DNA of 64,000 nt from Spirochaetota bacterium (GTDB lineage Bacteria; Spirochaetota; UBA6919; CBDBPB01). The stretch is taken from positions 32,001-96,000 of the forward strand of contig CBDBPB010000001.1 of NCBI GenBank assembly GCA_965208615.1, read 5' to 3'. Positions 1 to 64,000 of this stretch are shown here, piece after piece. Position 1 is the first letter of the stretch, and each line of letters starts with the position of its first letter. The position numbers were made by a program, and so were the translations under genes. The notes beneath the pieces were generated by a model, which saw only the letters and a list, made by a program, of their open reading frames with translations, had not been told where the DNA came from and did not search any database.

Positions 1-293
1 TTCATATTATTTATACTCATAATTATTATCCATATACATTTAAACTTATTTAAAGAAAGCTAAATAATCAAACATAAAAATATTATTTTTAATATTATAC
101 CATCCCATAAACCCTATAAAAGTTATACAATAAATCTAATATTAGTATATTTATATACACTATTGTGGATAGTTGATAAGCAAACACTTTCAGTCTATTT
201 AAAACTAAAAAGTATTAGCAACTATAAGGCTATAAGCTTGTCTTAGGTTCTTACAATTTATTAAAACGGCTTATTAATAGTTAGAGAAATATA

Positions 294-854
294 ATGAGGA
301 TAATATCTGGTTCATTAAAGGGTAGACGGCTTAAAGTTCCTAAAAACAATATTGAGCCTACAAAAGATAGTGTAAAAGAAGCCATATTTAATATAATTAG
401 TAAAGATATTATAAACAAGTCTTTTCTTGATTTATACTCTGGGTCTGGGAATATTGGCATCGAGGCACTTAGCCGTGGGGCTAATAGCGTTACTATGGTG
501 GATAATCAAACTAATTGTATTAAGGTTATAAGGTCTAATCTTGATTATCTAAATAAAAAGGCTAACCTTATAAAAAATGATGCTTTTCATTTTATAAAGA
601 CATGTCATAATAAGTTTGACTATATATTTGCTGATCCACCATACGATGATGATGTTTATGAGCCTATGCTTAAGCTAATTATTGATTATGGGCTTTTATA
701 TAGTAGTTCTACGGTTATATTAGAGCATAGAGCTAATAAAAAGATAGTTGATATACATAATAGTTTTTCTTTTGTTGACAAAAGGCAATATGGTATAACG
801 GGTCTATTATTTTTATCTTTGAATGAACCTAACATTAAAAGTAAACTAATATAA
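294..854 (+). CDS. rsmD: 16S rRNA (guanine(966)-N2)-methyltransferase RsmD
   Basis: MRIISG start, PT.D.VKEAIFN, DLYSGSG..GIEALSRGA and FADPPY motifs. Confidence 0.95.
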   Translation: MRIISGSLKGRRLKVPKNNIEPTKDSVKEAIFNIISKDIINKSFLDLYSGSGNIGIEALSRGANSVTMVDNQTNCIKVIRSNLDYLNKKANLIKNDAFHFIKTCHNKFDYIFADPPYDDDVYEPMLKLIIDYGLLYSSSTVILEHRANKKIVDIHNSFSFVDKRQYGITGLLFLSLNEPNIKSKLI

Positions 855-956
855 AATTAAGTATATTATACACAAGATTAAACAAAGCTTTAACTTTATA
901 TACTAATGAGTTACCCTAGAATGTCTATTACAATCCAGTTGTAAAAGTATATTAAT

Positions 957-3900
957 ATGGACTCTTTATTTTCAATTTCTTTTTTAAGAAAGCAATTATA
1001 TAAAACTCCTATAATTGACACTACCAAGAAAGGAGTCATAGTAAAAAACTGGATAGGTAGTATTAGTAATAAAAAAGAGACTGAGATTAAGTCAGCTTTT
1101 ATGACTATGCTTTTCAAAGATATACTTGGTTATACTATGTTTGGTGATCATAAGGAGTATAATCTTCGAGAAGAAGTTAAAGTACCTAATTCTGGACAAG
1201 CTAACTTTGCTTTAGGAGCATTTAATAGCACTAATAATATTGAGGTAATTGGAGAGCTTAAGGGTCTCTATACTGATTTAGATAAGCCTCAAACTAGTAG
1301 AAGGGATTTAAGGACACCTGTTGAGCAAGGTTTAGACTATCTTCATAATCTGGGCGACAAGGCTAACTTCTTAGTAATAAGCAATATGAATGAGATAAGG
1401 TTATATAAGCGAGGTATAAAGCATAAGTTTGAGAGATTTTTCTTTACTTTTCCTAAAGGTTTTGATTCGACTGGCAAAATGACTTTGGCGGATGACCATG
1501 AGCTAAGAAGGATGATCTATCTTTTAGGTAAAAAGTATCTTTTAACTACTAATGGTAAGAGTAATGTTGGACAGCTTTTATCTATGCAGACAGAGGTAGA
1601 AAAGAGTGTTGAAAAAGGTTTTTATAAAGAGTATAAAGTGTTTAGGTCAGACCTTTTCAATTCACTATTAGAACACAATAAGACTTATGAAAATAATAAG
1701 TCAAAGCTTTTATCTTTAACACAGAAGTTTCTTGATAGGATTATATTTTGTTGGTTTTGCGAAGATAGTCGTGAGCAACTACTACCTCCTGATGTCTTAC
1801 AAAACCTTATTAAAGATGAGGCTGGCTCACAATATTATAATAAATATGGTAATTCAATACAAGGTAAAGTCAATGGTCTTTTTAATGCTATCAGTGTAGG
1901 TGAGAGTAAACATAGCCCTGTTTTTAAGATAGATAAGGGTTATAATGGTGGGTTATTCGAGGCTGATTCTGATCTTGATGATCTTATTATACCAAACTAT
2001 CTGTTTAAAACTATTGCTGAGCTATCAAAGTATGATTTTGGTAATAATAAAACACCTAATAACAAAACACTAACCGTTGATATATCAGGACATATTTTTG
2101 AGCAATCTATTAGTGATTTAGAAGAGATGAGGGCAAGTTTTGAGGGAAAAGACTATGATGTTAAGAAGGGAAAGCGAAGAAAAGAGGGTGTTTATTATAC
2201 CCCTGACTATATTACAAGGTATATTGTAGAGCAGGCTATAGGGGGTTGGCTTAAGGATGAGTTTACCGAGATTGAGAATACATATAAGAACTGGACGCCT
2301 GATTTTAGGAAAAAGGAGTTTAAGCAATTTAAAGGTGATCAAGAGTGGCTTGAGAATAAAAGAAAGCGACTAATATATTCTAAATATCAAACTGTGCTTC
2401 AAAGTATTAAAGTCCTTGATCCTGCTTGTGGCAGTGGTGCTTTTTTGGTACAGGCTTTTAATTTCCTTTACGGTGAAAACAGAAAGGTTATTGAAGTAAT
2501 AAAAGATCTAACTCCTTCTCAACCAATATATTGTGATAATGATAAAGAGGTAAAGCGTATTTTACAAAATAATCTTTATGGTGTAGATTTAAACTCTGAG
2601 TCTATTGAGATTACAAAGCTATCTTTGTGGTTACGGACTGCTGAAAAGGATAAGCAACTTACTGATCTTGATAATAACATTAAGTGTGGCAATAGTTTAA
2701 TTGATGATCCTAAGGTAGCTGAAGATAAAGCTTTTAACTGGAATAATGAGTTTTCTGGTATTATGAAAAACGGTGGTTTTGATGTAGTTATTGGCAATCC
2801 TCCATGGGGTACAGATGTTATGTTGTCTAAAAATATGGATAGCTCAGAACACTTTATAAAAAAGACTTTCAATCTGATAAAACAAGAAAAAGCTTTTTTT
2901 TCTTTTATAGTCCCTATATCTATAGTTTTTGCTAATAACTGGTCACAGTCAAGAAATATATTATTAAATAAAAAATTGCTTAAGTTAGCTAAGGTAGGAG
3001 TTGCATTTGAAGAAGTAAACCTTGAATCATGCATCTTTGTATTGAAAAATAAACAACTTGAAAAGACAAATACAGTTAACATTGCAAAGTTTGATCCTTT
3101 AAAAAGATTTACTCCTTCTAAAACAGAAAAGCTTTTAGGCTCAATTGAGCAAGAAATTATGAATATATCATCTACCTTAATTTTAGCTGACATTTCTGAG
3201 ATAGTTAAAAGTATTATACTTAAGGTCCAGAAAGAAAAACATTTTTTTAAGCATTATGACAGAGAAGTTTTTAGAGGTATATATGTACCTGATTCAGAAA
3301 AACAACATATTTTAGATAATGGAAGGGGTTATTTATTCATAAATAAAGTTCCTGATGTATCCATGTATCACATAGATACAATTAGAAGGATAGATTTATC
3401 TCATTTATACAATAAATATAAGTCTAAAATTGAAAAAGTAAGTAGAAAAAGAATCATTATTAAGGTATTAAGAGGGCGAAAGTTAACTGCCTGTTTAGCA
3501 AATAAAGATATATTATCAACTGAAAAATTAGTCAATGTTATTGTTAATGATGACACTTTATCTTTGCTATATCTACTATCATTGATTAATTCAAAATTAA
3601 TCTCTTTTTATATGGGGAAAGTTGTTTTTAGTGATATAACTGAAACTTCTCGAGTCATGGATGATTATTATTTAAAAAAAATGCCGGTTAAAAGATTAAG
3701 TATAGAAAATCAACAACCTTTCATAAAAAAAGCTGACCTTATGCTTAATTTAAACAAAGAACTCTATAAAAAAACAACTGACTTCTTAGGTTGGATTAAG
3801 CTTACCTATAGTCCTAAAAAGATTAATACTAAGTTAAAAAGTCTTTATAAACTAACTGAGCAAGACTTTTTCAAGGAGCTTAAAAAGCAAAAGCTAATCC

Positions 3901-4055
3901 CAAAAAGAGAGCAGTATACTAAGTTAAAAGAGGGCTGGCAAGAACTTAGAGATTTATATGACAAGATAAGCAAGACTGATAGAGAGATTGATAACATGGT
4001 TTTTGATTTATATGGCCTTACTACAGAAGAAAAAAGGATTGTTTTGGATGGTTAA
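957..4055 (+). CDS. Type IIG (Eco57I-like) fused restriction endonuclease / N6-adenine methyltransferase
   Basis: N-terminal PD-(D/E)xK-like region (GELKG), GVYYTP, LDPACGSGAFL (motif I), GNPPW (motif IV), C-terminal TRD ending IDNMVFDLYGLT. Confidence 0.9.
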   Translation: MDSLFSISFLRKQLYKTPIIDTTKKGVIVKNWIGSISNKKETEIKSAFMTMLFKDILGYTMFGDHKEYNLREEVKVPNSGQANFALGAFNSTNNIEVIGELKGLYTDLDKPQTSRRDLRTPVEQGLDYLHNLGDKANFLVISNMNEIRLYKRGIKHKFERFFFTFPKGFDSTGKMTLADDHELRRMIYLLGKKYLLTTNGKSNVGQLLSMQTEVEKSVEKGFYKEYKVFRSDLFNSLLEHNKTYENNKSKLLSLTQKFLDRIIFCWFCEDSREQLLPPDVLQNLIKDEAGSQYYNKYGNSIQGKVNGLFNAISVGESKHSPVFKIDKGYNGGLFEADSDLDDLIIPNYLFKTIAELSKYDFGNNKTPNNKTLTVDISGHIFEQSISDLEEMRASFEGKDYDVKKGKRRKEGVYYTPDYITRYIVEQAIGGWLKDEFTEIENTYKNWTPDFRKKEFKQFKGDQEWLENKRKRLIYSKYQTVLQSIKVLDPACGSGAFLVQAFNFLYGENRKVIEVIKDLTPSQPIYCDNDKEVKRILQNNLYGVDLNSESIEITKLSLWLRTAEKDKQLTDLDNNIKCGNSLIDDPKVAEDKAFNWNNEFSGIMKNGGFDVVIGNPPWGTDVMLSKNMDSSEHFIKKTFNLIKQEKAFFSFIVPISIVFANNWSQSRNILLNKKLLKLAKVGVAFEEVNLESCIFVLKNKQLEKTNTVNIAKFDPLKRFTPSKTEKLLGSIEQEIMNISSTLILADISEIVKSIILKVQKEKHFFKHYDREVFRGIYVPDSEKQHILDNGRGYLFINKVPDVSMYHIDTIRRIDLSHLYNKYKSKIEKVSRKRIIIKVLRGRKLTACLANKDILSTEKLVNVIVNDDTLSLLYLLSLINSKLISFYMGKVVFSDITETSRVMDDYYLKKMPVKRLSIENQQPFIKKADLMLNLNKELYKKTTDFLGWIKLTYSPKKINTKLKSLYKLTEQDFFKELKKQKLIPKREQYTKLKEGWQELRDLYDKISKTDREIDNMVFDLYGLTTEEKRIVLDG

Positions 4056-4210
4056 CTGCCTTAAAATAATAGTAAAGCTAAACCACTATAAAGTAAAAAA
4101 TATTGTTAATAAAATTTGCAAATTAATAAAAAAATAATATTTTATATTTTAATACATTATAAATAACTAAATAAAAACCTTAGATATATAACTATAAAAG
4201 GATAAATAAA

Positions 4211-5230
4211 ATGGAACAAAGAGGTAAAGTATCCTTATTAACCTGTAACTCAGGTAAACCTTTAGGCAAAAGAATCTTCAAAAACCTTCTAAGTATATAT
4301 AGCAAAAATAATGAGTCAAATGAACCAAAGTTTGTACCTTCAGATGAAGTTATTTTTGCTAATGGCGAAGTTAAAACCGTTATTAATAAAAATATAAGAG
4401 GTGATGATTTATACATTCTCCAATGTGTAGACGATCCCCTTTCTGATAGAAGTATAAATGATAATTTAATGGCCCTATTTACCGCAATAGATGCCGCATA
4501 TCAGTCTGATGTTGATAATATAACCGCTGTTATACCTCAATATCCATATTCCAGACAGGAAAGAAAAAAAGCAAGAGAAGGCGTTAGTGCTAAACTAGTA
4601 GCTCAGTTTTTAGAATATTCACAGGCTATCAGGGTTATTACTGTAGACGTTCATGCAGAGGCTATTGGCGGCTTTTTTAGAAAAATTAAGTTTGAAAACT
4701 TACATGCCAGTAGAATTATAATCAACTATTTTAATAAGTATTATCCTAATATACCGTTAATCGTTGTTGCTCCCGATGTTGGCAGTGCTCCAAGAGCTCG
4801 TTTTTTTTCAAAAGAGTTTAAATCCGATCTCGCCATAATCGATAAAGAACGTAATTATGCCGCAGGTGGTGATATTGAAAGTATGAGACTCGTTGGAAAT
4901 GTTAAAGGACAAAATATTTTCATGGGAGATGATATAATAGCTACTGGCTCCACTCTAATAAATGCCTGTAGCCTGCTGAAAGAACATGGGGCTAAGGATA
5001 TTTATTTATCTTGTACATTTCCTTTCTTTAACGGTAAAGCTGTTGAAAAGTTTAACAAGGCGTATAACAATAATATCATAAAAAAAGTTATTGGTACTGA
5101 CTGCGTATTTAGAGGAGAGCAGTTTATAAAAAATCATGAATGGTATGAAGAAGTATCTGTTGCACCTCTAATTGCAAAGGTAATTTATAATATAAATAGA
5201 AAAATATCTGTTAGTAGGCTACTTACATAA
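4211..5230 (+). CDS. prs: Ribose-phosphate pyrophosphokinase
   Basis: FANGE, PYSRQERK, VAPDVG and DDIIATGST motifs. Confidence 0.93.
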   Translation: MEQRGKVSLLTCNSGKPLGKRIFKNLLSIYSKNNESNEPKFVPSDEVIFANGEVKTVINKNIRGDDLYILQCVDDPLSDRSINDNLMALFTAIDAAYQSDVDNITAVIPQYPYSRQERKKAREGVSAKLVAQFLEYSQAIRVITVDVHAEAIGGFFRKIKFENLHASRIIINYFNKYYPNIPLIVVAPDVGSAPRARFFSKEFKSDLAIIDKERNYAAGGDIESMRLVGNVKGQNIFMGDDIIATGSTLINACSLLKEHGAKDIYLSCTFPFFNGKAVEKFNKAYNNNIIKKVIGTDCVFRGEQFIKNHEWYEEVSVAPLIAKVIYNINRKISVSRLLT

Positions 5231-5269
5231 GTGCTTATTGACTTTTAGTAAAATAATTAGGGAGTTTTT

Positions 5270-6235
5270 ATGTCATACACTCTTAAGTTTGAGATTTCAG
5301 TTATCAAGTTAGAAAAAGAAATCGAAAAACTAAAAAAACTAGAAACTGAAGGTAATGTTAGTTTTAAGCCTGAAATAGAGAAGCTTAATAAAAAGTGTGC
5401 TGTTTTGATGCAGGAAGCTTATAATAAGCTTGATCCATGGCAAATTACTCAAATTGCAAGACATCCAAAACGTCCCATATTTTCTGACTATTGTAATGCC
5501 ATTTTTAGTGATTTTATCGAACTCCATGGGGATAGGTACTATGCTGATGATAAATCTATAATAACTGGCTTTTGTTGGCTGGATAATAAAAAGGTTATGA
5601 TAGTAGGCCATAATAAGGGTAAGGATACTAAAGAGAATATTGAGAGAAACTTTGCTATGCCTAAACCTGAAGGATATAGAAAAGCTCTTAGAATAATGAA
5701 GCTTGCTGAAAAGTTTGATATTCCTATTATAACTTTTATAGATACTCCAGGTGCCTATCCTGGTATGGATGCCGAAGAACGTGGACAATCTGAGGCTATT
5801 GCTAAAAACCTTTTTGAGATGTCTTCTTTAAGTGTACCAATCATAACTATTGTTATTGGAGAAGGGGGTAGTGGTGGAGCATTAGCTATTAGTGTTGCCG
5901 ATAGAATTTTTATGTTGAAGTATTCCATTTATTCTGTGATCTCTCCAGAGGGATGTGCTTCTATATTGTGGAAGGACGCTACTAAGGCTGATCAGGCCTC
6001 TAAGGCTCTTAAAATTACTGCAAATGAACTCTATTCCCTAGGCTTAGTTGATGGAATTATTAATGAGCCAATAGGTGGAGCTCATCGATATCCTGATCTT
6101 ACTATTAAAGAAGTAAAAAAAACAATTAGCTTAGAGCTAAAGGCATTAAGTAAGTTGCCTAAAAAGAAATTGCTGGATAAAAGATATGAGAAGTTTATTA
6201 AAATAGGCAGCCTTGTTAGAGAGAATAAAAAATAA
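5270..6235 (+). CDS. accA: Acetyl-CoA carboxylase carboxyltransferase alpha subunit
   Basis: ELHGDR, PEGYRKALR, IDTPGAYPG, GEGGSGGALA, ISPEGCASILW. Confidence 0.97.
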   Translation: MSYTLKFEISVIKLEKEIEKLKKLETEGNVSFKPEIEKLNKKCAVLMQEAYNKLDPWQITQIARHPKRPIFSDYCNAIFSDFIELHGDRYYADDKSIITGFCWLDNKKVMIVGHNKGKDTKENIERNFAMPKPEGYRKALRIMKLAEKFDIPIITFIDTPGAYPGMDAEERGQSEAIAKNLFEMSSLSVPIITIVIGEGGSGGALAISVADRIFMLKYSIYSVISPEGCASILWKDATKADQASKALKITANELYSLGLVDGIINEPIGGAHRYPDLTIKEVKKTISLELKALSKLPKKKLLDKRYEKFIKIGSLVRENKK

Positions 6236-6286
6236 CACTACATTTAATAGTAAATTAGAAAAAGAACTTAGATTATATACTCTATT

Positions 6287-6751
6287 TTAGTCTTTATTAG
6301 TAGACAATTTTAAGTTTTTAATTTCTTCTAGTAAGTTAAAGGCCTCTTGTCTGGCTAACTCACTTACGTTTTCATATGCCTCTATTGTTTTGTATGCTTC
6401 GTCTAACTCCGACTTGGATAAGTCTAAGACTCTAATAAGTGCATTAATAGTTTCTTCATTAAAGGTTTGAGTTTTTTCAAGATGCTCTTTTATGAGCTCT
6501 TTAGTTCTTACAGTTTTTTTTGCATTATTCAATTCTTCTTGACTCAAATCTATTGCTTTTTCATATGCCTTTATTGTAGCTTCTGCAAAAAGACGCTCGT
6601 TAGTGGATAGCTTATTAACCTTTTCCTGAGCTATAAGCATACTATTTTGTTCTTTTATGGTATTCTCTAATTCTATTATTTTATTTTTTAGCTTTTCACT
6701 TTCTTCTTTTAGTATTACTATTTCTTTATTTTGATGTTTTTCTCTAGACAT
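6287..6751 (-). CDS. Hypothetical coiled-coil protein with about 21-aa internal repeats
   Basis: 154-aa ORF with GAGG RBS; repeated TI.AYE...LS..EL pattern. Confidence 0.7.
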   Translation of the reverse strand: MSREKHQNKEIVILKEESEKLKNKIIELENTIKEQNSMLIAQEKVNKLSTNERLFAEATIKAYEKAIDLSQEELNNAKKTVRTKELIKEHLEKTQTFNEETINALIRVLDLSKSELDEAYKTIEAYENVSELARQEAFNLLEEIKNLKLSTNKD

Positions 6752-7116
6752 ATTAACCTCAAAACTTTTTTATATAAATAAGTTTTACTAAAATTTAAAA
6801 TTAAGTCTTATTATAGTAAAAGTAATATTTTTTTTTATAGTTTTAAAAAAAACAAAACTTAAATATTAACTAATTAAAAAAAATAATAATAAAAATAGTG
6901 TATAACTTTTTAACAATTTAGTATATAGCTTAATCATACCCTAATAATATACAATAGTATATTAAGATCAGGGTTATATTAATTTGGTATAGGTCAATTA
7001 ATCTTATTCAAGATAGTAACACAATGTTTATATAACAAAATAAAAAATGTCTTTTTAGTCAAACAATTTTATCATTCAAAGATAAATTAATTAGTAATAA
7101 GGCAAGGGAAAATATA

Positions 7117-7917
7117 ATGATCTTATGTAAATATTTATTCAAAATAGTATTATCGTCCTTGTTATTGCTTATACTAAACCCTATTAGTATATCCGCTAAG
7201 ATTAAAATGGAATATTATGATACTCTGGGCTATAAAGCTAACTACTTGGGAGTTAAAACTTTTACATATAAAATACCACTATCAAAGATAAAAAAATATA
7301 TTTACAATAACTGGAACTACTATATAGTATACAAAAATAAGGAAAATAAAATAAAAAAATATCAATACATAAAAAACGGTAATATAATTTTTTATGAAAT
7401 CTATAATTATTCCCCAGCTAAAAAACTAAACCAAATTAAAACCTATGTAAACTTTAATCTAATATCAACCCTTAGTATAATAAATAAATACAAAACTAAA
7501 AAAACTATTATAAGGGATAACAGCTATATAATAAGACACTTCAATAAAAAAAATCATCTAATAAAGTCTTTATATTACAATAAATATAAATATCTTATTA
7601 GCTATACCTTATTCGAATATAATCCCCAAGGACTACTAATAAAACAATCTTATTATGATCCAAATAATAATCTAATCGAATATAAAAAAATGATATATAA
7701 TGGTAAGAATCAAAAAGTAAAAGTAGAGCACTACAGTAGTTATAAGCAAATGATTAGCTATAACAACTACTATTACAATCAAAAAGGACTTGTTGAACGA
7801 AAAGAAAGATATAATTCCAATAAGAAGTTATTAGGCTATTCTGAGTATGAGTATAATAGAGGTAATCTTAGATATACCCTTCATTATAATAGTAAGGGTA
7901 GGCTAATTATCAAATAG
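7117..7917 (+). CDS. Secreted Tyr/Lys-rich protein with YD/RHS-like beta-hairpin repeats
   Basis: N-terminal hydrophobic signal; repeated YxYN.xG units. Confidence 0.6.
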   Translation: MILCKYLFKIVLSSLLLLILNPISISAKIKMEYYDTLGYKANYLGVKTFTYKIPLSKIKKYIYNNWNYYIVYKNKENKIKKYQYIKNGNIIFYEIYNYSPAKKLNQIKTYVNFNLISTLSIINKYKTKKTIIRDNSYIIRHFNKKNHLIKSLYYNKYKYLISYTLFEYNPQGLLIKQSYYDPNNNLIEYKKMIYNGKNQKVKVEHYSSYKQMISYNNYYYNQKGLVERKERYNSNKKLLGYSEYEYNRGNLRYTLHYNSKGRLIIK

Positions 7918-7929
7918 AGGTTTTTATAA

Positions 7930-8268
7930 CTATTTCCAACTAAGAAGTGCTGCCTCTTCGCTATTATATACCTCAAAAAAGTTATCCAATTTACTAAACT
8001 CAAATATTCGTTTTACAGCACCTTCTATATGCATAACCTTTAATGAACCATTTACTTTTTTAAAATTGGCAAAGTTAGAAATTAAAACTCCTAATCCTGA
8101 GCTATCCATATAATTAACCTCTTTCAAGTTAATTAAAACATTAATCTTTTTGTCCGTTAAAAGACTTTTTAATAATTGTCTTAGTTCATTTGCATCAGAA
8201 AGTATACTAATCTCACCTTTTATATCTAAGATAGTTATATTATCCAATTCTCTTAAATCAATTTTCAT
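7930..8268 (-). CDS. STAS-domain anti-sigma factor antagonist
   Basis: NLKEVNYMDSSGLGVL motif. Confidence 0.92.
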   Translation of the reverse strand: MKIDLRELDNITILDIKGEISILSDANELRQLLKSLLTDKKINVLINLKEVNYMDSSGLGVLISNFANFKKVNGSLKVMHIEGAVKRIFEFSKLDNFFEVYNSEEAALLSWK

Positions 8269-9148
8269 TAATGGCTCCAGAAGTTACTCTACCGCTAAAG
8301 ACATTGCCAAGGCTTTTTTTGTTTATTTCTTTTATTATATCGTCTATAATATTCTTTGGAGTAGAAGTACCTGTAGTAATACCAATAGACATAATATTAC
8401 TAAAATCAATATTTTGTATTTCATTAGGTTTTTCAATTTGAATAGTCTTTACACCCTGATTTCGACAAATTATATATAGCTTTGTCGTATTAGAACTATT
8501 TTTACTACCAATAACAATCATTAGATCAACTTGTTTTGAAATAGCTTTAGCCTCTGACTGTCTTTTTATAGTTACCCCACAAATAGTCTTACAGATTTTC
8601 ACCTCTTTCGCAAAATCGATTATTATAGGGAACAAATGTGCAACATCTTCCAAGATTATTGTACTTTGAAAAACAACAGCAATTTTTTTCTTTTTAGTTA
8701 ATGGTTTAAGGTCACCTTCATTTTCTACGGCAAGACACTGTTCTTCTATTTGCCCTGCAATACCTACTACTTCAGGATGTTGTTTTTTACCTAAGATAAT
8801 AACAAAATAGCCATCATGAGCTAAATTTTTAACTAACTTTTGAGTTCTTTTCACAAAAGGACAAGTTGTATCTATAATATTTATTCCCTTACTCTCAAAA
8901 GAGTTATACATTTTTGGAGAAATACCATGAGCTCTTATAGCCATGGTATTAGATTTAAGTTCATTTATATTATCTATAACAGATATATTATATTTACTAG
9001 TTAATTCTCTCACCGCAGACGGGTTATGAATAAGGGGTCCAAAAGTATGAACTTCAGTTTTTAAATTTTTAGCAACTTCAATAACCTTATCAAAAGCGTC
9101 TTTTACGCCGTAACAATAACCTATTTCTTTTGCTATAATTATATTCAT
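8258..9148 (-). CDS. ispH: 4-hydroxy-3-methylbut-2-enyl diphosphate reductase
   Basis: GYCYGV, LIHN, IRAHG, DTTCPFV, HPEV, TIC, SSNT and GTSTP motifs. Confidence 0.95.
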   Translation of the reverse strand: MNIIIAKEIGYCYGVKDAFDKVIEVAKNLKTEVHTFGPLIHNPSAVRELTSKYNISVIDNINELKSNTMAIRAHGISPKMYNSFESKGINIIDTTCPFVKRTQKLVKNLAHDGYFVIILGKKQHPEVVGIAGQIEEQCLAVENEGDLKPLTKKKKIAVVFQSTIILEDVAHLFPIIIDFAKEVKICKTICGVTIKRQSEAKAISKQVDLMIVIGSKNSSNTTKLYIICRNQGVKTIQIEKPNEIQNIDFSNIMSIGITTGTSTPKNIIDDIIKEINKKSLGNVFSGRVTSGAINEN

Positions 9149-9188
9149 ACTGTTTTAGTTTTTCACAATAAGCTGTTTTTTGATAAAA

Positions 9189-9506
9189 TTAGCTTTCCCA
9201 GTTATAAATTAGTCTTTCTACTGGTTTTCCATTTTGCATATGACTTTCCACAATTTCTTCTACATCTTTTACTGTTACTTCTTTGTACCACGTAGCCTCA
9301 GGATAAACAACTATAGAGGGACCACTACTGCATGGGCCCATACATGCAGTTGCAGTTACGGATACTTCTCCATATAGATTTCTTTTTTCCATTTCTTCTA
9401 CCAGTTTAACATAAATGTCTTGTGATCTACCCTGACCACAAGATGGTTTAGTCATTGGAGGACGAGTAGTTGTGCAGACAAAAAAATGTTTTTTAAAGTG
9501 GCTCAT
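9189..9506 (-). CDS. Thioredoxin-like [2Fe-2S] ferredoxin
   Basis: HFFVC...SC...ACMGPC..GP.IVVYPE..WY; ATG at 9506 has an AGGAG RBS. Confidence 0.9.
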   Translation of the reverse strand: MSHFKKHFFVCTTTRPPMTKPSCGQGRSQDIYVKLVEEMEKRNLYGEVSVTATACMGPCSSGPSIVVYPEATWYKEVTVKDVEEIVESHMQNGKPVERLIYNWES

Positions 9507-9786
9507 AGGTTCTCCTTTAATATTATCAGCAGACATTAAAAATATAATAACCCTTTAAAAAGTTGTAATACTATTTATATCCTAAAAAGTAATATTATTT
9601 TAATAAAGGTTTACGATTTACATTAGTTTAAATTATACTAACCTAATATAGATTAAAGAGTTAACTTTAGTTTTACTAAACTGTTAAGAAAATTAGCTAT
9701 ATTAGTATATATAAATCTAGTTAAATATGCAAGAAAGTCAACTTTTATTATTAATAAAAACTTTTAACTCTAAGACAAAAAGGCTC

Positions 9787-10690
9787 CTGATGAAGGTAAA
9801 AAGGTTATGAAAGAGGTTTTTGACAATGGGGATAAATATAAACATGTAGGTTTAGACTTTGAGTTAGGGCTGGTAAATATATTTATTTGTTACTAATTGT
9901 TTTAGTAGTGTAGAGCAAAGGTACTCTAAGGTAATTTATCTTTTTTAAAACTTAAAAAACACAGATTATGAAGTTATAGAAAGTGTTCTGATGAAGGTAA
10001 AAAGGTTATGAAAGAGGTTTTTGACAATGGGGATAAATATAAACATGTAGGTTTAGACTTTGAGTTAGGGCTGGTAAATATATTTATTTGTTACTAATTG
10101 TTTTAGTAATGTAGATAAAAGGTACTCTAAGGTAATTTATCTTTTTTAAAACTTAAAAAACACAGATTATGAAGTTATAGAAAGTGTTCTGATGAAGGTA
10201 AAAAGGTTATGAAAGAGGTTTTTGACAATGGGGATAAATATAAACATGTAGGTTTAGACTTTGAGTTAGGGCTGATAAGCATATTTATTTGTTACTAATT
10301 GTTTTAGTAGTGTAGATAAAAGGTACTCTAAGGTAGTTTATCTTTTTTTAAAACTTAAAAAACACAGATTATGAAGTTATAGAAAGTGTTCTGATGAAGG
10401 TAAAAAGGTTATGAAAGAGGTTTTTGACAATGGGGATAAATATAAACATGTAGGTTTAGACTTTGAGTTAGGGCTGGTAAATATATTTATTTGTTACTAA
10501 TTGTTTTAGTAGTGTAGATAAAAGGTACTCTAAGGTAATTTATCTTTTTTAAAACTTAAAAAACACAGATTATGAAGTTATAGAAAGTGTTCTGATGAAG
10601 GTAAAAAGGTTATGAAAGAGGTTTTTGACAATGGGGATAAATATAAACATGTAGGTTTAGACTTTGAGTTAGGGCTGGTAAATATATTTA
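9787..10690. repeat. Tandem array of about 4.5 copies of a 201-bp unit
   Basis: CTGATGAAGGTAAAAAGGTTATG recurs at 9787, 9988, 10189, 10391 and 10592; units near-identical, no unique spacers. Confidence 0.97.
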
Positions 10691-10742
10691 TTTTTTTGTT
10701 AAGGTTAAAGGGATATTATTTAATAGTTTAGTTATCATTTTA

Positions 10743-10751
10743 TGATAGAAT
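10743..10751 (+). promoter_or_regulatory. Extended -10 promoter-like motif TGaTAGAAT
   Basis: Matches TGnTAnnnT; conserved in the second copy (about 52327-52335); lies just upstream of the conserved core. Confidence 0.4.
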
Positions 10752-10761
10752 TATGGATAGT

Positions 10762-11160
10762 CATACAAGGTAAAAAGGCAAGACATATAACGTAAAGGGA
10801 AGTGAATTCCAGATTTCTTTGTGGAACAGGAAAATTAAAATATTCATGGAAAAGTTATTTCCTTGTGTCAAGCAGGTTATCCCTTTATGCTCTTTAAGTG
10901 CTGCTTAAATGCCTTAGCAATGAACACAAAATATCACTTTTTATGCAAGTAGTCATCACTACGAGAGCTATTAAGAATCCCTTGCTGAGACTAAGGATTA
11001 TAGACCTTTATTAAGTGTTAACGGATTTATTGTTCTATAAAAGGATAGAGCGGATTATTGGAATATTCTATATTGACTTTATGTGTATATTTCTATGGGA
11101 ATTAAAAATAATAGAACAGCTTATACCTATAAAAATTGATTAACTTAGAACGTTTTTACA
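10762..11160 (+). ncRNA. Candidate structured non-coding RNA, family unassigned
   Basis: No long ORF; nested stems (10775-80/10910-15, 10791-800/10880-89, 10807-11/10822-26, 10828-33/10858-63) with G-U pairs on the + strand; duplicated at 52346. Confidence 0.4.
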
Positions 11161-11351
11161 ATAAACTACTAAAACATTTGATAACAAAATGCCCGATAGA
11201 ATGCTTTTTGTTATATTTGCTAAAACGTTTGTTAACAAGTTAGTCCAAAAAAGGAAAAAAAAAAGAAAGAACAAAAATATTGAGTTAACTTCTGATATGC
11301 TTAATGAAGCTACAATATGGATAGAAGGTTTAGATAAAATTCATAGACCTA

Positions 11352-14300
11352 TTATTTGCCTATACTGCCTTCAACCACACTAACTAAACTATCAAACCTA
11401 TCATTAAATAGACTAATCTGACCCGATATTTGTGTCATTGCATCACCCTCTTTAAGCTTACCTAATGCCTTGCCTTTTTTATAAGTAGACCGAATATAGC
11501 TAAGCCTTTCAGCCTCATCTTGACTTAGCCAGCCAATAAGCTCTTTAAACCTAAGAAGGTTAAACTCAGCTCCAGTAGTAAGAAGTTGCGACTCATCAGT
11601 ATAGTGATTCATAATCAACTGATTAAGCTCCTCTTCATTCATAATAGGAACTACTTTTTCAGCCATCTTATTCATATTACGATAAGATCCTTGAAGTAGA
11701 AAGTTAGGCTCAGTTCTATAATCATCATCTTGAGCGGCAGAATATATGTATTGCTGATTAACTTTTAGTATAACATCTTGGATGACCAACAGCTTTTTAA
11801 AAACATTAACAAACTCTTTAACCTCTTCCATGGAATAGCCTTTTTCAAACTGAATACCTTCTGAACTATTAGTTTTGGCTATTTTAATCATTTCATAAAT
11901 ATCATGTTGACTACGAGATGCTAGCTTATTTAGTACAGTGTTGGATGTTAAACAATTCTCAAGATAAGATAAGTTAAAAACCTCTGCATTACCACCAATA
12001 ATATCCCCCAGATTATATGTATCAGCACGGTTAGCAAGCATATCAGGTACTCTAAACTTCTCACCACTTTCTGTATAAGGGTTGCCAGCCATAACAACAG
12101 CTACTTTCTTACCCCTAAGATCATAGGTTTTAGTTCTACCGTTATAAACTCCTTCAATCTTACGCTGAGCATCACACAAAGAGATAAACTTCTGTAAAAA
12201 CTCTGGATTACAATGTTGAATATCATCCAAATATATCATCACATTATTAGCCATCTCAAAAGCAAGGTTAAGCTTTTCAACCTCCTCTCTGGCAGTGGCA
12301 TTAACCGCCTCATCAGGATCAAGAGAACTAACCTGATTACCAATGGCTGGACCATTGATCTTCATAAAAATAATACCCAAACGATTACTAATATATTCCA
12401 TAAGAGTTGTCTTGCCATAACCCGGTGGAGAGATAAGCATAAGAAGTCCCATAAGGTCAGTACGTTTAGCTCCTCCAAAGGCTCCCATTTGCTTGGCAAG
12501 GTTAGTGCCAATTAGAGGTATATAAATTGAGTCAATCAGCCTATTCCGTACAAAAGAACTCATCACCTTAGGCTTAAACTCATTAAGACGCATATCTTCT
12601 TTTTTTGCTTCAGTTAGTTTTCTCTTCAGCTGAACATAGGCTTTATAGCTAGGGACTGACTCCAAATAAAAACTATTCAACCTAATTATAAAATCACTAA
12701 TATCAAGCTTTAGTGTGTGTCCATCAACTCTTGAATGCTGACCTATTATCCCATTAATTGTACAAATGGTATTAACAGGTTTAACAAGGCTTTTATCCAC
12801 AGTCTTTCGTGTTAAAAGGCTAATAGCCTCAATTAAGAAGTTATTTTTAGAGTGATTGTTCTGTTTTTCGTTATCATTATATTTAACAAAATGGAATAAC
12901 CAATCTTGGATTATAAATAGTTTACTTTCCAAGTCTGAGCCAACTGCCTTAATGGATTCAATAAACTTTTTGCTTGGGTCTTTCTTTTTCAAAAACTTTA
13001 TAAATCCAGCATAAATATCATAAGCATACTTAGTTATAGGAAATAAGTCTGACCCATCTTTTAACTTCTCTAAAAGAAAGTCTGGTATTTGTTTGAGATA
13101 GAGATCATTTACTGGCCAGGATAACTCACTAAAAAAGCTATCCACCATTACTCTAAGCTGTTTAGCGTATTCTTGGTGATAGTCCTGACTATCGGTTAAA
13201 GAATTTAAATAGCCAAAAGACTTAATCTTTTCTCTTAGACAAGTCTTATCCTCAGACTCAGGTGAATAATACCAAAAGATAGCTCCATAAGCTCTTGTGG
13301 ATGGGTGAAACCTAAGAATACCTGCCTCTTGTAAAACAGGATGGATAGTGGTTAATATCTTACAGGCATCCTCATCATGGACTCCTTTTTCATAGCCCTC
13401 ATCATATAGCCCTGACATAAAATCCCTAATGGTTTGTAATAATCTAGAGGGATTAGCAATCTGTTCTTTTAGTTCATTCTTTGATATAGGCTTATTCTCT
13501 GTTTCTATGCTGGTTAAGAATTTATAAGCCAAATATTCAGCACGATAAATACTTTTTGTCTCACTTGGCCATTCTTGTTGCCAAAACCTTTTAGTATTAT
13601 TAAAATCATTATCCTTAATCTTTTCAAAGAACTCAGTCCCAGTAAGATGGTAATACATAGACCCATTACGGTTTACAGTAGTAAGATCAAAAGCTTGTGT
13701 GTTAACAGTAAACTTATGGGAGCCAAAGGTAATTATATTACCTCCGTGCTCAAAAAGGTCTAAACGATCTTTTAGCTGTCTTGCACCGTCCTGTTGTAGG
13801 CTTTTTAGCCTACTAACAACCTCTTCAGACTTAACACTATCCCCAAGATCAAAAAGCTGTTTAACTATATCTTTAACCTTAGCTATCATCATATCAGAGG
13901 CAAAATAGCCGTTTAACTCATCAATGGACTTTAAGGTTTTAGTCCTATTGGATATACCCTTAAGAATACGATCAGCAGAGTTCCAAAGGGATATGGTCTT
14001 ACGATTTAGGCTTTCTTGTAATTGAACCTTACGATTGTCAAAGGCACTATATACCTCATTACGTTTTTCAGTTAGCTTTTCAATGTAGTCCTCAAAGTCA
14101 GAAAACTTACCTTCTAAGCTCTCAATCTGAACCATGACCTTAGTAAGAAGCTCTTCACATTTTTCAACGGTATCAGCCTGATCAATAAAGTTAGTCACCG
14201 ACTGATTAATAAGTTTAAACTGAGAAGAGAACTCAGCCTTAGCCTCATTAGAAAAAAGAGCCTTATAATGCTTTTTATGGATCGCCTTAACCTGATTAAT

Positions 14301-16298
14301 CCTAATATATACATTGGATATATTATCAATGATCTGCGAAGTTTGAGTTGAGTCCTCAATCTTAAGGCTGTTAGTTATATCGGTCAGAAGGTCAACACCA
14401 TTATTAAGCTTATTTATCTCTTTGCTCAGCTTTTTAATTTCGGTTACCTTAGAAAGACTAGGAATAGCCTCTTCAAACTTTTTAAGCTTTTCAAAAAAAG
14501 GAGATAAAGCATGTTTTTCCAAAAGAAAATTAACACAGTTTTGTGATATCTTATCATAGCTATCCCCAACTAATTTTTCAATCTCATCAACCCTATTTAC
14601 CTCAACATACCTAAGGTCTTTTAGGGATATAATATGCCCTCTTTGTATTTGAAGCTTGGTTAAGGAATCAACATACTCATCTACAACTAAAAACTTGGCA
14701 TTTTTTATATTGTCGATTAGTTTATTAGTGTCCTCTTCAGCAGAAGATAGGCTCTTTTCAGTGTTTTCTCTTATGGTAACTACTTTTTCGTATTCATCAA
14801 TAGCATCATTAGCAGTAGTTAATATATCTAGTAATATATCCTTAGGAGCAAAAGCCTCTTTATGATCCAGCCAAAAGTGAAGATCAATGGCATTAGTAAC
14901 CTCTTTTGCAATCTGATGATAAATCCCTAAATAAACCTCTGACTTCTGTAAAAGATTATATATACCCCTAAGGTCGGCTATTCCTTTTACCAATTCTTTA
15001 TTCCCAATCTTAGATAAGTGAGAACTACTATCAGCAGTTATTAGGGAAAAATCTTTAACAAAAGGAGTCTGCCATATTTGTATAGCATGACTCTTTTTAG
15101 AATCATTATCCCCCTTGAAGATAACCATTTTCCCGTTGTCATAAATAGAGAAACCATGACATAATAAAGGATTATCCACCTTTTTGCTAATGATGTTATA
15201 TTGGAGTAATATATATTCCCCAAACTCCTCGTTGTAAAAGATATATAAATAGTCCTCCCCATTGGGAGAGATAATTAACTTAAGAAAACTCATATCACTA
15301 ACATCAAGGCTAAAAGCTTTATAGTCCCCACTTTTAAGATAATACCCTTTTGGGAATATTAAGCCATCATCCTCAGGAAGACGAATAGCACATTGTCTAA
15401 TATCATCAACCCTAACCACTTTTTGGGTCTTCTCGTTAAATATAAAATAACGGTACTCCTTTTCCTGATAAGGCAAAATCTTTAATAAAATTATATGCCC
15501 CATTATAGAGTAGTAAATATCAGCATCATCCAAAGTTTGCTCTTTATGAATAACCTCTTCAGAATATATACCATTACCATCCTCAGTGTTATCCTCAACT
15601 TTAATGGTAATATCCCCCCCAACACTCTCTACAAAAACCTTATCCTCAATAGAGACATGAGGAAAACGACCATATATATTTTGCTCTCTAGTGGTTTTTA
15701 TCCATTCAAAGTCAATCTGTGGTGGATAAGAATAGCCCTTTGCCGATCTACTACCAGCATAAGTTAAAGTGTTATCCTGATTGACCTGCCACGTGAATAT
15801 TCTAATATCACTAGCGGACTTACCAGTCTGAAAGATCATAAAAAGATTAGCGTCTTTCTCAATAAACGTATTAAACGAAGTATCACGGTAATATTGGTAT
15901 AATCCATGAAAGTCTTTTATAAAGTTCTGATCGTTTAGTAAGTTATTCTCAAGGATACTAAAACTGTTATCCTTCATCTCATACAGACTAAATACATCAG
16001 AGACCTTCATCTCTTTCTTTAAACCAATAAAAACATTATATCCAAAAAGAAGCTTATTCCCAAGAGAAAACATATCTCTTGCTACACAGGTGTTATCAGT
16101 AATTATACGATCAGTAGCAATAATCTTATTCTCAAGAACACCAAAAGCCTCTTTTCTTTTTTCATTAAGTTTGTTAACCCTCTCAAAAAGCTGATTGCTA
16201 TAAGCCAAAAGCCTTTTTCGTATTATCTCATAAGCCCCACTCTCAAGGGTTTGTTCATCAGTAGTCTCATCTTGATTTAATATATTTTGTTTAGCCAT
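11352..16298 (-). CDS. Giant 'DNA repair ATPase' (DUF3686-type) AAA+ protein
   Basis: N-terminal GAYEIIRKRL, beta-rich domain, long coiled coil, Walker A PPGYGKTT, Walker B IYLDDIQH, GNPYTESG, PDMLANRAD. Confidence 0.88.
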   Translation of the reverse strand: MAKQNILNQDETTDEQTLESGAYEIIRKRLLAYSNQLFERVNKLNEKRKEAFGVLENKIIATDRIITDNTCVARDMFSLGNKLLFGYNVFIGLKKEMKVSDVFSLYEMKDNSFSILENNLLNDQNFIKDFHGLYQYYRDTSFNTFIEKDANLFMIFQTGKSASDIRIFTWQVNQDNTLTYAGSRSAKGYSYPPQIDFEWIKTTREQNIYGRFPHVSIEDKVFVESVGGDITIKVEDNTEDGNGIYSEEVIHKEQTLDDADIYYSIMGHIILLKILPYQEKEYRYFIFNEKTQKVVRVDDIRQCAIRLPEDDGLIFPKGYYLKSGDYKAFSLDVSDMSFLKLIISPNGEDYLYIFYNEEFGEYILLQYNIISKKVDNPLLCHGFSIYDNGKMVIFKGDNDSKKSHAIQIWQTPFVKDFSLITADSSSHLSKIGNKELVKGIADLRGIYNLLQKSEVYLGIYHQIAKEVTNAIDLHFWLDHKEAFAPKDILLDILTTANDAIDEYEKVVTIRENTEKSLSSAEEDTNKLIDNIKNAKFLVVDEYVDSLTKLQIQRGHIISLKDLRYVEVNRVDEIEKLVGDSYDKISQNCVNFLLEKHALSPFFEKLKKFEEAIPSLSKVTEIKKLSKEINKLNNGVDLLTDITNSLKIEDSTQTSQIIDNISNVYIRINQVKAIHKKHYKALFSNEAKAEFSSQFKLINQSVTNFIDQADTVEKCEELLTKVMVQIESLEGKFSDFEDYIEKLTEKRNEVYSAFDNRKVQLQESLNRKTISLWNSADRILKGISNRTKTLKSIDELNGYFASDMMIAKVKDIVKQLFDLGDSVKSEEVVSRLKSLQQDGARQLKDRLDLFEHGGNIITFGSHKFTVNTQAFDLTTVNRNGSMYYHLTGTEFFEKIKDNDFNNTKRFWQQEWPSETKSIYRAEYLAYKFLTSIETENKPISKNELKEQIANPSRLLQTIRDFMSGLYDEGYEKGVHDEDACKILTTIHPVLQEAGILRFHPSTRAYGAIFWYYSPESEDKTCLREKIKSFGYLNSLTDSQDYHQEYAKQLRVMVDSFFSELSWPVNDLYLKQIPDFLLEKLKDGSDLFPITKYAYDIYAGFIKFLKKKDPSKKFIESIKAVGSDLESKLFIIQDWLFHFVKYNDNEKQNNHSKNNFLIEAISLLTRKTVDKSLVKPVNTICTINGIIGQHSRVDGHTLKLDISDFIIRLNSFYLESVPSYKAYVQLKRKLTEAKKEDMRLNEFKPKVMSSFVRNRLIDSIYIPLIGTNLAKQMGAFGGAKRTDLMGLLMLISPPGYGKTTLMEYISNRLGIIFMKINGPAIGNQVSSLDPDEAVNATAREEVEKLNLAFEMANNVMIYLDDIQHCNPEFLQKFISLCDAQRKIEGVYNGRTKTYDLRGKKVAVVMAGNPYTESGEKFRVPDMLANRADTYNLGDIIGGNAEVFNLSYLENCLTSNTVLNKLASRSQHDIYEMIKIAKTNSSEGIQFEKGYSMEEVKEFVNVFKKLLVIQDVILKVNQQYIYSAAQDDDYRTEPNFLLQGSYRNMNKMAEKVVPIMNEEELNQLIMNHYTDESQLLTTGAEFNLLRFKELIGWLSQDEAERLSYIRSTYKKGKALGKLKEGDAMTQISGQISLFNDRFDSLVSVVEGSIGK

Positions 16299-16346
16299 AG
16301 GTCTTTTCCGTCAATTTATGTGTAATAATTACTCTTTATCTAAAAC

Positions 16347-18359
16347 TTAAAGCCCCAATAGCTTTCCTGTTATAACATCACCTAATCCAGCTTTATCAGC
16401 CATACCCTTAAGCTCAAAAACCTTATTGAGAATACCCTGATCCTTAGTCGATGCGGATAGCTTAGTTAAAAGAGCAGATATACTTAAGTTTTTAATAACT
16501 TCACTGGATAAGCCCACCTCATCCAATAAACTGGTGATACGCTTTATAAGATTATCATCCCCTGATTTCAAAAGAGCATCTTTTAACTCAGTAAGAACTT
16601 TATTGTTCTCAAAGAAAGCACTGGAACTTTTACCATTAGATATTGATTGTGTGATTTTATTAAAGAACTCTGTCTCACCACCCACAATATCAATATTAGC
16701 ATTCTTTAATGCTGCAGATACAACGGTTGAATGATTACCAGCAATATCCTTGTGGATTTTTAACTGCTCCATAGCAACCTTTTCTTCCATAGCAAGCTTT
16801 ATCTTAAACTCTTCATGCTCTTTACCCGACTCATTAAGTAACTTCATAGCCTCAGCCTTTTTTGTTATCATAGTGGCCTCAGCCAAACCCTTTTGTTCAA
16901 TACCAATAGCCTCAGCCTCATAAGCAGCCCTATGAGAAAAAGCCTTAGCCTCACCCATCATTTTAACGGCATTAGCATCAGCCTCTTTGATTTTTACCCC
17001 AGCTAAACCTTTTTCTTTAATACCTTCAGCCTCAGCAAGACTCATCTCTCTAAGACCATCAGCCTCAGCTAACTTTACCTTTTTAATTGCACTAGCCTCA
17101 GCCTCCTTAACCTTAACCTGAGCAAGACCTGTAGCAGACTCTTCTTCAATAATCCCCTTTGCAAGAGTTTGCTTAGCCTCGGATATTTTAATAGATGTTT
17201 TTCTCTCTGTCTCAGCTTTAACCTCTCTTTCTTGAGCATTAGTCTCTGCCTTAACACGAATTACCTCTTTATCACGTTCAACTTCAGCAAAAGCCCTTAT
17301 GTCTTTTGTTTTTTCTTCTTCTTCAGCAATAGCCCTCTCCTTGTTAACCCTTTCACTAATAATATCCGCCATACTTTTTTTCTGATCTTCTATAAGTTTT
17401 ACCTGAGAAAGTCTTTCTATCTCAGTAGCACCTTTTACCCGCTCATCAGCGGCTTTAACATCCCGCTCTTTATTTTTAGAAGCAAGCTCTAATTTTCGAT
17501 CAGTTTCTATTCTCTGAGCATCAGACTTTAAACGCTCCTCTTCAGCAATCTTATTTGCCTCAGCCTCTTCCCTAGATTGAGCAATAGAAATATGAGCCTT
17601 TTGTTTTGCCTCAGCCTCAGCCTTTTGTTTTTCAAGCTCTAGTATTCTCTCAGTAGCCTCAGTCTCCCGCTTTACAACTATCTCTTTCTTTGTTAGAGTA
17701 GCTTCTTTAATTTTCCTTATACCCTCAGCATCCATAATGTTTTCAGGATCCAATTTGCCAACAGGAGTCTGCTCTAAATAATCTATTGCCGTATCCTCTA
17801 AAGTATAGCCATTTAAATCAGTACCAATTTCCTCAATTATGTTCTGCTTAAATATATCCCTTTCTTGAAAGAGTGATTCAAAGTCCATCTTTTTACCAAC
17901 AGTCTTTAATGCCTCAGCAAACTTAGCCTGAAAAAGATCATCCAATGTATCAGTGGTAGAAGCTCTCTCTATACCAATAGTCTGAGCAACAGTTATAACA
18001 TCAGACGACTCATTGTTAACCCTAACATAAAAATTAGCTGATATATCAGCACGAATATTATCCTTACAAATTAATCCATCAATCCCTTTTCGCTCAACAG
18101 TCATCTTTTTAATGGATATGTCCATACTCTCAGCCCTCTGTATGAACGGAAAAACTAAGCCCCATGTAAAAATAACTTTTATACCCTTAATAGATGTACT
18201 GTCATGAAGTTTTGTTTTAATACCAGGACCCATTATAATAAGGGAGTTACCTGGCTCTACCTTCCGTACAAATCTTTTTAAAAAAATTATTATTAGTATA
18301 AATAATATAACCACCCCAATAATAAATACTACTATTCCACTTTCTAAAATGCTAACCAT
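16347..18359 (-). CDS. Flotillin/SPFH family membrane protein (YqiK-like)
   Basis: N-terminal TM, SPFH domain (GLICKDNIRADI..FYVRVN), long EA-rich coiled coil. Confidence 0.9.
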   Translation of the reverse strand: MVSILESGIVVFIIGVVILFILIIIFLKRFVRKVEPGNSLIIMGPGIKTKLHDSTSIKGIKVIFTWGLVFPFIQRAESMDISIKKMTVERKGIDGLICKDNIRADISANFYVRVNNESSDVITVAQTIGIERASTTDTLDDLFQAKFAEALKTVGKKMDFESLFQERDIFKQNIIEEIGTDLNGYTLEDTAIDYLEQTPVGKLDPENIMDAEGIRKIKEATLTKKEIVVKRETEATERILELEKQKAEAEAKQKAHISIAQSREEAEANKIAEEERLKSDAQRIETDRKLELASKNKERDVKAADERVKGATEIERLSQVKLIEDQKKSMADIISERVNKERAIAEEEEKTKDIRAFAEVERDKEVIRVKAETNAQEREVKAETERKTSIKISEAKQTLAKGIIEEESATGLAQVKVKEAEASAIKKVKLAEADGLREMSLAEAEGIKEKGLAGVKIKEADANAVKMMGEAKAFSHRAAYEAEAIGIEQKGLAEATMITKKAEAMKLLNESGKEHEEFKIKLAMEEKVAMEQLKIHKDIAGNHSTVVSAALKNANIDIVGGETEFFNKITQSISNGKSSSAFFENNKVLTELKDALLKSGDDNLIKRITSLLDEVGLSSEVIKNLSISALLTKLSASTKDQGILNKVFELKGMADKAGLGDVITGKLLGL

Positions 18360-18595
18360 GTTATCTCTCCTTAATTTTAGTAATTTAACAACCCATAGCT
18401 ATATGTAAAAGCATATTTATCCTACAAACAGCTAAAAAACAACTCCATGCTATAATCAAAACGCTATAATATATAGATATACTAATTATAGCGTAATAAA
18501 ATATAACAAATTATAGTACAGGTAAATATACATAAAAATTGAAAAAATACTATAGTAAGAAAAGTTTTTTTATAGTTTGTCTGTAAGAATAGATG

Positions 18596-19192
18596 CTAAA
18601 TACCATTATAACTGGATACGTAAAAAATATCTTTCTCCTTATCATATTCATAAATAAGGGCTTCGCTGTTCTTCTTAAGCCCTTCTGATAACTCAGCCCT
18701 TACGTTGATAATAATAGGAGATGCTCCAGTATGTACCCTAGCTATGCCAGACTTTGGACTTACCATTCTAGAAGTAATTAAACAAGTTTTGCCTATAAAG
18801 TCCGCCTTAGACAAAGACTCATTAGTTTCCAATAAACGCTTTAACGGCTTGGTAATAACCTTAGTCAAGATAGTTACCAAAGGAATTAATATAATCGCAC
18901 CAAGTAAAAAACGAAAACTATCATAACCAATAAGCCAAGCAAAATTATTCAATACAGCGCTTATAACTAACGAATATAGCCATATCTGAAAAGTAAAAAC
19001 AGATAGCCAAATAGAAAAAGGAATAGTACCAAGATTTAAAAAAGACCAAAAGCCATCAGCCTCTACTTCAAAATCAAATACCTCAATATCAAAAGCACCT
19101 AAAATAACAGTCAGCCAAAATAAAATAACTATCCCCAATAAAATTGTATATGGCAGGCTAATAGGTTCTAAAACATGAAAAAGAAGCTCCAT
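18596..19192 (-). CDS. NfeD-like/YqiJ (DUF1449-like) membrane protein with C-terminal OB fold
   Basis: Hydrophobic segments, LNLGTIPFSIW, OB-fold pattern FIGKTC.I...V....G.A; upstream of flotillin. Confidence 0.8.
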   Translation of the reverse strand: MELLFHVLEPISLPYTILLGIVILFWLTVILGAFDIEVFDFEVEADGFWSFLNLGTIPFSIWLSVFTFQIWLYSLVISAVLNNFAWLIGYDSFRFLLGAIILIPLVTILTKVITKPLKRLLETNESLSKADFIGKTCLITSRMVSPKSGIARVHTGASPIIINVRAELSEGLKKNSEALIYEYDKEKDIFYVSSYNGI

Positions 19193-19433
19193 AAATATAC
19201 CCTCATAAATATAGTTGTTATAATATAATAGTTTTTAGCTTTGTAGACACTTAATTGATCGTCATAAAAACCTTAAATTAATTATTTATTACATATCTAT
19301 ATATCTATAAAGTATTCGATTACTTTTTCTTTTAATCCAAATTGTTGTTTAAATTATTTAATCTAGTTTTGCACAACGGAATAAAATTATTATTATACTA
19401 ACTTGATAATAAAATATAAAAGGAGTAAAAAAA

Positions 19434-19931
19434 ATGGCTAAAGTAACTCTTAAGGGTAACCCTATTAATACCAATGGTAATCTTCCTCAAAAAGGAGAAC
19501 AGGCTCCAGATTTTAAACTGGTTACCAACGATTTGCAGGATGTATCACTAAGTGATTTTAAAGGAAAGAAAAAACTATTAAATATAGTTCCAAGCCTTGA
19601 TACCCCTGTTTGTTCTGCGTCTACTAAAAAGTTTAATCAAAATGCTACTGAAAACAATGCTGTAATACTTGTTATCTCAGCTGATCTACCGTTTGCTCAG
19701 TCAAGATTTTGTGATGCAGAAAATACCAAGAATGTTAAAACTCTATCTATGATGAGAGGAAAGCAATTCGCAAAAGACTACGGTATTTTAATTGTAGATG
19801 GACCTTTAGCAGGCATCTCAGGAAGAGCAATAGTAGTTTTAGACGAAAGTGATAAAGTAGTATATACAGAGTTAGTTCCAGAAATTACACAAGAACCCAA
19901 TTATGAAAAAGCATTAGCCTCTTTAAAATAA
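19434..19931 (+). CDS. tpx: Thiol peroxidase (atypical 2-Cys peroxiredoxin)
   Basis: [27 protein letters not shown]. Confidence 0.96.
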
Positions 19932-19940
19932 ATCAAAAGT

Positions 19941-19969
19941 TGAGTGCATAACTTAAGTTTATGTACTCA
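19941..19969. terminator. Hairpin between convergent genes
   Basis: TGAGTGCATAA / TTATGTACTCA stem. Confidence 0.55.
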
Positions 19970-19980
19970 CTATAGATATT

Positions 19981-20637
19981 TTAATCTATATCATTAATAA
20001 TTAGGCGAGTTTCGTCTTGAGATATTACACGACGAATTGCCTCATCATTAAGTTGACCCTTTTTCTGTTTAGTATTTTCAGTATTTTTCTGTTTAGTATT
20101 TTCAGTATTTTTCTGTTTAGTATTTTCAGTATTTTTCTGTTTAGTATTTTCAGTATTTTTCTGTTTAGTATTTTCAGTTTTAACATTATTTGATGACTTA
20201 TTAGCGAGACGTTGTTGAACATTATTTCTTTTTATAGTATTTCTTTTTATTTTGGTCTTATATAGTTTAGTTTTATATAGAGTTGAAGATTTTATACTTT
20301 TGGGTATATTATTGTTTTGAATAGGTTGTTCTTCCTTATTAGTAAGATTATCATTATTAGGAAGGTTATCATTTTTTATAATTATTTGATTATTTTTTTC
20401 ATTATTTAGTTTATCTGTATTTTCTTTGTTTACGACTACGTTATTAGTCTCAATTAATTTTTTAGATTTATTAGAACTTTCACTACTAAGATCGCCTATT
20501 TTATCATAATCATAAGAATAAATATACTCTAAGTAACTACGTATACTAACAATAGATAATATTATAATAGCTAAAAATAGTATTACTCTTTTATAAGGCG
20601 ACCTTTTTTTAATAGGTTTTGTAAAAAGACCACTCAT
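19981..20637 (-). CDS. Membrane-anchored low-complexity protein with 8-aa tandem repeat
   Basis: N-terminal TM, Asn/Lys-rich, (TENTKQKN) about 5 times. Confidence 0.7.
   Translation of the reverse strand: MSGLFTKPIKKRSPYKRVILFLAIIILSIVSIRSYLEYIYSYDYDKIGDLSSESSNKSKKLIETNNVVVNKENTDKLNNEKNNQIIIKNDNLPNNDNLTNKEEQPIQNNNIPKSIKSSTLYKTKLYKTKIKRNTIKRNNVQQRLANKSSNNVKTENTKQKNTENTKQKNTENTKQKNTENTKQKNTENTKQKKGQLNDEAIRRVISQDETRLIINDID
20061..20178. repeat. 24-bp coding VNTR, about 5 copies
   Basis: TTTTCTGTTTAGTATTTTCAGTAT repeated with period 24. Confidence 0.95.
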
Positions 20638-20756
20638 GGCTATACCCTTTTATATATATATTCTAATATCTTTTTAGATAGAAAAGTACTATATTAAATT
20701 TTATTTGTCAAGTAAAATATTAAGTTTTTATACTTTACAAGTAAATTTATGTTTAA

Positions 20757-21791
20757 CTATTTAGATAGCTTAGATAACATATTTTTTGAATGGCTATTCC
20801 ACTTATCGTAATATATAGCTTTTTTATAATACCCTATTGCCTCTTTTTTTTTACCTTTTCTTAAAAAGCACATTGCAACTTTTGTATATGCACTAGGAGA
20901 GGTATTTCGTCTTTGCAGATGAGTTTTATAAAGCTCACATGCTTTATCATAGTTTTTTTTTGCTTCATATATCTGACCCATATTATATGGCAAAAAAGCA
21001 TATATTTGATCACTTTCTGGTCTATGAAGTATCTTACCACTTTTATAAATGCTATTAACCTTTTCAAAGCTTTTTAATGCCTTATCACGTTGATTTTTAT
21101 TACGATACCACTTTCCTACGAGCAAATGTGCCCTTATATTATTAGGCTCTATCTTCAATACCCCTTTATAAACTTCCAGTGCTTCATCTTTATCTCCGCC
21201 TAATATACTAGGGCTCTCATAAAGCACCTCTCCTCTGGTCAAAATAGCATCTATATAGCTACGATTTTTTTCTATTATATTGTCAACTATATCCTTAGAT
21301 TCCTGAAGTTTATTTACGCCGGAAAATAATCCACCTTCTTTTTTTCTTATAAATATCCCTATTCGCCCAGCCGCATAAGACTGCATAAGTAAATACTCTA
21401 AATTATTAGGTTCTTTATTAACTAGCTTGGTAAAGTAGGAATATGCAATATCATAAGGGTCCCTAATATTTGGAATATAGTTATATTCCCCTATAAAAAA
21501 AATGCTTCGTCCGGCATAATACAAATAGTCATTATTATTAGGATATTTATCTGTTAAATATCTAAAAACTCTTTCAGCACTAAGAATATCAAAGTCATAA
21601 TTTAGAAGTTTAAGGCCGTATTTATATAATTCTTTTTCGGATTGGTTAAAGTTGATATCGGCAAGTTTATAGTCAAGTTTTTTTATATATTTATCCAAGG
21701 TTAGCTTGGATAGTTTTTCATCAATTTTAGTAACAGCACAATTTAAAGCATAAAAAGGAATAATTAGCAGAACTACTAATAGTTTTTTCAT
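20757..21791 (-). CDS. TPR-repeat protein, probable lipoprotein
   Basis: Signal ending ALNC; TPR-like helical repeats. Confidence 0.75.
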   Translation of the reverse strand: MKKLLVVLLIIPFYALNCAVTKIDEKLSKLTLDKYIKKLDYKLADINFNQSEKELYKYGLKLLNYDFDILSAERVFRYLTDKYPNNNDYLYYAGRSIFFIGEYNYIPNIRDPYDIAYSYFTKLVNKEPNNLEYLLMQSYAAGRIGIFIRKKEGGLFSGVNKLQESKDIVDNIIEKNRSYIDAILTRGEVLYESPSILGGDKDEALEVYKGVLKIEPNNIRAHLLVGKWYRNKNQRDKALKSFEKVNSIYKSGKILHRPESDQIYAFLPYNMGQIYEAKKNYDKACELYKTHLQRRNTSPSAYTKVAMCFLRKGKKKEAIGYYKKAIYYDKWNSHSKNMLSKLSK

Positions 21792-21892
21792 TTATATTAC
21801 CCTTTTAATACGAACATGACTATATAATAATAACACTTTATTATAAGGCAAAACTTTATTTTAAATTAAGGTTTTTATTATATATTTTAATA

Positions 21893-22480
21893 TTATCCTT
21901 TATATAATGAAAACTCCCAACCTACGCTAATGTATGCTGAACGGTTTTTATTTACTGCTCCTGAAAAGGGATGATTATCATTAGTTAAATCTATTAGCCC
22001 TGCCTCAATAGCAAACTCAAAAATCAATTTTCCACCTTTAACAAAAAAGTAATAGCTTGCTCCAAAAACTATATCTAGGCCAAGTAAATTACTTTGCTCA
22101 GTTACTGTTATACCTTGAGCCTTGCCATACAAAAGAAAACTTGTCTGTACACCAGCAAAAAAGCTAAAATGCTCTATAACCCTAACCCTTAGAGTTACCG
22201 GAATAGATAAATAGCCATAATGATAGTTAAGGCCTCTACCCTTTGTACCTTTCATCTGGAATAATAAACCCGTCTCAAGGCAAAGTGGATCAACAAAATA
22301 AAAACTTAAAGCTATTCCCCCGCCAAAGCCCTCCCTAATACGATTTTGGTCAATACCGCTCATATATGAAAGACCAATTCCAACCTTTGGAGTAATAGCT
22401 AACTCAAAAAAAGCCCCTACAGGACTAGAACATAAAAGTATACTAGCTAATATAATAACACTTTTCATAATAAACCACAC
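21893..22480 (-). CDS. Outer membrane beta-barrel protein (PorT/OMP_b-brl type)
   Basis: Signal peptide, amphipathic strands, YLSIPV motif, C-terminal aromatic strand. Confidence 0.75.
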   Translation of the reverse strand: MWFIMKSVIILASILLCSSPVGAFFELAITPKVGIGLSYMSGIDQNRIREGFGGGIALSFYFVDPLCLETGLLFQMKGTKGRGLNYHYGYLSIPVTLRVRVIEHFSFFAGVQTSFLLYGKAQGITVTEQSNLLGLDIVFGASYYFFVKGGKLIFEFAIEAGLIDLTNDNHPFSGAVNKNRSAYISVGWEFSLYKG

Positions 22481-22494
22481 CTAAAAAAATAGCC

Positions 22495-24315
22495 CTAGCT
22501 CGCCGTACTCAAAAAGTCCTGTCTAAACTGTAGATTATATAGCTTTCTATAAAGCCCCTTACACTTTAGTAGCTCATCATGGGAGCCTTGTTCCTTTATC
22601 CTACCGCGATGTAATACTATTATCTTGTCCACATGCTTTATGGTAGAGAGTCTATGAGCAATTATTATGGCAGTACGACCCTTAACTAGCTCCTTAATAT
22701 TTTGCTGTATAATTCTCTCTGTTTGTAAATCAATGTTTGACGTTGCCTCATCAAATATAACAATCTTTGAGTCGTGAACTAAAGCCCTTGCAAAAGCTAA
22801 AAGCTGTTTTTGACCAAAAGATAAACCAACACCACGTTCCCCTAACTCAGTATCATATTTATCACTTAGCCTCTGTATAAATGAATGGCTGTGAGCCTGT
22901 TTAGCAGAGTTTATAAGCTTGTCATCAGTTATGGATGAATCAAACAGCCTAATATTATCCTTTATTGTGCCTGAAAATATAAACACATCCTGAAGTACAG
23001 ACGAAATAGCATTACGTAAACTATTCTTACTTAAATTCTTAATATTTATACCGTCAATAAGAATCTCGCCATGTTCTATGTCATACAGCCTATTAATCAA
23101 GTTTATTATTGTTGACTTACCACTACCCGTTAAACCAACTAATGCAACTTTTTCCCCTTTCTTTATTTTAAAGGATATATTGGTCAAAACTGGATTAGAC
23201 TTATTATAGCTAAAGGATACATTTTTAAACTCCAGCTCACCCTCAAAATCGTTTTTTATAATAGGATTATCGCTTTCGGGTATATGTTCTTTAGTATCCA
23301 GTAATGAGAATATCCTCTCAGAGGATGCCATAGCCGCCTGCAAAACATTATATTGATCACTTAATTCTCTCATAGGCCTAAAGAATATTGGAGAATATAA
23401 TAAAAAGGCTATCACATTAGATAAGGCACTCTCTCCAGTATATACCCAATAACCGCCAAAAACTATCAAAGATACCCTGGATACAATACTAAAGGACTCC
23501 ACAGCAGGAAAGTATATAGAAAATATCTTAACAGTATTAAGATATTCTAAAAAGTATTTTTTGTGTAATCTCCTAAACACTCTAAATACCTTATTTTCCT
23601 TATTAAAAACTTGTACAGTCTTAATACCCTCAATAGTAGAGCGTAAAAAACCATTCATCTCGCTTAGCTTTATCCTTATTAACAAAAATGACTTTCGTGC
23701 ATACTTTTTAAATATACGCATTCCGATGTATAGCAAAGGAAATAAACATAAACTCACTAAGGCTAATTTAACATCCAATAAAAAAAATATAACAAATATG
23801 CTTATAATTAAAAAGCTATCCCCCAGGATGGTAGGTAAGCCTGTAACAAGTAGCTCATTTAAGGTTTGAACATCATAAACAACTCTTGTTACCAGTTGTC
23901 CCCCTTTACTTTTATCAAAAAAGGATAATGACTGATTCATTGTATGAGAAAAGAGTTTATGACGTAGATCCCTCATAATCCTTTGACCAAAATAGTTGGT
24001 AATATATATCTGATAATACATTGTAATAAACTGAGCAAATAACATTAGTATTAAAAAAATACTAATATCGGTTAAGGAGATACTATCCGCTCCCACAATA
24101 AGAGTTATAGATTCGAGCTGATCTTTGGCATTATTTATAATATCTATGCCGTATTTCACTCCAAGGGGTATTAGGGATGTAATACCCTTAGCTAATAGTA
24201 AAATAACTATAGACAAAGCTAACTTGTATTTGTATGGTGAGATTAGAATCCATAGCTGATAAAATAACTTTACATCAACTTTTTTAGACTCAGAAGTAAT
24301 CTTGCTAGACGGCAT
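22495..24315 (-). CDS. ABC exporter, fused permease/ATPase
   Basis: TMD plus GLTGSGKST, LSFGQKQ, FDEATS, IAHRLST. Confidence 0.95.
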   Translation of the reverse strand: MPSSKITSESKKVDVKLFYQLWILISPYKYKLALSIVILLLAKGITSLIPLGVKYGIDIINNAKDQLESITLIVGADSISLTDISIFLILMLFAQFITMYYQIYITNYFGQRIMRDLRHKLFSHTMNQSLSFFDKSKGGQLVTRVVYDVQTLNELLVTGLPTILGDSFLIISIFVIFFLLDVKLALVSLCLFPLLYIGMRIFKKYARKSFLLIRIKLSEMNGFLRSTIEGIKTVQVFNKENKVFRVFRRLHKKYFLEYLNTVKIFSIYFPAVESFSIVSRVSLIVFGGYWVYTGESALSNVIAFLLYSPIFFRPMRELSDQYNVLQAAMASSERIFSLLDTKEHIPESDNPIIKNDFEGELEFKNVSFSYNKSNPVLTNISFKIKKGEKVALVGLTGSGKSTIINLINRLYDIEHGEILIDGINIKNLSKNSLRNAISSVLQDVFIFSGTIKDNIRLFDSSITDDKLINSAKQAHSHSFIQRLSDKYDTELGERGVGLSFGQKQLLAFARALVHDSKIVIFDEATSNIDLQTERIIQQNIKELVKGRTAIIIAHRLSTIKHVDKIIVLHRGRIKEQGSHDELLKCKGLYRKLYNLQFRQDFLSTAS

Positions 24316-24387
24316 AAATAAAAAATAATGATAACTTAAAGAAAAATCAATGGACTAATACATTTAAACTTCGATAAAATCCAAACT

Positions 24388-24972
24388 TTAATGACTAAAC
24401 TTATGACTTAGACTAATATTATCATTAATAACTATAATTATAGACTTAATATTATGATCCATAGTAAACCTAAACGAATACAAAAGAATACTATTATATT
24501 TACTAAGCTCTTGTTCAGCAGATAATATCTTATTATCCAAAAGCTCTTTTTTAGATTCTTCGTACAACTTATAAATCTGAATAGAATAAGCCTTAGCCAG
24601 CTTAATAGGCTTTTTAGTCGTATTCTCTACGTATATAATAATTTCCTTATCCCTATTATTATGGGACACTAACCTAAAATAATACTTTATACCAAGCTTA
24701 TCAACAAAAGCATTATCTAGTTTATCCTTTTGACTCCAAAAGAAATAGCCCAGTATTCCAAGGATAAGAAAAATATCTAAAACATATATAATCCTACGTC
24801 TTACAGTACGCCTATGCTTAAGATTCTCCGAACGCTCTTCTTTTATAACCTGCCTATCTATATTATACCTTCTCTCACCGTGCCTATAATGGAATACCAT
24901 TCGCTTATCAGGATTTTCGTACTCTTCTTTTTCTAGGACTTCAGGTTTTCTCATAAAGTAAAAATCTTTCAC
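24388..24972 (-). CDS. Hypothetical single-TM protein
   Basis: 194-aa ORF within an operon; one hydrophobic segment. Confidence 0.6.
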   Translation of the reverse strand: MKDFYFMRKPEVLEKEEYENPDKRMVFHYRHGERRYNIDRQVIKEERSENLKHRRTVRRRIIYVLDIFLILGILGYFFWSQKDKLDNAFVDKLGIKYYFRLVSHNNRDKEIIIYVENTTKKPIKLAKAYSIQIYKLYEESKKELLDNKILSAEQELSKYNSILLYSFRFTMDHNIKSIIIVINDNISLSHKFSH

Positions 24973-24977
24973 TATAC

Positions 24978-26543
24978 TTACCTCTCATCAAAGTACATAA
25001 CCCCTCTGAATGCCTTATTAAGATTAGATATAAGATCAGAAGCGATAACCACAGGTGATGTATATAAAGTTTTTGCGTGATCTCCTGCTAATCCGTGAAT
25101 AAATATAGATATTACAGCACTATCTAAAATAGCTAGTCCCTGAGCCATAAAACTACCAACAATACCAGATAATACATCCCCAGTTCCGCCGGATGCCATG
25201 GACTCATTACCCGTAGTATTAAAGAAAAACCTGCCGTCATAATGAAATACAAGGCTGACCGCACTTTTTAACACAAGAGTAATACCATATTCCTTAGCAA
25301 AGTTCCTTGATATATTAAGCTTATGACTAATTAGCTCAGACTTATCCGCGTTAATAAGCCTTGCCATCTCCTTAATATGTGGAGTTAAAATAATAGATGC
25401 CTTTTTTTCTTTTAAAATATAGATATTCCTAGACAATAAATTAAGCCCATCGGCATCTATTAATAAAGTTCCTTCATAGTCTTTGATCAGCATACTAAGC
25501 ACTTCTTCGCAAGATGAACTTAAACCAATACCAGGTCCAAAAACTATAGAGTTATAGTCAGATAGGCTATTCCTAAGTATATCAACAGCCTCATAAGATA
25601 TACTACCATCTAACTCGGGTAATTCCTTAATAATGGCCTCTGGGAAATAGCCACGCAAAACATTACAAACAGATGGAATAGATGCCAGTGTAACTAAACC
25701 GCATCCACTCCTAAGAGCGGCCATACAAGCTAAAATAACTGCACCAGTATACTGCCTACTACCGCCAATAACCAAAAGATGGCCGTAAGTCCCTTTATGA
25801 GAATTACTATTACGAATAGGCAAAAGACTATTAACCATATTATGAGTTATTATATGTCCCTTTATTCTATGGTGGTTTAAAAGGCTGTTAGGAAAACCAA
25901 TATCCACTATATTAAGCTCACCTACATAATCCTTGCCCGGAAAATCAACCATACCAACCTTTGGTAACCCCACAGTAATAGTCGTATCAGCCCTTACTAT
26001 ATTCTCATTCTGACTATCCTCTATAGTCAATAATCCAGAAGGCACATCAACAGAGATAACACAGCCCAATCTATTATTTATATCCCTAAAAACCTTAGTA
26101 TAAAACCCTCTCACCTCTCCCTTAAGACCAGTTCCAAAAATGGAGTCAATAATAAAATCAGAAGATAATACATCCCTTTTAACCGAGTTCCAATCATTAT
26201 CATCTTTAATAAAAGATATAGGAATACCAAGCTTATCCGCAATATTTAAGTTAGTTAGTGGATCATCCTTAAACTTAGCCTTCTGACTAACTATATAAAC
26301 TTTTACTGGAATATCGTGTATAAAAAAGTAACGAGCAATTACAAGTCCGTCTCCACCATTATTACCAGCTCCCACTAAAACGCTTATAGAGCTATTTTTC
26401 TCTTTTATTATGGAGTAATTCTCTAATATCTTTAATGATATAGCTATACCGGCATTCTCCATCAACAAAATAGAAGGAAAACCATAATTTATAGATGTTT
26501 CACTGTCTATTTTCTCCATTTCATCTTTGTTAACTAATTTCAT
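24978..26543 (-). CDS. nnr: Bifunctional NAD(P)H-hydrate epimerase/dehydratase (YjeF)
   Basis: LMENAG, GNNGGDG, SHKGTYG, DADGLN, LTPH..EM.RL, GGTGDVL. Confidence 0.95.
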   Translation of the reverse strand: MKLVNKDEMEKIDSETSINYGFPSILLMENAGIAISLKILENYSIIKEKNSSISVLVGAGNNGGDGLVIARYFFIHDIPVKVYIVSQKAKFKDDPLTNLNIADKLGIPISFIKDDNDWNSVKRDVLSSDFIIDSIFGTGLKGEVRGFYTKVFRDINNRLGCVISVDVPSGLLTIEDSQNENIVRADTTITVGLPKVGMVDFPGKDYVGELNIVDIGFPNSLLNHHRIKGHIITHNMVNSLLPIRNSNSHKGTYGHLLVIGGSRQYTGAVILACMAALRSGCGLVTLASIPSVCNVLRGYFPEAIIKELPELDGSISYEAVDILRNSLSDYNSIVFGPGIGLSSSCEEVLSMLIKDYEGTLLIDADGLNLLSRNIYILKEKKASIILTPHIKEMARLINADKSELISHKLNISRNFAKEYGITLVLKSAVSLVFHYDGRFFFNTTGNESMASGGTGDVLSGIVGSFMAQGLAILDSAVISIFIHGLAGDHAKTLYTSPVVIASDLISNLNKAFRGVMYFDER

Positions 26544-26569
26544 AAAATTAACCTGATTAATATATTACT

Positions 26570-27814
26570 CTAATTATATATGTGAACCTGCATATTATCA
26601 TCCAATTGGGAAAAAACTATTATTTTTTCATCATTCGTCAAAGTAAACCAATTATAATTATTAATAAGCTGTCCTTTGAGTTTCAATGACCTACCCTCTA
26701 TACTAGAGCCACTATTATTTAGTACTTTAAACTGATAAATAAAATTATTACCTTTTTCTTTTTGACCAGTAAAAGGAGGCATAAGATATATACTATCTTT
26801 TTGAGCTACTCCCAATAATAAATAACGCTTTTCTTTATCATCGAGTCTCCTTAGCTCATAAGCCTTAAGATCATTAATATTAAATAAATACAGCTTTTTA
26901 AAATCGTAGTCATACTTTACACCTAGTCTGCTTATCTGTTTTTTATAATACCTTACCATGATTAACAGCTTTTCAGAAAAAGGAGTTATTTCAATATTTT
27001 CAATTATGCTAATATAGTTTTTCTCTTTTGGTATATACTGGTTGATATTTCTTTTATATAAGCTCCTCTCTCCGGATGAGTTAAACCTATATAGATGATA
27101 ACTACTATCAGCAAACCTTTTATTTGGCGCATTACTAATATCATCTTTTAAAATTAAGTAAAGGTTATTATGCTTATCAGAATAGAACTTCTTTATTATG
27201 TTATTTTTAGTAAATGGATCAGTTTTTATCCCCTGTTTACCTATTGTATATAAATACTTTCCATTTTTGTCAAACTTTATAATAGTCCTGGAGTAAGGAC
27301 TATATAAATCTATCCTTGTGTTATCAGTATCCTTTACTTTGGGATCGTTTTTATTTAATCCCTTTATTTTATCCTTTTTATTATCCTCCTTTTTTTCTTT
27401 TGGTAAAAAAAGATTTATAACATAAATATTTTCATTTTCATCCACCGTAAACCTTAAGATATGGTTAAAATTAAACTTACTAAAACCTGCTTTTATAGGT
27501 ACTGTATTTACTTTTCCAACAAGATTCACTTTTAATAATGAATCACGAGAGCCAATAGATAAGACTTGATGTCCTAGTCTATTTATTTTTATTATTCGCT
27601 TATCCTCTGCGTTAGAACTTAAATAAAAATAATCGTTTTTAAAATAAATTGGCTCACTATAAAACATATAAGGATTAGGTGTTTTGCTATGAGCTAAAGA
27701 AACAGCTTTTAAAGGAAACTCATATACTTTAGAAGCTTTTCCTAAAACCTTTACGTCATATTCGCATCCCAAAAAGAGAATAATAAAACCAATAAAAATT
27801 AATTTTTTATTCAT
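26570..27814 (-). CDS. Lipoprotein, probable NHL-like beta-propeller
   Basis: Lipobox FLGC; IIKFDKNGKYLYTIGKQG NHL-like segment. Confidence 0.6.
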   Translation of the reverse strand: MNKKLIFIGFIILFLGCEYDVKVLGKASKVYEFPLKAVSLAHSKTPNPYMFYSEPIYFKNDYFYLSSNAEDKRIIKINRLGHQVLSIGSRDSLLKVNLVGKVNTVPIKAGFSKFNFNHILRFTVDENENIYVINLFLPKEKKEDNKKDKIKGLNKNDPKVKDTDNTRIDLYSPYSRTIIKFDKNGKYLYTIGKQGIKTDPFTKNNIIKKFYSDKHNNLYLILKDDISNAPNKRFADSSYHLYRFNSSGERSLYKRNINQYIPKEKNYISIIENIEITPFSEKLLIMVRYYKKQISRLGVKYDYDFKKLYLFNINDLKAYELRRLDDKEKRYLLLGVAQKDSIYLMPPFTGQKEKGNNFIYQFKVLNNSGSSIEGRSLKLKGQLINNYNWFTLTNDEKIIVFSQLDDNMQVHIYN

Positions 27815-27920
27815 AACTTATCCTTATTTGTACTCCCTTAATTCTATTAAATGTATTAAAATATTAAAAAGATTGACAGGTATAAACAATAAATCAATAA
27901 TTTTTGGTTTTACTAATAAA

Positions 27921-28757
27921 CTAGGTTATCCGCTTAAACAAAAACTCATTACATCCAGTCTCATTAGGCGATACAAGCCTTTGCTTTGTACACCTAAACC
28001 CTAACTTTTCAATAAAATTAATTATCTCATTAGGTGTTGCATATTCATAAGGATAACCACCAAGCCAATCAATTACATCATAATAAAAACTCATCCCTCG
28101 TAATGCAGACCTATTATCATGCCCTTTTTTTATAAAAGACTTATATCTAAATATAAAAAAAGCCGAGTAGTAAAGCCATATAAGACCAGCCTTAACTAAC
28201 TTTGGACTTATATTATAAAACTTTTTAATCTTTAACCATAAATTAGACGATGGAAAACTATTAACCTTATTATAAATCGCAATATAAAAAAACCCATCCT
28301 TTTTAACTAATGAAGATGCATTATTAATTGCCTTATACATATTACCAGTATGGTGTAAAACTCCCCATGAATAAACAATATCAGAAGGACTAAGCCCAGC
28401 CTTAAAACTATAATCCAATATGGATAAGGTCTTAATATCCCAGTTAGAAGGCTTTTTAGCCTTATTTCTTAATATATTACAGCATTCAATAGAGCTTTTA
28501 TCAATGTCAATACTAATAACCTCTTTAGCCCCTAAAAGATATGCCGAATAAGAGAATAAACCACTACCACAACCAATATCCAAAAATGATAGGCCATTAA
28601 AACTATCCAAACCTAAAAAACTACATAGAGACTCTTTAGCTCTATCCACCTTTTCACTAGACAAAGTCTTAAGAAAAGCCTGCCAGTTCTTACCAAAACT
28701 AAAAGACTTATTATTTTGATATACATCTTCATATAAAACATTATTTTTATTAGCCAT
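27921..28757 (-). CDS. Class I SAM-dependent methyltransferase
   Basis: LDIGCGSG and YSWGVLHHTG. Confidence 0.9.
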   Translation of the reverse strand: MANKNNVLYEDVYQNNKSFSFGKNWQAFLKTLSSEKVDRAKESLCSFLGLDSFNGLSFLDIGCGSGLFSYSAYLLGAKEVISIDIDKSSIECCNILRNKAKKPSNWDIKTLSILDYSFKAGLSPSDIVYSWGVLHHTGNMYKAINNASSLVKKDGFFYIAIYNKVNSFPSSNLWLKIKKFYNISPKLVKAGLIWLYYSAFFIFRYKSFIKKGHDNRSALRGMSFYYDVIDWLGGYPYEYATPNEIINFIEKLGFRCTKQRLVSPNETGCNEFLFKRIT

Positions 28758-28797
28758 GATTATATTCCAGCCTTAAATCTATTCACTAAACTATACT

Positions 28798-29598
28798 CTA
28801 ATATACTATATCTTTTATTATATGCCTACCAACTTTATCTATCCTAGCCCACAAGGATAGCTTTGCTTTAACATCAATGTTTATATTTTTATGTTTAACA
28901 CTATTATTAAGCTTAGCTATATCAGGATTATCTTTAATCCATCTAATAACGTTATCCAAAGGTAATACCCCACCCCAAAGATCGTTGTATATTCTTTTAC
29001 AAAGGTCATAATCAATTTGCTCATCAACGGTCAAGCGTATGTCAGCCCTAAACTTAGAGGGTACTAAAACCTCTACTATCCTAAATAAATGAGGATTATT
29101 AGATATAAATAAACTAGCCACATGTTCTTTATCCTCTTTAGTGTTAGTCAGGTTATACGCCCTATAAAATGCCCTCTTAGACATTACAAACTGCCCATCC
29201 AGCATAGAGCCAGCATCACTCCATACTAAATCGCCATCAAAGCTCTTTAAGGCTATAATTTGTTCATCAATGAAGTCAGCACTAACAAAAGGCGAATCAC
29301 CAGTTACCCTAACAACATAATCATATTGAGGATTACGGTCAATAATATTTTTAAACCTGCTAAAAACATCATCCAAACTACCCCTATAATAACTAATATT
29401 AGCCTTTTCTAAAAAGCTAACCAGAGGATCATCACTAACATCCAAAGAAGTGGCAACAATAATCTTCTTTAGCAACTTAGACAAAGTTAACCTTTTATGG
29501 ATATGCCATATAATAGGCTTATTGACAATGGGTAGTAAAACCTTAGATGGGAGCCTGGTTGAGGATAGTCTCGCCTGTATTATAGCAATAGCATCCAA
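28798..29598 (-). CDS. SpsF-like cytidylyltransferase family protein
   Basis: IIQARLSSTRLPSKVL, RGSLDDV, RVTGDSP, RLTVD; TTG start. Confidence 0.88.
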   Translation of the reverse strand: MDAIAIIQARLSSTRLPSKVLLPIVNKPIIWHIHKRLTLSKLLKKIIVATSLDVSDDPLVSFLEKANISYYRGSLDDVFSRFKNIIDRNPQYDYVVRVTGDSPFVSADFIDEQIIALKSFDGDLVWSDAGSMLDGQFVMSKRAFYRAYNLTNTKEDKEHVASLFISNNPHLFRIVEVLVPSKFRADIRLTVDEQIDYDLCKRIYNDLWGGVLPLDNVIRWIKDNPDIAKLNNSVKHKNINIDVKAKLSLWARIDKVGRHIIKDIVY

Positions 29599-29613
29599 AA
29601 TATAATAACTCTA

Positions 29614-30449
29614 TTAGTCTTTTAAAAAACTATTATTAATAAAGGTATAAGTCCTTTTAGCAATTAAATATAGCCACTTATTTTTGGTTAGTAAAACACC
29701 AAAATACCTTTTAAACTTTGTCTCTCTAATAAGCTCTTTTTCTTTTCCAATTAAAACATCACATAAATTCTCTTTATAAACATCTATATGGTTGTTTATT
29801 ATTTGCCTATATAGCCTTAAACGATCACTCTCACCAATAACTGACCTAGAGTCTTTTAGCTTTCTATAATTAAATAGTAGTTCATTAATAGTATGAATAT
29901 GCCATCCATGCTTGGTAACACTAATAAAGAAGTTCCAATCTTCATATTCTGTATCCATATTAGAGTTATATCCCCCAGCTTGCTCCCAACACTTTTTTCT
30001 ATATAAAGAACTACTAGCAGAAGGATGACTTAAAAGAGCCTCTTTTATAGTCCCTCCAGATGGGTACCACTCAAAATATCTATACCCATAAGCCCTAACC
30101 CACATGTAACAATACCAATCTCTGGCTTATTATCCAAAACATAGACTGCCCTATATAAAAAACTAGGTTCAAAGGTATCATCGGCATCCAAGGTTAGAAT
30201 ATATTCACCAACAGCCCTTTTGATAGCAGTATTCCTAGCAACAGATAGTCCCTCATTCTCTTTATTTATAACAAAGGTTTTAGGCTTATCATATTGTTTA
30301 AGCTTATTATTGGTAAGTTCATCAGTTGATCCGTCATTAACAATAATAATCTCAAAATCTTTAAATGTTTGATTTAAAATACTATCAACAGCCTCATCAA
30401 TATACTTTCCGTGATTATAACAGGGTATAATAACCGATACTTTAGGCAA
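29614..30449 (-). pseudogene. GT2 glycosyltransferase, copy A, frameshifted
   Basis: VSVIIPCYN, VNDGSTD, LDADD, EDW; one C missing near 30099 relative to copy B. Confidence 0.8.
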
Positions 30450-30801
30450 ACCTTAACCTCCATAAACTAATTTATAATCTTTTACCATTTGCTAATGAAT
30501 TAAAATGCTTACAATTAGCAATAAGATAGTCATAACTACCCGAACAAATAACCTTTATCAGGTGTATATTTAGCATGGTTAAACCCTGATAACCATATAA
30601 TTCTTAATAAAATAGCGACTACTAAGGTAATCCAAAAAGCTTTATTCCATTTTTTTAAAGTGTAACTTTGTATAATTATTCTTTAAAATGAAATCAACAG
30701 TAACAAAGGATTAATCACCTGTGATCCTAACTATATAATCATCCTCTTGATAAAAGCCCTGCCTGTACTATAGCAATAGTATCCAAAATATAATAACTCT
30801 A

Positions 30802-31640
30802 TTAGTCTTTTAAAAAGCTATTATTAAGAAAGGTATAAATTCTTTTAGTAATCAAATATAGCCACTTATTTTTGGTTAGTAAAACACCAAAATACCTTTT
30901 AAACTTTGTCTCTCTAATAAGCTCTTTTTCTTTTCCAACTAAAACATCACATAAATTCTCTTTATAAACATCTATATGGTTGTTTATTATTTGCCTATAT
31001 AGCCTTAAACGATCACTCTCACCAGTAGCTGACATTGAGTCTTTTAACTTTCTATAGTTGAATAGTAGTTCATTAATAGTATGAATATGCCATCCATGCT
31101 TGGTAACGCCAATATAAAAGTCCCAGTCTTCATATGCAGTATCCATATTAGAGTTATACTCACCAGCCTGCTCCCAACACTTTTTCCTATATAAAGAATT
31201 ACCAACTAGCAGGATGACCTAAAAGAGCCTCTTTTATAGTCCCTCCAGATGGGTACCACTCAAAATATCTATACCCATAAGCCCTAACCCCACATGTAAC
31301 AATACCAATCTCTGGCTTATTATCCAAAACATAGACTGCCTTAGATAAAAAACTAGGTTCAAAAACTATCATCAGCATCCAAGGTTAGAATATACTCACC
31401 AACAGCCCTTTTGATAGCAGTATTCCTAGCAACAGATAGTCCCTCATTCTCTTTATTTATAACAAAGGTTTTAGGCTTATCATATTGTTTAAGCTTATTA
31501 TTGGTAAGTTCATCAGTTGATCCGTCATTAACAATAATAATCTCAAAATCTTTAAATGTTTGATTTAAAATACTATCAACAGCCTCATCAATATACTTTC
31601 CGTGATTATAACAGGGTATAATAACCGATACTTTAGGCAA
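30802..31640 (-). pseudogene. GT2 glycosyltransferase, copy B, two frameshifts
   Basis: Same N-terminus as copy A; +1 near 31361 (A run) and +1 near 31204. Confidence 0.8.
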
Positions 31641-31662
31641 ACCTTAACCTCCATAAACTAAT

Positions 31663-33459
31663 TTATAATCTTTTACCATTTGCCAATGAATTAAAATGCT
31701 TACAATTAGCAATAAGATAGTCATAACTACCCGAACAAATAACCTTTCCCTTATCCAAAACATGAATAACATCACAGTTTTTTATAGTAGTTAACCTATG
31801 AGCTATTATGATTAGAGTTTTAGTCCCACTAAGATTATTTATATTATTAACAATATCCATCTCAATCAAGTTATCCAAAGCAGAAGTAGCCTCATCCATA
31901 ATTAGTAAATCAGGATCATTATAAAGTGCCCTTGCTATACCTATACGCTGTCTCTGCCCTCCAGATAGCTTAATCCCACGCTCACCAATAATGGTATTTT
32001 TTCCGTCTTTAAGCTCATATATAAATTCACTTAGCATTGCAGTTTTAATAGCCTTATCTAACTTGTCATGGTCAATATCATCAGTAGGAACACCAAAGGC
32101 AATGTTAGACGAAATAGTATCATCGTATAAATAAATATGTTGTGGTATATAGCCAATATTAGCCATCCAATTTTTAACTGTATCACTATTAAGCTCTTTG
32201 CCATTAATAAAAATATTTTTTAAGTGATCAGGGAAAAGTCCTAGCATGATGTCAACAATAGTAGTCTTTCCAGCTCCAGACGTTCCAACAAAAGCATTAG
32301 ACTTGTTTTTTTCTATTATAAGATTAATGTCTTTTAATACCAAGCTATCACATTTAGAATATTTAAAATTTAAACCTTTAAGCTCCAAGCTGTTAAAATC
32401 TAACTTGTTACATTTACGTTCAGATAAACAAATATCATCTATGATTTTCTGGTCAAGATTTTTAAGAGCATCTAATGTTATATCAACAGAATAAATATAA
32501 CTTTTTATAAGCTGAAAAGCCTTTGGTATTTCACTAGCCCTTGGCAAAAGCCTATATGCGGCAATAGCATAAAAACTTATTATAACAAAAATATCACTAA
32601 AAGGCATAGCTATATAAACAAAATAAATAATTACAAGTATAAGCATAAGAATAGCGAAGAACTCTAGTATTAAATATGGAAGCTGATTAATAGTTTGTAC
32701 TTTGGTAGTTATATCAGACATAACAGCAGAGCTATGCTTAAACGTTTTATAAAAGAAAAACTCCTTACCTAAAACCTTAATATCCTTTATACCATGAAAT
32801 GCCTGTGATCCAATTCTATATAAACCAGTGCTATGCTTATTACTAAGATCACTATACCTATGTAATCTATTTTTTACAACATAATATAACAAAGGTATAA
32901 ATACGCTAAAAAATATTAACAAAATCAATGTAATCTTTAGTTGAACAACCAATAACATTGTAAGCATAAAAATTATAACCGTAAAATTAGTAAAAGACAA
33001 AAAAAGAGGTACTATTACACTGAAAGCTAAAGTATTAACAAGTTCTAATATATTACGCAATAAATGAGAACTCTCTTCATTTATGAAAAAACTGTAGTTC
33101 TTGGATAAATAACTAGAAAACATATCTATAGAGAACTTATGTCTTAACCTTAAGCTATAGCTATAATATAAATAATAAGCAAACATTGAAAATACATTCT
33201 TTAAAAGAATAGCCAATATAACTAAAAACCCTAAAGAAATGATAAAACTACTAACAGAACTAAAACCTAATAACTCATAGGCAAAACTTAAATATTGATT
33301 AGACTTAATTAGGTCTACGTCATTTAAAATGCCTATAAAAGGTACTAAAAGACCAATACCAACTAACTCTAAACCTGCAAGCATAAAAGAGGATAGCACT
33401 AATATTATTATCTTTTTTTTACCTATCATCAATAAAATAAATATTAATTTTTTAATCAA
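31663..33459 (-). CDS. ABC-type glycan flippase/exporter (PglK-like)
   Basis: TMD, YRLLP, GTSGAGKTT, LSGGQRQRIGIARALY; within a glycan cluster. Confidence 0.88.
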   Translation of the reverse strand: MIKKLIFILLMIGKKKIIILVLSSFMLAGLELVGIGLLVPFIGILNDVDLIKSNQYLSFAYELLGFSSVSSFIISLGFLVILAILLKNVFSMFAYYLYYSYSLRLRHKFSIDMFSSYLSKNYSFFINEESSHLLRNILELVNTLAFSVIVPLFLSFTNFTVIIFMLTMLLVVQLKITLILLIFFSVFIPLLYYVVKNRLHRYSDLSNKHSTGLYRIGSQAFHGIKDIKVLGKEFFFYKTFKHSSAVMSDITTKVQTINQLPYLILEFFAILMLILVIIYFVYIAMPFSDIFVIISFYAIAAYRLLPRASEIPKAFQLIKSYIYSVDITLDALKNLDQKIIDDICLSERKCNKLDFNSLELKGLNFKYSKCDSLVLKDINLIIEKNKSNAFVGTSGAGKTTIVDIMLGLFPDHLKNIFINGKELNSDTVKNWMANIGYIPQHIYLYDDTISSNIAFGVPTDDIDHDKLDKAIKTAMLSEFIYELKDGKNTIIGERGIKLSGGQRQRIGIARALYNDPDLLIMDEATSALDNLIEMDIVNNINNLSGTKTLIIIAHRLTTIKNCDVIHVLDKGKVICSGSYDYLIANCKHFNSLANGKRL

Positions 33460-33940
33460 AGAGAACTCCTCTTTTTATCTAAGAGCTTATCTTAACAAAC
33501 ATAATAACCATAAGATATTTTTATTATAAATACTAGTAGACTTTTATTCAAAAACTGTTAATAAATATCCTAATAAAGATAATAAAAAGTGTTCTAACAG
33601 GCACTTTTTATAGGTTATTGGCTAACTTAAACTAATATTATGTTATTTAATGTCCTAATGATAAATTGTAGTTCCAAATATCTTATAACGTTGATCTATA
33701 ATAAGTTTAAGGAGTTAACCCGTTCTTTGTAGAATAGCTAATGATAAATTTATAAATATGTTTTTCTTATAAAGTTGATTTTAACAAACATTTTTAGTTA
33801 ACTATTTACATTATTCTAGATAGCTTTTTATTATATTTACACAGATTTATTAAAACTCTTAATATAAGAAATATTATTAAATAAATTGTTTGGTTTTCAT
33901 TTATATTATTTTTTTTGTTAAAGTTAAAAATCTTTAGTTA

Positions 33941-35083
33941 TTGATTATAGGGGTGAATATGCTCAATAAAGATGCAACTAATAGAAATTTTATTCAAGTA
34001 AAAAAGAGAAAAGAAATAAACTATCTTATTGATAGATACCTAAATAAAAAGAAAGTCTTCATAAAAGGCATACCTAATACAAGTGCATCCTTTAGAATTG
34101 TAAACCCCTATGGAATAATAGAACTACAATTCAATGAGCCATATCAAAAAAATATTATTGGGCTATACGAAATAACAATTTATACCGTTTTAAAAAGGTA
34201 TATAGAGATTACACTACACCAGGTATCCAGTGATACTAATCAACATAAGGCAAAATATCAGTTTATTAAAGTTAACATAGCTAATCAGATACGTAATGAT
34301 AAGCGAATTAATGTTAAAGGGATTAGTGCATATAACTTTAAGCTGGATAAATACTCTATAAACCCTAATATGCTAAATCTTCCTATTGCTGTACAACTAT
34401 CTTTTGATAAATATAAAAACCTAATTATAAAAGAGTTTGAAAACTCTAGTGTTGAGATCTTTGATGGAATACCAGACAATAAGCTTTTATTGGCAGTAAA
34501 AAAACTTCAAAAAAGTTTTTATGTTAAAAATATGCCTATGGAAGAAGCTGAAACAGGAATATTACCAGATTATAAAAGCCTTATGAAGTCAGGTTTTAAA
34601 ACTGAGATGGATAATCTAAGAAGTCAGGGTATTAGGTCTATATTAATTCATCCTATTATTTATACCAATTTAAAAAATGAAAAAACTACACTAGGTTATT
34701 TCAAGATTCACTCTTTTTCTAAGCCAATAGATGAGGATACTATAGCCAAATTAAACTACTACGCCGATGCTATTAATAACGATATTAAGGAAACTACCTA
34801 TCAAACTATCAAAACTCATCTAAAAATAGCAAATATATCAAAAAGGGGATTACAAATTATAATAAATCACCAAAGTACTGTTGATATGTTCTTAATCGAC
34901 TCTAAAAACGTTATTTTTAATATTAAATTAAATAATGATTATCCTACACTTACTCTTACAGCAAAGATAATTAACATATCCTTGGATAAAGACTATATTT
35001 ATAAATTAGGAATACATCTTCATGATAAGTCTAAGGATATAAAGTTATGGGATAAATATATATACTCTTTAACTAAAAGTTAA
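33941..35083 (+). CDS. DUF1577/PilZ-like protein
   Basis: IRNDKR (RxxxR), ANISKRGL PilZ-like motif, GAF-like middle region; ATG start probably 33959. Confidence 0.55.
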   Translation: MIIGVNMLNKDATNRNFIQVKKRKEINYLIDRYLNKKKVFIKGIPNTSASFRIVNPYGIIELQFNEPYQKNIIGLYEITIYTVLKRYIEITLHQVSSDTNQHKAKYQFIKVNIANQIRNDKRINVKGISAYNFKLDKYSINPNMLNLPIAVQLSFDKYKNLIIKEFENSSVEIFDGIPDNKLLLAVKKLQKSFYVKNMPMEEAETGILPDYKSLMKSGFKTEMDNLRSQGIRSILIHPIIYTNLKNEKTTLGYFKIHSFSKPIDEDTIAKLNYYADAINNDIKETTYQTIKTHLKIANISKRGLQIIINHQSTVDMFLIDSKNVIFNIKLNNDYPTLTLTAKIINISLDKDYIYKLGIHLHDKSKDIKLWDKYIYSLTKS

Positions 35084-35122
35084 TTCAAAACCAGCTACTA
35101 AAACATTCACTAAGGAAAGAAT

Positions 35123-36112
35123 ATGATAAAAAATAAAAAAAAGGCTGTTGCTCTATTATCTGGCGGACTTGATAGTACAATAGCTACCAAATTAATAAAA
35201 GATATGGGCATTGATATTGTAGCATTAAACTTCCATACTGTATTTTGTACTTGTAATAGAGATGGGTGTAAGTTTGAGTCTAAAAAAGTAAGCAAACAAT
35301 TTAATATACCATTAAAAGTTATGAGTGTTACTAAGGATTATATGAAAGTTATTCGTAACCCTAAGTTTGGATACGGATCCGCTATGAACCCTTGTATAGA
35401 CTGTAGAATATTTATGTTTAAGAAGGCTAAAGATTATATGAATGAAATTGAAGCTTCTTTTATTATTACTGGTGAAGTTTTAGGACAACGTCCTATGTCT
35501 CAAGGAAAGAGCAAGATGGCTTTAATTGAAAAAGAAGCTGGACTAAACGGATTAATACTTAGACCTCTAACTAGCTTTAATGATAAGCTCTATGATAACA
35601 TAAAAAGCTCCATCAACTTTAACGATTTACCTAATATAACCGGACGCTCTAGAAAAAAACAGATTGATCTTGCAGAAAAGCATAAAATAGATAATTATTT
35701 ATGTGCAAGTGGAGGATGTCTACTAACAGATAAAGATTTTACTATAAGGTTAAAAGACTATTTTGAACATAATGACGAAGATGATATTAATCAAATAAAG
35801 CTACTTAGAATAGGAAGGCATTTTAGACTAAATAAAAAGATTAAGTTAGTTGTTCCAAGGGATGAAAAAGAAGTTAACAAGCTTAATTTTTATAAGCATG
35901 TGGGTATTTATTTAACACCTAATATTAAGGGGCCTACGGGGTTGGTCTTGGGTGAGGATATAAATATTGATAACATAAAGTTAGCTGCTAGGATAATTAG
36001 TCGTTATTGTTATAAGCCTGAGGTTTACTTTGAGCCTGATAAACTTTTTAAACCATTTACTGTTAAGGCATTTAAACCTGAAGACCTTACTCCGTATTGG
36101 ATAAAGCGATAA
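35123..36112 (+). CDS. PP-loop tRNA sulfurtransferase-like protein (ThiI/MnmA-like, DUF814-associated)
   Basis: LLSGGLDS, NPCIDCR, GEVLGQRPMSQ, GGCLLTD, GRHFR. Confidence 0.8.
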   Translation: MIKNKKKAVALLSGGLDSTIATKLIKDMGIDIVALNFHTVFCTCNRDGCKFESKKVSKQFNIPLKVMSVTKDYMKVIRNPKFGYGSAMNPCIDCRIFMFKKAKDYMNEIEASFIITGEVLGQRPMSQGKSKMALIEKEAGLNGLILRPLTSFNDKLYDNIKSSINFNDLPNITGRSRKKQIDLAEKHKIDNYLCASGGCLLTDKDFTIRLKDYFEHNDEDDINQIKLLRIGRHFRLNKKIKLVVPRDEKEVNKLNFYKHVGIYLTPNIKGPTGLVLGEDINIDNIKLAARIISRYCYKPEVYFEPDKLFKPFTVKAFKPEDLTPYWIKR

Positions 36113-36222
36113 TACTATTAAATAATTTGACTTAGTCTAATTTTTGTATATCTTTATCATCTTAGAACAATAATGTGATTTTACTATATGAGTTTTAGAT
36201 ATTTTTTAGGGAGCATAGTTTA

Positions 36223-37502
<1,280 letters not shown>

Positions 37503-37503
37503 C

Positions 37504-38706
37504 ATGGTTGAACTACTTGCTCCTGCTGGGAATATGGATAAGCTGTTTGTGGCTTTATCATACGGCGCCGATGCAGTATACTTATCAGGACAGTATTTTG
37601 GCTTACGGTCTGCCGCTGATAACTTTTCCATAGGGGATATAGAGCGTGCTGTTAAGTATGCCCATAAGCTTAAAAAAAGGGTATATCTTACTGTTAACGC
37701 TTTTCCTAATAACATTGAGATCGACTATATTGCTAAATATCTTAGTTTAATTAAGGATATCGACTTGGATGCCTTAATCATAGCTGATTTTGGTGTTTTT
37801 ACTTTGGCTAAGGAACTCACACCTTTTAATATTCACATATCCACTCAGACTTCGGTTACTAATTCAGAGGAGCTTAAATTTTGGTATAGACAAGGGGTTA
37901 AGCGTGTTGTATTAGCTAGAGAACTCTCTATTCATGAGGCATATAACATAAAAAATCACCTTGATATTGAGTTGGAGATGTTTATTCACGGTTCTATGTG
38001 TATGTCATACTCTGGTAAGTGTACTATTTCTAATTACACTGCTAATAGGGATGCAAATAGGGGAGGCTGTGTAAACTCGTGTAGGTGGAAATACTCTATA
38101 GCCGATAAACTTGGGCAGGAGCCTTTTGATCATAGTTATATTATGAGTTCTAAGGATCTATGTACAATCGATGAAATAGCCAGCATGATAAACTGTGGTA
38201 TTCATTCTCTAAAGATAGAAGGCAGGATGAAAGGACATTTATATTTAGCTAATTCTGTTAGTATATACAGAGAGGCTATTGATCAATTTATTGAAAATGG
38301 AGTTATAAGCCAAAAAGAATCCTGGGTTGACAGGTTTAACTTTTTACACAACAGAGGTTATACTAATGGATTTTCATACAACAGGGCTGGTAGGAGTTCT
38401 ATATTCAGCAAAAAGCATACTGAGAGCAGTAATAATCGGTTTAACTATATTGGAACTGTAAAAGCTATAACTCAGAAGTTTATTATTATACAGGTAAAAA
38501 ATCGTTTTTTTATTGGTGATGTTTTAGGTTTTCTAACTTTTAACGGCATTGAGGTTATTTATAAGGTGGATAATATAATAAGTATAGCTGGAGACAATAT
38601 TAATGAGGCTAAGGCAAATAATATAGTATACCTAATGAAGATTAAGGATATAGAGCCATATAACATAGCTTATTTAAAATTAGGTATGACTAATAAAAAT
38701 AATTAA
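37504..38706 (+). CDS. U32 peptidase family protein (TrhP-like Fe-S tRNA hydroxylation)
   Basis: ELLAPAG, GADAVY, HGSMCMSYSGKC, NRGGC..SCR, SLKIEGR. Confidence 0.9.
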   Translation: MVELLAPAGNMDKLFVALSYGADAVYLSGQYFGLRSAADNFSIGDIERAVKYAHKLKKRVYLTVNAFPNNIEIDYIAKYLSLIKDIDLDALIIADFGVFTLAKELTPFNIHISTQTSVTNSEELKFWYRQGVKRVVLARELSIHEAYNIKNHLDIELEMFIHGSMCMSYSGKCTISNYTANRDANRGGCVNSCRWKYSIADKLGQEPFDHSYIMSSKDLCTIDEIASMINCGIHSLKIEGRMKGHLYLANSVSIYREAIDQFIENGVISQKESWVDRFNFLHNRGYTNGFSYNRAGRSSIFSKKHTESSNNRFNYIGTVKAITQKFIIIQVKNRFFIGDVLGFLTFNGIEVIYKVDNIISIAGDNINEAKANNIVYLMKIKDIEPYNIAYLKLGMTNKNN

Positions 38707-38785
38707 TATATTTTATTTATTATTTTAAAGAGTTTGATAAAAAAAAAGATATTTATTCCATATTCAAGTGTTTAGTTAGTTAAAC

Positions 38786-38818
38786 CATCTAATAAACAAT
38801 TTGTTAGATGCTTTTTTT
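38786..38818 (+). terminator. Intrinsic terminator
   Basis: CATCTAATAA/TTGTTAGATG stem followed by a T7 run. Confidence 0.6.
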
Positions 38819-38840
38819 AATTTATCTCTCCTTAGTTATA

Positions 38841-38870
38841 AAAGGGGCTGGTTATATACCAGCCCTTTTT
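38841..38870. terminator. Intrinsic terminator, possibly bidirectional
   Basis: GGGCTGGT/ACCAGCCC stem flanked by A and T runs. Confidence 0.75.
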
Positions 38871-38983
38871 GTTTTAAAGTCAAAAGATTTTAAATAGTCC
38901 GCCTATAGATTAGTAATTTTAAGTATAATAGGTTTATATATGTGTTAGAATATATAGCCGTCCTTTTTTATAAAGGAGATGTT

Positions 38984-41179
38984 ATGAAAAAGCTATTGTA
39001 TATCACATCTGTTATTTTATTGCTTTTTATATTTAGTCACAGCTGTACTAAAAAGCATATCAAACCACCTATAGAACATATTAGTAGTGCTAAGCTTGTA
39101 TTAAATCTTACTAATAAAGGATATTATATCACCACTAAGGAGGGCAAGGTAATTACTGAAAAAAAAGATAGGGTAATAAACTTATGGGACATTGACAACC
39201 GCAGTATAAAACCTATTAAAATTAGAGGTAACTATATTTATGATGCTTCATTTTCTCCTAATGGAAAGAAAATCATTATAGCAAGGAGCGATGGAAAGAT
39301 AACTTTATGGAATATAAAAGATTGTAATAAGTTTTATAATTTTGAAGGACATACAGGTAATGTTTTTAAAGCCATTTTTTTACGAAATAGTAAAAAGGCT
39401 ATTTCTGGCGGCGATGACGGCAGTATCAGAGTATGGGATACACTAAACCATAGACTAATAAAAACATTAAAGGGTCATTCATTTTTTATAAACTCTTTAT
39501 CATCCTCTCCAAAAAGTCATTATGCTGTATCAGGTGGTGCAGACAAGATCATCAGGCTATGGGATTTAAAAAAAGAAAAAGAAATTGCAAAACTAAAAAA
39601 GCATACTGGTACTATACTTAGTTTAGCTTTTTCTCCTGATGGAAATAGTATTATATCAGGGGGGAGTGATGGAAAGATAAATCTTTGGAGTATTAAAAAA
39701 AGACGTTTAATAAAAACTTTTAATGGTCATAATGGTTCTGTATTTGCGGTTTCCTTCATGCCAAAACATAATAGTATTATATCTGGCAGTGATGACGGAG
39801 ATATAAAAATATGGAATATAAATAATACTAAAACATTAAAAACTTTTAAAAGTAATTCTATGGTAAGAAGTGTATCTCCATCTAAGATTAGCAACAAGTT
39901 TTTATCAGCAGGAGGAGATAACCTTGTAAGGCTATGGAATACAAGTGGTTATCTTCCTAGTAAATCTATTAAGAGTAAAAAAGGGAATATTTATTCAGTA
40001 GCTATAACTCCCAAAGGTAATAAGGGAATATCGGGGAGCGAGGATGGTGAACTAAAAATATGGGACTTAAATAATGGAAATATTATTAAAACATTTAAGG
40101 CTCACTCAGGTTCTATATTTAGTGTAGCCTTATCTCCCGATGGAAAAACTGCATTGACTGGTGGAAGTGATAGTTTGGTTAAGCTTTGGGATCTAAAAAA
40201 CTATAAGCTTGTTAAAACTTTTAAAGGACATACTGGTATTGTTTATAGTACTACTTTTTCTCCCGATGGAAAAACTGCTCTAACTGGAAGCTTTGATAAA
40301 ACTATAAAACTATGGGATTTAAATAATAAGAAATTAATAAGAACTTTTAAAGGCCATACTTATAGGGTATCCAGTGTTACTTTTTCTCCAGACGGAAAAA
40401 CAGCTCTATCTGGCAGTGAGTCTATTATACTCTGGGATGTATCTACTGGTAGTATTATAAGAAAGTTTAAAGGGTATTTTTATTTTTATCCCATTTCTAC
40501 TGTAGCCTTTTCTCCCGATGGTAAAACTGCAGTATCTGGCGGAGCAGATAAAAATATTAGACTTTGGAATGTTAAGACTGGTAGTACTATTAAAATATTT
40601 AGAGGTCATTCCAGCGATATTAGTAGTGTAATATTCACTTCTGATGGGACTAAGATTATATCCGGCAGTAGGGATAAAACTATAAAGCTCTGGAATATTA
40701 AAACTGGAAAGCTCATTAAAACTCTAAAGGGCCATGATGCTCATGTACACAGTATTGCAGCCACTCCTGATGGTAAGAAGTTTATATCAGGAAGTTCCGA
40801 TAAGAAAATTAACATTTGGAATTTAGAAAAAATGAAAAAGAGTATAAGGCTTTTTAAAGGTCATACTTCTTTAGTTTTTAATGCTTTATTTTCTCCCAAT
40901 GAGAAGTTTATTATATCCTCCAGCATGGACGGAACCATAAAACTATGGAATCTTAAGACTAACTTTGTAACTACACTATATCATATTAGGTGGATAGAAC
41001 AAAAAAAGAGATATTCCGAGTGGATAATAGTATCCTCAGATGGATATTGGACTTCTTCAAAATGTAAAAACACTCAGATTAGTAAAATCAATGATAATAG
41101 GCTAAAGCACAGAAAAAAGACAATGTCTATTAAGGATAACCGTTCAGATATTATATTAAGACGTATAAATAAAAACTAA
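38984..41179 (+). CDS. WD40-repeat protein, probable lipoprotein
   Basis: AAGGAG RBS, MKK...SHSC signal, about 14 GH....V..SPDG....SGS.D..I.LW repeats. Confidence 0.92.
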   Translation: MKKLLYITSVILLLFIFSHSCTKKHIKPPIEHISSAKLVLNLTNKGYYITTKEGKVITEKKDRVINLWDIDNRSIKPIKIRGNYIYDASFSPNGKKIIIARSDGKITLWNIKDCNKFYNFEGHTGNVFKAIFLRNSKKAISGGDDGSIRVWDTLNHRLIKTLKGHSFFINSLSSSPKSHYAVSGGADKIIRLWDLKKEKEIAKLKKHTGTILSLAFSPDGNSIISGGSDGKINLWSIKKRRLIKTFNGHNGSVFAVSFMPKHNSIISGSDDGDIKIWNINNTKTLKTFKSNSMVRSVSPSKISNKFLSAGGDNLVRLWNTSGYLPSKSIKSKKGNIYSVAITPKGNKGISGSEDGELKIWDLNNGNIIKTFKAHSGSIFSVALSPDGKTALTGGSDSLVKLWDLKNYKLVKTFKGHTGIVYSTTFSPDGKTALTGSFDKTIKLWDLNNKKLIRTFKGHTYRVSSVTFSPDGKTALSGSESIILWDVSTGSIIRKFKGYFYFYPISTVAFSPDGKTAVSGGADKNIRLWNVKTGSTIKIFRGHSSDISSVIFTSDGTKIISGSRDKTIKLWNIKTGKLIKTLKGHDAHVHSIAATPDGKKFISGSSDKKINIWNLEKMKKSIRLFKGHTSLVFNALFSPNEKFIISSSMDGTIKLWNLKTNFVTTLYHIRWIEQKKRYSEWIIVSSDGYWTSSKCKNTQISKINDNRLKHRKKTMSIKDNRSDIILRRINKN

Positions 41180-41298
41180 AAAATCTAATTACCTTTTTAT
41201 AATAAGGTTAAATAACTTGTATATAACTTCTTTTGTACTTGCTTCTTTCCTTTATTTTAACTATATTTCATACTTATAATCTTTGCTAGGGGAACATA

Positions 41299-42579
41299 AT
41301 GATAAATATTATACCTTTTAGGGGTATTAGGTATAACAAAAATAAGGTAAAAGACTTAAATCTTGTTATAACTGCTCCTTATGATAAAATTGATAAAAAA
41401 TTACAAGATGAATATTACAATAGAAGTGAATATAATTTTGTACGCCTCGACCTAAATAAAAGTGAAGATAGATATGATAGTTCTAAACGCTACTTCCATA
41501 GCTGGATAAAGGATGAGATCTTAGTTCGCGAGGATAAACCCTGTATTTATTATTATACTCAAGAATATGAGTTTGAAGGCTTTTCTAAAGTTAGAAAAGG
41601 CTTTATCGCACTACTAAAAGTCGATGAACTGGAAAATGGTAATGTATTACCTCATGAACAAACACTTTCTGGCCCTAAAAAAGATAGACTCGATTTGTTA
41701 ACGGCTACTGAGGCTACTTTCGGACAAATATTCATGCTATACAGTGATAAACAAAACTTAATAATGAAAAGCATATCCAAAATAGACAAAAATACTCCCA
41801 TAATTCTTGTAAAGGATGATGACAACAATATCCATACAGTTTGGAAAATCGACGACCCTAACTTGATTAAAAATATACAAAATGAAATGGCTAATAAAAA
41901 AGTATACATTGCTGATGGCCATCATAGATATGAAACCTCAATAAATTATAGAAATATTAGAAAGAATCACTCTAGTAATTATACAGGTGAAGAGCTTTTT
42001 AACTATACTATGTGTACTTTTATTAATATGGATGATACATCTGGAATGTCTATTTTACCTACCCATCGCTTTATAAAAGGATTAAAGAACTTTAATCTGA
42101 ATGACTTTTTGGATAACTTAAAAAAAGTTTTTACTATATCTAAACATAATAACAAAAATGACTTATACAAAACATTAAAAAACTCAATACATTCTTTCGG
42201 ATTAATAACCTGTAAAGCTAAAGAATTATATACAATTAACCTTAGAAAAGATATTAATATAGACGACCTATTTACTAAGAATTATACAAAAAATATGAAG
42301 TCATTGGATATTACTATTCTCCATAGTCTAGTTCTTGAGAATATGTTGGGCATTGATGAAGATAAACTTAGAAAAAAACTAAACGTTGACTATTTTAGGG
42401 ATAAAGAAAAAGCATTTAATTTAATTTCTTTGGGTAATTATGATCTTGGCTTTTTAGTTAATCCCATTAACATTGATCAAGTTAAGAATATAACAGAAAG
42501 TGGAGAAAAGATGCCGCAAAAGTCTACTGATTTTTATCCAAAACTACTTTCTGGACTAGTTGTTAATTATTTATCTTAG
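41299..42579 (+). CDS. DUF1015 family protein
   Basis: PYD, LPHEQT, IADGHHRYET, MPQKSTDFYPKL. Confidence 0.9.
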   Translation: MINIIPFRGIRYNKNKVKDLNLVITAPYDKIDKKLQDEYYNRSEYNFVRLDLNKSEDRYDSSKRYFHSWIKDEILVREDKPCIYYYTQEYEFEGFSKVRKGFIALLKVDELENGNVLPHEQTLSGPKKDRLDLLTATEATFGQIFMLYSDKQNLIMKSISKIDKNTPIILVKDDDNNIHTVWKIDDPNLIKNIQNEMANKKVYIADGHHRYETSINYRNIRKNHSSNYTGEELFNYTMCTFINMDDTSGMSILPTHRFIKGLKNFNLNDFLDNLKKVFTISKHNNKNDLYKTLKNSIHSFGLITCKAKELYTINLRKDINIDDLFTKNYTKNMKSLDITILHSLVLENMLGIDEDKLRKKLNVDYFRDKEKAFNLISLGNYDLGFLVNPINIDQVKNITESGEKMPQKSTDFYPKLLSGLVVNYLS

Positions 42580-42619
42580 TATATAATAGTTTGCTGTAAT
42601 AAAACTATTATATATAATG

Positions 42620-43114
42620 TTAGCTTCGTTTTAGAGTAGTAGGACTAATCTGTTTAGCCATCTCATCAAAAGTTATATATGATATCTCTTTAGCCTCTAC
42701 TTTAATCAAAGTAAACTGATCCCTGTTTTCCTTATCCTTTGGGATATTGCCTATATAAGGAGACTTTTCACCTATAATCTCATATCCTAATAAGGTATTC
42801 TCATCATCAAAGCCGTCTAATAACTGGGCTATACCTTTTACACAAAGCTGACATATATTAGAAAGCTCATCTTCTTCTTTGTATATTAGAATAGATACTT
42901 TTGGATTCTCACTAATAGGCTTAAATATCTCTTTATTATTTTGACTAGATAAATAAAACTCCCCATCTACATTATGAGAGAATATCATTAATTGACTTTC
43001 TAATCCATCTTTATAAGGAAAGGTTAAAACTCCAAAGAAAGCTTTTCTAAGAAACTGATCTATTTCGATTTTTGTATGTATCATCATATTACAATATCGA
43101 CTAAGATAACTCAA
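42620..43114 (-). CDS. Pyridoxamine 5'-phosphate oxidase-like FMN-binding split-barrel protein
   Basis: GVLT, ENPKVSILI, V.G.A pattern. Confidence 0.55.
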   Translation of the reverse strand: MSYLSRYCNMMIHTKIEIDQFLRKAFFGVLTFPYKDGLESQLMIFSHNVDGEFYLSSQNNKEIFKPISENPKVSILIYKEEDELSNICQLCVKGIAQLLDGFDDENTLLGYEIIGEKSPYIGNIPKDKENRDQFTLIKVEAKEISYITFDEMAKQISPTTLKRS

Positions 43115-43219
43115 TATTAAGTCAAAAATATTAGTTTATAGCCAGGTTTTTATATCTATACCTCTAAAATATAGCCTTTAACTCTTTGATAATAAAAGAC
43201 TAAGAATTAAAATAATAGA

Positions 43220-43579
43220 CTAAATAGATATAGCATTTTTAGCCTTTTCAACTATTAATTTAAAGGTGCCTTTATCTTCAATTGCCATATTAGATAACAC
43301 CTTACGATTTAGTTCTATACCAGCTTTATTTAGTCCATATATGAACTTGCCATAACTAATACCATATTCTCTAACAGCGGCATTAATCCTAACTATCCAT
43401 AATCTTCTAAAATCTCTTTTTTTTCTACGTCTATCTTTATAGGCAGAATATAAAGACCTCATAACGGCTTCTTTTGCTGTATGATAGTTCTTACTTCTTC
43501 TACCTCTAAAGCCTTTTGCTAATTTTAGTACTTTTTTTACTCTTTTGTGATGGACAACTCCATTCTTTACTCTAGGCAT
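43220..43579 (-). CDS. rplT: 50S ribosomal protein L20
   Basis: [26 protein letters not shown]. Confidence 0.99.
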
Positions 43580-43593
43580 AATTTTCCTCTTAA

Positions 43594-43794
43594 CTAAGCG
43601 TATGGTATCATTTTTTTAATATTCTTACTATTAGCAGGACTAACCACTACACTTTGTCTATATTTTCTTTTTCTCTCTTGGGATTTCTTTGTTAATATAT
43701 GATTTGCAAAAGCTTTATTTCTTTTAATTTTTCCATTTTTAGTCAACTTAAATCTTTTTTGTGCAGATTTTTTTGTTTTAATCTTTACCTTCAT
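43594..43794 (-). CDS. rpmI: 50S ribosomal protein L35
   Basis: [19 protein letters not shown]; located between infC and rplT. Confidence 0.97.
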
Positions 43795-43828
43795 TACAAA
43801 CTCCCTAACTAACCTTTATTTATATACA

Positions 43829-44338
43829 TTATTTTGCAGGTGCTAAAATCATAACAATTTGTCTACCTTCTAATCTAGGCTCACGTTCAATAGCAACCAT
43901 ACCTTTTAAGTCATCTTTTAGTTTTTTTAATATATTCATTCCAAGTTCTGTATGTGCCATTTCCCTTCCTCTAAACTGCATAGTCACCTTAACTTTATCA
44001 CCCTTAGAAATAAATGTGTTAATATGCTTAAGTTTATATTGATAATCGTGTCGGTCTATCTTTGGACGCATCTTAATCTCTTTTAACTGGATTTTCTTAG
44101 CATTCTTCTGAGATTTACGCCTTGCTTTTTTCTGATCAAACTTAAACTTACCGTAGTTCAATATCTTACAAACAGGAGGTCTAGAAGTAGGAGAAATTTC
44201 TACTAAATCAAGGTCTTTATCAAAGGCTATTTTCATAGCCTCCTCAGTTTTAATAACCCCATGTTGTTCGCCATTTTCTCCTATCAGCCTTACCTCAGGC
44301 ACTCTAATTTGTTTATTAACTCTATATTCTTTTTCTAT
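43829..44338 (-). CDS. infC: Translation initiation factor IF-3 with probable non-canonical ATA start
   Basis: RVNKQIRVPEVRLI, DLVEISP, PPVCKI, FRGRE; GAGGT 6 nt before an in-frame ATA at 44338. Confidence 0.95.
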   Translation of the reverse strand: MEKEYRVNKQIRVPEVRLIGENGEQHGVIKTEEAMKIAFDKDLDLVEISPTSRPPVCKILNYGKFKFDQKKARRKSQKNAKKIQLKEIKMRPKIDRHDYQYKLKHINTFISKGDKVKVTMQFRGREMAHTELGMNILKKLKDDLKGMVAIEREPRLEGRQIVMILAPAK

Positions 44339-44358
44339 GGCGATACCTCTAACTTTAT

Positions 44359-46275
44359 TTATCTTATTAATATTTCTTTTTCTAACTGCTCAATAAAAGA
44401 ATTTATATTAGTATGTCCTAATTCACCTTTATCACGACTTCTTACAGATAGCTCATTGTTTTCAAGTTCATTATCACCTAATATAATCATATATGGGATT
44501 TTTTCCAACTGTGATTTACGAATTTTATATCCTAATTTCTCATTTTGAAAGTCAATCTCTACTCTAATTTTTTTTCTTATAAGAAGTTCTTCAATTTTTT
44601 TAGCATAACTAAAATGTTTTTCTAAAATAGGAATTAACCTAACCTGTATAGGCGATAACCATAAAGGTAGTTTTCCAGCATAATGTTCTATTAAGATTCC
44701 AATAAATCGCTCTAATGAACCCAATATTGCCCTGTGAATCATAACAGGACTATGTTTTTGCCCGTCTGAACCTTCGTAATATAAATCCAACCTTTTTGCC
44801 ATAGAAAAATCAACCTGTATAGTACCACACTGCCAATCTCTTTCTAATGAGTCTTTAATATTAAACTCTATTTTAGGCCCATAAAAAGCACCTTCTCCCT
44901 CTTTTATTTGATAATCAATGTTTAGTTGTTCCAACGACTCCATTAAAGACTTGGTTGCATGATTCCAATCATCTTCACCGCCTATAAACTTGTCAGGCTT
45001 AGTAGCAAGATAAATAGTAAAATCCCTAAAGCCAACAGTTCTATAAACATAAAGAGTATAATCAATAAGGCCTATAATCTCATCTTTAACCTGACTCTTA
45101 AGACAATAAATATGAGCATCATCCTGAGTAAAGTTCCTAACACGAAATAAGCCATGAAGTACACCAGAAAGCTCATGCCTGTGAACTAAGCCAAACTCAG
45201 AAAACTTAATAGGAAGCTCTTTATAAGAATGAAGATTAGTTTTATAGATCAAACAATGTCCAGGGCAGTTCATAGGCTTAACTGCAAAGTTACGGTTGTC
45301 TATTTTAGTAAAATACATATTCTCCTTAAAGTTGTCATAATGGCCACTGGCGTGCCACAAAGACTCATGAAGAATAATAGGAGTTTTTACCTCTTTATAA
45401 CCACGCTTTTGATTCTCATGTTTTATTAAGTCTAGTAGAGCATCATAGACTATTGAACCTTTTGGATGCCAAAAAGGAAAACCTGTACCCTCATCATGAA
45501 AGCTAAATAACTGAAGCTCTTTTCCAAGTTTTCGATGATCCCGCTTTTTAGCCTCTTCTAGCCTATTAATATAAGATAACAAATCCTTTTTGGCAAAAAA
45601 AGCAGTTCCATAAATCCTTTGTAGCATCCTATTATTAGAATTACCACGCCAATATGCCCCTGCAATACTCAAAAGCTTAAATGCCTTTAAGTATTTGGTA
45701 TTAGGTATATGAGGACCTCTGCAAAGATCAGTAAAATTATCTTGACTATAAATAGATACCGTATCTATATTATTAGACTTAATATCCTCTAATATCTCAA
45801 CCTTATAAATATCTTCTTTAGTCCTAAAGTAGTTAATAGCTTTGTCAATATTGCTTTCCCGTCTTTCAAATACATAGCCCTCTTTAATAATGCTCTGCAT
45901 CTCAAGTTCAATCTTTTCCAAGTCCTCAGTGGTAAATGGAGACTTAACATCAAAGTCGTAATAAAATCCATCTTTAATAGCAGGCCCAATAGCATACTTA
46001 GCATCAGGAAATAACCTCTCTACTGCCTGTGCCATAATATGTGCCGCACTATGACGCAATATCTCTAAAGAAGATTCACTTTTAGACGTTATAACCTCTA
46101 AGTCAATATCACCCTTAACAACATAAGATAAATCCACTAACTCAGTATTAACCTTAGCAGCTATAGCATTCTTAGCAAAACCTCTACCAATATCCTTAGC
46201 AATATGCTCTATAGTAATACCTAAATCATACTCTCTCTGTGAGCCATCAGAAAGCTTAATCTTTACTTTGCTCAT
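44359..46275 (-). CDS. thrS: Threonyl-tRNA synthetase
   Basis: TGS domain, DLCRGPH, RDHRKLG, KPMNCP, FYGPK, HRAILGSLERF. Confidence 0.98.
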   Translation of the reverse strand: MSKVKIKLSDGSQREYDLGITIEHIAKDIGRGFAKNAIAAKVNTELVDLSYVVKGDIDLEVITSKSESSLEILRHSAAHIMAQAVERLFPDAKYAIGPAIKDGFYYDFDVKSPFTTEDLEKIELEMQSIIKEGYVFERRESNIDKAINYFRTKEDIYKVEILEDIKSNNIDTVSIYSQDNFTDLCRGPHIPNTKYLKAFKLLSIAGAYWRGNSNNRMLQRIYGTAFFAKKDLLSYINRLEEAKKRDHRKLGKELQLFSFHDEGTGFPFWHPKGSIVYDALLDLIKHENQKRGYKEVKTPIILHESLWHASGHYDNFKENMYFTKIDNRNFAVKPMNCPGHCLIYKTNLHSYKELPIKFSEFGLVHRHELSGVLHGLFRVRNFTQDDAHIYCLKSQVKDEIIGLIDYTLYVYRTVGFRDFTIYLATKPDKFIGGEDDWNHATKSLMESLEQLNIDYQIKEGEGAFYGPKIEFNIKDSLERDWQCGTIQVDFSMAKRLDLYYEGSDGQKHSPVMIHRAILGSLERFIGILIEHYAGKLPLWLSPIQVRLIPILEKHFSYAKKIEELLIRKKIRVEIDFQNEKLGYKIRKSQLEKIPYMIILGDNELENNELSVRSRDKGELGHTNINSFIEQLEKEILIR

Positions 46276-46389
46276 AACATTATACGCCAACATTAAAAAG
46301 CATAAATAAACTATGCTTATTTAAAATAGTAAAACAATATACACCTTATAGACAGTCCTAATCTTAAGCAAGCATTTACTATACCTTAA

Positions 46390-47352
46390 TCATACAACTG
46401 CACTAGACTTCTTTTTAGACTTTCTTTGTCTAAGTAATTTCTTCTCTCTTTTAATAAGAAAGTTCTCCCACATAACTAATGCAGGACTAGCAATAAAAAT
46501 AGAACTATAAGTTCCAACAACAACTCCAATCAATAATGCAAACGAAAGATTCTTTAACGCATGCCCTCCTAAAATATATAAACATAAAACCACAAAAAAA
46601 GTAGTCAATGATGTTACCACTGTCCTACTCAGTGATTGATAAATACTCTTATTAACAACAAGCACATAATCATCAATATCCAAAAGACTCTTGTTCTCTC
46701 TAATCCTATCAAAAACTACTATGGTATCATTAAGTGAGTAACCCATAATAGTCATAAGTGCCACAACAGTAGATACATCCATTTCGCTATTAAAAAAAAG
46801 AATAAATGCCAAAACAATAGAAACATCATGTATTAATGCAATGATTGCGGCTACACCAAACTTAAACTGAAACCTAAGACCTATATAAAATAATATCAAA
46901 ACCAAAATAAGCAAACTAACAATAAGAGCTTGGTTTTTTATTATATCCCCTTGAGTAGGACTATAAATAGTCTCATTCTTAATCTCCATTTTAGGATATT
47001 TAAGCCTTAAAGGAGCTACAAGGTTTTTCTTAGAAAACTCCTTAATTCCTAATTCTTTTTTTTCTCCATCAGAATTGTACTCAAGGTCTTTATCGTTAAT
47101 GGATAATTTAATAATATACTCATTAGAATTGTCTAACAATTCAATAATATCAGCCCTATTCCCAACAACAGCAGTAATATCAGAGGAACTAACATTACTT
47201 TTAAAAGCTACCTGTAATTGCGCTCCTCCTTCAAAATCGCTACCGTAATCAAAGCCCTGTACAAATAAAAAAACAATGCCCAATATAATTATTAGCCCAG
47301 ATGCAGGATAAGCATATTTTTTAGCCTTAATAAAATCAAAAGTTTCTTTCAC
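46390..47352 (-). CDS. secF: Protein translocase subunit SecF
   Basis: GSDFEGG, IHDV, GYSLNDTIVVFDRIRE, GTYSSIFIA. Confidence 0.97.
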   Translation of the reverse strand: MKETFDFIKAKKYAYPASGLIIILGIVFLFVQGFDYGSDFEGGAQLQVAFKSNVSSSDITAVVGNRADIIELLDNSNEYIIKLSINDKDLEYNSDGEKKELGIKEFSKKNLVAPLRLKYPKMEIKNETIYSPTQGDIIKNQALIVSLLILVLILFYIGLRFQFKFGVAAIIALIHDVSIVLAFILFFNSEMDVSTVVALMTIMGYSLNDTIVVFDRIRENKSLLDIDDYVLVVNKSIYQSLSRTVVTSLTTFFVVLCLYILGGHALKNLSFALLIGVVVGTYSSIFIASPALVMWENFLIKREKKLLRQRKSKKKSSAVV

Positions 47353-47397
47353 ACTTAAGTCCTTAATTTATTGTGTTAGAAAATAAGTTAAAAATAC

Positions 47398-49356
47398 CTA
47401 TACATATACTTTCTTAAAACGAAAACCGTCTACAATTAAATCAAACATAAACCTAGTTACAAAAAGTGAAGTAAACATACTACTAATAATACCCCACATA
47501 AGAGTAAATCCAAAGCCCTTTATAATACCAGAACCAATCTGAGACAATATAAACGCCGCCAATATAGTAGTCAAATTGGAGTCAAAAATAGCAGAAAATG
47601 CTTTTCCATAACCGCCATCAATAACACTATGAACGGCTTTGCCTAGCCTATTTTCCTCACGTATTCGCTCAAATATTATAACATTAGCATCCACAGCCAT
47701 ACCCACAGTTAGAACTATACCAGCTATACCCGGTAGTGTAAGAGTAAAGTTGAAAGAGGATAAAATAGAAAGCAGTAAAAACATATTCAACAATAACGCA
47801 AAAACAGCTAATAAGCCACCAAGCCTATAATAAATAAGCATAAAAATAATAACTACACTAATACCAATAAGTATTGCATTTAATCCCTTTTCTTGATATT
47901 CTTTACCAAGCTTAGAATCAAGGGTTATCTCGCTCTCAACCCTTATCTTACCCGGCAAAGCACCAGCCTTCAATATGGCAACAAGACGCTTAACCTCTGA
48001 TAACTTTGGATTAGTACCCAATGTTATCTCTCCTCTATCCCTTATCTCGCTCCTAATAGACGGTGCACTCTTCACATTATCATCTAATACAATAGCAAGT
48101 TGTTTATTTATATTTTCTCTTGTAAGACGGGCAAACTTTTTTCCACCATCAGAGTCAAATTCAAAAACAACCCTTGGACTACCAGTTTGCTGATCATAGT
48201 CTATATGGGCATCACTAAGGTGAGTACCATCTACACCAACTATGTTTTTTAAAATAAGATAGCCTTTTAAGCTCGAGCTACCAAACTCTTCACCCTCTAT
48301 CACAGGATATATATTAGAATTATCTGTCTTATTAGAAAAAGTAATATTTTCATTTTCCTTTAAATAGTTAGTGAGCTCTTTTTTATTTAAATTTGCTCTA
48401 AGATAGCCAGCATATTCCCCTCTCTGGGTCTTATAGCTCAGTGGAATTTTATTCATTATATCATGATCAACTATTTGAAAAGTTAAGCGACCAGCTTCAG
48501 TTATAGTCTTTACAGTTGCCTCTACCTGACTTTTATCTAAACCAGGTAGCTCTACAAATATAGTATCCCCTAAACCCTTGCTAATAGTTGGTTCTGATAC
48601 CCCAAACTTATCTATACGGCTTCGGATAACAGTCATAGCCCTATCAGTAGCCTCATCAAGCTCTTTATCTAAACGTTCTTCATACTCATCTTGTAGTCTA
48701 ACCTTTCTTTTTTCTATTTCCTTTTGTAATTCAGCCTCTAATAAGTTATTGCCCTCATCCTTAATTTGAGCCTCTATAACCTCATTTTTCATTTTATTAT
48801 CATACAACCGCTTTAACTTATTCTCAGTGTCTTTCTGATCAACCTTTAATGTTAAATGAGTCCCACCAGCTAAATCCAAACCTAATTTAATTACCTTACC
48901 ACGCATCTCTTTAAAATAATTAAACTCGTTAAGAGTAGCTTGTCTTGCAACTACCTCTTGGCCTAACTTTAAAAACTTAGCTTTTGTATCAGCGTCAACT
49001 TTAGCAAAAACTTTTTGTATAATTAAATCTTTTTTAGTTAGATCAATAACATAGTCTTTATAGCCATTTTTTGATTCTTTTATATCTAAAATAACGCTGT
49101 CATTACTTTTATATTGAGCTTTTCTATTTTTTATAGGAATCATACTTCGCATTTTATATATTCTATTTTCAAGTTCATCGTTGATCTTTTTTAACTGATC
49201 ATTTGTCTTATTATACTGTTCTTTTTCATCTCCAAGTAAAAAGTACCAGTTGATGCTAGGAAATATACCCTGCGGAGGACTAATTAAGGGCCATAAGCCT
49301 ACAGAGCATATCCATAGTACAAACAAGATAATAAAAAAGCGACCTGATTTACTCAT
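47398..49356 (-). CDS. secD: Protein translocase subunit SecD
   Basis: LGLDLAGG, GVSEP, TLPGIAG, GMAVDANVIIFERIREE. Confidence 0.97.
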   Translation of the reverse strand: MSKSGRFFIILFVLWICSVGLWPLISPPQGIFPSINWYFLLGDEKEQYNKTNDQLKKINDELENRIYKMRSMIPIKNRKAQYKSNDSVILDIKESKNGYKDYVIDLTKKDLIIQKVFAKVDADTKAKFLKLGQEVVARQATLNEFNYFKEMRGKVIKLGLDLAGGTHLTLKVDQKDTENKLKRLYDNKMKNEVIEAQIKDEGNNLLEAELQKEIEKRKVRLQDEYEERLDKELDEATDRAMTVIRSRIDKFGVSEPTISKGLGDTIFVELPGLDKSQVEATVKTITEAGRLTFQIVDHDIMNKIPLSYKTQRGEYAGYLRANLNKKELTNYLKENENITFSNKTDNSNIYPVIEGEEFGSSSLKGYLILKNIVGVDGTHLSDAHIDYDQQTGSPRVVFEFDSDGGKKFARLTRENINKQLAIVLDDNVKSAPSIRSEIRDRGEITLGTNPKLSEVKRLVAILKAGALPGKIRVESEITLDSKLGKEYQEKGLNAILIGISVVIIFMLIYYRLGGLLAVFALLLNMFLLLSILSSFNFTLTLPGIAGIVLTVGMAVDANVIIFERIREENRLGKAVHSVIDGGYGKAFSAIFDSNLTTILAAFILSQIGSGIIKGFGFTLMWGIISSMFTSLFVTRFMFDLIVDGFRFKKVYV

Positions 49357-49416
49357 CCTAACTCCCAGATATTTTAAATATAATTCACAATAACACTAAA
49401 CCAACTATCTGCTAAA

Positions 49417-49737
49417 CTATACCTCACCTTTTGCTACAACCCTTGTTATAGCATTTTTATTAATCTCTACTTTAACATCATCAGCTATTTTAGCAACAAT
49501 AATATCATCCTTAATGCCTACAACGGTAGCATAAATCCCACCAGCAGTCATAAACCTATCACCCTTTGTCATAGTACTAACCTGGCTTTTAAGTTCTTTT
49601 TCTCTCTTTTTTTGAGGTCTTATTAATAAAAAATAAAATATAGCAAAAAACCCCACTATCATAAGTAAAGGCATATAACCAGAAAAGCCTCCAGCCTCAC
49701 CTGTTGCTTGGGCAAGAAATAATAAATCTAAATTCAT
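49417..49737 (-). CDS. yajC: Preprotein translocase subunit YajC
   Basis: FYFLLIRPQKK and GD...TAGGI. Confidence 0.96.
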   Translation of the reverse strand: MNLDLLFLAQATGEAGGFSGYMPLLMIVGFFAIFYFLLIRPQKKREKELKSQVSTMTKGDRFMTAGGIYATVVGIKDDIIVAKIADDVKVEINKNAITRVVAKGEV

Positions 49738-50109
49738 TTGTCTTCTCCTATTAACATTATTTACAGATTATTAACTCATACACTGATATATCTTAAACAC
49801 CCAATGTAATATTTAACTATAATGATTATCCAGCATACAAATTGTCAAATTATCATTCAAAACAATATATGTTATTTTTGAGGCTTAAGTATAATAAAAA
49901 AAAGATCTATCGACAAGGTCTTTACTACACTTATGTATATCTATATTCTAAAATATACCATAATTATTGAAGAATTATGGTATTAATTGTTTTACTAGTG
50001 TAGAAAGGTATTATAAGCTATCTTATATTCATAGAGCTTACTAAAATATAAATAAAACCTATTTAGCAATTGTCTTTAAATAATTCTTTACTTAAAAATT
50101 AGTAACAAC

Positions 50110-50146
50110 AAAAAAAGGGGCTAAGCAATAAATTGACTTAAGCCCC
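50110..50146 (-). terminator. Intrinsic terminator downstream of the ankyrin gene
   Basis: GGGGCT...AGCCCC stem with a T run on the minus strand. Confidence 0.65.
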
Positions 50147-50232
50147 ATATTATAAGTAAGTTACATTGTACTATCTTATTATTTATATTAAAAAAGGTTT
50201 AACTTTCCTTAAGCTTAATACAACAATTAGGA

Positions 50233-51765
50233 TTATGGCTTAAGGAGCTTCTTTATTTCGTCAGTTTTTGCTATATCAAGTGGAGTTCTGCCTTTTTTAT
50301 CTTTTATATTAATATTGGCTCCTTTAGATAGTAATAATTTAACAACCTTTGGACGTTCATATTTAACAGCCATAAATAAAGGAGTTTTGCCTTTTTTATC
50401 TTTTTTATTAATCTTAGCTCCTTTAGACAGCATCATGCTAACAAACTCTGCCTTTCCATATTTAGAAGCCACATGTAAAGAAGTTTTGCCATGTTTTTTA
50501 CTTGCGGCATTAACCTTAGCCCCTTTAGATATTAATAATAGTCCAGTCTTTGTATGCCCATGTTCAGCGGCCTCATATAGAGGAGCGTTACCCTTCTTTA
50601 CAGTTGCTACATTAACTTTAGCCCCTTTAGATATTAATAACTTAGCTACCTCTGTCTTTCCAAACTCACTAGCCACATGTAAAGGGGTCCAACCACGATT
50701 TTCTTTTGCATTGACCTTAGCCTTATTAGATATTAATGATTTGGTTATCTTTACATCCCCCCAAAAAGAGGCCCTATGTAAAGGTGTATAACCGGTTTTA
50801 TCCTTTGCATTAACATTGGCTCTATTAGATATTAATAGATTAACAATTTCTGGAAGTTCGCTAATAACAGCCAGATGTAAAGGAGAGTTACCAAGAGCAT
50901 CTGCTGCATTAACATCGGCTTTTTTAGATATTAATAATTTAACAGCCTTTGAACGTCCATGTTGAACAGCCATCAATAAAGGAGTTCTGCTTTTTTTATC
51001 TTTTTTATTAACCTCAGCTCCTTTAGATAGTAATAAGCTAATAACCTTAGTTTTTCCATACTTAGAAGCCACATGTAAAGAAGTTTTGCCATGCTTTTTA
51101 CTTGCTCCATTAATCTTAGCTCCTTTAGATAATAAAAACTTGATTACTTCTATATGTCCATGCTCAGCGGCCTCATATAAAGGAGCGTTACCCTTTTTAG
51201 TCTCTATATCAACCTCAACGCCCTTATCTATTAATAATTTGACTACCTCTAACTTTCCAAACTCACCAGCTATATGTAAAGGACTCCAGCCACGATCATC
51301 AGGCTCAGCAACCTTAGCACCTTTATCTACTAATAACTTGGCAGTATTTATATCTCCACTATTAGCAACCCTATGTAAAGGAGTATTACCGGTTTTATCT
51401 TTTGCATTAACTTCAGCTCCTTTATTTATTAATAACTTGGCAACTTCTGGATGCCTACTAATAATAGCATTATGTAAAGGAGTATTACCAAATTCACCTA
51501 CTGCATTAACCCCAGCTCCCTTAGAAAGTAATAGTTGAGCTATCTTCATATCACCATTACCAGCAGCCATGTGTAAAAAAGTATTACCATTTTTGTCTGA
51601 TACATTAACCTCAGCTCCTTCACTTATTAACTTTTCTACTATTTTATAGTCGTTAGCTAAATTGTTAGTACTACTTTTAGATACTGATGTCTTTTTTGAT
51701 TGTCCACAATTTAGTACTAACGAAAAAGTTAACAAAAAGGTAATCACTGTGAGTAATTTTTTCAT
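50233..51765 (-). CDS. Ankyrin-repeat lipoprotein (about 14 repeats)
   Basis: MKK...VLNC signal; G.TPLH.A...G......LL..GA.VN repeats. Confidence 0.95.
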   Translation of the reverse strand: MKKLLTVITFLLTFSLVLNCGQSKKTSVSKSSTNNLANDYKIVEKLISEGAEVNVSDKNGNTFLHMAAGNGDMKIAQLLLSKGAGVNAVGEFGNTPLHNAIISRHPEVAKLLINKGAEVNAKDKTGNTPLHRVANSGDINTAKLLVDKGAKVAEPDDRGWSPLHIAGEFGKLEVVKLLIDKGVEVDIETKKGNAPLYEAAEHGHIEVIKFLLSKGAKINGASKKHGKTSLHVASKYGKTKVISLLLSKGAEVNKKDKKSRTPLLMAVQHGRSKAVKLLISKKADVNAADALGNSPLHLAVISELPEIVNLLISNRANVNAKDKTGYTPLHRASFWGDVKITKSLISNKAKVNAKENRGWTPLHVASEFGKTEVAKLLISKGAKVNVATVKKGNAPLYEAAEHGHTKTGLLLISKGAKVNAASKKHGKTSLHVASKYGKAEFVSMMLSKGAKINKKDKKGKTPLFMAVKYERPKVVKLLLSKGANINIKDKKGRTPLDIAKTDEIKKLLKP

Positions 51766-51917
51766 TTTAAAGCCTCCTTAAAGATATATTTATTTTATTA
51801 ATAAAATATCAATAAAAGAGTGAAAAAGCAAATAGCTATTTATGGACAACATTAGTCAGTTAATCATCTATGCCACAAAAAGTAAACTTAATATTTACCT
51901 AATTATTACATAATAAT

Positions 51918-52770
51918 TGTTATCGATTGTTTTAGTAGTGTAGAAAGGCATTATAAGTTAGTTTATCTTTCTAAAACTTCCTAGTTAACATTTTTAATAA
52001 AAAAATAGTTTTTTTATTAAAAATGAGCTAATTTATAAAGTTAAATTTTAAAAATAACAAAACAGGGTAGGAGAAGGCGGGGCTATTTATAATAATGAAG
52101 AGCAAAAGTATTCTAAGGTAATTTATCTTTTTTTAAAACTTAAAAAACACAGATTATGAAGTTATAGAAAGTGTTCTGATGAAGGTAAAAAGGTTATGAA
52201 AGAGGTTTTTGACAATGGGGATAAATATAAACATGTAGGTTTAGACTTTGAGTTAGGGCTGATAAGCATATTTATTTTTTTGTTAAGGTTAAAGGGATAT
52301 TATTTAATAATTTAGTTATCATTTTATGATAGAATTATAACGAGGCATACAAGGTAAAAAGGCAAGACATATAACGTAAAGGGAAGTGAATTCCAGATTT
52401 CTTTGTGGAACAGGAAAATTAAAATATTCATGGAAAAGTTATTTCCTTGTGTCAAGCAGGTTATCCCTTTATGCTCTTTAAGTGCTGCTTAAATGCCTTA
52501 GCAATGAACACAAAATATCACTTTTTATGCAAGTAGTCATCACTACGAGAGCTATTAAGAATCCCTTGCTGAGACTAAGGATTATAGACCTTTATTAAGT
52601 GTTAACGGATTTATTGTTCTATAAAAGGATAGAGCGGATTATTGGAATATTCTATATTGACTTTATGTGTATATTTCTATGGGAATTAAAAATAATAGAA
52701 CAGCTTATACCTATAAAAATTGATTAACTTAGAACGTTTTTACAATAAACTACTAAAACGCTTGATAACA
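51918..52770. mobile_element. Putative non-autonomous element (MITE-like), copy 2
   Basis: Left TGTTATCGATTGTTTTAGTAGT, right ACTACTAAAACGCTTGATAACA; 52099-52770 homologous to about 10515-11186. Confidence 0.6.
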
Positions 52771-52839
52771 AATTGTATCCCATTTGAGTAAATAATAAAT
52801 AAATAAAACCTAAAATAATCCTAATTATGAATGTATTAT

Positions 52840-53430
52840 CTATTTTATAAAACGCTTTTTAATAACCACCGTAGAACCTACTATATCATGAAAAGCACGT
52901 CTTTGCTTATTCCTAAATAAAACCACTAAATTAATTATAATCCATATCAAAAAAGATATACCAATAAAAATTGATAAACTTTCTATCCATGCTAAATAAG
53001 GAATAACTCCTCCTCCCCAAGCATAAATAAAATCTCTCTCCAAAAAAACCCAAAAAATAAATGAAAACATAACTAACAAAATAACTTCAACTAAAGAACG
53101 TCTTAATACCCTAAGCCATCTAACAGAAGAACCATCCACTCCCCTAACCCGAATGCCAACTATAAACTTTCCTAATGTGGCTCCAAAAAATATGGTAAGG
53201 ACTAACTTATATATCAAATAAAAAGTTAATAAAAAAATAACTATAGTAGGTGCATATACTCTATAGTCAATACCAAGAGGATATAAGCCGCTTTGGATTA
53301 TTATAACTAAAATAGCAATAATAATTGAAACATCCAGTAAAAAAGCGGCTAATCGTCTCATAAGTCCAACGTAAACCTTAGTTCCATCTACGGTTAAAGG
53401 TAAAAAGTTATTATCTTTCCCGCTATCCAT
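52840..53430 (-). CDS. RDD family membrane protein
   Basis: RRLAAFLLD, GATLGK...GIRV, HDIVGST.V. Confidence 0.9.
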   Translation of the reverse strand: MDSGKDNNFLPLTVDGTKVYVGLMRRLAAFLLDVSIIIAILVIIIQSGLYPLGIDYRVYAPTIVIFLLTFYLIYKLVLTIFFGATLGKFIVGIRVRGVDGSSVRWLRVLRRSLVEVILLVMFSFIFWVFLERDFIYAWGGGVIPYLAWIESLSIFIGISFLIWIIINLVVLFRNKQRRAFHDIVGSTVVIKKRFIK

Positions 53431-53637
53431 TTATAACACCCCTTTTTCTAAAACCTTAAAATATTATCCGCATTATCTGACTAATAAACTTAACTATGAA
53501 AATTATATTAGTAAAGAAATCTATAAAAAAAACAATAAAAATTACGTCAACAATACTTAACAATTAAGTTAAAAAAAAGAAATTGCATTGTAAAAAAGTG
53601 TTAACTTAAAAATATAATATATAAGGGAGTCTAAAAT

Positions 53638-55275
53638 ATGAAATCGGCTGAACTAATAGTTAAATGCCTCGAAAATGAAGGAGTATCAACAATATTTGGC
53701 GTACCCGGTGAAGAAAATATAGACCTTATGGATGCACTTATAGATAGCAATATTAACTTTATCCAAACAAGACATGAACAAGGTGCGGCCTTTATGGCCA
53801 ATGTATACGGCAGACTAACTCAAAAAGCAGGTATATGCTTATCTACCCTTGGTCCTGGAGCTAGCAACCTTATAACCGGTATAGCAGATGCAAATATGGA
53901 TCACGCACCTATAATAGCCATAACTGGACAAGCAGGACTAAACCGTATGCACAAAGAAAGCCATCAATACATGGATTTAGTGGCAATCTTTAAACCTATA
54001 ACTAAATGGAATAGCCAAATTAAAATAGCAGAAACTATACCAGAAATAGTCAGAAAAGCTTTTAAGGTCGCACAAACTGAAAAAAAAGGTGCTTGCCATA
54101 TAGACGTCCCAGAGGATATTGCAGAACTTAACGTAAATAATGACTTATACATTCTGCCAATAAAAGATGGACACATGCCAGACCCATCACAAAAAAACGT
54201 TAATAACGCCGCTAAACTAATATCACAAGCTAAATATCCCATTATACTGGCTGGCAACGGTATAGCAAGAGGAAATGCACATAAATCACTCCTTAGCTTT
54301 GCAGAAAAACAAAACATCCCTGTAGCACATACATTTATGGGTAAGGGAGCAATTCCATATACAAATGAGCTGTCCCTTTTAACCATAGGCCTACAGGCAA
54401 ATGATTATATATCCTGTGGGTTTAATAAAGCCGACCTGGTTATAGCTGTAGGATACGATATTGTGGAGTACCATCCCGTATTATGGAATCCAAATAAAGA
54501 TAAGACAATAATTAATATTGATACAACCCCTGCTGAGATAGATTCCTCATTTACCGTAAACATAGACCTAGTGGGCAATATAAATAGCTCCCTAAACGCC
54601 ATTAATGATATAGCCAAACCCCATGACAATCAAATGACAAAATCTCTTAGAAAAACTATAATGGCTGAACTAACTAAATATAATAATGATAAAGCCTTTC
54701 CACTAAAACCACAGAAAATTATCAGCGATATAAGACAGGTCATGGGAATAGACGATATTGTTATATCCGACGTAGGGGCTCATAAAATGTGGATAGCAAG
54801 GATGTATCCATGTATAAAGCCCAATACTTGTATAATATCCAATGGCTTTGCATCCATGGGTATAGCTCTACCAGGCGCTATTAGTGCTAAATATCACTTC
54901 CCAAATAAAAAAGTGCTGGCAGTAACAGGAGATGGTGGGTTTATGATGAACTCACAAGAAATTGAAACCGCTATTAGAATAGGTGTAAACTTTGTTACCC
55001 TAATATTTAATGACTCTAAATATGGGCTAATAGAGTGGAAGCAAATTAACAAGTTTAAACGATCGTCCTACATAAACTTTAATAATCCAGACTTTGTTAA
55101 ATATGCCCAAAGCTTTGGTGCAAAAGGATATAGGGTTATGAGTGCTGATGAACTAATACCAATCCTAAATGATGCATTCATACAAAATAAACCTGCCATA
55201 ATAGACTGTCCCGTTGACTATAAAGAAAATCTTAAATTAACCGAACAGTTTGGTAAATTAGTTTGTCCTATATAG
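53638..55275 (+). CDS. Acetolactate synthase large subunit-like ThDP enzyme
   Basis: FGVPGEEN, RHEQGAAFMA, TLGPGA, GDGGFMMN. Confidence 0.92.
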   Translation: MKSAELIVKCLENEGVSTIFGVPGEENIDLMDALIDSNINFIQTRHEQGAAFMANVYGRLTQKAGICLSTLGPGASNLITGIADANMDHAPIIAITGQAGLNRMHKESHQYMDLVAIFKPITKWNSQIKIAETIPEIVRKAFKVAQTEKKGACHIDVPEDIAELNVNNDLYILPIKDGHMPDPSQKNVNNAAKLISQAKYPIILAGNGIARGNAHKSLLSFAEKQNIPVAHTFMGKGAIPYTNELSLLTIGLQANDYISCGFNKADLVIAVGYDIVEYHPVLWNPNKDKTIINIDTTPAEIDSSFTVNIDLVGNINSSLNAINDIAKPHDNQMTKSLRKTIMAELTKYNNDKAFPLKPQKIISDIRQVMGIDDIVISDVGAHKMWIARMYPCIKPNTCIISNGFASMGIALPGAISAKYHFPNKKVLAVTGDGGFMMNSQEIETAIRIGVNFVTLIFNDSKYGLIEWKQINKFKRSSYINFNNPDFVKYAQSFGAKGYRVMSADELIPILNDAFIQNKPAIIDCPVDYKENLKLTEQFGKLVCPI

Positions 55276-55370
55276 CTTAAAAATACGATTAAGACCCTTA
55301 GTAAATTATAACAAAAATAAGATGAATTTATAATAATGCGGTGTATATATTTTATAAACAGGAGAAAATA

Positions 55371-55619
55371 ATGAAAAGTGATAACTTGCCTAAAGAAATA
55401 TTAGACTATGTTTTTTACCACTACCAAAAAGGTAATAAGAACTTTATAAACATTAGTAACAAAACCAAAGAACTAGACAATAGACAAATAAAAAATGCAG
55501 TAACCTTACTTAAAATAGATGGCCTAGTTGAATACAATATTAACAATAGCGGAATTTATTACATAAAACTAACTACAATCGGACTAAACTACTTACAACA
55601 GTATATAGAGATAAATTAA
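55371..55619 (+). CDS. Small hypothetical protein, possible winged-helix
   Basis: AGGAG RBS before ATG 55371; L...GLV....LTTIGLNYL pattern. Confidence 0.5.
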   Translation: MKSDNLPKEILDYVFYHYQKGNKNFINISNKTKELDNRQIKNAVTLLKIDGLVEYNINNSGIYYIKLTTIGLNYLQQYIEIN

Positions 55620-55701
55620 ACTATCTGTCTAATAAACTCCTTTGCAACAAAGAATACACTGGTCAAACACTAATTATATAATCTAAAAACAAATATCTAT
55701 A

Positions 55702-56607
55702 TTATAACTTAAATAAACTGGGCTCATCCTCAAGGCTTATCCTTTGTTTAGCTAACTTTGCATAATCAATATCAACTTCATAGCCAATAAAAAACCTATC
55801 CGACTTAAGAGATGCTATGGCAGTTTGTCCACTGCCAATAAACGGATCTAGTATAACCTCATCCTTAAAAGTATAGAGCTGAATACACCTATAGGGTAAC
55901 TCTATAGGGAAAGGTGCTGGATGACCTATCTTCTTTGCCGATACAGTTGGAAAGGTCCAAACACTTTTTGTGTACTCTAAAAACTCATCCTTGGTTATAG
56001 TATTGACTTTATCCCTCTTTTCTCTTTTAAAATTGCCCTTTGAAAATATTAAAATATATTCATGAACATCCCTCAAAGTCGGATTAGATGCAGATTGCCA
56101 ACTACCCCATGCAGTAGATGTTCCACTACTAGCCCCCTTATTCCATATTACCTCGCCCCTCATTAAAAAACCAACTTTTAACATATCCTCAATAATAAAA
56201 CTATGTAGTGGTATATATGGCTTTCTTCCAACATTAGCAATGTTAATACAAACCCTTGCACCCCATACAAGAACTCTATAACACTCCCTCCATATCGCTA
56301 TTAGGAAATCTCTATACTCATTTAAGGTTATATCACTATCATAGTCTTTACCAACATTATATGGTGGTGAGGTTACCATTAAATGAATAGAATTATCAGG
56401 CAACTCTTTCATATCCTCACTAGATGAGTCAATAATACTATTTAAATACTTTTTATCTATTACATTCTCAGTCTGACTACACGGTAAGCCTACTTGATTT
56501 ATATTCTCATAAAGCTTACTGTCATAAAACTTCGATGAATCATGTCCAATACGCTTGGATACACCAAAAGAACTCGTTTTGGTATTTCTTATATTACCTT
56601 TAGCCAT
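55702..56607 (-). CDS. N4-cytosine DNA methyltransferase (beta class)
   Basis: VTSPPYN before HPAPFP and LDPFIGSGQT; start overlaps the REase stop (TAATG). Confidence 0.92.
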   Translation of the reverse strand: MAKGNIRNTKTSSFGVSKRIGHDSSKFYDSKLYENINQVGLPCSQTENVIDKKYLNSIIDSSSEDMKELPDNSIHLMVTSPPYNVGKDYDSDITLNEYRDFLIAIWRECYRVLVWGARVCINIANVGRKPYIPLHSFIIEDMLKVGFLMRGEVIWNKGASSGTSTAWGSWQSASNPTLRDVHEYILIFSKGNFKREKRDKVNTITKDEFLEYTKSVWTFPTVSAKKIGHPAPFPIELPYRCIQLYTFKDEVILDPFIGSGQTAIASLKSDRFFIGYEVDIDYAKLAKQRISLEDEPSLFKL

Positions 56608-57239
56608 TAGTCTTGCTCCCATAGTTTAATCCAACGTTTGTATAAGTTAAAGTCTATTTTTGACCTTATCCACTCTATATTTATGCTTTTTGTCTCTCTG
56701 TCATTAATAAGATCAATTAACGCTTCCTTACTAATCTCAATTCCTCTGGGATTAGTACCCTTTTTAGGAACTTTAATATATTTATCCTTGCCAAGTTTTT
56801 TAAATATACGCTTTTGAACATCTATCGGTATATAAAATAGTCCTCCTTGTTTATTCCAGTTTATTTGAACAAGTAACATATCTACTTTTGGATAATAGCT
56901 TTTAATAAACTCTTCTACCTTTTTATAATCAACAGTCCAAATTATCTTAACCCCAGTTAAGGTGTTTGTAGTAATAGTCTTTATTGATATAGGCTTTCCA
57001 AAAGCTCTAAAATCTACTTCAGACTCAGTTATAGGTATATTAGTCTCTATATTTTTATCACCGAATTTATAAATCAACAATGCTATTATAATAGCCTCTC
57101 TTATTGAACCGACCTCCATACCAATTTTACCAGCCCTTGAACTCTCAAGCTCGGCAAGCTGAAACATTTTAGGCAACCTTAACTTAACCTTTTTAACTAT
57201 TTCTTTATCATAAAATAAAGCTTTAATACCTTCTCTCAC
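56607..57239 (-). CDS. Type II restriction endonuclease, ThaI-family-like
   Basis: SSRAGKIGMEVGS.RE, EVD...ISIKT (PD-SxK), NPRG.E; coupled to an m4C methyltransferase. Confidence 0.75.
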   Translation of the reverse strand: MREGIKALFYDKEIVKKVKLRLPKMFQLAELESSRAGKIGMEVGSIREAIIIALLIYKFGDKNIETNIPITESEVDFRAFGKPISIKTITTNTLTGVKIIWTVDYKKVEEFIKSYYPKVDMLLVQINWNKQGGLFYIPIDVQKRIFKKLGKDKYIKVPKKGTNPRGIEISKEALIDLINDRETKSINIEWIRSKIDFNLYKRWIKLWEQD

Positions 57240-57321
57240 AATTGCCTCTTAAAATAAGCTAAACTAAAATAGTAATCTATATAAAATACATCTGAATACT
57301 AAATGTTAACTATAACGTTTA

Positions 57322-58476
57322 TCAATAACTAATATCACCTAAAACCTCCTTCACCACAGAGGATATATAATAAATATCATCCTTTTTTATAGCAGGGGAA
57401 ATAGGTAAATTAATCAGCCTATTATAAACACTCTCACTTACTGGATAGTCCCCAGCCTTAGTGTTTAAAAGCTTTTTGTATGCAGTGTGTAGGTGTAAAG
57501 GCTTAAATAATACACTGGTACCAATACCACGATTCCCTAACTCAGAAATAAAAAGCTCTCTATTAACATTCACAGGTAATAACAACGGAAATAAATGCCA
57601 TGATGACTTATTATTATCATCCACTTTAATAAACTCTAAATCCTTAAGCTCACTAATGTATATCCCGCTATAAATAGTCCTAATACGGTTAAACTCATCA
57701 AGCCTTTTTATCTGGTGTAAACCAATAGCCGCATTTAAATCAGTCATATTAGCCTTATACCCTATAAGCTCTATATCATAGTCCCATGAAGGCTTTGATG
57801 AATATCTATTATCCCATATCTGCCTGGAATCAGATATTCCATATCTACTAAGCTTCCTAACCTCATTAGCCAAAGATAAATTATTAGTAATAACCATACC
57901 ACCCTCAGCAGTAACAATGTTTTTGGTAGCATAAAAACTAAAACATGTTGCATCACTATCCAGGGTGCCAATCTTATTCCCCCGATACTCAGAACCAATA
58001 GCATGAGCCGCATCCTCTATAATATATAAATTATGTTCTTTAGCAGTGTCAATAAGACTATCCATGTCAACCACGTTACCACCATAGTGAACAGCAATAA
58101 TAGCCTTAGTCCTATTGGTTATTTTATTTTTAACTTTATTACAATCCATCTGGAGGGTCTTTGGATCAATATCCACAAAAACAGGAGTCGCTCCACAGTG
58201 TACCACAACATGAGCAGTAGAGGCAAAGGTAAATGTCGGTACTATAACCTCATCCCCCTTTTTAATACCAAGAGAACGCAAAACTAAAAACATAGCCGAT
58301 GTACAAGAAAATACAGCCACACCATAACCACTACCTAAATAATCACAAACTAGGCTCTCAAACTCCCTTACCTTAGGACCAGACGTTAACCATCCACTCC
58401 TAAGACTATCTATAACCTCCTTAATCTCATCCTCACCTATAAAAGGCGGCGAAAAACTAATATATTTATCAACCAT
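57322..58476 (-). CDS. DegT/DnrJ/EryC1/StrS sugar aminotransferase
   Basis: SGWLTSGP, IEDAAHA, FSFYATKNI..AEGG. Confidence 0.95.
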   Translation of the reverse strand: MVDKYISFSPPFIGEDEIKEVIDSLRSGWLTSGPKVREFESLVCDYLGSGYGVAVFSCTSAMFLVLRSLGIKKGDEVIVPTFTFASTAHVVVHCGATPVFVDIDPKTLQMDCNKVKNKITNRTKAIIAVHYGGNVVDMDSLIDTAKEHNLYIIEDAAHAIGSEYRGNKIGTLDSDATCFSFYATKNIVTAEGGMVITNNLSLANEVRKLSRYGISDSRQIWDNRYSSKPSWDYDIELIGYKANMTDLNAAIGLHQIKRLDEFNRIRTIYSGIYISELKDLEFIKVDDNNKSSWHLFPLLLPVNVNRELFISELGNRGIGTSVLFKPLHLHTAYKKLLNTKAGDYPVSESVYNRLINLPISPAIKKDDIYYISSVVKEVLGDISY

Positions 58477-58490
58477 AATATATCAAATGC

Positions 58491-59747
58491 CTATTGTGAA
58501 AAGTGAATGGTAAAATAATTCTCACCATTATAAGCCTCATAACTAAAACTAAAACCATGAGCACTAACAACATGATTAACTATATAAAGCCCTAATCCAA
58601 AATGACCAGAATCATTATTAGTCCAACCTCTAAAAAATGGCTTTAAATACGTTCCAAATGGATAAATTAATGGCTTCCCCAAACTAACAAATTGAAGAAA
58701 GTCCTTAGTCTGGGTGATAATAACATGCTTATCAGTAGAATAGCTTAAACCGTTCTCAATAAGATTCTTAATAGCAATAGCAAAAATCTCAAAGTCAACA
58801 TTAATTTTATTAGTGCTAACATCCACGGTTAAAGACTTTCTGTTAGCATATAAAAGATCAATAGCATGATCCACAACGTCTATTAGCCTGTAACTCTTAA
58901 CGTTTAAACTATAAGCACTGGATGTTATCTTCTCTATGTTAGCAAACTCCTCAATAAGCTGTTCAAGACGACTAAATACCCTAAATAAAATCTCCTTGTT
59001 ACGAGAGTCGTCAAGAAGCTCAACCGAAATCTTACCCTTAGTAATGGGAGTCTTTAACTCATGCATAATATTCCTAAGAAATACAGTTCTAGAGTCCATT
59101 AAGTTCCTAATCTTATGAATAGCCCTATCAAACTCATTGGACACCTGAGATATCTCATCCTTTTTTGTCGTTGTACACTGAATATTTAAATCTCCATCAC
59201 CAAACTTTATTATCTCATTCCTAAGCCGCTTAATTGGATAAATCGTTTTTATAATTACAATAAACGATGATACAATAATCAAAAATACTAACCAATAAAC
59301 CATCCACAAATAACCCTCAAGCCAGTCAATATCCTCTTTTAAATCCCTAAACAAAAAATTAAAATTACGACCCTGTAAATATAGATAGTAGCTCCTATCA
59401 AAAGTTAAAATAGCTACATTACCCATTCTTAAACGCCTCTTTGTAAAAATATTTGCCCTTTTAAGAATGTCCTGTTTTTTATCATCATCTATAATGCGCT
59501 CTAACATTAAGTCTTTAATACGCTTGTTTATATCCTCATTTATGACTTGCCTCCTATTACGCATATGCCCCCTACCACGCATCATATTATGGTGAACAAG
59601 CCTGAAAATAGTAAAATATCGCTTTTCAAGACCCTTTAAAACCATTTCCTTTTCCATATCAAGAAAATGAATGAATAATACAGATATGCTAACTAATGCA
59701 ATAACAAAAACTACCGTAATATAAAAGAAAATTGAATGCCTATTCAT
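58491..59747 (-). CDS. Sensor histidine kinase (ArsS/RacS-like)
   Basis: Two TMs, HAMP domain, FLRNIMHELKTPITKG, GLGLYIV. Confidence 0.9.
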   Translation of the reverse strand: MNRHSIFFYITVVFVIALVSISVLFIHFLDMEKEMVLKGLEKRYFTIFRLVHHNMMRGRGHMRNRRQVINEDINKRIKDLMLERIIDDDKKQDILKRANIFTKRRLRMGNVAILTFDRSYYLYLQGRNFNFLFRDLKEDIDWLEGYLWMVYWLVFLIIVSSFIVIIKTIYPIKRLRNEIIKFGDGDLNIQCTTTKKDEISQVSNEFDRAIHKIRNLMDSRTVFLRNIMHELKTPITKGKISVELLDDSRNKEILFRVFSRLEQLIEEFANIEKITSSAYSLNVKSYRLIDVVDHAIDLLYANRKSLTVDVSTNKINVDFEIFAIAIKNLIENGLSYSTDKHVIITQTKDFLQFVSLGKPLIYPFGTYLKPFFRGWTNNDSGHFGLGLYIVNHVVSAHGFSFSYEAYNGENYFTIHFSQ

Positions 59748-60412
59748 CCTATAAATTTATAACCCACTCCCCTTACTGATTGAATATATTTAGGTCTTTT
59801 TGAACTATCCCCAATCTTACTGCGAATCCTGCTAACAATAACGTCAATACTCCGATCACTGCTCTCTATATGAAAACTATCAATATTATCCGCTATATAC
59901 TCCCTTGAGACCACATAACCACTACGCTTTATAAAAAGTTTTAAAATCTCATACTCACCCCTGGTAAGATCTAAAGGTTCACCGTATTTATATATTTGTA
60001 TTAAATCGTCATCCACCCTGAATATACCACTTGTTGTCTTCTCTATCTGTTTGTTATAACGCCTTAGAACACTCTGTATTCTTGCAACAAGCTCTCTTGG
60101 ATCATAAGGCTTTGGTAAGTAATCATCAGCACCCACCTCAAGACCAAGTACCCTATCAGTAATATCACTCCTAGCCGTGGATATAATAATAGGAATGTCA
60201 TGCTTCTCTCTTACCAGCTTGCACACATCTAATCCATCTATACCAGGCAAGGACAAGTCAAGTATTAAAAGATCGTACTTATCCCGCTCAAGAGCATTAA
60301 CTCCCAGCATAGGACTCTGATAATTAAATAATTCAATATTATACTGGCTAAGATAATTAGTTAATAATTCAGCTATCTCAGAGTCATCCTCTATCATCAA
60401 AATCTTAAGCAT
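59744..60412 (-). CDS. OmpR-family response regulator
   Basis: ILMIEDD, LDLSLP, GADDYLPKPYDPREL, SVRGVGYK; ATGA overlap with the kinase. Confidence 0.96.
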   Translation of the reverse strand: MLKILMIEDDSEIAELLTNYLSQYNIELFNYQSPMLGVNALERDKYDLLILDLSLPGIDGLDVCKLVREKHDIPIIISTARSDITDRVLGLEVGADDYLPKPYDPRELVARIQSVLRRYNKQIEKTTSGIFRVDDDLIQIYKYGEPLDLTRGEYEILKLFIKRSGYVVSREYIADNIDSFHIESSDRSIDVIVSRIRSKIGDSSKRPKYIQSVRGVGYKFIG

Positions 60413-60446
60413 AAAAAATACCTATCTGTTAAGCTAGTCCGTTTAA

Positions 60447-61896
60447 TTAATGAAAAAAGTCCTCTTCAAACTCAGCTTTTCTATTTAGCCTTTCAGCCTT
60501 CTTATGATAATCCATAATGAGGGGGAGTTGTGGCTTTTTACCATCAAGCAACTCCTCAATAGTAAATATTTGTATTTTAGGATAGCGATTATTTAACCCT
60601 GTTGAGTCATAATAGCCCTTTTTAACCGCCTCAGTGATCATTGCTTTAGTAGGCTCTTGCATACAAATGAAAATGCCAATCTCTGCCTTTTCCCTATCAA
60701 TAACATGACATAAGTCCCTAATTTGTGCAACAGTAGGCTTACTAGCCACCTTACCACCCTTAACCTGTACAATAGCTTTTTTATTAAGTATCTTTTTATT
60801 TTCACCATAGTCATTAAAGTAAATATAACCATCAATCCCACCATCAGCCCCCTTCTTTTTATCACCATAAGGCCTTGCATTAACCAATGAACAAGCCCAC
60901 CACTGAAATTGATATTTATTCTGATCAGATAAAGCTTGTACACCAGATATGTCCTCTGGTTCGCCTATGACCCTATAGTCCTTTTTAACCTCTAAGCTGG
61001 ACATATCTTTAAGCCTCCACTTCATTAAATTAACAGCCAAATGGGTAATGTCTATACCTATCCACTTTCTTTTTAGCTTTTGAGCAGAGCATATTGTTGT
61101 ACCACAACCACAAAATGGGTCTAATATAATATCCCCCTTGTTTGATGAGGCTTTTATAATCCTCTCTAATAAGGTAATGGGCTTTTGAGTAGGGTAGCCA
61201 AGCCTTTCTTTAGCCATAGTATTAACAGGTGATAAATCAATCCACCAATCATTATGAGAAGTTAAATCTTTTTTTTTATCATATTTAGTTCCATCACTAT
61301 GTATTCCAGAACCAGTTTGTGAATACTTTCTTAATGGAGGCTTGAAATAATAATTATGACTTTTTGAGTACCTTAATATTATATCATGCATTCTTTGAAA
61401 CTGTTTTTGAACATTCGTCCATCTTCTGTAATGCCATACAATTTCATTCCTAAAGTTCTTAACCCTGAATATAGTATCCATAAGTATTTTTAAATAATGA
61501 CTAGCCGTCGGATCGCAGTGTAGATAAATAGAACCAGTATCTTTCAAAACTCTCCTTAGCTCTATTAACCTAATACACATCATTGTAAGATAAGCCATCA
61601 TATCATTCTCTCTAATGAACTGCCTTAGAGCCCTAATCATCTCAACAACATCAGCAGGGGCACTATTAATTATATCCTGATATGCCCTTTCTGTTTGCTG
61701 AGTCCAATGCCATGTATCCTCAAAGGCAGTAATTTGCGCCTGTGAGGACTTATCTGTTGTTGGCTCCTTAAAATAAAATATTATAATTAGCCTTTGAGTT
61801 AAACGGCGGATCAAGATAAATTAAATCTATAGACTCATCCTTAATATAATTCCTTAATATATTTAAGTTATCACCATAGTATAAAGCGTTATCCAT
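60447..61896 (-). pseudogene. Beta-class DNA methyltransferase fused to a C-terminal Mrr-like nuclease domain; +1 frameshift near 61771
   Basis: True start 61896 gives MDNALYYGDNL...YLDPPFNS; then YPTQKP, DPFCGCGTT, DGGIDG...VQVKGG. Confidence 0.85.
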
Positions 61897-61935
61897 AAAT
61901 CCTCTTTAAACTTTGATAAACAAGCTTAATAAACC

Positions 61936-62730
61936 CTATACCTTATCCCTAAAGTGCTCCATAACCTTATTTGTAATAATCCTAACTAAATCATCATGAG
62001 AAGTATTATCACTCACTATATCATTGTTATCAGCTCTATTACAGTTATCATGCAAACCACAACTATCATCACATCTAACAACATCGCCCTCTAAGCCGTA
62101 GGTAGTCTTTCTGAGTTCCATAAGCTTATCAACCTGCGATGGGCTTAATGTCTGCACCCCACCTAACATTTTAGCGTATATCATGATCTGAGCAGTATGC
62201 TCTATCTTCTCAAGCTTGTTATATGCCGAATATATAGTATCACCAACAGTAAGACTACCATGCCTATCAAGCATAACAGCGTCGGACTGCTTTATATATT
62301 CACAAATGGAGTTAACAACCTCATCAGTAGACGGTGTAGCATAAGGTGCAGTAGGTATAGCTCCCAAAGATACAACTACCTCTGGCATAACACATTTTGC
62401 CATACTAACCCCTGCTATAGTAAATGCCGTTGCCTTTGGAGGATGAGCATGTACTACAGATAAAACATCAGGCCTAACCTTATATACATAAGTATGCATC
62501 TTAAGCTCAGTGGATGGCTTATTACGTCCAGCTAGTTTATTTCCGTTAATATCAACAATAACTAAGTCAGACTCCTTAAGAAAACCCTTTGACATACCAC
62601 TAGGAGTAGCTATAATCCGATTTCCAAGCCTAATGGATAGATTACCATCAGTGGCTACTATTAACTCTTTATCATATAACCACCTTCCAACCTCTACAAT
62701 CTGTCTTTTTGCCTTACTCTCGTTAATCAT
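61936..62730 (-). CDS. Class II aldolase/adducin family protein with C-terminal extension
   Basis: DGNLS, TPSG.SK, PSTE..MH, VHAHP, HG; ATG 62730 with GGGGTG RBS. Confidence 0.9.
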   Translation of the reverse strand: MINESKAKRQIVEVGRWLYDKELIVATDGNLSIRLGNRIIATPSGMSKGFLKESDLVIVDINGNKLAGRNKPSTELKMHTYVYKVRPDVLSVVHAHPPKATAFTIAGVSMAKCVMPEVVVSLGAIPTAPYATPSTDEVVNSICEYIKQSDAVMLDRHGSLTVGDTIYSAYNKLEKIEHTAQIMIYAKMLGGVQTLSPSQVDKLMELRKTTYGLEGDVVRCDDSCGLHDNCNRADNNDIVSDNTSHDDLVRIITNKVMEHFRDKV

Positions 62731-62938
62731 TATCACCCCATTAACAAAGTCATAAATAAAAAATAATTCATTTATAACAAGTTCCAAAGAAAAAATTATT
62801 TTATATTGAGTATATTGTGGGATGTTATGATGTTAGTAGTATAACAGGATGGTAGAATATTTAATTATCTTATATACAAAAAAATATAACAGCTTATTAC
62901 AGCACAAAGAAAAAAACTACTAACTAAATATCATTATA

Positions 62939-64000
62939 TCAATCTATATCAGAACCCTTTTTAGCCCCCTTAGACCTTAAGAGCTTAATAGTAGCTGTAT
63001 GCCCCTCTTCAATAGCCATGTCTAATGGAGTCTCACCATTCTTATTTTTAATATTAACATTAGCCCCCTTAGATATTAATAATCTAACTGTTTTTGTATG
63101 GCCACTAGAAGCAGCCCAATGTAAAGGAGTAAAGCCGTATTTATCTTGTACATTAACATTAGCACCCTTAGATATTAATAACTTAACAACCTTTGTACGC
63201 CCCTTTTCAATAGCACTATGTAAAGGAGTATAGCCGTATTTATTTACTACATTAACATTAGCACCCTTAGATATTAATAACTTAACAACCTTTGTACGCC
63301 CCTTTTCAATAGCACTATGTAAAGGAGTATAGCCGTATTTATCTTTTACATTAACATTAGCACCCTTGGATATTAATAACTTAACAATCTTTGTACGCCC
63401 CTTTTCAATAGCCCAACTTAAAGGAGTCCAGCCATATTTACTTACTCCATTAACATTAGCCCCCTTAGATATTAATAACTTAACAACCTTTGTACGCCCC
63501 CTTTCAATAGCCCTATGTAAAGGAGTATAGCCATTTTTACTTGCTACATTAACATTAGCACCCTTGGATATTAATAATCTAACTGTTTTTGTATGGCCAC
63601 TATCAGCAGCCCAATGTAAAGGAGTATAGCCATCTTTACCTGCTAAATTAACCTTAGCACCCTTAGATATTAACAACTTAACAACCTTTGTACGCCCTTC
63701 TATAGCAGCCCTATGTAAAGGAGTAAAGCCAAATATACTTACTACATTAACCTTAGCACCCTTAGATATTAATAATCTAACTGTTTTTGTATGGCCACTA
63801 TCAGCAGCCCTATGTAAAGGAGTAAAGCCGTATTTATCTTGTACATTAACATTAGCACCCTTAGATATTAATAATCTAACTGTTTTTGTATGCCCCCTAT
63901 CAGCAGCCTCATGTAAAGGAGTAAAGCCGTATTTATTTACTACATTAACCTTAGCACCCTTAGATATTAATAGTCTAACTGTTTTTGTATGCCCCTTTTC
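62939..64000 (-). CDS. Ankyrin-repeat protein, 5' end outside the window
   Basis: Frame stays open from 63676 to the window edge; about 10 tandem 99-bp repeats. Confidence 0.95.
   Translation of the reverse strand, partial: EKGHTKTVRLLISKGAKVNVVNKYGFTPLHEAADRGHTKTVRLLISKGANVNVQDKYGFTPLHRAADSGHTKTVRLLISKGAKVNVVSIFGFTPLHRAAIEGRTKVVKLLISKGAKVNLAGKDGYTPLHWAADSGHTKTVRLLISKGANVNVASKNGYTPLHRAIERGRTKVVKLLISKGANVNGVSKYGWTPLSWAIEKGRTKIVKLLISKGANVNVKDKYGYTPLHSAIEKGRTKVVKLLISKGANVNVVNKYGYTPLHSAIEKGRTKVVKLLISKGANVNVQDKYGFTPLHWAASSGHTKTVRLLISKGANVNIKNKNGETPLDMAIEEGHTATIKLLRSKGAKKGSDID

Follow-up and report, generated by a model that had tools for sequence, protein, structure and literature searches.

A gene-free, probably MITE-like mosaic repeat family with inverted ends and internal tandem arrays in a Spirochaetota genome

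How does a gene-free element that leaves no target-site duplication and has no partner enzyme come to occupy nearly 50 sites in one bacterial genome, with some copies 97-99% alike? The question is raised by a locus in contig CBDBPB010000001.1 of a Spirochaetota bacterium (assembly GCA_965208615.1), within a stretch of 64,000 nucleotides that is called the window here. An earlier note on this DNA had described a two-copy repeat with inverted ends. The repeat is real, and its extent was understated. On balance, we consider that it probably belongs to a lineage-restricted, non-autonomous, MITE-like mosaic element family with an internal minisatellite, now an orphan in its genome. The family is unusual rather than revolutionary.

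A similarity search of the organism's own genome recovered 47 copies of at least 150 bp on seven of the nine contigs, together with six shorter relics. The family totals 37,025 bp (about 37 kb, or 1.51% of the 2.46 Mb genome) and is the deepest and most abundant repeat in it. Minimal copies are about 600-700 bp; overall, sizes lie between about 0.6 kb and, where arrays are present, 1.9 kb. The element at C2:82k (contig and approximate position) measures 1,961 bp. All follow a general plan that reads, 5' to 3', as a left end motif, a modular 5' region, an ORF-free core of about 410 bp, a 3' module of one of two alternative types, and an optional extension of about 50 bp; the 3' module of each copy closes with the inverted end motif. 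Mean pairwise identity of the core among the 35 near-full copies is 87%. Relative to replication, 31 copies have one orientation and 16 the other, a bias against the G-rich strand; this is too weak for single-strand transposition to be argued from it.

The end motif, M, is TTGTTA-N6-GTTYTAGTRG and spans 22-28 bp. It stands at the left end of each copy and, inverted, at the right end. The exact string GTTA-N6-GTTTTAG occurs 61 times in the genome (about 3.7 are expected from composition), and 49 of these sites lie in or beside family copies. With at most one mismatch, the 22-mer is found 40 times in this genome; the reversed control has no occurrence, and none of the 12 relatives has more than one. 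In the copy at C1:370.2-371.0k, identical 22-mers stand at both ends, which read alike over about 28 nt. For copy 1 of the window, re-reading the sequence upheld the proposed inverted 28-mers, which match at 23 of 28 positions, and an inverted-repeat search returned arms of 58 nt at 10490-10547 and 11131-11188 that are 71% complementary. The inverted ends themselves are thus as proposed, but conservation reaches out to TTGTTA...TAACAA, one base beyond the TGT...ACA of the earlier description. Within a copy, the N6 at one end does not complement that at the other, so that the ends appear to keep sequence blocks rather than pairing. M may be the binding site of a recombinase or transposase acting in trans.

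The features of the two copies in the window are collected in Table 1. The family-homologous body of copy 1 covers 9788-11236 (homology reaches +553, which is 11236), and its first array unit is truncated, beginning at about unit position 103. The left end had been placed at 10492. A motif is indeed present there (from 10491), but it is the last of four inside the array; elsewhere, in copies with a single unit, this motif is where the element truly begins on the left. As proposed, copies 1 and 2 cease to be homologous at 11186, but copy 1 continues for about 50 bp and ends near 11238. This extension is common to copy 1 and 13 other copies, and four solo occurrences were also found. A direct-repeat search confirmed the second copy in the same orientation at a spacing of 41,584 bp. 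The likeness of the two cores extends over positions 2-504, and a locus-particular stretch of 107 bp precedes the single 5' unit of copy 2.

Table 1. Positions of family features in the 64,000-nucleotide window.
Feature	Position	Strand	Remarks
Copy 1, 5' tandem array	9779-10682	+	4.5 units of 201 bp, 97-99% alike; TRF period 201, 98% matches
Copy 1, first of four direct M motifs in the array (TTGTTA-N6-GTTTTAGTAG)	9887-9908	+	window motif scan
Copy 1, further M motifs in the array	10088-10109, 10289-10310	+	window motif scan
Copy 1, innermost M, last of four	10491-10512	+	left end in the earlier note
Copy 1, conserved ORF-free core	10683-11093	+	about 410 bp, common to 35 near-full copies
Copy 1, most conserved part of core	10897-11087	+	41-copy alignment, 92% mean column identity, many invariant columns
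Copy 1, 3' module type A	11094-11165	+	alignment of 3' parts
Copy 1, inverted M motif R1	11166-11187	-	right end in the earlier note; real right terminus of copy 2 and other short copies
Copy 1, 3' extension module	11188-11238	+	copy 1 really ends here, in a second M-like motif, inverted (11217-11238, -)
Solo M with adjacent-module fragment	49977-50043	+	79% like 51918-51983; far side of ankyrin gene
Copy 2, left-end M	51917-51938	+	upstream flank unrelated to other copies
Copy 2, single 5' unit	52087-52265 (C1:84087-84265)	+	unit positions 23-200, 94%
Copy 2, core	52267-52677	+	98% identical to copy 1
Copy 2, inverted M, right terminus	52750-52771	-	without extension module

Homology between copies breaks off sharply at either side. 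In nearly all of the 47, no other copy matches the bins beyond about +600, and left flanks are unique except in five to six copies beside a paralogous gene family (PMP genes). Where flanks are unrelated, TTGTTA marks the left junction to the base. The boundaries first seen in the window recur through a family of 47 copies, and the proposal of a multi-copy family that is unannotated, lacks genes, and has sharply bounded, inverted ends was borne out genome-wide. Element-free sites were also sought, and the organism's own genome provided paralogous ones for two copies. Four tandem paralogues lack the 974 bp element of C1:271k, with an exact left junction (CTAACC|TTGTTAC), and two paralogues lack the 1,961 bp element, whose right junction immediately follows GTTTGTTAAC(GCC). 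Both comparisons are with diverged paralogues, each clean on one side only, and deletion instead of insertion could account for them as well. Together, the unrelated flanks between copies and the paralogous sites without the element suggest that it behaves as a discrete inserted unit. At copy 2, contig sets from three read runs were compared. One spans the locus and is probably the source sample; of the other two, one yielded short, low-depth family fragments only and the other next to nothing. From these three sets, two of them near-empty of the family, neither an empty site nor a strain polymorphism was read at copy 2.

DDE transposition would leave a target-site duplication. The earlier note had seen no clear duplication, and the same holds for the 25 copies in which both ends were recognised: the longest repeats shared by the two flanks follow the distribution seen in shuffled flank pairs, with one 6-mer case where 0.4 are expected. 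Classical DDE cut-and-paste is therefore not indicated, since no duplication was left. Elements with rve-type DDE enzymes (Tn7, Mu, IS21, IS481, and IS3) have 5'-TG...CA-3' termini and a duplication of fixed length. An attribution to the Tn7/Mu/IS21/IS481 types had been suggested, and these do resemble the present family in having several end-site-like motifs, direct at one end and inverted at the other. The attribution does not hold, because here there is no rve gene and no duplication, and the termini are TTGTTA...TAACAA rather than TG...CA.

The search for a partner enzyme in the organism's own genome, which is 99.4% complete, covered 15 transposase and recombinase Pfam families and 93 neighbouring proteins. 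Thirteen of the 15 families had no match; this small genome, of which the family makes up 1.5%, otherwise appears almost free of mobile DNA. PF00665 (rve) gave none, while the control was positive in six of 14 reference genomes. PF01797 (Y1 transposase) and PF07282 (TnpB) gave none each, and with neither enzyme in the genome an IS200/IS605-derived element (PATE, REP/RAYT, or omega-RNA carrier) was rejected. The only finds were XerC, XerD, and one broken IS1595-like gene. A transposase gene flanked by the same ends, which would mark an autonomous copy, was also looked for, and none turned up. The 72 inverted motif pairs without a core are mostly weak and enclose ordinary genes such as transporters; two tight pairs enclose a citrate transporter and an amino-acid permease.

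The IS1595-like gene is interrupted by an in-frame stop, and the family copy at C3:161k is about 3 kb away from it, as might be expected if the family were a decayed known gene, insertion sequence, or phage segment spread by segmental duplication. This origin is very improbable. Neither M-like nor other clear inverted ends surround the gene, and in the family every frame is closed, the longest ORF conserved across copies being 23 aa. Comparison by blastn with 72,556 plasmid and 50,697 phage records showed no similarity, and conserved 25-27-mers had no exact match in genome, metagenome, and viral contig collections. Segmental duplication could cover at most the five to six copies by PMP genes, since flanks are otherwise unique. 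Relatives were examined by two means, blastn (40 genomes) and the end-motif pattern (the 12 genomes mentioned above), and the family was absent from all 40 searched with blastn.

The housekeeping recombinases XerC and XerD are another candidate for moving the family. The dif modules of Acinetobacter plasmids carry no transposase, have inverted 28 bp sites as their borders, and produce no duplication. No site-specific recombinase besides XerD and XerC turned up here, and modules moved by these two, like dif modules or integrative elements exploiting Xer, would share with this family the inverted sites of about 28 bp (a conserved block, six variable bases, and a second block) and the lack of duplication; tandem units with one site each are what repeated site-specific integration is expected to give. 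The form of the sites speaks against Xer. The host's dif candidate (C6:152790-152817), which sits exactly at the GC-skew switch of its contig, has the canonical ATAA-N6-TTATGT, and M shares none of that form; and, unlike Xer arms, the two blocks of M do not form an inverted repeat. Circles of 201 bp or 74 bp would probably also be short for recombinase synapsis. Xer-dependent modules (dif modules, IMEX) were rejected for the unlikeness of M to the 11-6-11 type, with conserved inner arms, of the dif candidate, and we give this explanation hardly any credence.

Arrays stand directly upstream of the core at 18 of the 47 loci, with units of 74-318 bp in 2-15 copies (TRF), and the unit often includes the left end motif. 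Unit length varies between the 18 loci, and within a locus the units are 93-100% uniform, which fits expansion after insertion. The 3' module is of type B in place of type A in about half of the copies. Mosaicism is indicated by the copies at C4:92k and C4:132k, which share a core (99.3% identity) and the same 74 bp array but have different 3' modules.

These observations are most readily united by the non-autonomous, MITE-like reading. Discrete units bounded by the 22-28 bp inverted motif would have entered some 40 unrelated intergenic sites. The enzyme that moved them would not be of the classical DDE kind and would either have been lost from the genome, leaving an orphan or fossil family, or belong to an unrecognised class. 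After insertion, the 5' part, often with the left end motif, may expand locus by locus into minisatellite arrays, presumably by replication slippage or unequal exchange. By recombination, copies would exchange their 3' parts (type A for B) and gain or lose the extension; the 97-99% likeness of some copies would be due to gene conversion among those that lie near each other.

Conservation of the core raises the question of whether it has a function of its own. Its centre is far more conserved than its edges, the variability of 60-nt windows ranging from 2.4% to 13.7%; this peak may reflect a function of the core or gene conversion weighted towards its centre. No ORF of at least 40 aa occurs in the core before 11015. 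Variability by codon position in three ORFs of 20-23 aa was 0.091/0.053/0.030, 0.020/0.055/0.075, and 0.033/0.029/0.026, with no consistent third-position excess to indicate protein-level constraint, and a type I toxin-antitoxin repeat (LDR-like) was rejected because no small ORF shows such constraint.

An RNA had been suggested as the cargo, and the copies could in principle be structured non-coding RNA genes, with inverted ends that pair into a long-range stem enclosing the RNA and serving its processing. The core has no ORF and is strongly conserved, and the lack of a clear third-position excess in the small ORFs places this conservation at the nucleotide level; moreover, one 120-nt core window (alignment columns 100-220, + strand) had an SCI of 0.55 and a z-score of -2.6. 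Most of the evidence, however, opposes a structured RNA. Rfam gave no match at gathering score (a chance 5.8S match had an E-value of 5.7), z-scores of minimum free energy were 0.06 (+) and -0.21 (-), and the SCI was at most 0.61 in all windows on both strands. RNAalifold on 41 copies gave -3.81 kcal/mol, with compensatory changes at none of 21 pairs; changes in the small hairpin GTAGT/ACTAC disrupt pairs instead of compensating, and the non-complementary N6 tell against a pairing of the ends. The suggestion thus found no support, and structured RNA genes are an improbable explanation. A search for complementarity of the core to other RNAs or genes returned only family relics and chance 14-19-mers, and an 11-mer common to the core and the PMP-gene repeat was judged a coincidence.

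The invariant part of the core (about 130-190 bp) also admits an undescribed bacterial mechanism, in which spread would depend on that part and the arrays would be traces of repeated self-targeted integration of the element into its own end. The core might then work as an RNA without structure, serving as guide or template, or in cis as the site of a host enzyme of an unrecognised kind. We regard such a mechanism as a long shot.

Neighbouring genes here are functionally diverse (FlaA, PF04620, is among them) and share no common function. Gaps with at least one gene start hold 44 of the 47 copies, and only three lie between convergent genes; the downstream gene is co-oriented in 27 of 46 cases. 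At ten of the 12 loci of the Chlam_PMP-repeat surface-protein family an element lies within 0.7-4.6 kb, and the upstream genes listed for PMP-linked copies are divergent. The element had been described as carrying a promoter, which a sigma-70 scan did not reproduce, finding none on the + strand inside 10492-11186; over 9500-11400 it returned five sites against 10.8 expected from shuffles. A sigma-28 reading of the 3' extension (CCCGATAA-like) was rejected by eye, as the spacing to the TAAA box is 4 nt too long.

The copies could be regulatory or architectural modules of the host, with M as the operator of a cellular DNA-binding protein and each copy kept for its effect on its neighbours. In that case the arrays would offer many binding sites side by side or stacked promoters, and the core would act in cis or encode an unstructured RNA. 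The placement beside gene starts and PMP loci agrees with this, as do the more conserved core centre (41 copies at 92% column identity), the M-like motifs that flank the two transporter genes, and at least two of the four solo 3' extensions, which have a ribosome-binding site and start codon a few tens of bases downstream. Promoter activity is also described for BrickBuilt segments (PMC4596501). The weak co-orientation, the lack of a common function among neighbours, and the absence of a consensus sigma-70 promoter on the element's + strand point the other way. The PMP association is explicable by duplication of gene and element together, as left flanks are common to five to six copies, and absence from 40 relatives beside 47 copies here is more typical of selfish DNA. 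A host function is possible, and we consider it rather unlikely.

If its enzyme was lost, the family would be an orphan MITE-like one that is still evolving through array expansion, module exchange, and gene conversion; if the enzyme exists, it is unrecognised, and M is a bait for finding it. The repeats and their arrays are likely break points in short-read assemblies of this lineage, and the arrays are variable-number markers for strain typing.

Several known systems share parts of this anatomy. Classical bacterial MITEs (Correia/NEMIS, RUP, ERIC, and MITEAba12) have a target-site duplication and a parent insertion sequence. The present family resembles them in being short, AT-rich, non-coding, intergenic, and multi-copy, with terminal inverted repeats. 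It differs in having no target-site duplication and no parent insertion sequence among the 15 families searched, in its larger size (0.6-1.9 kb), and in a centre that is more conserved than the ends, where most MITEs show the opposite. Neisserial intergenic mosaic elements and the BIMEs of Escherichia coli consist of modules of 20-150 bp without a long conserved core, and their multiplication is tied to IS110-like or RAYT enzymes. Interchangeable intergenic modules, short inverted repeats at the borders, and tandem repetition are common to them and to this family, whereas here a long core is present and neither IS110-like nor RAYT enzymes were found in the organism's own genome.

The closest published analogue is BrickBuilt, a minisatellite-containing MITE of Porphyromonas gingivalis with a unit of 23 nt, whose ends match resident IS5-family elements and whose promoter activity was measured (PMC4596501). 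Here the unit is 74-318 bp, differs between loci, and usually contains the left end motif; there is no resident element with the same ends, a strongly conserved core of about 410 bp follows the array, and promoters were addressed by a consensus scan only, negative on the + strand. Both families are gene-free, always intergenic, and confined to one species group, with tens of copies of which many are partial, and in both a tandem array of variable number lies between a "leader" and a "tail" that bear small inverted ends.

The element described in the earlier note from two copies belongs to a much larger family. In the window's own genome (2.46 Mb, nine contigs, 99.4% complete), a 504 bp core query gave 57 matches, and blastn identified 47 copies of at least 150 bp on seven of the nine contigs, besides six shorter relics. 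The core is near-complete in 35 copies (mean pairwise identity 87%, range 77-99.3%). Counting bases common to at least eight other copies, the family occupies 37,025 bp (1.51% of the genome), and genome self-comparison shows it to be by far the deepest repeat. A non-autonomous mobile family, as first proposed, is somewhat favored as the best available interpretation, whereas the DDE attribution, promoter, and RNA cargo proposed with it are not supported.

The left end motif, M, is TTGTTA-N6-GTT(T/C)TAGT(A/G)G, and the sequence before TTGTTA is unrelated from copy to copy. M is followed by a modular 5' region of ~190 bp and a core of ~410 bp. In 18 of the 47 loci, a tandem array amplified from part of the 5' region lies immediately 5' of the core. 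Arrays have 2-15 copies of units of 74, 110, 137, 144-146, 156-169, 201-208, 222, 263, or 318 bp; units are 93-100% uniform per locus, and their boundaries vary among loci. Most units contain M, which is absent from those of 144-146 bp. The core is followed by either of two unrelated 3' modules (~70 bp), each of which terminates in inverted M (CTACTAAAAC-N6-TAACAA). Fourteen copies carry a further 3' extension of ~50 bp that closes with another inverted M-like site plus the palindrome TTGTTAAC. This extension also occurs alone at four sites, at two or more of which it precedes a start codon and its ribosome-binding site by a few tens of bases; it may therefore serve as a promoter or operator or have been co-opted as one.

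Copy 1, placed at 10492-11186 by the earlier note, lies between two minus-strand genes, in a gap whose right edge contains its only ORFs of at least 40 aa (three, 42-64 aa). An inverted-pair search recovered its inverted 28-mers, which match at 23 of 28 positions, and copy 2 does share its orientation and lie 41,584 bp downstream, with cores 98% identical. The left 28-mer is present, but rather than a single end it is the fourth and last direct M copy in an array. Likewise, the reported stop of homology at 11186 is true between the two window copies, but family homology of copy 1 continues to 11236-11238; the stop arose because copy 2 (right end 52771) does not have the 3' extension of copy 1.

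Features of the window (plain positions) and of contigs C1-C9 of its genome
Feature	Position	Strand	Remark
2Fe-2S ferredoxin gene	9189-9536	minus	Left neighbor of copy 1 gap
Intergenic gap	9537-11351		Contains copy 1
Copy 1 tandem array	9779-10682		4.5 x 201 bp
Direct M copies, copy 1 array	starts 9887, 10088, 10289, 10491		Motif scan of window
DUF3686/AAA ATPase gene	11352-16298	minus	1,648 aa; right neighbor of copy 1 gap
Perfect 24 bp tandem repeat	20036-20205		~6 copies; probably encodes an 8 aa repeat on the minus strand
Tandem duplication, ~1.19 kb	29559-31661		94-99% identity; repeat families D8, D9, D13, D14
WD40-repeat gene	39251-40957		126 bp periodicity; a WD40 protein also flanks the element copy at C1:406k
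Ankyrin-repeat gene	50296-51775	minus	510 aa; 99 bp periodicity; flanked by two direct M-plus-module fragments, 49977 and 51917
Ankyrin-repeat gene	62961-64000		99 bp periodicity
Tandem paralogous gene units	C1:265.2-271.0k		About five, ~1.1-1.4 kb each; element only at outermost
Chlam_PMP-repeat gene	C2:78727-80679		Locus L080
IS1595-type gene	C3:157399-158350		In-frame TAA; zinc ribbon and DDE domain
Solo 3' extensions	C4:114761-114793, C7:139126-139170, C7:363261-363294, C9:41515-41550
Canonical dif-like 28-mer	C6:152790-152817		Exactly at GC-skew sign change (~+0.2 to ~-0.2); probably replication terminus and XerCD site
FlaA flagellar outer-sheath protein gene	C7:336.6-337.8k		PF04620; L114:3276-4403 (locus handle); adjoins element; suggests a spirochaete-like host

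Several observations indicate that the motif is more frequent than by chance and that the elements are discrete. Exact GTTA-N6-GTTTTAG occurs 61 times in the genome (~3.7 expected), with 49 of the 61 in or beside elements. Genome-wide, the 22-mer end with at most one mismatch was found 40 times, 20 per strand, compared with none for the reversed motif and 0-1 in each of 12 relatives. All-against-all comparison from -2500 to +1200 around each copy showed right-flank homology to zero other copies past ~+600 in nearly all 47; left-flank homology also falls to zero beyond the array, the exceptions being 5-6 copies adjacent to a family of paralogous genes. Element-free paralogous sites were found at two loci. 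The 974 bp element at C1:271k, carried only by the outermost of the tandem gene units there, is missing from four tandem paralogues and has an exact left junction (CTAACC|TTGTTAC, where empty sites read TTGTAACAA). At C2:82k, a 1,961 bp element is missing from two paralogues, and the right junction is directly 3' of GTTTGTTAAC(GCC). Insertion is the simpler, though unproven, reading of these sites, since only one side of each comparison is clean and paralogue similarity is ~80%.

The lack of a clear target-site duplication reported earlier holds for the family. Among 25 copies with both ends placed (outer 10 bases each side), the longest flank repeat was distributed as in 200 flank-pair shuffles: repeats of length 2, 3, 4, and 6 were observed 8, 11, 4, and 1 times (shuffles 6.8, 11.8, 4.5, and 0.4). 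There was also no duplication at C1:370k, where identical 22-mers are at both ends. Fifteen Pfam transposase/recombinase families were searched in the genome, and positive controls matched every time. Thirteen had no match in this 99.4% complete assembly (rve, DDE_Tnp_1, TnpB zinc ribbon, Y1_Tnp, DDE_3, Resolvase, RVT_1, IS110, Transposase_31, IS256, ISL3, IS66, and DDE_Tnp_1_6). DDE_Tnp_IS1595 matched one gene, which lacks M-like ends and any other clear inverted ends; this only transposase-like gene found is ~3 kb from an element copy. Phage_integrase matched two genes, assigned by NCBIfam as XerD (above cut-off) and XerC/XerD-like, the latter adjoining topA and hslVU. These recombinases are very improbable movers of the elements: M is unlike the candidate dif site, and neither of its two blocks is the inverse of the other. 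No transposase gene with the same ends was found among 72 coreless inverted motif pairs in the genome, which are mostly weak; the two tight pairs enclose a citrate transporter and an amino-acid permease. The Tn7/Mu/IS21/IS481 attribution thus fails on three defining points: no duplication and no rve enzyme were found, and the termini are TTGTTA...TAACAA rather than TG...CA.

Results for the core do not point to an RNA. Rfam had no match at gathering score (one chance match, E 5.7), and single-sequence fold z-scores were 0.06 for one strand and -0.21 for the other. Among 27 non-redundant copies, SCI values in an RNAz-like scan did not exceed 0.61, with one plus-strand window at z -2.6 (SCI 0.55) and three lower-energy minus-strand windows (z -2.7 to -3.2). 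RNAalifold of the most conserved 191 nt in 41 copies gave -3.81 kcal/mol, with compensatory changes in 0 of 21 pairs. Three ORFs of 20-23 aa are kept in 28-33 of 35 copies, with no consistent third-position excess. The core is not evenly conserved: columns vary by 2.4-3.8% over the middle ~120 nt and by 8-14% nearer the edges. Either constraint at the sequence level or gene conversion that is strongest at the center may account for this.

Every copy is intergenic, and flanking genes are tandem in either direction (15 each), divergent (13), or convergent (3). The 93 proteins encoded by flanking genes cover diverse functions, including chaperones, tRNA synthetases, flagellar proteins, transporters, and repeat proteins. 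Chlam_PMP-repeat genes are the exception; 10 of 12 multi-repeat loci are 0.7-4.6 kb from an element, an association due in part to co-duplication because flanks are shared. These genes, several of them fragmented, have 4-16 tandem repeats of ~26 aa and are on contigs C2, C3, C4, and C8. The closest copies are often physically near (C4:92k and C4:132k, 99.3%; window copies, 98.3%; C7:2.6k and C7:24k, 97.5%), a pattern compatible with spread over short distances or with gene conversion. Module exchange is shown by C4:92k and C4:132k, which have the core and 74 bp array in common but different 3' modules.

The family appears narrowly distributed. It was absent by blastn from 40 relatives, the nearest sharing only order, and no match came from exact scans of three sequence collections or from phage and plasmid records; low-depth fragments of the family were present in a second sample from the same study. 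The interesting part is the element's mode of movement. In literature on such spirochaete elements and on MITEs with internal tandem repeats (main texts outside subscription journals), none was closer than BrickBuilt, a Porphyromonas gingivalis MITE with an internal minisatellite (PMC4596501). Compared with BrickBuilt, the family here is without a target-site duplication or a resident element bearing matching ends, and it has long, locus-specific repeat units, an end motif within the repeated unit, and a long conserved core.

Follow-up and report, generated by a model that had tools for sequence, protein, structure and literature searches.

Tandem array of 201-bp units in a Spirochaetota genome as the probable product of the left arm of an orphan MITE-like repeat family

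Long-period intergenic VNTRs occur in small AT-rich genomes such as those of Wolbachia (VNTR-141/105) and Ehrlichia ruminantium, with units around 100-300 bp and very high within-array identity, and in eukaryotes the stacked ends or internal repeats of TIR elements (Tetris, DINE-1-like) expand into satellites, in arrays that are far larger and from elements whose transposase family is known. MITEs span about 50-1000 bp and have no coding capacity. In the BOX elements of Streptococcus pneumoniae, boxA and boxC enclose a tandem array of boxB whose copy number varies; these elements are judged to be parasitic and become more variable as their arrays lengthen (PMC3049150). The BrickBuilt MITE of Porphyromonas gingivalis is described as a 23-nt minisatellite flanked by a leader on one side and a tail on the other; its inverted ends are small, its 19 copies are always intergenic, its target-site duplications are given as unclear, its ends resemble resident IS5-family elements, and fixed units of 23 nt (BrickBuilt) or 41 nt (464/PgRS) are present in 1 to 22.8 copies (PMC4596501). 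In this work we analysed a tandem array within a window of 64,000 nucleotides (the whole stretch of DNA examined) from a Spirochaetota bacterium, together with its own genome (2.46 Mb in 9 contigs, 31% G+C, 99.4% complete). We consider it probable, at about 0.6, that this array arose by amplification of the left arm in one copy of an orphan, MITE-like, non-coding, TIR-bounded and lineage-specific repeat whose left arm is a tandem-duplication hot spot, the array itself being a VNTR-like by-product.

The original prediction had proposed an array of about 4.5 units built from the left end of a TIR-bounded element, so that four left ends would be stacked against a single right end, and all of this was recovered in our analysis. 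Tandem Repeats Finder reported one array at the locus (period 201, 4.5 copies, 98% matches, score 1756), and a repeat search in the window gave start-to-start distances of 201, 201, 202 and 201 bp between its units. Each complete unit joins an A module of ~100 bp, opening with CTGATGAAGG, to a B module of ~100 bp, opening with the left terminal repeat TGTTACTAATTG (Table 1); both modules are also found apart from each other in the genome. The left-end 26-mer TGTTACTAATTGTTTTAGTAGTGTAG occurs exactly at 9888, 10290 and 10492 and with 1 mismatch at 10089; two more matches with 3 mismatches are present in the window, at 49978 and 51918, and 100 shuffles yielded 0 matches. The corresponding right end is inverted and single, an inverted repeat of 58 nt (71-72% complementary) pairing the arms 9886-9943 or 10490-10547 with 11131-11188. 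The heptamer TTTGTTA, which had been noticed at the unit junctions and at the start of the downstream region, is indeed present wherever an A module is followed by a left end, and it recurs at 10695-10701, at the passage from the last A module to the core. A DNA fold of the unit predicts a 7-bp hairpin (TTACTAA..TTAGTAA) at the left terminus. At its other extreme the array opens with an A module directly against unique flank, with no left end there; a diverged B module to the left of 9787 was considered and rejected, its local alignment score of 43 comparing with 35.5 ± 5 (maximum 51) for shuffles.

Table 1. Positions, in the 64,000-nt window, of the array, of the element to which it belongs, of related copies and of flanking genes
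Feature	Position	Strand	Basis or remark
LytB/IspH	8258-9148		flanking gene of the element copy
[2Fe-2S] ferredoxin-like gene, thioredoxin-like	9189-9536	-	below Pfam cut-off
Tandem array	9787..10693	+	4.5 units of 201/202 bp, order A-B-A-B-A-B-A-B-A; TRF and spacings
Array units	9787-9987, 9988-10188, 10189-10390, 10391-10591; partial unit (A only) 10592-10693	+
First B module, left arm opening with the left terminal repeat TGTTACTAATTGTTTTAGTAG	9888..9987	+	motif matches
Other B modules	10089-10188, 10290-10390, 10492-10591	+
Other A modules	9787-9887, 9988-10088, 10189-10289, 10391-10491	+
Last A module (~100 bp)	10592..10693	+	abuts the core directly
Conserved non-coding core, ~390 bp	10694..11087	+	40 copies of at least 250 bp; most conserved at ~10825-11005
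Right arm (variant 1), ending with the right terminal repeat CTACTAAAACATTTGATAACA (11166-11186)	11088..11189	+	inverted left terminus
Optional 3' block ending GCTAAAACGTTTGTTAAC	11187..11237	+	common to at least 8 other copies
DUF3686/AAA ATPase gene, 1648 aa	11352-16298	-	its 3' end faces the right end of the element
Second element copy, without array	52087..52772	+	BLAST 98.4% over 495 bp (C1:84278-84772)
Solo left-end or B-like fragments	51918..51979 (+) and 49978-50040		3-mismatch motif matches

The region downstream of the array had been taken for unique, a claim that did not hold. BLAST of 10694-11190 against the own genome returned 64 HSPs, of which 40 extend over at least 250 bp at 81-98% identity, so that this region is itself a repeat with 40 copies of that length. 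The genome-wide search of the unit, proposed with the original prediction as a check, gave 117 matches in the own genome, and B-like and A-like sequences accounted for 83 and 66 HSPs, respectively; the family as a whole occupies at least 34.8 kb (1.42% of the genome). Of the 40 copies, 26 have a left-end motif upstream of the core and 30 have a right-end motif. Where there is a single left end it is placed 177-203 bp ahead of the core; the DNA preceding its TGTTA is unrelated between copies, and that beyond the right end also differs from one copy to another. The right arm exists family-wide in two variants, both ending CTACTAAAAC..TAACA, the inverted image of the left terminus, and among the terminal-repeat pairs that face each other with no ORF in between, 14 form a tight group at 589-695 bp. 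Taken together, the single left end, the right arm ending in the inverted left terminus and these pair distances lead to a basic element of ~0.64-0.70 kb, consisting of the left end or B module (~100 bp), the A module (~100 bp), the core (~390 bp) and the inverted right end. A further block of ~50 bp is carried by at least nine copies, the studied one and eight others (8, 15, 16, 17, 19, 20, 22 and 27 of the 40), in which it is found 32-35 nt past the first right end. The junction between A and core is common to many other copies in the alignment, and that of the last A module in the studied array is the ancestral form, as in single-unit copies. Within the core, diversity is several-fold lower in the centre (0.03-0.19, mostly below 0.14) than at the edges (0.13-0.37); much of the edge diversity derives from discrete subfamily variants, and the centre may be under constraint.

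The second copy in the window comprises a B module without the terminal repeat (52087-52175), one A module (52176-52280), a core at 52278-52772 that is 98% identical to 10694-11190, and a right end; together with the two solo fragments it flanks a 510-aa minus-strand ORF (50233-51765) containing 99-bp repeats. Unit 3 of the studied array carries at 10268-10288 the variant GGCTGATAAGCATATTT, identical to the A module of this copy 42 kb away (52255-52275), and the other units read GGCTGGTAAATATATTT; this correspondence may reflect gene conversion between the loci or shared ancestry of the unit. At two other sites the ends of elements touch each other: at C4:388245-388290 an inverted right-end-like stretch lies 26 nt before a left end, and at C7:82336-82350 a right end is followed without a gap by a left end or B module, TTTG being common to both. 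These abutting ends are hints of end-to-end stacking or end-targeted insertion.

The family displays the features of a MITE, namely TIRs, a size of 589-695 bp with no coding capacity and many dispersed intergenic copies in unrelated contexts. From its sharp inverted ends, unit-length copies and unrelated contexts, such as a non-autonomous transposon leaves, we infer that it has been mobile. The flanks of the 40 copies showed no target-site duplication of common length or motif, with only C7:2631 having a possible 5-bp repeat (GCTCT). The search for transposases covered five common Pfam families, Y1_Tnp (PF01797), OrfB_IS605 (PF01385), DDE_3 (PF13358), DDE_Tnp_1 (PF01609) and rve (PF00665), which gave 0 matches in the 99.4% complete genome. 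A REPIN/RAYT system was discarded on this basis, there being no Y1 (RAYT) transposase gene and PF01797 having 0 matches in the own genome. Four ORFs placed between terminal-repeat-like pairs were likewise rejected as an autonomous partner; they correspond to a permease, a radical SAM protein, a pentapeptide protein and a further protein without a family assignment. Beyond this genome, the element was found in 0 of 40 relatives, the nearest of which are only of the same order, and single-sequence BLAST against 400 genomes of the phylum returned only matches of 22-49 nt (E 9e-5 to 0.01), which we read as chance. An exact 27-mer had 0 matches in metagenome contigs and 0 in species-genome contigs. 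In the same genome FlaA (PF04620) gave 8 matches above cut-off, in keeping with a spirochete.

Tandem arrays at the left arm are a trait of the family and not of the studied copy only. Tandem Repeats Finder run on the whole genome reported 72 arrays with a period of at least 40 bp, 44 of them inside ORFs and 28 intergenic; of the latter, 18 are next to the 5' edge of a core, at distances of -80 to +150 bp, and another 3 are located just 3' of a core. Between left flank and core, copies contain from one up to 15 units. The periods next to cores are 74 (x15 and x12), 110, 137, 144-146 (four loci), 156, 158, 165, 169, 201, 203, 208, 222, 263 and 318 bp. Units of the same array are for the most part 93-100% identical, two short arrays being lower at 84% and 87%, and modules at different loci are 75-96% alike. 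When mapped onto the basic element, the units turned out to be different slices of the left arm, and at least 12 structures can be told apart. Among them are B alone (74 bp), B with part of A (169 and 110 bp), B and A exactly (201 bp, the studied array), B and A extended by 20-30 nt into the core (203 and 208 bp), and the 3' part of A with the core start and ~50 nt of other sequence (144-146 and 156 bp); a 137-bp array has no similarity to the left arm. Since the units are different slices of this arm, the arrays must have had at least 12 separate origins. Ten arrays contain a left end, and in 7-8 of these the left breakpoint falls between -2 and +5 nt from the left terminus; right breakpoints range from position 68 to 236. 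The stretch from left terminus to core is therefore a genome-wide tandem-duplication hot spot. The presence of arrays at 18 of the 40 members, with differing unit boundaries, is better accommodated by a local duplication hot spot than by a designed array. No bias in replication direction was revealed by GC skew (8 of 18 copies with arrays versus 8 of 22 without). The genome is generally rich in long-period repeats. The window also holds a perfect 24-bp tandem repeat at 20060-20178 (5.0 copies, 100% matches; TTTTTCTGTTTAGTATTTTCAGTA), and a 99-bp (33-codon) repeat array that occupies 63053-63995 and runs on to C1:97461, with 24.3 copies on the contig; the latter presumably belongs to a repeat-protein gene, for which an ankyrin-type protein would be a guess.

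Could the element instead be a functional regulatory module, the core being an ncRNA gene or a protein-bound site and the units expandable binding, promoter or recombination sites that tune the core or its neighbours, as in a contingency locus? We regard this as rather unlikely. The original prediction had seen a candidate RNA gene downstream of the array, and none of the tests lent support to it: Rfam gave 0 matches at the gathering level (one chance 5.8S match, E 5.7), RNAalifold on the 40 cores gave a consensus fold of -20 kcal/mol over 451 columns, to which covariation contributed -2.25 kcal/mol, with compensatory change in only 3 of 65 pairs, and single-sequence folds were no better than shuffles (z -0.64 and -1.0). 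A structured non-coding RNA gene was thus not supported, for want of an Rfam family, of more than weak covariation and of stability above shuffles, and no tRNA or tmRNA was detected in the window. The low diversity of the core centre relative to its edges could speak for a selected function instead of subfamily mosaicism, and arrays recur on one and the same side in 18 of the 40 cores. In addition, in 28 of the 40 copies the gene next to the array side is divergent and turns its 5' end towards it, 7 of these genes being members of one surface-lipoprotein-like family, and BOX and BrickBuilt are reported to affect or drive transcription (PMC3049150, PMC4596501). Against these points, stacked promoters or terminators were searched for at 9500-11400 and rejected, with 5 promoter-like sites against 10.8 expected from shuffles and 0 terminators; no sigma-70-like promoter is wholly inside the units, and one weak minus-strand match (10708-10681) straddles the boundary between array and core. 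The element has the same orientation as its downstream gene in 25 cases and the opposite in 15, at distances of 13 to 834 nt. Unit boundaries that vary by locus, and one array without shared sequence, are moreover a poor fit to a repeated specific site.

Coding interpretations fared no better. Comparison by blastx of two units plus the core with the 2348 own ORFs of at least 100 aa retrieved nothing at E up to 1, by which a gene-tail origin of the unit was rejected. A 29-aa ORF present in the unit (MKEVF...) was discarded for lack of conservation: in the C4:172xxx array it is interrupted by a stop at codon 3 of the homologous A module. A 20-codon ORF in the core (10845-10907), M[E/K]KLFSC[V/I/L]KQVIPLCSLSA[V/A], is intact in 35 of the 40 cores; it was rejected as coding sequence on its 7 synonymous, 27 non-synonymous and 3 stop variants (expected synonymous share 0.21, p 0.66). 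This ORF bears a faint likeness to the start of a lipoprotein signal peptide and could be the fossil of a gene head.

The genomic setting of the copies bears on a different explanation, according to which the repeat would be a non-mobile homology block, spread by segmental duplication and gene conversion along with a variable surface-lipoprotein family, and the studied copy would be a stray product of recombination. All 40 cores are intergenic and none overlaps an ORF of at least 100 aa; 15 stand between divergent genes, 22 between co-directional ones (9 along the genes, 13 against) and 3 between convergent ones. A lipoprotein-like family with MKK...C signal peptides, represented by 23 ORFs in the genome, adjoins 8 of the 40 copies, far above chance, 7 of these 8 ORFs being found beside the left end with transcription directed away from the element. 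It is probable that part of the family's spread took place together with these lipoprotein-like genes, perhaps by segmental duplication. The homology-block explanation could further invoke the four arrays of 144-146 bp with one unit structure, the mosaic nature of both right and left arms, and the variants common to different loci, as in unit 3 and the copy 42 kb away, which both carry GATAAGCATA. Nonetheless, 67 of the 80 flanking ORFs have no relative among the other flanks, and the studied copy itself is found between the ferredoxin-like/ispH operon and the DUF3686 ATPase gene. Homology stops at the inverted terminal repeats, unit-length copies of 589-695 bp recur, and the two 74-bp arrays are in different flanks with different right arms. 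As an account of the family as a whole we judge such a block unlikely. With respect to the neighbour on the right, the 1648-aa protein, whose gene converges on the right end of the element, contains DUF3686 (E 6e-175; annotated as an ATPase with a role in DNA repair) along with DUF7902 and, at the C-terminus, an AAA domain.

Returning to the amplified left arm as the preferred reading, the array could have arisen in the following way. An illegitimate duplication would have copied the whole 201-bp left arm, from the left terminus TGTTAC to the boundary between A and core; both duplication boundaries are preceded by or contain TTTGTTA, and we propose, in line with the amplification through microhomology suggested by the original prediction, that this first duplication took place between TTTGTTA-containing boundaries. 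Unequal recombination or slippage between the now-long direct repeats would then have brought the array to 4.5 units. Across the family, the hairpin-forming left terminus would be the preferred switch point, and it probably favours template switching, because most arrays have their left breakpoints within a few bases of it. As the leftmost unit begins with A against unique flank, an extra deletion of the first left end must be assumed. By an alternative route, a copy would re-insert into the left arm of a resident copy, with subsequent recombination between the two cores, which would likewise lead to a junction at the terminus; a precise cut is, however, hard to reconcile with offsets of -2 to +5 nt and the absence of a shared target. 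Any effects on neighbouring genes, for instance through altered spacing ahead of the divergent ferredoxin-like/ispH operon, would be of a secondary nature. It is tempting to speculate on a stronger version, in which the left terminus is an active, site-specific amplification point, its hairpin end triggering template switching or end-targeted re-insertion by an unknown enzyme, so that the element makes arrays of its own end wherever it lands. This version appears to us decidedly unlikely; were it true, it would provide length-variable tracts upstream of divergent genes, including 7 variable surface-lipoprotein members, and thereby a built-in generator of contingency loci in a spirochete without the five common transposase families searched.

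That the array is a single unit inflated by mis-assembly is scarcely credible: although the contigs of three public sequencing runs are short and fragmented over the repeat and none of them spans the array, the units differ among themselves by 7 substitutions and one 1-nt insertion, as the unit-specific variants pointed out with the original prediction already argued, a 188-nt contig of run X2 (same study) bridges, with 2 differences, the A-to-left-end junction at 9887/9888, a junction that only a duplicated arm can have, and 17 other such arrays are present in the same 9-contig assembly. Word depth in the runs was 7.5 in single-copy flank, and the values of ~500 in core bins are the sum over all look-alike contigs, not a copy number.

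How does this family compare with the systems described before? The boxB module measures ~45 nt. BOX and the present family are alike in being intergenic, non-coding, multi-copy and lineage-restricted composites with terminal inverted repeats and a module that is tandemly repeated to a variable degree; in both cases, too, the element is read as a parasite that transposes at a low rate, and variability grows with array length. However, BOX reiterates one fixed module, boxB, whereas here the period goes from 74 to 318 bp with a different left-arm slice at each locus. The present element is also larger, it has a conserved core of 390 bp, and no IS with similar ends was found. With BrickBuilt and 464/PgRS the family has in common a MITE-like, intergenic nature, tens of copies and a tandem array inside an element that has small inverted ends and non-repetitive outer parts; it differs from BrickBuilt in its heterogeneous units of 74-318 bp, in arrays restricted to one arm and in having no matching IS in the genome. 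In short, non-repetitive parts with inverted ends around a variable array are present, as in elements of the BOX and BrickBuilt type, and a single fixed module common to all copies is absent. Compared with the VNTRs of Wolbachia and Ehrlichia, the present arrays stand out in that 18 of 28 are tied to one position of one dispersed family. The expansion of the ends or internal repeats of a TIR element into arrays is likewise seen in Tetris and the DINE-1-like elements, which are eukaryotic. The family is thus new, MITE-like and restricted to its lineage, and its left arm is a hot spot of tandem duplication; relative to BOX and BrickBuilt, it is set apart by many different long units from the same arm, a large conserved core and no IS with like ends.

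The studied array is therefore not a one-off beside a unique RNA gene; it is an instance of a genome-wide rule, with one arm of one orphan family accounting for 18 of the 28 long-period intergenic arrays. With at least 12 independent origins and breakpoints at a hairpin terminus, the family is a clean natural system in which to ask why tandem duplications start where they do, and its arrays offer VNTR markers that could be used directly to type strains of an uncultured spirochete.

Follow-up and report, generated by a model that had tools for sequence, protein, structure and literature searches.

The giant ATPases that databases name 'DNA repair ATPase' have flotillin, rather than PspA, as their constant partner, and most likely work on the flotillin scaffold rather than on DNA. 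The copy described here, from a Spirochaetota bacterium, is encoded directly behind the genes for a YqiJ-type small membrane protein and a flotillin-like protein, and the three could well make up one conserved membrane module in which the ATPase is an ATP-driven remodeller of flotillin assemblies. The trio is already in print and has no novelty as a module (PMC11237479), and the locus itself adds little beyond another copy; what this genome contributes is the recognition of flotillin as the constant partner, the movement of the trio as a unit, and a Walker B motif fixed as Asp-Asp.

Gene organization

The window, by which we mean the whole 64,000 nt stretch of DNA that was analysed, carries three co-oriented minus-strand genes in the order yqiJ-like, flotillin and DUF3686/AAA+ ATPase. 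They encode a YqiJ/YuaF-type short NfeD-like membrane protein of 198 aa (18596..19192), a flotillin-like SPFH scaffold protein of 670 aa (16347..18359) and a giant cytoplasmic DUF3686/DUF7902 AAA+ ATPase of 1648 aa (11352..16298). The ORF list agrees exactly with the initial annotation of these genes, and the divergent upstream gene is indeed tpx (19434-19931, plus strand; Pfam Redoxin/Tpx, E 4.7e-36). The intergenic gaps inside the trio are 236 nt between the yqiJ-like and flotillin genes and 48 nt between the flotillin and ATPase genes, and the local neighbours are housekeeping genes by Pfam (tpx, ispH and a gene for a TPR protein).

The intergenic stretch between the trio and tpx (19193..19433) may tentatively be taken as the probable trio promoter region, as the top sigma-70-like match of the promoter scan lies there (10/12, 19420 to 19392, minus strand), in a scan that was at chance overall (48 found versus 45.0 +/- 6.7 in shuffles). 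The terminator scan was also at chance level, a sigma-54 consensus scan gave 15 matches versus 21 expected with none upstream of the trio, and Rfam has no match between 9000 and 20000 at E 0.1. At 0.346, the GC content of the trio is above that of the genome (0.313) and ranks at the 94th percentile among windows of 7.8 kb; as a signal of horizontal transfer this is suggestive only.

Architecture of the three proteins

Pfam places in the ATPase a DUF3686 domain (PF12458; E 6.2e-175, residues 37-475, profile positions 2-448 of 448), a DUF7902 domain (PF25472; E 4.2e-21, residues 596-678) and an AAA domain (E 5.9e-8, residues 1287-1367), with AAA_5 also above its cut-off (E 3.3e-5). We define the DUF3686/DUF7902 giant family by a full-length PF12458 match with PF25472 after it and a single AAA+ module, in a protein of about 1600-1900 aa; the window ATPase has this domain arrangement, and is encoded directly downstream of flotillin and YqiJ-type genes. 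More than 3342 homologues were found, and identity is 47-67% over 97-100% of the length to >100 of them, across phyla; the genome has one copy. Hydropathy indicates no TM segment in the ATPase, whereas flotillin and the YqiJ-type protein are membrane-anchored.

AF2 models of residues 1-1100 and 1000-1648 (mean pLDDT 82.9 and 82.2) predict a helix at residues 18-52 leading into a seven-bladed beta-propeller (residues about 55-412; 15063..16136, minus strand), then a long helical arm that includes DUF7902 (residues about 427-847; 13758..15020, minus strand) and, towards the C-terminus, a single MoxR/dynein-class AAA+ module (residues about 1242-1590; 11529..12575, minus strand). The arm, assigned by DSSP on the model, is roughly 420 residues long with pLDDT mostly 70-90. 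Structural matches of the propeller are modest, to the WD40 domain of DCAF1 (Z 9.9, rmsd 3.9, 175 aligned; VIA second look) and to YncE (Z 8.5; VIA second look). For residues 1-1100 as a whole the top Foldseek matches were the propeller-plus-solenoid proteins of IFT-A and the nucleoporins, with TM-scores of 0.15 or less, and a coat-protein relationship was therefore rejected.

The AAA+ module is the most conserved part of the ATPase, the commonest residue occupying 0.82-0.88 of rows. Its closest solved folds are NorQ (9qh4_F; Z 16.8, rmsd 3.4, 238 aligned) and CbbQ (5c3c and 6l1q; Z 16.4), followed by Rea1 and dynein (Z 13.8-13.2) and ClpA/ClpB (about 13; all VIA second look), which places it in the MoxR class (the AAA_5 / helix-2-insert clade). 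By sequence, a profile of the ATPase matched the Walker A/P-loop stretch of PDB entries and nothing more. The motifs had initially been called intact, and for Walker A this stands: SPPGYGKTT (residues 1290-1298; 12405..12431, minus strand) is canonical and identical in 71/71 aligned family members. Walker B departs from it, since the hydrophobic strand (residues 1354-1359; 12222..12239, minus strand) ends in Asp-Asp, with IQH after (..LDDIQH), instead of the Asp-Glu that is the usual Walker B ending and is canonical for the MoxR class. The DDIQH sequence is present in all 71 members and invariant in two alignments, and so is a family trait and not a sign of decay; hydrolysis may consequently be slow, or the protein may be a nucleotide-dependent switch.

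The 670 aa protein has the features of an SPFH scaffold, namely a single hydrophobic segment at residues 1-35 as N-terminal TM or hairpin anchor, a Band_7/SPFH domain (Pfam, E 2.3e-10, residues 34-211) and a long charged helical region, Glu/Lys/Ala-rich and ~300 residues in extent (E+K+A+R fraction 0.46-0.58 over residues 201-550). It is 38-46% identical to 31 orthologues, the conserved blocks are 61-360 and 481-570, and the C-terminal part is conserved. Because its score against the FloT equivalog (NCBIfam NF058507) is 26.2 bits, far under the cut-off of 700, we regard it as flotillin-like and not as a FloT orthologue. Searches of the PDB found nothing at E 1e-3 with the flotillin profile, and nothing at E 1 with the first 230 residues.

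Hydropathy gives the 198 aa protein about three TM segments (4-41, 59-88 and 85-117), followed by a soluble C-terminal part of ~80 residues. Its description as 'NfeD-like' holds by virtue of its orthologues and TM layout, and not by a domain match of its own: the window protein matches nothing in Pfam or NCBIfam even at E 0.1, whereas 19 of 32 orthologues match YqiJ_N (PF21001; best E 8.1e-9) and three of the 32 match NfeD (PF01957). Such orthologues lie directly upstream of flotillin in 48 of 80 related loci (phmmer). The layout of about three TM segments and a soluble C-terminal domain, with the gene directly upstream of an SPFH gene, fits that of YqiJ and YuaF, and a profile built from the orthologues has YuaF (2k14) as its sole, weak match in the PDB (E 0.73).

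Association of the ATPase with flotillin

Neighbourhoods were counted in those 58 of the 80 related loci whose upstream flank is 3500 nt or longer. Flotillin is encoded directly upstream of the ATPase on the same strand in 53 of them, and the YqiJ-type gene is present in trio order in 47. In the five genomes where flotillin is not adjacent, it is encoded elsewhere, each time as a full-length orthologue with an open frame of 688 to 784 aa. A survey of this kind had been suggested at the outset as a check, and it shows the ATPase family to be closely tied to flotillin/YqiJ pairs; the flotillin linkage of the ATPase is near-obligate. The gap from flotillin stop to ATPase start has a median of 120 nt and is 150 nt or less in 39 of 61 loci. 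An insert separates the two genes in 11 of the 61, and the ten inserts that were examined hold unrelated small ORFs that do not amount to a fourth component. No other neighbour family is present in more than nine of the 80 loci. As to VWA genes, Pfam finds none among the neighbours of the trio in the window.

PspA, by comparison, looks like an optional add-on that is dispensable for the trio. The expectation that the ATPase is often found with PspA/IM30 applies to the 11 of 58 loci with pspA nearby (CesT/Tir is near the trio in seven), and fails for the other 47; the absence of pspA beside the window trio, as first noted, is thus the majority arrangement. In two further loci, L058 and L070, the ATPase gene is followed immediately by pspA. 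By record title, eleven of the 13 PspA-matching loci are from Bacteroidota, ten of these having pspA directly upstream; in L036, also from Bacteroidota, it is on the opposite strand, some 1 kb downstream. The PspA link is therefore lineage-restricted. A search for pspA elsewhere in the 2.46-Mb assembly located one, the sole PspA_IM30 match (E 1.5e-51), on contig C6, with a CesT_Tir_1 gene (E 1.8e-26) preceding it and the pair about 203 kb into the contig. As the trio is on contig C1, it fits the 'abbreviated operon' class discussed below. Against the PDB the CesT-like protein matched only an unrelated designed protein (E 0.0029), and the BacA crystal structure was not reached.

Neither PspA nor CesT/Tir follows the trio in its distribution. 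A PspA_IM30 match is absent from 14 of 50 ATPase-bearing genomes, of which some may be explained by MAG incompleteness, and which include the isolate assembly L026 (Pontibacter coccineus) and the single-chromosome MAG L068; matches are no more frequent there (36 of 50) than among the control genomes (9 of 14). Of the 151 Spirochaetota genomes, 25 have CesT_Tir_1, among them same-order and same-class relatives without the trio, and the only other trio-bearing one lacks it.

These distributions weigh on the proposal that the ATPase is a Vps4-like energy source for an ESCRT-III-like PspA, with flotillin and the YqiJ-type protein a mere platform and the CesT/Tir-PspA pair on the other contig the true partner. 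The linked loci, including those with PspA downstream, and the possession by this genome of exactly one PspA, together with its preceding CesT_Tir_1 gene, speak for such an arrangement, and the B. subtilis SPFH protein YdjI is described as linking PspA to the membrane (PMC8581546). We nevertheless judge it unlikely, given the PspA-free genomes and the control counts, a CesT_Tir_1 gene that does not track the trio, a link confined largely to Bacteroidota, and an AAA+ module of the MoxR class that stands outside the classical Vps4 clade.

Distribution and phylogeny

DUF3686 and this type of flotillin occur in the same two of 151 sampled Spirochaetota genomes and in no others, and the second genome has the identical three-gene order. 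In the ATPase tree the window copy is sister to a Moduliflexota copy (support 99), and in the flotillin tree it falls in a three-row clade (support 100) with the Moduliflexus flotillin and that of the other spirochete; the Moduliflexus flotillin comes from the same genome as the sister ATPase, but is unlinked to it. That both proteins are closest to Moduliflexota copies suggests that the trio was transferred as a unit, and it was probably acquired horizontally in this form by the spirochete. Flotillin and ATPase have a shared history, the trio moving and evolving together. Across its 71 sequences the ATPase tree has 12 phylum-label changes versus a minimum of 10, so that inheritance of the ATPase is mostly vertical, unlike that of typical defence genes.

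Discussion

In the mechanism that we favour, the YqiJ-type protein and flotillin would have their anchors in the inner membrane and, if solved SPFH/NfeD complexes are a guide, would together form an oligomeric scaffold on the cytoplasmic side of that membrane. The ATPase would be soluble, with its seven-bladed propeller, helical arm of ~420 residues, a further helical part in the middle and the single AAA+ module of the MoxR class; its propeller/arm end would bind physically to, and dock on, the flotillin assembly, and the AAA+ module, which probably forms a ring, would use ATP to remodel that assembly, whether by building it up, opening it or taking it apart, when the envelope is under stress. 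Action on flotillin cages is what the gene linkage leads us to infer, and the idea has already been put forward (PMC11237479). The linkage fits equally an ATPase whose target is the scaffold, a client that the scaffold holds, or PspA brought to the scaffold.

Several observations weigh against remodelling of the scaffold: the Asp-Asp Walker B, a propeller match that is modest (Z 9.9 or less) and the lack of a recurrent VWA neighbour. A VWA-domain protein is the normal partner of MoxR-class ATPases, in line with the titles of the NorQ-NorD structures, and with none among the recurrent neighbours the MoxR analogy is incomplete. In P. aeruginosa the effect of deleting paFlo3 (PA14_16180) is mild: biofilm is reduced by about 20%, and the published description gives no strong phenotype under stress (PMC13086221).

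A narrower form of the proposal is somewhat doubtful but worth stating: the ATPase may be a dedicated, PspA-independent machine for opening or dismantling flotillin (SPFH) cages, the Asp-Asp motif making it a slow, switch-like motor and six propeller-tipped arms gripping the cage. We know of no energy-dependent factor that recycles an SPFH scaffold, and if this is true the ATPase would be the first. We know of no organism in which it is understood how flotillin or other SPFH cages are dismantled or reshaped, and a conserved ATPase that is almost never found without flotillin is an obvious candidate.

The ATPase might instead serve client-directed quality control, in which flotillin and the YqiJ-type protein hold membrane proteins that are damaged or unfolded and the ATPase pulls them out, refolds them or lets them go, in the manner of a small heat-shock holdase and ClpB; the scaffold itself would then be no target. 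The S. aureus FloA-NfeD complex is reported to stabilize unfolded proteins without ATP, which leaves room for an ATP-dependent partner (PMC11222466), HflK/C cages have the AAA+ protease FtsH as their partner, and once the MoxR and dynein classes are set aside, the AAA+ module is structurally closest to the D2 modules of ClpA/ClpB. We think this quite unlikely, as the nearest folds are MoxR-type remodellers and not threading unfoldases and no protease or chaperone gene recurs near the 80 loci, although nothing here separates it from remodelling of the scaffold.

The initial annotation also raised an antiphage role; in such a role the trio would sense or block phage at the membrane. Its patchy occurrence in Spirochaetota, with signs of horizontal transfer, and the report that PA3728-PA3732 are among 17 genes whose expression goes up in every phage-infected sample of P. 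aeruginosa (PMC12041424) would suit such a role, but induction by infection is expected of any envelope-stress operon and the mostly vertical ATPase tree points the other way. With none of the three proteins matching a family of PADLOC-DB 2.0 at E 0.01, no recurrent defence-type neighbour in the 80 loci, housekeeping neighbours in the window, and no mention of anti-phage defense among the flotillin/SPFH papers listed by a literature search, we consider this very improbable and do not retain the suggestion.

A function in DNA repair, as implied by the Pfam/NCBI names and rightly doubted in the initial annotation, is scarcely credible: the RuvB_N and RuvB matches (E 4e-4 to 5e-3) are limited to residues 1277-1321 (about 45) around the P-loop and are below cut-off (20.5 bits versus 27 for RuvB_N, 15.9-18.6 versus 282-299 for RuvB equivalogs), Pfam finds no nuclease, helicase or DNA-binding domain in the ATPase, no DNA-repair gene recurs near the 80 loci, the constant partners are membrane proteins, and our literature search found 'DUF3686' named in no paper. 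The 'DNA repair ATPase' name is thus unsupported, and misleads annotation.

Several known systems resemble the trio in gene content, structure or concept. Ravi et al. (2024, mSystems; PMC11237479) described a CesT/Tir-PspA-YqiJ/YuaF-band-7/flotillin-(beta-propeller + coiled coil + AAA+) operon, and an 'abbreviated' trio without PspA that is widespread and might work with PspA encoded elsewhere. The window has the same three proteins in the same order, and the arrangement with PspA elsewhere is that of this genome; the copy is structurally no different, and its host is a spirochete, a group in which the trio is rare. The long operon includes CesT/Tir-PspA, whereas the corresponding pair is here on another contig, and the counts presented above make PspA look optional.

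The bacABCDEF genes of P. aeruginosa (PA3732-PA3727) encode a CesT-like BacA, the PspA protein BacB, a short NfeD (PA14_16160), the SPFH protein PaFlo3 (PA14_16180), BacE (PA14_16190) and then BacF (PMC10948618, PMC13086221, PMC2587700); PA3728 has been entered as 'ATPase' (PMC8190622). RT-PCR products were obtained across every bac intergenic region, including bacD to PA14_16190, and in a bacA mutant five Bac partner proteins are up 6- to 13-fold (PMC10948618). The gene content is that of the long operon form, and from published descriptions BacE may be a DUF3686 protein; no Pseudomonas name appeared among the best 120 matches of either ATPase homologue search (window or myxobacterial query). 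The bac locus differs in having the BacA and BacB genes and BacF, all three of which the window locus lacks, and in the sigma-54-type site proposed for bacA, of which there is none upstream of the window trio.

NorQ-NorD and CbbQ-CbbO, of the MoxR class, provide the best structural neighbours of the AAA+ module, over about 240 residues, and Walker A, the sensor-1 region (MAGNP) and a PDMLANRAD segment are conserved in the window family; the window module differs in having some 1240 residues of propeller, arm and helical domains ahead of it in the same chain, and in its Asp-Asp Walker B. The likeness to HflK/C-FtsH would lie in an SPFH scaffold of the inner membrane and an AAA+ machine that work together. 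FtsH is, however, a membrane-embedded protease of the classical AAA clade with a periplasmic HflK/C cage, whereas the window ATPase is soluble and without a protease domain, and its scaffold would face the cytoplasm, to judge from hydropathy. A short NfeD/YqiJ-type gene directly upstream of flotillin is common to the trio and to E. coli yqiJ-yqiK, B. subtilis yuaF-floT and S. aureus FloA-NfeD; these organisms lack a DUF3686 gene, with 0 of 14 control genomes matching. Vps4 and ESCRT-III, the comparison drawn for AAA+ proteins associated with PspA, offer a parallel as a concept, that of an AAA+ ring recycling a membrane-bound polymer, but Vps4 is of another AAA+ clade, Pfam finds no MIT domain in the window ATPase, and the constant partner of the latter is flotillin, not PspA.

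The three genes and their surroundings

The three co-oriented genes described in the initial annotation were recovered as minus-strand ORFs at identical coordinates, and comprise a yqiJ-like gene of 198 aa (18596-19192), a flotillin gene of 670 aa with a Band_7/SPFH Pfam match (16347-18359), and an ATPase gene of 1648 aa (11352-16298) whose product matches the Pfam models DUF3686 (E 6.2e-175), DUF7902, AAA and AAA_5; tpx, identified by its Redoxin match (Pfam) at 19434-19931, is indeed divergent upstream. The 198-aa protein itself matches no Pfam or NCBIfam model, and its NfeD-like label is indirect, coming from its orthologues in related loci, with YqiJ_N in 19 of 32 and NfeD in three. Hydropathy scans predict about three transmembrane segments and a soluble C-terminal part for this protein, a single N-terminal hydrophobic anchor for the flotillin, and no hydrophobic membrane anchor for the ATPase. 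The Walker motifs of the ATPase had been reported as intact, which holds for the canonical Walker A (SPPGYGKTT) and needs qualification for Walker B, whose last two residues are Asp-Asp; all 71 aligned family members share both motifs unchanged.

The intergenic gaps are 236 nt (yqiJ-like/flotillin) and 48 nt (flotillin/ATPase). The former (18360-18595) is long for an operon and contains a sigma-70-like match (18409 to 18382, minus strand; 9/12), so that flotillin and ATPase may have an additional promoter of their own there, on chance-level evidence. No signal above chance came from scans for promoters, terminators, sigma-54 sites or Rfam families; a perfect sigma-54 -24/-12 consensus match lies inside the ATPase coding region (12496-12510, minus strand), and such matches across the window are at or below chance (15 observed versus 21 expected). 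Directly downstream of the ATPase gene is a 201-bp tandem array (9787-10693; 4.5 copies, 98% matches). It lies within some 1.8 kb of ORF-poor sequence (9537-11351) that forms part of a dispersed repeat, of which the genome has over 40 partial copies, including one at about 52087-52775 of the window (G000:C1:84087-84775 on its contig); no variable lipoprotein gene is found next to it. Beside tpx is a 218-aa ORF (19981-20637, minus strand) of very low GC content (0.234) with no Pfam match, whose sole match is to the NCBIfam model for the lipoteichoic-acid factor AuxB, and is sub-threshold (18 bits; cut-off 300).

Predicted architecture of the ATPase

The ATPase was modelled with AlphaFold2 in two overlapping parts, each from a 44-row alignment: residues 1-1100 (mean pLDDT 82.9) and 1000-1648 (mean pLDDT 82.2). 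The first model predicts a helix (residues 18-52), a beta domain (58-410), a series of helices between residues 427 and 847, a small beta unit (856-893), and a helical domain from residue 919. The beta domain has modest similarity to WD40-type propellers with seven blades, namely DCAF1 (Z 9.9, rmsd 3.9, 175 aligned) and YncE (Z 8.5). Kinship of this model with IFT-A and nucleoporins was set aside, the top Foldseek matches having TM-scores of 0.15 or less.

The ATPase contains a single AAA+ module (residues ~1242-1590), which is its most conserved part. We assign the modelled module to the MoxR class from its structural neighbours, of which NorQ (Z 16.8, 238 residues aligned at rmsd 3.4) and CbbQ (Z 16.4) rank first, followed by Rea1 and dynein (Z 13.8-13.2) and then ClpA/ClpB (Z ~13); PDB searches by sequence alone gave matches restricted to the P-loop stretch. 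Six homologues (P0029, P0044, P0049, P0052, P0056 and P0110) are longer (1834-1950 aa), with additional ankyrin, HEAT or TPR repeats among their precomputed Pfam domains, which suggests that protein-binding modules have sometimes been added to the ATPase.

Gene neighbourhood of the ATPase family

An alignment of 14 family members, used to scan species-representative genomes, yielded 572 confirmed relatives, and the loci of the best 80, with flanks of up to 10 kb, formed the survey set; the window proteins, and HMMs rebuilt from their matches, served as queries against the six-frame ORFs of these loci. Neighbour counts rest on the 58 loci in which the upstream flank of the ATPase gene reaches 3500 nt or more, this flank being truncated in the remaining 22. 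Flotillin lies directly upstream on the same strand in 53 of these 58, a YqiJ-like gene is detectable in 47 and a CesT/Tir gene in seven. In all five genomes lacking an adjacent flotillin (loci L004, L006, L030, L035 and L044) a full-length orthologue is present at another site, its open frame spanning 688-784 aa. The statement that the family often occurs with flotillin and PspA is borne out for flotillin; PspA is linked only sometimes, its gene being within 7 kb of the ATPase in 11 of the 58 loci. It is also directly downstream of the ATPase at L058 and L070, both among the 22 loci left out. Eleven of the 13 PspA-matching loci are, judging by record title, from Bacteroidota; pspA is directly upstream in ten of these, and in L036 it is some 1 kb downstream, on the other strand. 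Any other neighbour recurs in nine of the 80 loci at most, and the longer flotillin-ATPase gaps are filled by unrelated small ORFs. At L030, from a Desulfococcaceae MAG, a second ORF of 235 aa (L030:3165-3869, plus strand) some 6 kb upstream of the complete ATPase gene resembles part of it (E 1e-57) and may be a partial duplicate.

PspA and CesT/Tir

The window contains no pspA, as the initial annotation had noted, and a search of the 2.46-Mb assembly found a single PspA_IM30 match, on contig C6. Immediately upstream of this only pspA (E 1.5e-51) is a CesT_Tir_1 gene (E 1.8e-26), the pair lying at G000:C6:203059-204114 (L003:7590-8720). It is flanked by smpB and by two large ORFs, of 604 and 428 aa, with no Pfam matches, and a nearby AhpC/TSA peroxiredoxin gene echoes the tpx beside the trio.

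The ATPase could serve PspA as a Vps4-like motor, a reading that we regard as unlikely. The sparse pspA neighbourhood counts weaken it, as does the MoxR-class fold predicted for the AAA+ module. So do searches for PF04012 in 50 of the 58 ATPase-bearing genomes, which gave matches in 36 (33 over the cut-off) and none in 14, a count limited by MAG incompleteness; the 14 include an isolate assembly (Pontibacter coccineus, L026) and a MAG deposited as a single chromosome (L068). Since 9 of 14 well-known control genomes also match, PspA is not enriched in ATPase-bearing genomes.

Among 151 sampled Spirochaetota genomes, DUF3686 is present in two, the window's genome and G153, in which the three-gene order is identical; the window-type flotillin is in the same two and no others. 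CesT_Tir_1, counted alone irrespective of any following pspA, is found in 25 of the 151 (18 over the cut-off), including same-order and same-class relatives without the trio, and is absent from G153. From these distributions, therefore, the CesT/Tir gene seems native to this lineage and the trio appears to be an addition, and there is no support for an obligate partnership between them.

Origin of the trio

In a FastTree phylogeny of the AAA+ region (71 rows), the window ATPase is sister to a Moduliflexota copy (support 99, 77% identity). The tree requires 12 phylum-label changes, where 10 is the minimum, indicating mostly vertical descent within the big phyla. In the flotillin tree (63 rows), the window flotillin falls in a three-row clade (support 100) with those of G153 and of the same Moduliflexus genome, in which flotillin is unlinked from the ATPase. 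The GC content of the trio is 0.346 versus 0.313 for the genome (94th percentile). Taken together, the trees and GC content are consistent with the trio having been acquired horizontally as one unit, and with flotillin and ATPase having co-evolved even when not linked; as both trees are quick and in effect unrooted, we claim no donor.

Proposed function

The flotillin-ATPase linkage is near-obligate and the history of the two genes is shared, and the trio joins a membrane-anchored flotillin and YqiJ-type partner to a soluble propeller-arm-AAA+ enzyme. SPFH proteins are described as building large domes or barrels on membranes in papers on flotillin, prohibitin and HflK/C, and Staphylococcus aureus FloA-NfeD is reported to be an ATP-independent holdase (PMC11222466). 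We propose, with about even confidence, that the ATPase would form a ring through its AAA+ module, extend its arms and propellers to the flotillin assembly, and spend ATP to open, dismantle or rebuild that assembly under envelope stress. The same data fit an ATPase acting on clients held by the flotillin scaffold, which we think distinctly doubtful as the primary role. The antiphage half of the earlier reading has not fared well: its sole support is the reported induction of PA3728-PA3732 on infection (PMC12041424), which is expected of any envelope-stress operon, and with no PADLOC matches for the trio proteins and no defence context among recurrent neighbours such a system seems improbable. 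A DNA-repair enzyme is scarcely credible, the label resting on sub-threshold similarity to RuvB at the P-loop. Remodelling of the flotillin assembly remains our preferred reading, and the ATPase family as a whole is a good experimental target.

Comparison with known systems

The term 'DUF3686' was not found in the literature searched, and neither of two ATPase homologue searches returned a Pseudomonas protein among its best 120 homologues. Matching gene content points to BacE (PA14_16190) of the Pseudomonas aeruginosa bac operon (bacABCDEF; PA3732-PA3727) as a putative member of the family. RT-PCR products across each intergenic region from bacA to bacF have been reported (PMC10948618), and a table row lists PA3728 as 'ATPase' (PMC8190622). 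PA14_16180 is described as the SPFH protein PaFlo3, adjoined by the short NfeD PA14_16160, and its deletion as reducing biofilm by only ~20% (PMC13086221). The closest counterpart is the five-component operon described by Ravi et al. (mSystems 2024, PMC11237479), which includes a CesT/Tir-PspA pair and a 3TM YqiJ/YuaF protein. The window trio corresponds to the abbreviated form of that operon, without PspA; it is a further copy of an already published module, probably horizontally acquired, and the initial annotation's interpretation of it, its antiphage half apart, is the one that those authors propose.
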